Positions 1 to 18,407 of a stretch of DNA of 18,407 nt are shown here, piece by piece. This DNA comes from an uncultured bacterium (GTDB taxonomy: Bacteria > CSSED10-310 > CAZUFC01). The notes beneath the pieces are model-generated. The model did not search any database. It worked only from the letters and a program-made list of their open reading frames with translations, and was not told the DNA's origin. A program made the position numbers and the translations under genes. Within the stretch, counting starts at the first letter, position 1, and each line of letters begins with the position of its first letter. The DNA is taken from contig CAZUFC010000076.1 in the NCBI GenBank assembly GCA_964619725.1, positions 22,290 through 40,696 on the forward strand, given 5' to 3'.

Positions 1-2110
1 TCAGTGTGGGCGAACGGGTCGGACTGCATGTTGAGGTAGGCGTCAGTGTGGGCGTCCTGGTTGGGGTGTTAGTTACCGTGTAGCTGGCGGTCGGCGTTCG
101 GGTCGGGGTTCTGGTAGGAGTCAGCGTCGACGTCGGCGTTCGAGTCGGGGTTCTGGTCGGACTGCATGTCGCCGTAGGCGTCCGCGTCGGGCTTGAAGTC
201 GGAGTTCGTGTAGGACTCAACGTCGATGTCGCGGTCTTCGTCGGCGTCAGGGTCGGACTGCATGTCGACGTCGGCGTGCGCGTGGGACTTGACGTCGCCG
301 TCGCGGTCAGGGTTGGAGTTCGGGTGGGACTCAACGTCGACGTCGCGGTCTTCGTCGGCGTCCGGGTCGGACTGCATGTCGACGTCGGCGTGCGCGTGGG
401 ACTTGACGTCGCCGTCGCGGTCAGGGTTGGAGTTCGGGTGGGACTCAACGTCGACGTCGCGGTCTTCGTCGGCGTCCGGGTCGGACTGCACGTCGCCGTC
501 GGCGTGCGCGTAGGGCTTGACGTTGCCGTCGGGGTCAAGGTCGGCGTCAGCGTAACGGTCTGGGTCATCGTCGGCGTTAAAGTGGGAGTTTGGGTCGGCG
601 TTGGAGGTATCCAGTTGCCGTATTCTATTTCAACGTATTCCGAGGGGTCCAGATCAAGCATTACTTCCAGGCCGGTAGTGCATTGCCATCCCGGTTCCAG
701 AGTTTCACGCAGATAATATATCCCGACGGGTACGGCGCTGAAGGTATAACTGCCGTTATCCGTCGAGCCGCTTTCATATATGGTCGTTCCATTTTCTTCA
801 TAGAGGGTAAACCACCAGTCGTCCAGAAACGGTTCGCCCAGGTCGCGCATGCCGTCGCCGTCCAGATCGTGAAATTTTTTGACGGTTACGGCCGGCAGGG
901 GGATGTTGCCGAAATTGACCACCAGGGATTCCCCTGTAACCAAATCAACCGTCTGCGATACAGGCGTCGTATTTTTCCAGTCAGAAGGCAATTCTTCCAT
1001 CAACGTATATTGCCCGGGGGTCAGGCTGTCGAAAATGGCGTTGCCGTTGCTGTTGGTCGTCTTCGTATCGATTAAAATGCTGTTCTGATACAGATAAATC
1101 GTCCAGTTTTCGAGGTTTTCTTCATTGTCCTGCTGAACGCCGTCCATATTGATGTCCAGAAACTTGTGCCCTATAATCGTTCCTTCATACAACCATTCTC
1201 CGATGGCTTCCGAAAAGACGTTTCCCGTAACCGGTTCCGCAAGAACAAGTTTCTGCTTACCCGGATCAACGGGCACAAAGATAGTGCCCCGAGGCAGGGA
1301 AAAAGTCGCCTCCGCGGTTATATTCGCCAATCCGGGATTCCCGGTGGTATTCGTTACAGTGAAAAAAGCTTCGCCGTATTCGTTCGTTATCACTGTGGAA
1401 TCGCTTAATACTCCGAAATCCGTACTTAAATCGACTTCAAGCCCTTCCACAGGCTGCAGGTTCTGGGTAGCTTCCACAGTATAAGGAATAACGGTTTCCG
1501 GCAGCGTCACCGTGCCGTATGCCGGAGATATCGATAAATCAGGAGGGTCCTGAGGCAATACGCAGGGATCAGGAACAGAATCGATTATCTCCTGGGTTCG
1601 TTGCTTTACCTCCGGATAGGAATCATCCACAATGAAACCGTCTGAAAAATACCACACCGCAGCCTGTCTCGCCGCAGCTTCCATATTGGTCAATTCCGGT
1701 CCCGGAGGCAGGGAATTCAGTATCCAGGTTATCTGGCAGGGCGTCGGTCCTGCGCTGGTGAACTGGTCGCCGATATATATCGGGTTCAATAAATCTATGC
1801 AGAATGAGTGCACCAGATCGCCCGTGTCCGGCGGTATCCGCACGTTTATCACGCCAGAGTAAATCGATTCTCCGCCGTACGCATTGCCGGAAATATACAT
1901 GCCCGGATAAATGCTTTCAATTTCTCCCGTTACAGGGTCCCGGTCGCCGTTGGTGAGACTCATTACCGAGCCTTTGGACAAACCCGCCGCATTCGGCAGA
2001 CCCATGGTTCCCGTTGAGGAGGGCTCCTTCGAACGACGGAAAGTCGCTCCCGCATCAGCGCTGCAAAGGACGATCGCCAATAAAAAAATGAGAAAAATTT
2101 TACTCTTCAT
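1..2110 (-). CDS. Secreted thioester-domain (TED/TQXA-like) surface protein with two SdrD-B/CnaB-like domains and a Pro/Thr-rich stalk; 3' end truncated by the window edge
   Basis: Hand translation from ATG at 2110 (GGGGGA upstream) is open for 703 codons to the edge. It gives signal peptide [24 protein letters not shown] (Cys104, 1799-1801), [10 protein letters not shown] (1640-1669), KQKLV (Gln286, 1253-1255), two repeats of the form KFxDxxxDG...YxLxE...(F/Y)GN, then a TPT-rich repeat region. Absent from the ORF track, probably because it has no stop codon in the window. Confidence 0.9.
213..491 (-). repeat. 114-bp (38-aa) near-perfect tandem repeat, about 2.4 copies, inside the Pro/Thr stalk (stalk spans about 1-607)
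   Basis: GGTCGGACTGCA recurs at 251, 365 and 479 (period 114). The unit translates as [38 protein letters not shown]. Confidence 0.9.
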
Positions 2111-2177
2111 AAGCTTAATCCCCCGATTTTGATTCCGGGCGTTTTCGTTTCCCGGCTAATTCGTCTGTATCAGAATA

Positions 2178-2207
2178 ATTTTAATATTTCACAGCCGGGA
2201 ATGTCAA
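2178..2207 (-). promoter_or_regulatory. Putative sigma70 promoter for the thioester-domain gene
   Basis: Minus strand reads TTGACA-N18-TAAAAT, about 70 bp upstream of the ATG at 2110. Confidence 0.55.
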
Positions 2208-2444
2208 ATTCATTTTGTGAATTTTCTGTATTATATTAAAAATTCGGTGTTGATCCAAATAACCGGGTTATTTGGAATCGATTGCAAAGATTCCGCTATC
2301 GCCGACATCAGGGATTATTACGGATAAAAGAAGAATTGATTCGCGAAAATTAAAATCCCCTTTTGATCAGTCCCAAAGATATTTTCCTGCTGTGACCTTC
2401 CCGTTTAGTATGACGAATTTTTTTGAATAACGATTATTTTTATG

Positions 2445-2762
2445 GTGTATTTTTCCTAAGTCAAGGAAGGCAAGAATTTGCGAAGGAAGTATTATTTAGT
2501 TTTTGTCCATAAACGGCGAATTTCCCCAAATTCTGCGTCAGTCTTCGGATTTGCTCAGTCAACGTATCAGCAACATCCCTGCCTCGCAAATCATTACCAT
2601 CCTTGTCTTAAGAAAAATTCGCTCGTTTATGGATCAAAAACCGCAGTGACTGTCCAGCATTAAATTTTGAATCGACAATCGAGTTTATGGACAGTCACTA
2701 TTTATACGTTGACTGAGCAAATCCGCATGCTGACGCATCTTAAAAAAATTCCCCGTTTACGA
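2445..2762. mobile_element. Nested miniature inverted-repeat (MITE-like) elements, non-autonomous
   Basis: The inner element 2499-2641 has imperfect ~25-bp terminal inverted repeats (GTTTTTGTCCATAAACGGCGAATTT / AAATTCGCTCGTTTATGGATCAAAAAC). Segments 2451-2486 and 2704-2761 are reverse-complement copies of its two halves. A further 12-bp perfect inverted repeat lies at 2645-2656/2688-2699. No transposase ORF is present. Confidence 0.6.
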
Positions 2763-3116
2763 AAAGAAAGTGGCGTTTATTTCCCCTTTTATAGAGATCG
2801 GTCGCATTAGCAGCGACCGATAGGTCAGTCCGGACTGAACGAAACTATCGGCCTTTGAATTTGGATGGCAGGAAATAAGTTGTTTGGAGCAACAAACTGA
2901 AGAAAAAGGAGGGAATGGCGAAATCGCATTCATTTTCTGTTTTGTCATTTTCGAGACTATTAATTTCATCTTTCGCCGCCCCTCAGTTTTTCATTCAGAA
3001 CGTTTACTCAAATTAACATACAGTCCTCTGCTCCGGATGTTTCATTTTTTTCCAGTTTCCAGGAATAAATTTATCGCCTGCCGATTTTTTTTATCGGCTG
3101 TTTTTGCGGTAAAAGA

Positions 3117-3146
3117 TTGACACCTGCCGTTCCGTTTGTTTAGCAT
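3117..3146 (+). promoter_or_regulatory. Putative sigma70 promoter for the radical SAM gene
   Basis: TTGACA-N18-TAGCAT, ending 30 bp upstream of the ATG at 3177. Confidence 0.5.
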
Positions 3147-3176
3147 TGCCGTGGAACCGCAAAGGGGCTGAAGAAA

Positions 3177-4679
3177 ATGAAACGGGTCATATTAGTAAAT
3201 CCTCATCATGAACCGAACTGGGATTATAAGGGGGGAAAGGCCGCCTGGCCGATCCATTTGTTGTATCTGGGGACAGCGCTTTCACGAGGGGGATACGAAC
3301 CATTAATCGTAGATACATGCAAGGAGCCGAATTATAAAGAAAAAATTAAACGCTCTTTGCAGGATTGTCTTTATGTGGGGATATCGGCCATGACGCCCCA
3401 GGTGCGTCATGGCATGGAAATAGCGCGTTTTATAAAGGGCGTTCGTGCGGAGGTTCCCGTGATATGGGGCGGTATCCATCCCACGTTGTTTCCGGAGAGT
3501 TGCCGGAGTCCATATTGCGATGCGGCGGCGATGGGCGAAGGGGATCAGACTGTCGTAGAGCTGGCGGAAGTTTACGAGGGCAAAAAAGCATTGGAAGATG
3601 TAGCCGGGATTTGTTTTATGAAAGAGGGCAGGCCGTTTCAGACTATGGAGCGGAAACCTGCGGACATGAGCGAGCTTCCCTTTCCGGATTACAGTCTTAT
3701 TGATCTTGAATCATATATTAACTCTTACGTGATACAGTTGAAACGAAAATCGAGGATCGTCCCTGTGCATGCGGCGCGAGGTTGTCCCTGGCGATGTTCT
3801 TTTTGCATCAACACGACAGTCAACGAGACCAGGAAACACCGTAAAGTTCCTGTTGGGAGGCTTCTGGATGAGATAGAATTTCTGAAGCGGGAATATGATG
3901 CAGAAGGTATCATGCTGCAGGATGAAGAATTTTTTGCGGACCGTTCATATTTTTACCGGTTCCTGGAAGGCATAGAAACAAGAAATATAAAAGTAATGCT
4001 TTATGCCACCTGCAGGGTGAATCATTTCCGCAAGTCGTACATTTCATCGGAACTGCTTGAGCGGATGAAGGAATGCGGATTCACCGACCTGGTTTTCGGG
4101 ATAGAATCCGGTTCTGAGCGTGCGCTGAAAATCATCCGGAAAGATATTACGCTCAACATGGTAAGACGGACCGTCGATCTTCTGAAGGACACCGGCATAC
4201 ACGCTGTTTACGGTTTTATCGCAGCCATTCCGGGCGAAACGAAGGATGATTTGCTGAAAACCCTTCACCTGATGGATGAAATAGCGCAAACATCCGAAAA
4301 CATCTATTTTATCGGCCCTCAGATTTTCCGGCCTTATCCCGGTTCAGAGCTGTATCGGGAAGCGGAAAAACTAGGTTTCCGATCTCCGGAAGACCTGGAA
4401 GGATGGGCTGATTCACAATTCACGGAAGAAGGATATCTGGACGTTGAGGCATTGCCGTGGATGGGACGTGACGCGGATTTTTATCGTTTGATCAACGTTT
4501 CTGCGCCGATTATTTTTAACCTTGAATACCTCAACCTGTCTCCCCTGAAGAAAAAAGCTTATTCCATGCTTCGCCGTTTGCTGCTGTGGCGGTTGAGGAA
4601 CGACAAATGGAAATTTCCGATTGAGATAAGGCTACATCAATCGTTGAAGAAAATGGCGAAATTATTGACTTCCCGTTAA
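3177..4679 (+). CDS. Cobalamin-binding-domain radical SAM protein (class B methyltransferase-like)
   Basis: N-terminal B12-binding fold (VGISAMT...VIWGGIHPT, GEGD), RGCPWRCSFC CxxxCxxC motif, GIESGS and PYPGS motifs. Confidence 0.9.
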   Translation: MKRVILVNPHHEPNWDYKGGKAAWPIHLLYLGTALSRGGYEPLIVDTCKEPNYKEKIKRSLQDCLYVGISAMTPQVRHGMEIARFIKGVRAEVPVIWGGIHPTLFPESCRSPYCDAAAMGEGDQTVVELAEVYEGKKALEDVAGICFMKEGRPFQTMERKPADMSELPFPDYSLIDLESYINSYVIQLKRKSRIVPVHAARGCPWRCSFCINTTVNETRKHRKVPVGRLLDEIEFLKREYDAEGIMLQDEEFFADRSYFYRFLEGIETRNIKVMLYATCRVNHFRKSYISSELLERMKECGFTDLVFGIESGSERALKIIRKDITLNMVRRTVDLLKDTGIHAVYGFIAAIPGETKDDLLKTLHLMDEIAQTSENIYFIGPQIFRPYPGSELYREAEKLGFRSPEDLEGWADSQFTEEGYLDVEALPWMGRDADFYRLINVSAPIIFNLEYLNLSPLKKKAYSMLRRLLLWRLRNDKWKFPIEIRLHQSLKKMAKLLTSR

Positions 4680-4775
4680 CCGTTCAAGCCGGAGGAGTGT
4701 TTTTCAGGCATTGAAACGCGTACAGCGATCATCATTTTTGCAGGGCATTATGAACATCAAACGGAGGAAAAGGAA

Positions 4776-5525
4776 TTGAAATACAGCATCGTTACCGGCG
4801 TTTCGCGTGGACTCGGAGAAGCGCTGGCGTTACGATTATTGCAGTCAGGCCATTATGTCTTCGGCATATCGCGAAATCGAAACGAAAAGCTTTTGGACAA
4901 CGGAAAAAAATTTCCGGGAAAACTGGAATATTTTGAACAGGATTTAACCGGTTTCGACGAGCTGCCGGCGCTGATGCAAAATATCTTTTCACGAATAGAG
5001 GAAAAGCCCCAGAGAATAGGATTAATCAACAATGCAGGAATAGTTCAGCCTGTGGGTCCGCTGGAATCCGCTTCAGGGAAAGAAATAGCGAGCAACATCA
5101 ACGTAAATCTAATTGCTCCCATGATGTTAACGGGTCTGTTCATAAGGAACAGTAAGCGTTTTGATAAAATTGAGAAGCGAATCATCAGCATCAGTTCGGG
5201 AGCGGCCATACATCCTTATGCGGGTTGGAGCTGTTACTGTGCAGCCAAGGCGGGCATTAATATGTTCACTCGTTGCACAGCTCTGGATATGGATGAAAAA
5301 AGCAATAATGTAAAAATAATTACTCTGGCCCCCGGGGTCATTAACACTTCCATGCAGGGCGTCATTCGAGAAACTTCAAAGGCTGATTTTCCTCAAAAAG
5401 AGAAATTCATACGATTATATGAAGAGGGGATGCTGACGTCTCCCGAAAAAGCGGCGAAATCAATCGTCAAGCTGTATGAAAGCGAAGATTTTCCTCAGGG
5501 CGAATTTCTTGATGTGAGGGATTGA
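4776..5525 (+). CDS. Short-chain dehydrogenase/reductase, benzil reductase (YueD)/sepiapterin reductase-like
   Basis: TGVSRGLG nucleotide-binding motif, LINNAG, ISSGAA, catalytic YCAAK, APGVINTSMQ. TTG start preceded by GGAGG. Confidence 0.88.
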   Translation: MKYSIVTGVSRGLGEALALRLLQSGHYVFGISRNRNEKLLDNGKKFPGKLEYFEQDLTGFDELPALMQNIFSRIEEKPQRIGLINNAGIVQPVGPLESASGKEIASNINVNLIAPMMLTGLFIRNSKRFDKIEKRIISISSGAAIHPYAGWSCYCAAKAGINMFTRCTALDMDEKSNNVKIITLAPGVINTSMQGVIRETSKADFPQKEKFIRLYEEGMLTSPEKAAKSIVKLYESEDFPQGEFLDVRD

Positions 5526-5742
5526 AATGAACTTTTTTCTGACCGCATACGGCCGATTTTTGAACTTTCGCAGGCCGTCCGGCGGAAAGAATAAGGGGTA
5601 AGAAATCAAGAAAATGAAGGACAAAACAGGATAAAAAGTGGATTTCTTAGTGGAGATGCTATATTTTAAGTTGAGAAAATCGACGACGAACCGGAACTCC
5701 TATTGCAGGTTCGCCGATTGATTATAAGGAGGTTACGAGATC

Positions 5743-8427
5743 ATGTTTTTAAGGAAATCGGGAAAAGGATCGCCGCCGTCTGAAGCCGGTTACAGGTTTC
5801 GAGGCAGCCGAGTGATCATTTTTCTATTGTCGTTCATCTTTCTTTGGGGGACTTTTTCTTTGACGGTTTACGCGCATTATTGTCCGAAGACTTTTACTTA
5901 TGATGAACACGGCGAGCCTGCGAACGAGGTGTTGCTGACGGGAAGTTTTACAGACTGGGCTTCTGAGCCCCCGGATGCTTATGAGATGGAAGACGACGAT
6001 AATGACGGCATATGGGAAGTAACGGTTGAATTGGATATTGGGACTTATCTTTACAAGTTTATAGTGGATGGAGAGTGGGTGCAGGACCCTGACAACAGCG
6101 ATGAGAGTCCGGACGGACACGGCGGTTATAATTCCGTAGTGCACGTTGAATGCCCCTATCCGCGATTTCTGATAACCTCATATAACGTGGACGACGATCA
6201 GCGAAGATGTGAAGCGACATTGGAGATGCAGCCTGCGGGCGCTGATCTTGACGGGACAACGGTAACGGTGACGCTGGATCACGAACCGGCTCCGGGCACA
6301 TGGGACGTAAACGGCAACGCGGTGACGCTGGACGTCGGTTCTCTGGCCGACGGCATTCATGACGTAAGGGTTTACGGAGAGGACCTGGACGGCCGGCCAG
6401 TGGAGCCTGCGATACTAAAAGCCTACATCAACGTTTCAGAAGATTGGCATGATGCTACGCTCTATTTTACAATGACGGATAGATTTTTAAACGGCGATTC
6501 CGGCAATGATGCGCCGCTGAACGACATTCCCTGGCAGACGAATTACCAGGGCGGCGATTTTCAGGGCATAATCGACAAGATAGAAGATGGATACTTCGAA
6601 GACCTGGGGGTCAACGCTTTATGGATATCCTGGCCGGGCGACAATGCCGAGAATCCGGGAGGCGGGTACTACGGGAACACTACTGAATGCGGTCTGCAGT
6701 GGGGCGACCCCGTGGACTGGATATGGGTTGAATTCAGCGCTTTTCATGGTTACTGGCCTGCGAAACTTTATGAATCGGAACAGCGTTTCGGCACGATGAG
6801 CGAATTGAACGAACTTGTAGACAAGGCTCACGAACGGGGCATTCGCGTGCTTCTGGACCTGGTAATCAATCATGTTCATGAAGAATCCCCTTATTTTTCC
6901 GGGAGCCCGGATTATTTTTTCCATTATCCCATGCAGATATGCCAGGAGACCTGGTGGCAATTCCCCATCACATGCTGGTTCACGGCTTTTCTGCCTGATC
7001 TGAATTTCTCGCAGCAGGGCGTCATTCGAGATTTTCTGAATATGGCGGTCTGGTGGGCCAAACAGACGGGTTGCGACGGTTTTCGCGTTGATGCTTTGAA
7101 ACACGTGGAATTTGATTTCATAACCTCTTTAAGGTCCCGCATGGAAATGGAGATGGAAGGTACGGGAGTTGATTTTTATCTAGTGGGCGAAACTTTTACG
7201 GGGAATCCCGATGATATCGTTTATTTCCTGGGCGATGATCTGGTGCATGGACAGTTCGATTTCCCCCTTAACCTGCAGATATTAAAGGCCATGGCGTGGC
7301 AGGAGATAGGAATGGACGCCATGCATTCCTCCGGTCGTGAGTTTTATGACTTATACGGCGATGATGCCCTCATGTCGACCTTCATCGGGAACCATGACAT
7401 TGCCCGTTTCATCAGTGCAGCGGCAGGCGATCTGTTTTGTCCGGCCTGGGATAACATGAGTCACGTATCTCAAGGCTGGCTGAATCCGCCGAATACGCCT
7501 GACGAATACTGGCCCTATCAGAAACTACAGTTGGCATTGACCTATATTATGACTTTACCGGGCATACCCCTTATTTATTACGGCGATGAATTCGGTCTGC
7601 CGGGAGCCGGGGACCCCGACAACAGAAGAATGATGAAGTTCGGGGGAGATTTGAACAGCAATCAGCAGCAAACTCTCGATTATACGAAGATGATAGGAAA
7701 ACTGCGGCGTGATCATCCGGCTCTGCGAGCGGATTCCTGGCCTTACACGCTTCACGGAGAATGGTCGTTCCTGGTTTATTTCCGATATCATTCCGATGAG
7801 CGAATTATCGTAGCGCTAAACAGCAGCGATCAAAGCAGACAGCAAACAGTAGGTCTGACGGGGACCGGACTGGACGACGGAGACGTTTTAACGGAACTGA
7901 TCCGCGGCGGAACGGTAACGGTTCAGGACAACAGCATCACGGTAAGCGTTCCCGGCAGAAGCGCATCCATATACTCAAAAATGTACGTCTCTCCCACGCC
8001 CACTCCTACCGGTACCGGAACCTACAACCCGGACACGCGCACGCCTACGCGCACAGTCACTCCTACGCCTACGGGAGGTCCGACCGATATCACCATTGAC
8101 GTTCAGACGAGCCAGGCTTATTACGAAACCGGCGACCGTTTCTGGTTGAAGGTGTTGATAGAAAATGGAGGTCCGGACATTATTACGGATATGTATGTTA
8201 TGCTGGATGTTTACGGTGAATTTTTCTTTCATCCCTCCTGGACTTCAGAAATGGAGTATGAAATTCGCGATCTCCTGGCGAACTGGAGTTACGAATTCAA
8301 GCTTTTAGACTTCTTCTGGCCTGAAACGGGCGGTACCGCTGACGGAATCGTATTCTGGGCTATACTGAGCGACCACGAGACCCTTAACGGGCTCTGCAGC
8401 GATCAAACTGCTTTCGGATGGAGATAA
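5743..8427 (+). CDS. Secreted GH13 alpha-amylase-family glycoside hydrolase with N-terminal CBM48/E-set-like domain, Pro/Thr linker and unassigned C-terminal domain
   Basis: AAGGAGG RBS and hydrophobic signal segment. E-set/CBM motif LTGSFTDW...YLYKFIVDGEW..DP. GH13 conserved regions DRFLNGD, GGDFQGI, HGYW, DLVINH, GFRVDALKH, VGE, IGNHD and PGIPLIYYGDEFG. Linker at about 7990-8085. Confidence 0.92.
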   Translation: MFLRKSGKGSPPSEAGYRFRGSRVIIFLLSFIFLWGTFSLTVYAHYCPKTFTYDEHGEPANEVLLTGSFTDWASEPPDAYEMEDDDNDGIWEVTVELDIGTYLYKFIVDGEWVQDPDNSDESPDGHGGYNSVVHVECPYPRFLITSYNVDDDQRRCEATLEMQPAGADLDGTTVTVTLDHEPAPGTWDVNGNAVTLDVGSLADGIHDVRVYGEDLDGRPVEPAILKAYINVSEDWHDATLYFTMTDRFLNGDSGNDAPLNDIPWQTNYQGGDFQGIIDKIEDGYFEDLGVNALWISWPGDNAENPGGGYYGNTTECGLQWGDPVDWIWVEFSAFHGYWPAKLYESEQRFGTMSELNELVDKAHERGIRVLLDLVINHVHEESPYFSGSPDYFFHYPMQICQETWWQFPITCWFTAFLPDLNFSQQGVIRDFLNMAVWWAKQTGCDGFRVDALKHVEFDFITSLRSRMEMEMEGTGVDFYLVGETFTGNPDDIVYFLGDDLVHGQFDFPLNLQILKAMAWQEIGMDAMHSSGREFYDLYGDDALMSTFIGNHDIARFISAAAGDLFCPAWDNMSHVSQGWLNPPNTPDEYWPYQKLQLALTYIMTLPGIPLIYYGDEFGLPGAGDPDNRRMMKFGGDLNSNQQQTLDYTKMIGKLRRDHPALRADSWPYTLHGEWSFLVYFRYHSDERIIVALNSSDQSRQQTVGLTGTGLDDGDVLTELIRGGTVTVQDNSITVSVPGRSASIYSKMYVSPTPTPTGTGTYNPDTRTPTRTVTPTPTGGPTDITIDVQTSQAYYETGDRFWLKVLIENGGPDIITDMYVMLDVYGEFFFHPSWTSEMEYEIRDLLANWSYEFKLLDFFWPETGGTADGIVFWAILSDHETLNGLCSDQTAFGWR

Positions 8428-8431
8428 AACA

Positions 8432-9367
8432 ATGAATCGGAACAATCGAACAGCAAAGGTTATTTTAGTATTGAGTTTAGTAATTTTGACGAATGCCGTC
8501 GGCTACGGCGGCGACAGAGAGCTGATGAACGTCTGGCACATACCGACCAATGAGGAACCGCCTACGGTAAACATGCGCAATCCCGTTCATCCGACCGCTT
8601 CTGATGATGCCGTTTATTTCTACGTCGGCGGATGGCCTTCAGGAACCATTTCGACTGCGACGCTCCATTACAGATTCGACGAAGAGGAATGGTCGACAGC
8701 AGATTTCGCTTATGATTCGACTCAGGAAAACGACAACGAATATTTCATCGTTAATATTGAAGGTCCTTTTTCCGACGGTTCTGTTTGCGAATATTACATT
8801 CAAACGGACAATCCCGAATACGATACGACCTACGTCTACGGAACAGACGACACGACGAATACCACAGCGGATCAGAATACGGCCATGGAATCTCCCTTTT
8901 CCTTCACCATCGGCTCCGACGTCTCCCCTACTCCCACTCGAACGCCTACCCAGAACCGTACCGCCACTCCCACCCGAACGCCTACTCAAGCTCCTACATA
9001 TACGCCAACGGCTGAAGCCGGAGATACAGAAGTAGAAATATTCACCAATCAATCCGTGTATCGCGGAGGCGACCTTTTCCGGTTATTGATAAGAATCCAC
9101 CATCCCGGAAACACAATAGAGGTAGATCAGTATGCCGCATTGAATTTCGGCTCTGAATTCTGGTACTGGCCCAATTGGGAATACGGAGTTCCAAGCTCAG
9201 TCGCCAGAACGCTGGAACCGCGCCATGATTACGAAGATATTTTGCTTATGTTCGGATGGCCTTACGGCGCCGGAAGAATCGAAGGTATCCGCTTTTACGG
9301 AGCGCTTACGCAACACGATTCGTACGAGTTGATAGACTGGGACGTCTGCGAATGCTCGGCTGAATAA
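8432..9367 (+). CDS. Secreted protein: Ig-like/possible carbohydrate-binding N-terminal domain, Pro/Thr linker, and a C-terminal domain homologous to that of the upstream amylase
   Basis: Starts 4 bp after the amylase stop. Signal peptide, acidic aromatic-rich beta-type domain (WHIP...MRNP...EYYI), TPT linker at about 8924-9010, C-terminal domain 9023-9364. Confidence 0.8.
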   Translation: MNRNNRTAKVILVLSLVILTNAVGYGGDRELMNVWHIPTNEEPPTVNMRNPVHPTASDDAVYFYVGGWPSGTISTATLHYRFDEEEWSTADFAYDSTQENDNEYFIVNIEGPFSDGSVCEYYIQTDNPEYDTTYVYGTDDTTNTTADQNTAMESPFSFTIGSDVSPTPTRTPTQNRTATPTRTPTQAPTYTPTAEAGDTEVEIFTNQSVYRGGDLFRLLIRIHHPGNTIEVDQYAALNFGSEFWYWPNWEYGVPSSVARTLEPRHDYEDILLMFGWPYGAGRIEGIRFYGALTQHDSYELIDWDVCECSAE

Positions 9368-9377
9368 TGCCGCAGGA

Positions 9378-9433
9378 TTGGGGACTGATTAAATTGTTTT
9401 TCTGATGAAGTATGGTCCATCATCAGTCCCCAA
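9378..9433. repeat. 12-bp perfect inverted repeat between convergent genes (REP-like element or terminator)
   Basis: TTGGGGACTGAT (9378-9389) and ATCAGTCCCCAA (9422-9433) with a 32-bp spacer. Confidence 0.6.
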
Positions 9434-9527
9434 ATATTCAATACAAATGGCTGGATATTCTGCAGAATTGTAATTTTGAAAGAGGCAATTTTTGATCAAT
9501 GCCCAACTTACATTGCTGCTGTTTACC

Positions 9528-10916
9528 TTATGTCATTCTTTCAATATCGAAGAATTCATCCAGCTTGTCGTTCGGCAGAATCCCCTTCTCTTTAACGAGG
9601 TCGCGAACGTTTCTGTTTGAGAAGTAAGCTTCTTTGACTATTTCGGCGGCTTTATCGTAGCCGATATGGGGAGCCAGGGCGGCGCCCAGCGCTAAACTTT
9701 TTTCGACCATTTCCCGGCAGCGTTCTTCATCCGCCTCCAGTCCGGCAAGGCATTTTTCAGCGAATATATTCATGCCGTTGGTCAATAATTTAATTGACTG
9801 GAGGATATTATGAGCCATCACAGGCATCATGACGTTCAACTCAAGGTTACCCGATAATCCCGCAACGGAGACCGCTGCATCCGCTCCTATGACCTGAGCG
9901 CACACCTGACAGAGGGCTTCGGCTATCACGGGATTCACTTTACCGGGCATAATAGAGGACCCCGGCTGCACGGCAGGAAGCGACAATTCGCCCAACCCGC
10001 ATCGGGGCCCTGAACCCAGCCAGCGAATATCATTGGCGATCTTCATTAACCCGACCGAAAGAGTTTTCAATGCCGAAGCCGTCATAACCAAGGCGCCCCT
10101 GGAACCCTGTGCCTCGAAATGGTTGTCGGTTTCACGAAATCGACAACCCGTCTCACTGTTCAAATCCTTAATAACCATTTCCGCAAAACGGGAATGCGCA
10201 TTAAGCCCGGTTCCCACTGCCGTACCTCCTATCGCCAGCTCCTCAAGCTCCGGCAACACACGATTAATCCTTTCGTAGGCCTTGTTCACCATACTCGCAT
10301 ATCCGCCGAATTCCTGTCCTAATCTCATAGGAACAGCATCCTGAAGATGCGTCCTTCCGATCTTGACTATGTGATTAAATTGCCCCGATTTCTTTTCCAA
10401 AATGGTTGCCAGATTCCTGACGGCCGGCAGTAATTTCTTCTTCAACTCAATGAGGGCGGTTATGTGTATGCAAGTCGGAATAACATCATTCGACGACTGT
10501 CCCATATTAACGTGATCGTTCGGATGAACAGGCCGTCTGTCGCCGCGTGCACCTCCTAAAATCTCATTCGCCCTGCCGGCAATCACTTCGTTTGCATTCA
10601 TGTTGACTGAAGTTCCCGAACCTGTCTGAAAAATATCCGTCACGAAATGGCCGTTCAATTTGCCGCTCATGACCTCCGATGCTGCTTTTTCTATAGCCTT
10701 CCCCGGCGGTTCGTCCAGTAATTTCAGTCGCATATTGACCCTGGCCGCAGCCATTTTGACCATTCCTAAAACGCTTATAAAATTTTCCGGAAACATTATC
10801 CCGCTTACAGGAAAATTCCGGATGGCTCTTTGAGTCTGTGCCCCCCAGTAAGCATGTTCAGGAACTTTGATTTCGCCGAGCGAATCTTTTTCGATTCTGT
10901 ATGCTTTATTTTTCAT
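9528..10916 (-). CDS. fumC: Fumarate hydratase class II
   Basis: QTGSGTSVNMNANEV, HPNDHVNMGQSSND, KIGRTHLQDA and signature GSSIMPGKVNP. The ATG at 10916 with AAGGA upstream is preferred to the GTG at 10931. Confidence 0.9.
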   Translation of the reverse strand: MKNKAYRIEKDSLGEIKVPEHAYWGAQTQRAIRNFPVSGIMFPENFISVLGMVKMAAARVNMRLKLLDEPPGKAIEKAASEVMSGKLNGHFVTDIFQTGSGTSVNMNANEVIAGRANEILGGARGDRRPVHPNDHVNMGQSSNDVIPTCIHITALIELKKKLLPAVRNLATILEKKSGQFNHIVKIGRTHLQDAVPMRLGQEFGGYASMVNKAYERINRVLPELEELAIGGTAVGTGLNAHSRFAEMVIKDLNSETGCRFRETDNHFEAQGSRGALVMTASALKTLSVGLMKIANDIRWLGSGPRCGLGELSLPAVQPGSSIMPGKVNPVIAEALCQVCAQVIGADAAVSVAGLSGNLELNVMMPVMAHNILQSIKLLTNGMNIFAEKCLAGLEADEERCREMVEKSLALGAALAPHIGYDKAAEIVKEAYFSNRNVRDLVKEKGILPNDKLDEFFDIERMT

Positions 10917-11313
10917 TCTATTTTCCTTCACTGGTAATAGTTCTTTGATCGTTCAGAAGCCATACCTTCATTAATGAATTATATATACAATTATGCAATC
11001 TTCAACCTTCCGCATTCATCCGGCCAAGCCACGGCCAGGCAGTCTGCCCTACAGAGCTGCTGCCGTCCGGCAAACTTCGGTTTATGAGGGGCATGCATGC
11101 ATAGCCCGCATTTCTCATACAAAACCTGTTACGAAGGTCCATATCCCCGCGGATTCAAGCGATGAAAGAGGCCGGGCGACAGGATCAATTGACACAGGCT
11201 TTTTATTTTGTTTTTATTCAGGATTGTGTTATGGCGTTCAGCGACTTACGCTGTTTTCAGGATTAGTTTTTGTATTTTCGTGACATTTCATGTGCAATTA
11301 TCGGAGGATCAGT

Positions 11314-13293
11314 ATGAATCGAATTAAGTTTTCAACTGTTTTGGCGGCGCTGAGCTTGTTATTCGCATTGCCGGCCGGCGCGTTGGATGATGAAGAGATA
11401 TGGGATATGGTGAAGCAGGCAAAGGAAGAGGAGAAATATCCTGATGCCGGAGCGGTGATTATTTTCGACCGGTATGAATCTTATTATAAGGAGACGGGAT
11501 CGGGAACGACTTATAATGAGATGATAATATTGATAAGAAAAGACGAAGCGGCGGTCCGATATCCTTCGATTCATTATGATTTTAATCCTCGCACTTCCGA
11601 CACGACCATTATGGAGGTAAAGGCATACCGTAGTGACGGCGAGACGGTCGATGAGTCGCCGCCTGATCGATTCAGAACCCTTCCGGCTCCGACTCATTCC
11701 ATGTTCTGGAACTTCATCCGCCGCATAGCGGCCGTTCCCCGGCTGCATGAAGGGGATGCGCTGTATTATAAAGTCCGGCGCAAGGGATTGAATTTAACTT
11801 ATCTGGATGAGCCGGAAGAGCAAAATGAGTATATTCCGCCGCAGGAAGGTCATTTTTTCGATACGGTTTACTTTGAAGACCGACTCCCGATAGTCAGGAA
11901 ACTGTATATTCTGCATTGTCCCCGCAGCCGGCCTGTACAGTATAAAGTGCTGAACGGAACGGTGCGGCCCAGCGTCGAATTCGAACCGGAAGGATTTTTA
12001 TACAAATGGGAACGGGAAGATGTTCCTGCTTTTGAAGGGGAACCGCGCGGCGCATCCTTCAGCGAATCGGCCTGCAAACTGGTTATGGCCTCTCTGGAAA
12101 ACTGGGAAGCCAAATCCCGCTGGGCTTATGAAGTCAATGAGCCGCAATTCGTCATAAGCGATGAGATGCAGAAAAAGGTAGATGAACTGATTCAAGATGC
12201 TGAGACGGACTATGAAAAAATGTTTAATTTGCTGCACTGGGTAGCCGAAGAAGTTCGTTATCTGGGAACGGACATGGGCGAAGGCGAAGGATACACGGTG
12301 CATCGAACGGATGAAATATTTTACGAACGCGCCGGGGTTTGCAAAGACAAGGCCGCTGTTCTGGTTTCGATGCTGAGAGCGGCGGGTTTCGATGCTTTTT
12401 TTATTTTGACGCTCGCCATGGAAAAGGCTGCAGATGTTCCTGCAGACCAGTTTAACCACGGCGTCGTGGGCGTCAGACATAAAGACGGTTCCTGGACATA
12501 TCTGGACCCGACCTGGGCGCCCAAAAACAGACCGCTCTTCAATCCCCTCGAACAGGAACAACCCATTCTTACAGCAACGCCGGAAGGAGAAGACCTGACT
12601 CATATACCCTACAGTCCGCCGGAAGATAATCCCTGGAATATTTCAGCTCAAACCGTAATTTCTCTCCACCAACCCATGCACGCTTCCCTGCACTTCAGCG
12701 GCGACGGTTTCCCAGACGGAAGAATGAGGTCCAATATTGCCTACAGGCTTAAAGAAGAACGCCCCCAATACTTCGGCATGCTGGCGCAGAATATCTCTCC
12801 CTTCGCACGTGTTATTGATTTCGATCACGGAGACTTCCTGGATTTCAATACCATGATGACGCTTGAACTGGAAATCGAAGCCGATAATTACGCCATACAT
12901 CTCGATGACCGCATCTTCTTCATTCCTCTCCTCTCCAAACCCATCTTCAATCGCGCCTATGAATCGGATTACCTCTTCGCCGCAGACCCAGAAAAACGTA
13001 AATATGATCTCACCGTTTCCTGCACCAGAGCGCTTCACTTTCAGGAGAAAATTAAATTGCCCAGGGGATTCGAAGTGGAAGAGGTCCCGGAAAAAATTGA
13101 AATGGACGGTCCCGCAGCTTCGTTACATTACGAAGTCACTCAGAAAGGTCGAAACGTCTCGATAGACAGAAAAGTAACCATTAAAAAACGTTGGATACCG
13201 CCCGATGAATACGGACAATTCAAGGAAATTGTGGATAAAGTGAAAGAAATTTCGGAAACTTACCTGTCGGCAGTGAAAGGGGGATCAAAATGA
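11314..13293 (+). CDS. Exported DUF3857 + transglutaminase-like domain protein with intact Cys-His-Asp triad
   Basis: ATG at 11314 after GGAGG, followed by a signal peptide. Motifs WVAEEVRY, GVCKDKA (Cys), FNHG (His) and YLDPT (Asp). C-terminal IKLPRGFEV...IPPDEY region is typical of this architecture. Confidence 0.85.
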   Translation: MNRIKFSTVLAALSLLFALPAGALDDEEIWDMVKQAKEEEKYPDAGAVIIFDRYESYYKETGSGTTYNEMIILIRKDEAAVRYPSIHYDFNPRTSDTTIMEVKAYRSDGETVDESPPDRFRTLPAPTHSMFWNFIRRIAAVPRLHEGDALYYKVRRKGLNLTYLDEPEEQNEYIPPQEGHFFDTVYFEDRLPIVRKLYILHCPRSRPVQYKVLNGTVRPSVEFEPEGFLYKWEREDVPAFEGEPRGASFSESACKLVMASLENWEAKSRWAYEVNEPQFVISDEMQKKVDELIQDAETDYEKMFNLLHWVAEEVRYLGTDMGEGEGYTVHRTDEIFYERAGVCKDKAAVLVSMLRAAGFDAFFILTLAMEKAADVPADQFNHGVVGVRHKDGSWTYLDPTWAPKNRPLFNPLEQEQPILTATPEGEDLTHIPYSPPEDNPWNISAQTVISLHQPMHASLHFSGDGFPDGRMRSNIAYRLKEERPQYFGMLAQNISPFARVIDFDHGDFLDFNTMMTLELEIEADNYAIHLDDRIFFIPLLSKPIFNRAYESDYLFAADPEKRKYDLTVSCTRALHFQEKIKLPRGFEVEEVPEKIEMDGPAASLHYEVTQKGRNVSIDRKVTIKKRWIPPDEYGQFKEIVDKVKEISETYLSAVKGGSK

Positions 13294-15176
13294 AGTTCAA
13301 ACTTGTTCAGATTCCTGCGCTCAAGCATACGACCATCGTGCTCTTTTCGTTTTTTCTGGTTTGCTGTATTTTTTCGGGTTATTCCAGCGCTGAGAATACG
13401 CACGAAAAACATCCCCATGCAATAATTCTCACGGATAAACATGATTTCATCCTGGACGATCAGGGATTATTGACGGAAACCTGGCGCAGAAGAGTCCAGG
13501 TGTTCAGCGAAAATGGGATAGATATGTTTGCGGACGTCAGAGTATTCTATAATTCATTGGAGGAAAGCCTCGACGTCGTTGAAGCCTTTACTTTGAACAG
13601 CCGGGGCGAAAAAATACCCGTACCCGACACCGCGATAAACAGGACGCTTCCGTTCGATCTGGCGCCTTATCCCGCTTACGGAGATTTCCGGATACTGACC
13701 GTATCCTTTGTCGGCATCGACAAAGGGTCGATTCTTGAAATGAAATTGGAGCGCACCCGGTTGAAGGAACCGGATTACCCGTGGTGGGAAAAACAAATTC
13801 ACATCGGCGATGAGACTTTTATCGAATCCCTGGATATTTCCGTGGTCTGTCCTCCTGGTTCATTCCTCGCTTCTGAATTGATAGGCAAAAAACTTGACCC
13901 GGCAAAATCAGAAAGTGACGGTCTGGAAGTCCTGACCTGGCGGTTTGAAGATATCGAACCCATTCTCTACGAATCAAATACCGGCGGCTATTATGATCTT
14001 ATGCCCGTTCTCTGCCTTTCAACATGCCCATCATGGGAAAAGGCTGCGGCTGAACTGAAAAATCGTTTCTACGCGGGCATGTCTGAATCGACCGAGTTGA
14101 AGGAAAAAGCGATTGCTCTGACGGAAGAAGCTCTCGGTCCTGCCGCCGTCATCAATGCCCTTTATGATTATTGCCGGGATACTTTCAGAAGCATCGACAG
14201 GGCGCCGCACTGTTTCCATTACAAAACCGAATCACTGGAAAATATTCTCAACAGAAACTATGGACACAAGCTCGATCAGGCTCTCCTGTTCTCCGCTATG
14301 CTGAAAGAATGCGGGGGCGCGGTTTCACTAATTGCGTCATCAGGGGCAAAACATTTTCCAAACAATGTTGCCGGTCTATCCTTTTTCGATGACATTCTTA
14401 TACAGGTTCAACTGAAAGATGAGAAAACTTTGCTGGACTTTGAAAGCAGTCCCGGGTTCTGGAATCCTTTCAAACATCCGGATCGTAAATTCCTGGCCGT
14501 TCTCGACGACGGATTGCAGTGGAAAGAGACACCCGGATGCTCGCCCGAATCCAACCATGCAGAACTTGAACTGGATATCACTATCGACCGGGATAAAAAT
14601 GTTACAGGCTCTTTCTATATTGTCCTTCAGGGCTTCTTCTCCCCCTTCCGCCAAATCAGAAAAGACACTCAATCCTTTATCAAAGATGAACTTAATTCCC
14701 TGTTCGATGAAGCGGAAACGGAAGAATATCGCATACTCTGGAATAAAATTGAAAAATGCAGCATCGCCGGAAAGTTTAAGGCAAAAATGAAAACAGAATC
14801 CTTGAATGAAGACTATGAAATACAGCGCTTTCCCGTTTTACCTGTCGTGGCGGAATCCCTGCCGGAACCCCTGCCGGTCGAAAGAACCCACCCTTTCCAA
14901 TTGAATTGTTGCTTTACCGAAAAAACGCGCCTGGCGATAAAACTGCCCCAAAATTGGACAATAGCGAAACCGCCTAAAAATGTCTCATTTGAAAACGACT
15001 TCGTGAAAATCGAAACATCATTTGATCCCAATAGCGATAAAAAAATATGGGAACGAACCATGTCGATTCGTCAGGACGTTGTTCCATCTGAGGACTATAA
15101 TGAATATCTTGTCTTTAACGCCTTTTTCAGAAAACTCGATTATAACGGCTTAATCTATAAACTGGAGAATGATTGA
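13290..15176 (+). CDS. Exported DUF3857/transglutaminase-fold paralogue lacking the catalytic Cys and His
   Basis: ATGA overlap with the upstream gene, signal peptide and the same architecture (LSTCPSWE, IKLPQNW, VPSEDY). GHKLDQA replaces GVCKDKA and FDD replaces FNH. Confidence 0.78.
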   Translation: MKFKLVQIPALKHTTIVLFSFFLVCCIFSGYSSAENTHEKHPHAIILTDKHDFILDDQGLLTETWRRRVQVFSENGIDMFADVRVFYNSLEESLDVVEAFTLNSRGEKIPVPDTAINRTLPFDLAPYPAYGDFRILTVSFVGIDKGSILEMKLERTRLKEPDYPWWEKQIHIGDETFIESLDISVVCPPGSFLASELIGKKLDPAKSESDGLEVLTWRFEDIEPILYESNTGGYYDLMPVLCLSTCPSWEKAAAELKNRFYAGMSESTELKEKAIALTEEALGPAAVINALYDYCRDTFRSIDRAPHCFHYKTESLENILNRNYGHKLDQALLFSAMLKECGGAVSLIASSGAKHFPNNVAGLSFFDDILIQVQLKDEKTLLDFESSPGFWNPFKHPDRKFLAVLDDGLQWKETPGCSPESNHAELELDITIDRDKNVTGSFYIVLQGFFSPFRQIRKDTQSFIKDELNSLFDEAETEEYRILWNKIEKCSIAGKFKAKMKTESLNEDYEIQRFPVLPVVAESLPEPLPVERTHPFQLNCCFTEKTRLAIKLPQNWTIAKPPKNVSFENDFVKIETSFDPNSDKKIWERTMSIRQDVVPSEDYNEYLVFNAFFRKLDYNGLIYKLEND

Positions 15177-15254
15177 GTAAATCCGAAGCCTGAAAAGACA
15201 TTTGGGGGCTGATAAAATGGGGATTACAATTCTTCCGAATATCCCATCATTTTG

Positions 15255-15284
15255 TTTCGATTTCGATTACGATCCCGATACCGA
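15255..15284. repeat. Degenerate hexamer tandem repeat (TnnCGA x5)
   Basis: TTTCGA TTTCGA TTACGA TCCCGA TACCGA in the convergent intergenic region. Confidence 0.65.
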
Positions 15285-15383
15285 CCCTTATTACTGGAAC
15301 AAACTGTCAAACGTTTTGAAAAAAGTGTAACCCCGGTTTGATCTGCCCCGATTATAAATTCTGGAAATTATGGCTTATATAAT

Positions 15384-16349
15384 TCAGAAAAAATAATCCA
15401 GTAAATTGTAAAGCAGAAAAGAAAACACGGCTGCGCATGCAGGAGTCAGAACCCAACCTGCCAGTATCTGGCTTATCTGCTTAAAACTGATCGTCCGCAT
15501 GCCTCTGTATATTCCCACGCCGGCGACAGCGCCTACTACCGCCTGGCTGGTTGATACGGGGATACCCATCACCGAGAAAAAATGCACGCCGAAACCGGCG
15601 GCGAACTGGGCGGCAAAAGCCCCGGTCACGTCCAAAGGCGTTATGTTCTTCCCGACGGTATCGGTCACCCTCTTGCCGAAAGTGAAAGCTCCCACAGCCA
15701 GCGCTATGCCTCCGAAACCGGCCAGCCAAACTCCCTTATCCGGAAACTTGTTCAAAATGGGTCCGATCGAATTGCCTACATCATTGGCGCCCAATGAAAA
15801 CGCAACATAGCAACCCGACAATACGGCAGCCATGGAGATGATCCTTCGCCACAGAAGAATCCTCTTCACTTTCCTCAATAAAAAAGAAATTAATGCATAG
15901 AAAAAAAGAGAAACGATCAGGCTCAATATCGGACAAACGACCCAGCACGACAAAATTTTCTGCAAAACAGAATACTGGATCACTTCAGAACGGATACCAT
16001 ACGAACCGATCCCCACACCCATAACTCCACCGACTATAGACTGAGACGTCGATACCGGAATACGGAAAAAAGTCGCCATGGTCACAAAAAATCCTGAACA
16101 TAAAAGAGCCACCAGAATAGCCAGGTCGCTTAATTCCGCATCCACAATTCCCTTCCCGACCGTTTTCATTACATACTGTCCCTGCAGTACCGCTCCCAAT
16201 ACCACCGATATTACCAGCAATATGATCGCCCGCCTGTAAGTGATTATCCCTGATCCTACTGACGTTCCGATACAGTTGGCTGCATCATTGGCTCCTATGT
16301 TCCAGCCCACGTAAAAACCCGCTATTAACAATACGACGATAAAAATCAT
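15384..16349 (-). CDS. pit: PiT-family inorganic phosphate transporter
   Basis: Two PiT signature motifs (GANDAAN, GANDVGN), PVSTSQ twice, many hydrophobic helices. Confidence 0.92.
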   Translation of the reverse strand: MIFIVVLLIAGFYVGWNIGANDAANCIGTSVGSGIITYRRAIILLVISVVLGAVLQGQYVMKTVGKGIVDAELSDLAILVALLCSGFFVTMATFFRIPVSTSQSIVGGVMGVGIGSYGIRSEVIQYSVLQKILSCWVVCPILSLIVSLFFYALISFLLRKVKRILLWRRIISMAAVLSGCYVAFSLGANDVGNSIGPILNKFPDKGVWLAGFGGIALAVGAFTFGKRVTDTVGKNITPLDVTGAFAAQFAAGFGVHFFSVMGIPVSTSQAVVGAVAGVGIYRGMRTISFKQISQILAGWVLTPACAAVFSFLLYNLLDYFF

Positions 16350-16357
16350 TTACGATT

Positions 16358-17002
16358 CTAAAACTGAATGTTGACCATTAATGATTGCAATCTGTCAGCC
16401 GCATCCTGGCATATGTCCGATATCCCAGCCACGCGCCATAGAAAATGACTTATATGTATCTTCTGCGCCAGAGAAATATCGCTTTGAAATATCTTCTGAG
16501 TCATGTTCCACTCATCCTTGTCCACACTCGATTCCTGCTCGTTTATCTCCTCTATTCGCTTTTTGATGATAGAAGCATCCGTGAATAAATTCAGGATCGC
16601 CTCCTTTAAAGGAGGAAAACATGCCAGAGAATTTTCGGCTAATTTTAAAAAAGAAGACTTCAAATCTTCCGGTATCTCAGGCGTCTGACATATCATGAAA
16701 TCAGATATCGATTCCGCATGATCAGCCACCTTGTCCACTTTCGACGTCAATGCTATCAATCCTTCACGGTAAATCGGAAGAAAAGCTCCCTCATACAGAA
16801 CCTGGATGATCTCCCTTCGACGATCATCAGCCTTCGATTCCTTCACATGAATCTTATAAGCCAAATCGTCCGCTGTCTCAAAATTCCCCTCCAGATAATT
16901 CTTAAGCGATGTGTCCAATGATTCCAGACACTCCTCAACCTTGTTCAAATGCTCCCTGATAAGTTCCTTCGCTTTTGACTCTTTCTTTCCTCCACCAAAC
17001 AT
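16358..17002 (-). CDS. DUF47/TIGR00153 PhoU-like phosphate transport regulator
   Basis: ESKADDRRR..LY.GAFLPIYRE, DKVAD and DICQDAAD motifs; helical protein directly upstream of pit; GGAGG RBS. Confidence 0.88.
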   Translation of the reverse strand: MFGGGKKESKAKELIREHLNKVEECLESLDTSLKNYLEGNFETADDLAYKIHVKESKADDRRREIIQVLYEGAFLPIYREGLIALTSKVDKVADHAESISDFMICQTPEIPEDLKSSFLKLAENSLACFPPLKEAILNLFTDASIIKKRIEEINEQESSVDKDEWNMTQKIFQSDISLAQKIHISHFLWRVAGISDICQDAADRLQSLMVNIQF

Positions 17003-17385
17003 TTTTTCCTCCCGGATAATTTGGTATTAAAGGTGGAAAACATTAAACAAATATTGGATTCACTCAAGAAAGTCAAACGAAATCCAGGCTATGTGTCAAA
17101 ACATTAACGGACGGTAAGCCGGAGCATTTTCGTCCGTCGAACTTCTTAAAACGTCAATACCGGTATTAATTTGATTTATGGCAATTCTGGCAATATTTGA
17201 CTTGCGGGTTTTTATTCTTATAAAGGTTAATGACGTGGCCTTCTGTACGAAAGGGGCAAGCCGATTTTTGCGAGGCAGGAGGGATGTTTCGGCAGGCGTA
17301 ATCACAAATGTGCAAGGAATGCGTCAAGGAAGTATTGAGGAATTTAAGGGATAAAACGCGGCGAGATAGAAGGAAGGAGTCAAAC

Positions 17386-17799
17386 ATGAGGCGAGCATTA
17401 TTCATTATGATTTTGTCGGTAATCTGGGCGGGATGTTCGGCATCGGTTCATTTCAGGCAGACGAATGACGATTATGTACTGAAGGCAAAGCCTGCGGGTT
17501 CGAAGGTAATATTCAAGCAGGATGAAGTAGAGCGGCCGCATGAAGTAATCGGCATAATTGAGGCTGAGTTGGGGAAGCATTCGAGGCGGCCGGATTTAAA
17601 CAGGCTGATAATCCGTAAGGCGAGGGAGATAGGGGCAGACGGCGTAATGCTTGTTGAATACGATGTGGACCGGGACGTCTATGTAAGGCGTCATCACCGG
17701 GTCGTAGGCCGGGGCCCTCACAGGCGCCATGTGGTGAGGAAGCATCCCGAGGTACATGTAAGGAAGACGGCATCAGCGGTAGCGTTTATATTCCGCTGA
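17386..17799 (+). CDS. Small lipoprotein, YbjQ/heavy-metal-binding-like fold with an Arg/His-rich insertion
   Basis: ATG at 17386 after AAGGAG (preferred to 17308). Lipobox MRRALFIMILSVIWAG-C, RPHEVIGII, RKAREIGADGV and C-terminal ASAVAFIF. Confidence 0.75.
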   Translation: MRRALFIMILSVIWAGCSASVHFRQTNDDYVLKAKPAGSKVIFKQDEVERPHEVIGIIEAELGKHSRRPDLNRLIIRKAREIGADGVMLVEYDVDRDVYVRRHHRVVGRGPHRRHVVRKHPEVHVRKTASAVAFIFR

Positions 17800-17836
17800 C
17801 CAGAAGACGGCTAAATTGCAGAACATACTGAGCAAG

Positions 17837-17867
17837 GCGTCGCCGAGCGATATCGGCGGCGTTTTTT
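17837..17867 (+). terminator. Rho-independent terminator after the lipoprotein gene
   Basis: GC-rich stem GCGTCGCCGA / TCGGCGGCGT with a 6-nt loop followed by a T run. Confidence 0.7.
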
Positions 17868-18407
17868 AGTATGTGGGGATTTTAAATCGAGGGCAGTTTT
17901 AGTCGATAATTGAGTTAAGCGGCGATTGCGGCAGTGAAGATGACTTAATGGCATTGATGACAATAAGGGTTCAAGAGGCATCAGTTTCTCGCGGTCCATT
18001 TTGTATGTTGTCAGCGAAGCTGTAACCGAGTCAAGTAAAAAGAGTCGTGCTGTTGTAGTTGTCGAATTTAAACTTGACGGCCATTCAGGCGAAATTGAAT
18101 TTAAAAGTCATTTAGCAAGGGACTCCGACAACGGTACCCTCTTCGCCGGCACGACGACGACAACGATTCATCAGCTAACATATTGAAGAGTAATGAAGTA
18201 AGACTTATCCTAATACGTATTGGTTGCCTGAGAGTTGACGGGAGCGGGCAAAACGGGATAAAGCGATTTCGGTCCGAGCTTTTTCCGCTGTGTGTGGATC
18301 CAAGTAAAACCAATTAAAAATGAAGGTCCCGGAAATTAATTACCCCAATACGGCTGTATATTCTGGACCAAAGATGCCGGCGATTCCGGTTTAAAGATGC
18401 CGCCCAT

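Follow-up and report, generated by a model that had tools for sequence, protein, structure and literature searches.

Thioester domains (TEDs) have been placed in Gram-positive bacteria (PMC9210967, PMC8286594, PMC10619420), and a 2026 paper that places them in Firmicutes and Actinobacteria calls their biological significance unclear (PMC13685950). Two classes are distinguished. Class I TEDs, such as SfbI (5A0L), CpTIE (5A0G), PnTIE (5A0N), Cpa (2XI9), and FNE (5DCQ), come from Gram-positive hosts; the bonding glutamines are Gln267 in CpTIE, Gln261 in SfbI, and Gln247 in PnTIE, and fibrinogen is given as the sole known target (PMC4450167). Class II TEDs, such as BaTIE (6FWV), EfmTIE86-TED (6FWY), and SaTIE-TED (6FX6), lack the additional helix of class I and have a β-sandwich insert that provides the glutamine on a returning hairpin, with isopeptide-type stalk domains downstream and 195 (BaTIE) or 204 (EfmTIE86) residues between Cys and Gln (PMC6194298). 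The cysteine stands in a [YFL]C-hydrophobic-hydrophilic motif (PMC6194298), and the helix motif TQxxhW is described as not fully conserved even among known TEDs. TIEpLS20 (p34), encoded by the Bacillus subtilis plasmid pLS20, has a class II TED on a stalk without LPXTG, is sortase-independent, and is a conjugation adhesin for which a role in joining cells to each other, as opposed to attachment to an animal host, has been proposed (PMC8092201). SdrD_B/SpaA CnaB-like isopeptide domains have already been reported from Gram-negative phyla (PMC12617251); Figure S7 of the same paper draws TED-bearing adhesins across groups and may bear on the novelty of the present case. In the literature searched, which mostly excluded subscription journals, no paper announced in its title or the opening of its abstract a TED from Proteobacteria, Gram-negatives, or otherwise outside Gram-positive bacteria, and the only text combining thioester domains and Big_1 was a review on another subject.

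The window (the whole stretch of 18,407 nucleotides analysed here) encodes on its minus strand a protein that is probably a TIE-type fibrillar adhesin with a class II thioester domain. Its frame has a start codon at window position 2110 and exits through the left edge, leaving 703 codons inside, which is why the gene is missing from the list of closed ORFs, as an earlier note on this DNA had remarked. If open ends are allowed, the frame appears as 2..2110 (703 aa); the absence is thus a window-edge effect, and the notion of a hidden CDS as a special feature was rejected. The span singled out in the earlier note (1241-1810) corresponds to residues 101-290, and the motifs named there, FCID (Cys104), the Gln149 motif, and KQKLV (Gln286), are found in the stated order on the minus strand, which holds all the features of the protein given below. 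They follow a probable Sec signal peptide (residues 1 to ~20, 2051..2110), as the note had claimed, with a basic start and a hydrophobic stretch at residues 5-23 (mean hydropathy 2.25), a call made from hydropathy, with the cleavage site placed by eye. A sigma-70-like promoter match (2178..2207, minus strand, 11/12) lies upstream of the start codon, such sites occurring three times against a mean of 2.4 in shuffles. The upstream intergenic region gave nothing credible against Rfam, its two matches both being far under the gathering score, and no RNA set is among the datasets listed as matching the locus DNA. A second sample of the same study also yielded contigs over the codons of Cys104, Gln149, and Gln286, and there they agree letter for letter.

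The TED head (residues 61-181, 1568..1930) is modelled by AlphaFold2 as a β-barrel part with three helices, at a pLDDT of 93.7 (89.4 for residues 21-310, with an alignment of 95 sequences). Cys104 (1799..1801), the predicted thioester cysteine, lies in FCID, which fits the published cysteine motif. The TQxxhW motif takes the form RQAAVW (residues 148-153, 1652..1669), with Gln149 at 1664-1666 and Trp153 at 1652-1654; it sits in a modelled helix, and the family replaces the Thr of the motif by Arg or Val. Covariation of residues 103 and 105 with 148 and 152 agrees with a Cys strand that packs on the QxxxW helix. Among 48,161 solved chains, the head-only model has eight matches at Z>=5, and every one is a TED. 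The class II chains come first (6FWV, Z 9.2, rmsd 3.0 Å; 6FWY, Z 8.3, 2.8 Å; 6FX6, Z 7.8, 3.0 Å), sharing the head fold over 110-115 residues at 2.8-3.0 Å; the class I TEDs follow at Z 6.0-7.0, with the same head fold and Cys and Gln in register, and the best non-TED reaches Z 3.3. For the full model, the best Foldseek matches are also class II TEDs, 6FWV (E 4.9e-10) and 6FWY (E 1.3e-9), and the best VIA match is 6FWV (Z 14.1, model residues 40-288). The structure prediction proposed in the earlier note hence returns a TED fold.

Sequence identity to the solved class II TEDs is 14-19%. The Pfam family TED (PF08341, gathering cut-off 22) is exceeded by two copies in the genome search (24.9 and 24.8 bits) and by a 290-aa fragment of the protein (22.4 bits), but the 703-aa chain scores 20.9 bits, so that the Pfam match suggested in the earlier note is borderline. 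The TQXA model named with it was not matched above its threshold (TIGR03934, 19 bits against 30.4), nor was there any match to PF20610 (TED_2) at E<=0.1. A search of the PDB with the single sequence gave intimin only (E 0.0013) and no TED, and fold and profile searches were therefore needed. The head spans 121 model residues, compared with 125-140 in class II and 148-168 in class I chains. It is thus as short as class II heads and without the extra class I helix α0.

Between helix 3 (about residues 166-178) and the hairpin that returns into the head (residues ~273-294, 1229..1294) there is an insert that class I TEDs lack, an Ig β-sandwich of the intimin/invasin Big_1 type (residues ~187-308, 1187..1552). 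The hairpin is carried by the insert itself, and class II chains align over both lobes. Against intimin and invasin Big_1 structures (6TPL, 1F00, 1CWV) the insert gives Z 11.9-13.1, rmsd 2.1-2.3 Å, and identity <=30%, the best being intimin D0-D1 (6TPL; Z 13.1, rmsd 2.1, 95 aligned, 30% identity). Of the 23 sequences in alignment A2, 21 match Pfam Big_1 (PF02369) at E<=0.001, and the family profile, run against solved structures, retrieves intimin (E 4.3e-21) and also invasin. It finds BaTIE (6FWV) as well, the best stretch lying mainly in the stalk, and has no match to 6FWY or 6FX6 at E<=10. Unlike in the solved class II TEDs, the insert is recognisable as intimin-type in both sequence and structure. 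Atlas neighbours bearing TEDa_beta (PF26764, the Pfam family of class II inserts) score 0.81-0.83, a lead only. In intimin D0/D1 and in invasin, Big_1 domains are plain stalk repeats, whereas here one copy is nested in the TED and has an extra hairpin with the predicted reactive Gln. The earlier note had described a β-rich segment of about 130 aa before the second Gln: the length holds (137 residues from Gln149 to Gln286), but the segment includes helix 3, and its β-rich part is confined to residues ~187-285. The identity of the insert goes beyond that note, as do the probable disulfide, the isopeptide triads, the paralogue, and the NCBI thioester names of relatives discussed below.

Gln286 (in KQKLV, 1253-1255) is the predicted thioester glutamine. 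When the full model is aligned to class I TEDs, the insert is passed over and the match continues behind it, ending with model residue 274 on residue 275 of 5A0G, 275 on 270 of 5A0L, and 274 on 255 of 5A0N. Since model residue 266 is Gln286, these end-points put it on Gln267 of CpTIE, Gln261 of SfbI, and Gln247 of PnTIE if the last 8-9 residues are gap-free; the argument is one of alignment end-points. The Cys-Gln spacing is 182 here (family median 192), within the 170-205 of class II TEDs. The whole-domain rmsd to class II TEDs is 8.9-10.5 Å, so the lobes are placed differently from theirs or the hinge of the model is wrong. Covariation between head and hairpin is not enriched (9 of the top 150 pairs, against 3,050/28,441 of all pairs), and is uninformative because invariant columns cannot covary. 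One may ask if Cys104 could instead pair with Gln149, the Ig domain being an ordinary stalk domain after a compact head, given that Gln149 is equally conserved and adjoins the Cys strand in the covariation analysis. We regard this as very improbable: in solved TEDs, as described, that Gln sits in the TQxxhW helix and is unneeded for the bond, and the class I alignments, which extend past the insert, make Gln286 the counterpart of the bonding Gln. The pairing of Cys104 with Gln286 proposed in the earlier note is thus supported by the predicted fold, the register at the chain end, and conservation, and the class II-like assignment made there by the fold, the register with solved thioester Gln residues, and conservation. 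We consider a Cys104-Gln286 thioester very likely.

A full HMMER scan retrieves 326 clusters (50% identity) at E<=0.001. Conservation was assessed in 169 homologues, of which two are not TED matches, while most other misses are fragments. Cys is kept at the Cys104 column in 165 of the 167 homologues with a residue there, Gln at Gln149 in 167/168, Trp at Trp153 in 168/169, and Gln at Gln286 in 159/161; Cys and the distal Gln occur jointly in 156 of the 159 homologues covering both columns. These four columns (in the order Trp153, Gln149, Cys104, Gln286) are the most conserved of the family. All four residues are present in 69 of 70 further homologues, the remaining one stopping short of the Gln column. 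The loose Cys-motif plus QxxW pattern alone occurs in 4 of 12,029 ORFs of the genome, against 0-3 in 10 shuffles, and the pattern alone is weak evidence; the family conservation and the fold are not chance. A paralogue (L002, G000:C63:12786-15950, minus strand, 1054 aa) is 59% identical over the domain and has the same head, insert, and stalk, but its C-terminal half differs, consisting of an unrelated region of ~500 aa.

The head and its surroundings contain two more cysteines, Cys125 (1736-1738) and Cys183 (1562-1564), which span 1562..1738 and, from their co-occurrence and covariation, probably form a structural disulfide, an addition relative to the solved class II TEDs. Both or neither are present in 150 of 167 homologues (a raw count, uncorrected for kinship), and the pair ranks 4 of 28,441 in the covariation analysis. 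In 24/156 homologues the equivalent of Cys104 is the sole cysteine, and the cysteine count is odd in 136/156. The simplest reading is that Cys125 and Cys183 are probably bonded to each other and Cys104 is left free. These data bear on the possibility of a TED fold without a reactive bond, binding non-covalently, with Cys104 free or disulfide-bonded to Cys125 or Cys183. Three cysteines in the domain, an inferred export into an oxidising periplasm, and deviating motif residues (Arg for Thr before Gln149, Lys for a hydrophobic residue before Gln286) would all be in keeping with it. Yet the co-occurrence of Cys125 and Cys183, the homologues where Cys104 stands alone, and the odd counts argue against it, as does the near-invariance of Gln286 when thioesters are stated not to be structural determinants of the fold (PMC4450167). 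We hold it to be improbable, and retain the thioester. As a separate observation, a member from another family of the same phylum (L030:1-2433, minus strand, G005) shows YCWD around its thioester Cys and has an additional Cys within QxxxW.

Downstream of the TED there are two SdrD_B/SpaA-like stalk domains, at 902..1180 and 611..892, the second recognised as a further SdrD_B stretch (69 bits for Pfam SdrD_B on the protein, cut-off 29.7). Both have a predicted Lys/Glu/Asn isopeptide triad, Lys316/Glu372/Asn402 in the first domain (spacing 56 and 30) and Lys412/Glu469/Asn499 in the second (57 and 30), which matches the 59 and 30 of the predicted triad in a published SdrD_B example (PMC12617251). 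The first triad is kept in 45 of 141 homologues. By homology, both domains may be expected to form isopeptide bonds. The order of class II TED followed by isopeptide domains parallels that of BaTIE (PMC6194298). Compared with Gram-positive TIE proteins in general, the stalk after the TED is shared, its bonds being predicted; here, however, there is no LPXTG tail, the 90.9% complete genome gave no sortase match, and the host is not a monoderm.

The stalk is followed by a Pro/Thr-rich repeat spacer (2..607) that leaves the window into a 100-N scaffold gap, located just past the left edge and within the repeat. Past the gap, a single frame contains the same repeat, a region of ~210 aa, and a C-terminal domain of 125 aa (L003:1066-1440, minus strand, approximate). 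The frames on either side of the gap are taken as one gene because the repeat text matches on both sides and because homologue P0002, 64% identical, has the same 125-aa domain at its end (E 1.4e-51). The ~210-aa region matches DUF4394 (31.8 bits) and is probably a β-propeller. Neither Pfam nor NCBIfam has a match for the 125-aa domain, whose neighbours in the atlas (best 0.90) are clusters without a name. The same domain also ends an unrelated, secreted-looking protein of 505 aa in this genome (G000:C1:186738-188255, plus strand, E 2e-61); it may be a second anchoring module.

The host genome (9.17 Mb, 90.9% complete, 6.5% contamination) encodes LpxC (E 1e-86), BamA, six Omp85 matches, and seven secretins: the host is a diderm. 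The earlier note had left its taxonomy to be determined. The best named match of its RecA is candidate division CSSED10-310 (77%), and as this is a single marker the assignment is graded as probable only. This phylum has 14 genomes in the collection searched; PMC8248873 describes it as a lineage that is sister to Acidobacteriota and predicted to be Gram-negative. Matching DNA occurs in microbial-mat metagenomes of one study. The genome, 90.9% complete, has no match to the sortase family PF04203. It has one exosortase-family gene (L028:837-2025, minus strand), whose closest families, archaeosortase B and exosortase H, are matched below threshold; this gene overlaps that of a second membrane protein without family match.

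The C-terminal part has neither LPXTG nor a hydrophobic or transmembrane tail, its hydropathy peaking at 0.99, and no sorting family, known anchor, or outer-membrane export signal was recognised in it. Nor does the protein end in the ~115-aa domain carried by 215 other ORFs of the genome. As no anchor is recognised, the main rival interpretation is a released or periplasmic protein that does form the thioester and cross-links the cell's own envelope or the mat matrix, or traps incoming proteins. Besides these negative results and the lack of a sortase match, the unrelated C-termini of relatives, the paralogue included, are compatible with it. The layout, however, with a distal TED, an isopeptide stalk, and a long spacer, is that of a tethered adhesin. 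Some relatives also have probable sorting tails, LPxTG-like in 7/169 and IPTL-CTERM-like in P0004 (E 0.07, under the cut-off), and TIEpLS20 is an adhesin described without a sortase or known anchor (PMC8092201). We therefore judge a released or periplasmic protein unlikely and keep to a surface adhesin; that it is displayed beyond the outer membrane and held there by its unnamed C-terminal region can only be inferred, and so can its target.

NCBI already names three relatives (P0006, P0013, P0308) "Cys-Gln thioester bond-forming surface protein". Named relatives are mostly from Chloroflexota, with Binatia and Deltaproteobacteria also present. A pattern-limited scan of GTDB gives 22 loci from 309 candidate stretches, 19 in Chloroflexota and 3 in large sulfur bacteria (Albibeggiatoa, Thiomargarita). 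With a head-only profile, and counting the centre genome each time, matches occur in 2 of the 14 genomes of the host phylum, in 26 of a sample of 201 genomes from the class to which one Anaerolineae host belongs, and in 4 of 55 genomes in the family of Albibeggiatoa. By rough patterns, the C-termini of the 169 relatives are LPxTG-like in 7, of a short YLP type in 41, IPTL/PEP-like in 3, and other or cut in 118; the YLP-type tail we take to be typical of Chloroflexota. Each of the five further hosts tested has a sortase-family gene. The remark of the earlier note that the surrounding genes show no sign of a sortase-type host thus holds for the host genome, with its LpxC and BamA, but not for the family, and a restriction of the family to sortase-less hosts was rejected on the five hosts and the seven LPxTG-like tails. 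Given variable C-termini and hosts of both envelope kinds, the module would therefore seem to cross envelope types on interchangeable anchors. In a 42-row tree, which leaves out P0124, the upstream paralogue of L023, and L025, the query groups with P0002, P0004, and the paralogue; deep support is weak, and hence no donor or direction of transfer is claimed. Among the large sulfur bacteria, a Thiomargarita contig has two TED genes in tandem (L023:227-4245, plus strand). Albibeggiatoa supplies two complete TED proteins, both with an acidic tail and no LPxTG. Although they are Gammaproteobacteria, the three TED-bearing large sulfur bacteria (G041, G043, G045) each encode one sortase-family protein.

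The gene stands alone, its neighbours coding for a radical SAM protein, a dehydrogenase, an amylase, a fumarase-type lyase, and others. As these are unrelated, a conjugation or pilus locus was rejected. This contrasts with TIEpLS20, which is Gram-positive and plasmid-borne in a conjugation operon (PMC8092201); here one finds a lone gene among housekeeping genes. Two further features of the window may be recorded. The amylase and the next secreted protein share a C-terminal unnamed domain of ~115 aa after a Pro/Thr linker (8080-8427 and 9020-9367, plus strand, approximate), whose profile is matched by 215 ORFs in the genome, C-terminally in 209. At 11290-15176 (plus strand), DUF3857-transglutaminase-DUF3858 genes stand in tandem; Transglut_core matches the first well (48.6 bits) and the second weakly (15.4 bits), which suggests an active and a degenerate partner.

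On the adhesin interpretation, the signal peptide would export the chain, and the hairpin from the inserted Big_1 domain would thread back into the folding head, where Gln286 would meet Cys104. Their condensation would release ammonia and yield a buried thioester with Gln149 and Trp153 packed alongside, and Cys125-Cys183 would form a separate disulfide. Two isopeptide-locked Ig domains and the long Pro/Thr spacer would keep the tip away from the cell. Upon partner binding, an amine would attack the thioester and leave a covalent amide link; the likeliest source is a Lys in a protein of the matrix or of an adjacent cell. The TED itself appears to be of a known kind, with class II well supported; what seems new is the type of insert, the probable disulfide, and the envelope of the host.

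The surprise is limited, as some relatives are already automatically annotated, Gram-negative isopeptide stalks are known, and a sortase-independent class II TIE protein has been described. It is conceivable, though rather doubtful, that the family forms a separate class II lineage with a captured intimin-type Big_1, the slipknot having arisen twice or originating here, and that, on interchangeable anchors, it attaches monoderm and diderm bacteria that form mats, granules, and filaments (CSSED10-310, Binatia, large sulfur bacteria, Anaerolineae) by covalent bonds to matrix or nearby cells, in the present case by an undescribed route of export and anchoring. The 326 clusters make up a compact, well-modelled family that provides a handle on the origin of the class II insert, and the bond and its target can be tested cheaply. 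In conclusion, a full TIE-style protein in a mat bacterium with an outer membrane suggests that covalent adhesion is a tool of microbes in general, directed at other microbes or at matrix.

Follow-up and report, generated by a model that had tools for sequence, protein, structure and literature searches.

In the stretch of DNA analysed here (18,407 nucleotides, hereafter the window), two adjoining genes encode exported proteins that differ in their N-terminal parts and finish in what appears to be the same domain. What is this domain, how widely is it used, and what might it do at the end of such proteins? The question reaches beyond the locus since C-terminal sorting and anchoring tags set bacterial surface display, and the known classes of tag each led to a machine of their own: sortase, exosortase and type IX secretion (T9SS). 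A preliminary description of the window, made from its sequence alone, had proposed that the shared tail is a lineage-specific sorting or anchoring module.

Two adjoining genes with homologous tails

The two genes (Table 1) lie on the same strand with 4 nt between them and are therefore probably co-transcribed. Judged by eye, both N-termini resemble Sec signal peptides. Assignment of the gene 1 product to GH13 is secure (PF00128, E 4.1e-42, 145 bits vs a cut-off of 22), with Pfam placing AMPK1_CBM/CBM48 at residues 49-136, Alpha-amylase at 243-636 and Alpha-amylase_C_2 at 670-744. The gene 2 product, taken as a whole, matches no Pfam or NCBIfam model. The N-terminal parts of the pair are unrelated, as the preliminary description had said. 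In structure comparison, the N-terminal module of this second protein gives a fold match to the amylase N-domain that rises above background, and we liken it to a family that we take to be CBM34.

The tails of the two proteins are homologous. A BLASTP comparison of copy 1 with copy 2 yields 33 identities in 100 positions with one gap (E 2e-16), and a MAFFT alignment of both tails contains 34 invariant columns among 114. The MAFFT figure agrees with the hand count given earlier, of about 34 identical residues in 113 with a single gap, and both tails lie, behind Pro/Thr linkers, exactly where they had been placed. The window also includes a fumarase gene, the matches of which in a scan of genome contigs show no more than 63% identity and come from mixed phyla.

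Table 1. Positions of the gene pair and its component features within the window
Feature	Position	Strand	Description
Gene 1	5743-8427 (stop included)	+	GH13 alpha-amylase ORF, 894 aa, exported, with C-terminal domain
Gene 1 linker	7990-8085	+	Pro/Thr-rich, 32 residues, SPTPTPT...GGPT
Domain copy 1	8086-8424	+	End ...FGWR, one codon upstream of stop
Gene 2	8432-9367	+	311 aa; signal peptide, CBM34-like module, PT linker and C-terminal domain
Gene 2 N-terminal module	8507-8923	+	Beta-sandwich like the starch-binding domain at the N-terminus of neopullulanase-type amylases
Gene 2 linker	8924-9022	+	Pro/Thr-rich, 33 residues
Domain copy 2	9023-9364	+	Match to family HMM, residues 198-309 of 311, E 4.7e-27

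The domain family and its proteins

The domain is an uncatalogued Ig-like beta-sandwich family of about 110 residues. Neither window copy matches any Pfam or NCBIfam model at E<=1, in keeping with the earlier statement that LPXTG, SLH, PEP-CTERM and dockerin signatures are missing from both tails and that no T9SS CTD is recognised in them, and none of 30 paralogs of the domain finds a match even at E<=10. The AlphaFold2 model of copy 1 (pLDDT 96.2) is an eight-stranded Ig-like beta-sandwich in which the invariant aromatic positions, W56 and W82-P83, are located in loops, outside the strands. Fold searches with Foldseek and VIA returned generic sandwiches, none standing out. No T9SS CTD chain is present among the matches listed by these searches, though the two may still share a fold. 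When a 30-copy profile was compared with solved structures, the YWTD repeats of LRP2/LRP6 appeared at E 0.004-0.5; they were rejected as relatives since the matches consist of short W-rich motifs and were judged spurious. Full-text searching of the literature did not turn up any account of such a domain, which counts for little, since a family delimited by its sequence cannot be retrieved by text.

The preliminary description had expected more than two family members, and an HMM search of the genome was run as a check. The genome is a 9.2 Mb MAG, 90.9% complete with 6.5% contamination, and the iterated HMM detects 226 copies, spread over 225 of its open frames, the 223 domain genes occupying 5.3% of genome bases. 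Position within the protein is strongly constrained: 221 of the 226 copies finish no more than 40 residues from the stop and, among 198 full-length copies, 188 leave 0-5 residues between model end and stop. The same is true of the best 150 database representatives, 146 of which finish within 5 residues of their own C-terminus. The consensus C-terminal end of the domain is [FW]-G-[WYF] plus 1-4 residues. Although domain paralogs share only about 25-40% identity, the invariant F/W/P positions and this C-terminal motif are kept. Five of the genome's copies lie elsewhere than at the C-terminus, and two of these (in proteins C153 and C40) directly follow the signal peptide. A database search for longer proteins gave, among the 11 matches listed, one named 'right-handed parallel beta-helix repeat-containing protein [bacterium]'. 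The C-terminal bias could partly reflect spread of the module by 3' fusions, and not function only.

Signal-peptide-like N-termini, counted with home-made heuristics, are enriched among the domain proteins: 154/223 vs 138/800 control ORFs under the strict version, and 184/224 vs 269/600 controls under the looser one. The expected C-terminal placement on signal-peptide proteins is upheld. Immediately before the domain the composition changes markedly, the 40 upstream residues containing 18.8% Thr and 18.0% Pro, compared with 7.6% and 6.4% over the full length of the proteins, and at least 40% of this segment is made up of Pro, Thr and Ser in 137 of 214 copies. Just ahead of the domain an L-G pair is half-conserved (G 53%, L 38%).

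As anticipated in the preliminary description, the cargo is varied. In a random sample of 60 of the 223 proteins, 31 have a Pfam match, to about 25 families altogether, and 29 have none. Peptidases in the sample include six C25 gingipain-like examples plus M6, M14 and S8; alongside these are GH13, GH57, GH123, GHL10+amidase, 5'-nucleotidases, PLD and EEP, as well as beta-helix, FG-GAP, LTD, BNR and CBM domains and adhesin-like repeats. Given this spread, no single substrate accounts for all tagged proteins.

The family clusters in a single small phylum, in line with the label 'lineage-specific'. The phylum is known only from metagenome-assembled genomes. The domain is present in 11 of its 14 species, at 57 to >150 copies each, and is missing from three. 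Outside the phylum, a search at a threshold of E<=1e-3 brought up weak relatives in 4 of 290 genomes, with carriers in two genera, and some of these copies are N-terminal; in 20 loci from these four other-phylum genomes, 5 of 21 domain matches are N-terminal.

Comparison with known tags and modules

The most obvious point of comparison is the CTD of the T9SS, that of RgpB being described as a seven-stranded Ig-like beta-sandwich (PMC4804311). The new domain resembles the T9SS CTD in its place at the very C-terminus of proteins exported by Sec and, to judge from its predicted model, perhaps in its Ig-like sandwich fold. Like the CTD, it occurs in dozens to hundreds of proteins of a genome, in certain lineages only, and on very diverse cargo that includes C25 gingipain-type peptidases. 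However, against the roughly 70-90 residues and seven strands of the CTD, the new domain has about 110 residues and eight strands; it lacks the PNPF / G.Y / KK tail pattern of the T9SS CTDs in our control genome; and, unlike them, it usually follows a PT linker and is in a few copies N-terminal.

Searches for the T9SS itself employed a Calditrichota MAG as positive control. Type-A CTDs (TIGR04183 / Por_Secre_tail) number zero in genomes G000, G003, G006 and G007 of the phylum vs 138 in the control. In four phylum genomes (86-94% complete) SprA (TIGR04189) has no match, compared with 344 bits in the control, while PorV (NF033710) gives a single match at E 0.009 in four phylum genomes vs 34 matches in the control, the best scoring 246 bits. 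The GldM model was uninformative, as it matched nothing even in the control genome. Direct comparison by hhalign of 30 domain copies with 20 CTDs of the control genome yielded a probability of 0.84% over 9 aligned columns.

A second comparison is with the PEP-CTERM and IPTL-CTERM tails, tripartite sorting signals of the exosortase family (TIGR04174, NF033207), which share with the new domain their C-terminal position behind a Pro/Thr-rich linker and their occurrence on many exported paralogs. These tails are, however, about 25-35 residues long and composed of a motif, a membrane helix and a basic cluster, whereas the new domain is a soluble, globular unit; a hydrophobic C-terminal helix with basic tail was seen in none of the 223 domain genes. 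No other domain-bearing genome yielded an ortholog of the amylase, the cargo of gene 1, and the comparison of tags on similar cargo was therefore made with C25 peptidases. Of 12 C25-peptidase ORFs taken from G001, a genome of the same phylum that lacks the domain, 8 terminate in a VPTLS-like motif followed by a membrane helix and a basic tail; one of these C25 tails scores above the IPTL-CTERM cut-off (24.9 vs 20.5 bits) and five are weak exosortase-signal matches. The IPTL-CTERM model gives a few weak matches in every genome and is too short for reliable tail counts. On sequence grounds, then, the new domain appears to hold a position equivalent to that of a known sorting tail on homologous C25 cargo in G001. 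The genome of the window itself encodes at least 29 other proteins with a PT linker followed by motif, helix and basic tail.

Proteins bearing SLH, dockerin or CBM modules consist of a catalytic part, a flexible linker and a terminal module that is retained and may lie at either end. The new domain shares this layout and the occurrence at either end, and is probably retained as well. By contrast, it is without a repeat or Ca-binding pattern, and SLH, dockerin, LPXTG and known CBM models do not match it in the window proteins or in the 30 paralogs. With CARDB (PF07705) and other E-set Ig-like domains there is no Pfam match, and hhalign against 25 of the genome's own CARDB domains gives a probability of 0.44%; CARDB in this genome forms internal repeats of giant proteins whereas the new domain is a terminal tag. 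The PPC domain (PF04151) is a C-terminal beta-sandwich on secreted hydrolases, but again there is no Pfam match, and the cargo range of the new domain extends far beyond peptidases.

Possible roles of the domain

On balance, though guardedly, we favour a role for the domain as a lineage-wide handle for sorting or surface retention of exported proteins, one that binds the envelope or matrix and is retained. The layout would run from Sec signal peptide through cargo and Pro/Thr linker to handle and stop. After export, presumably by Sec, the folded C-terminal domain would direct the protein to the cell surface, or hold it there, by binding some constituent of the outer envelope or matrix, and the extended PT linker may give the cargo outward reach. 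The domain would probably stay on the mature protein as an anchor, cleavage as a translocation signal being less likely. In the window, the handle would be carried by a co-operating pair, the alpha-amylase and the protein with the putative starch-binding module; tagging of both is what would be expected if both must share a cell-surface site.

An alternative, which we consider unlikely, is an export signal of the T9SS kind, recognised in the periplasm by a hypothetical outer membrane translocon, and perhaps also by a protease of the sortase kind, before being cut off at the linker like the CTD in T9SS. In layout and scale the tagged proteins match T9SS cargo (226 copies and no type-A CTD here, 138 CTDs in the control), the cargo spectrum with its many C25 gingipain-like peptidases is the same, and the extreme C-terminal position and conserved [FW]-G-[WYF] end would suit such a signal, as would the half-conserved L-G, which could mark a processing site. 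An outer membrane is present, to judge from Omp85 in all 14 genomes, so that exported hydrolases need a route across. Against this, N-terminal copies exist both in this genome and at the other-phylum loci: a module that works at either end is easier to reconcile with an anchoring or binding handle than with a translocation signal that must be C-terminal. Long PT linkers would moreover be pointless were the domain removed. These linkers and the N-terminal copies, here directly following a signal peptide and likewise at the other-phylum loci, are the reasons for preferring a retained anchor to a cleaved export signal. SprA and PorV were undetected by searches that had a positive control, the hhalign probability against CTDs is negligible, and neither neighbourhood enrichment nor the 14-genome test of a C153-like protein provided a candidate machinery gene. 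In the former, gene families beside the 223 domain genes yielded no candidate partner: against a baseline of 1623 of 8185 ORFs lying near a domain gene, the top paralog families reach 16-50%, and none is clearly enriched. In the latter, the C153-type protein, which combines the domain with an FGE-sulfatase, was rejected as machinery, being present in only 3 of the 14 genomes. Omp85 and secretins, found in genomes with and without the domain alike (14/14), do not discriminate. As to the initial proposal of a sorting or anchoring tag, its testable predictions on distribution all proved correct and no partner gene for the postulated receptor or machinery was found, while its 'secretion signal' version is weakened by the copies that are not C-terminal.

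A generic adhesion or carbohydrate-binding module would bind an external polymer, particle or community matrix in place of the cell's own envelope, so keeping enzymes on their substrate or in biofilm. A cargo, PT linker and module layout is typical of CBMs, the invariant W56 and W82-P83 lie in loops, and the module works at either protein end, but proteases, nucleases, phosphatases, amylases and adhesin-like repeats fit no single substrate; together with the 5.3% of the genome given over to tagged proteins, the membrane-anchoring sorting tail at the equivalent place on homologous cargo in the sister genome, and the lack of a sequence match to any known CBM family, this renders such a module quite improbable. 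Very improbable indeed is a purely passive element that helps folding, acts as a stalk or caps the protein against proteases, without sorting or binding function, and that spread by duplication. Ig-like domains are often spacers and the fold matches here are unspecific, but the invariant F/W/P positions and C-terminal motif persist despite low paralog identity, unrelated cargo families carry the domain, and 57 to >150 copies are maintained in 11 species. A stalk would moreover be without purpose in the place that the domain nearly always has, at the end of the protein and after a flexible linker.

Should the favoured reading of a retained surface handle hold, the domain could reveal a new means of holding enzymes on the diderm cell surface, by way of a tag that is non-homologous to known ones, is carried by about 5% of the genome, and belongs to a phylum in four genomes of which T9SS parts were not found. 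A tentative idea, which we regard as rather doubtful, is that the domain marks the cargo of an outer membrane secretion-and-attachment pathway yet to be discovered, one that would serve this candidate phylum as T9SS serves Bacteroidota, with its own translocon, shuttle and perhaps C25-type sortase. If it is only a retained binding module, what has been gained is a useful new domain family and not a new system. In any event, a model of the domain would allow annotators immediate recognition of the secretome of this lineage, and the 11 genomes with and three without the domain constitute a clean presence/absence profile for the hunt for partner genes.

A recurrent C-terminal domain in the window and its own genome

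Two adjacent window genes on the same strand, encoding a GH13 alpha-amylase and a protein with a CBM34-like module and separated by 4 nt, end in homologous domains, each directly preceded by a Pro/Thr-rich linker (see table). Pairwise alignment of the two tails yields 33 identities in 100 positions with one gap (E 2e-16), and MAFFT gives 34 invariant columns, in agreement with the preliminary description of a shared tail. By eye, both proteins carry a signal-peptide-like N-terminal segment.

That description further proposed a tag borne, C-terminally, by many exported proteins of the lineage. The genome from which the window comes (9.17 Mb, 344 contigs, 90.9% complete, 6.5% contaminated) gave at least 150 matches to a profile of just the two copies, and an HMM iterated over all its stop-to-stop frames of at least 60 aa converged (213, 224, 227, then 226 domains) on 226 domains in 225 frames. 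As many as 221 of the 226 lie within 40 residues of a stop (median 2), and 188 of the 198 copies reaching the end of the model leave 0-5 residues after the domain, full-length copies ending ...[FW]-G-[WYF]-E or -G-P. Immediately upstream, an L-G pair is half-conserved, and Pro, Thr and Ser make up at least 40% of the preceding 40 residues in 137 of 214 copies. A strict home-made signal-peptide test was passed by 154/223 domain genes compared with 138/800 control ORFs (at least 300 aa), and a looser one by 184/224 domain proteins compared with 269/600 controls. The 223 domain genes amount to 161,140 codons, or 5.3% of the genome's bases. Family size, C-terminal position and signal-peptide-like N-termini thus bear out the proposal at the level of distribution, as does the concentration in the lineage described below.

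In a random sample of 60 of the 223 domain genes, scanned against Pfam at E<=1e-6, 31 had matches and 29 had none. Peptidases (six C25 gingipain-like, plus M6, M14 and S8) were accompanied by glycoside hydrolases (GH13, the window's own gene; GH57; GH123; GHL10 with Amidase_3), other enzymes (two 5'-nucleotidase types, PLD, EEP, amidohydrolase), two beta-helix and two FG-GAP proteins, and LTD, sortilin/BNR, Kelch, CBM30, CBM96, transglutaminase, lactonase, RskA_C and AAT. About 25 families are represented; the tagged cargo is a general secretome rather than a single substrate class.

Five non-terminal copies in the same genome are genuine. Two occur in FGE-sulfatase proteins, whose FGE-sulfatase domain has the same fold as the catalytic domain of PorK/GldK, a T9SS ring protein.

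Coordinates and architectures of features in the window and its own genome (C, contig; L, fetched locus)
Feature	Location	Strand	Description
Gene 1	5743-8427	+	ORF, 894 aa
Linker, gene 1	7990-8085	+	Pro/Thr
Domain copy 1	8086-8424	+	last 113 residues of gene 1
Gene 2	8432-9367	+	ORF, 311 aa
Linker, gene 2	8924-9022	+	Pro/Thr
Domain copy 2	9023-9364	+	last 114 residues of gene 2
Repeat protein	2-2110	-	ORF past left edge
Tandem paralog 1	11290-13293	+	DUF3857/transglutaminase core/DUF3858
Tandem paralog 2	13290-15176	+	DUF3857/transglutaminase core/DUF3858
Non-terminal copy (L205)	C153:3829-6570		signal peptide + domain + TIG + ... + FGE-sulfatase (Pfam)
Non-terminal copy (L206)	C179:522-2942		FGE-sulfatase + domain + FGE-sulfatase (Pfam)
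Non-terminal copy	C40		signal peptide + domain + 5'-nucleotidase (Pfam)
Non-terminal copy	C104		neprosin + domain + about 130 residues (Pfam)
Non-terminal copy	C112		two domain copies, internal and terminal (Pfam)
Helix/basic tail	C8:95371-114582		IPTL/PEP-CTERM-like
Helix/basic tail	C132:2028-16487		IPTL/PEP-CTERM-like
Helix/basic tail	C2:8682-15734		IPTL/PEP-CTERM-like

Fold and distribution

Neither window copy matches any Pfam (2025 copy) or NCBIfam (June 2026) model at E<=1, and 30 paralogs at E<=10 gave nothing apart from isolated rows at chance level, three with Pfam and two with NCBIfam; the domain is in neither collection. AlphaFold2 on the 30-paralog alignment predicts eight strands (pLDDT 96.2, pTM 0.87). 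The best Foldseek match to this model is Spo0M (E 4.2e-5), followed by GH3 FnIII-like domains, C3 MG domains, NPC2 and a porphyran CBM, all of them generic Ig-like sandwiches. Profile-profile probabilities were 0.84% against 20 genuine T9SS CTDs from a control genome and 0.44% against 25 CARDB domains taken from the window's own genome. Matches from a PDB-sequence profile search were spurious, and CARDB-named ESM Atlas clusters scored 0.86, below the level that counts. Given the missing curated match, the generic fold matches and the low profile-profile probabilities, we treat the domain as a family new in sequence whose fold is a common one. Full-text literature yielded no description of such a domain, although text searches cannot find sequence-defined domains.

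The domain occurs in 11 of 14 species representatives of the phylum, across four families and with 57 to more than 150 matches per carrier; it is absent from the other three (87-96% complete). Among 1.84 billion cluster representatives the profile matched 2,426 proteins at E<=1e-3 (1,587 at E<=1e-10) and, with the exception of P0060, P0126, P0142 and P0140, the best 150 of the 2,426 end no more than 5 residues past the domain (146 proteins). Weaker matches (best E 3.8e-14 to 1.4e-4) in 4 of 290 genomes of other phyla (at least 80% complete), numbering 32 and 25 in two congeners, 4 in a third genome and 1 in a fourth, show that the superfamily is wider than the phylum. In 20 loci from these, 12 of 21 matches lie within 11 residues of a stop and 5 directly behind a signal-peptide-like N-terminus (L228, L233, L234, L242 and L243, from genomes G222, G058 and G054; proteins of 330-630 aa), and Pro/Thr linkers are not evident. 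Pro/Thr-linked, massively expanded C-terminal use is what sets the lineage apart.

Sorting, retention or binding

A comparison with a same-phylum genome lacking the domain, G001, bears on function. It has 14 C25 peptidase matches; of 12 loci fetched, eight have an ORF that closes with a VPTLS-like motif followed by a hydrophobic helix and then a basic tail (this tail class is seen at L193-L203); in three the ORF has a different end, and in one it is cut short by the contig edge. The IPTL-CTERM cut-off is exceeded by one tail, and five weakly match an exosortase-signal model. In the window's own genome at least 29 ORFs (three examples in the table) combine a Pro/Thr linker, [IV]P[AST][LMV][SG], helix and basic tail, a second C-terminal tag class, which is found on none of the 223 domain genes. 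The domain therefore sits where related cargo has a recognised sorting/anchoring tail, and this equivalence offers the best indirect support for such a role. On balance we lean towards a sorting or surface-retention handle, the long linkers and N-terminal copies speaking for an anchor that stays on the protein rather than a signal that is cut off. If the eight strands alternate up and down, the conserved N-x-G, P-S-W and W-P-x-x-A-G loops, linker entry and F-G-W terminus would share one sandwich end, which would suit a binding site. So read, the domain is a new, non-homologous version of a known class, the C-terminal sorting/anchoring domain; only the discovery of a dedicated machine would make it new in kind.

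A T9SS-like export signal with its own machinery seems unlikely. Across the window's genome and three others of the phylum, G003, G006 and G007 (86-94% complete), SprA (TIGR04189) and the type-A CTD (TIGR04183) had no matches and PorV (NF033710) one at E 0.009, compared with 344 bits, 138 matches and 34 matches of up to 246 bits, respectively, in a Calditrichota control MAG (via locus L061); the GldM model, silent in the control too, was uninformative. By these models no T9SS is detectable in the four genomes. The lineage has an outer membrane: all 14 phylum genomes encode Omp85 (2-6 matches each, most with frames reaching about 800-1,000 aa) and secretins (2-7 each), which, being common to genomes with and without the domain, give no pointer to a partner. 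Clustering the 1,623 ORFs of at least 150 aa that lie no more than 6 kb from a domain gene against the full set of 8,185 ORFs of that size showed no clearly enriched family (baseline 20%, top paralog families 16-50%), and the C153-type protein, considered as a partner, occurs in only 3/14 phylum genomes. A module binding an external polymer is quite unlikely in our estimation. That the domain is merely passive we hold to be very improbable.

Other features of the window and genome

SdrD_B and SpaA (prealbumin-like) repeats, together with a weak thioester-domain match, make the repeat protein at the left edge look like an adhesin. G+C is 60% over the window's first 1 kb against 40% at 2001-3000. 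The tandem paralogs overlap by 4 nt (stop/start), with a PHO4 phosphate transporter and a PhoU-like gene downstream on the opposite strand. Among 27 CARDB matches in the genome, internal repeats occur in giant ORFs of 4,800 to 12,092 codons on contigs C34 (12,092 aa), C8, C2 and C132.
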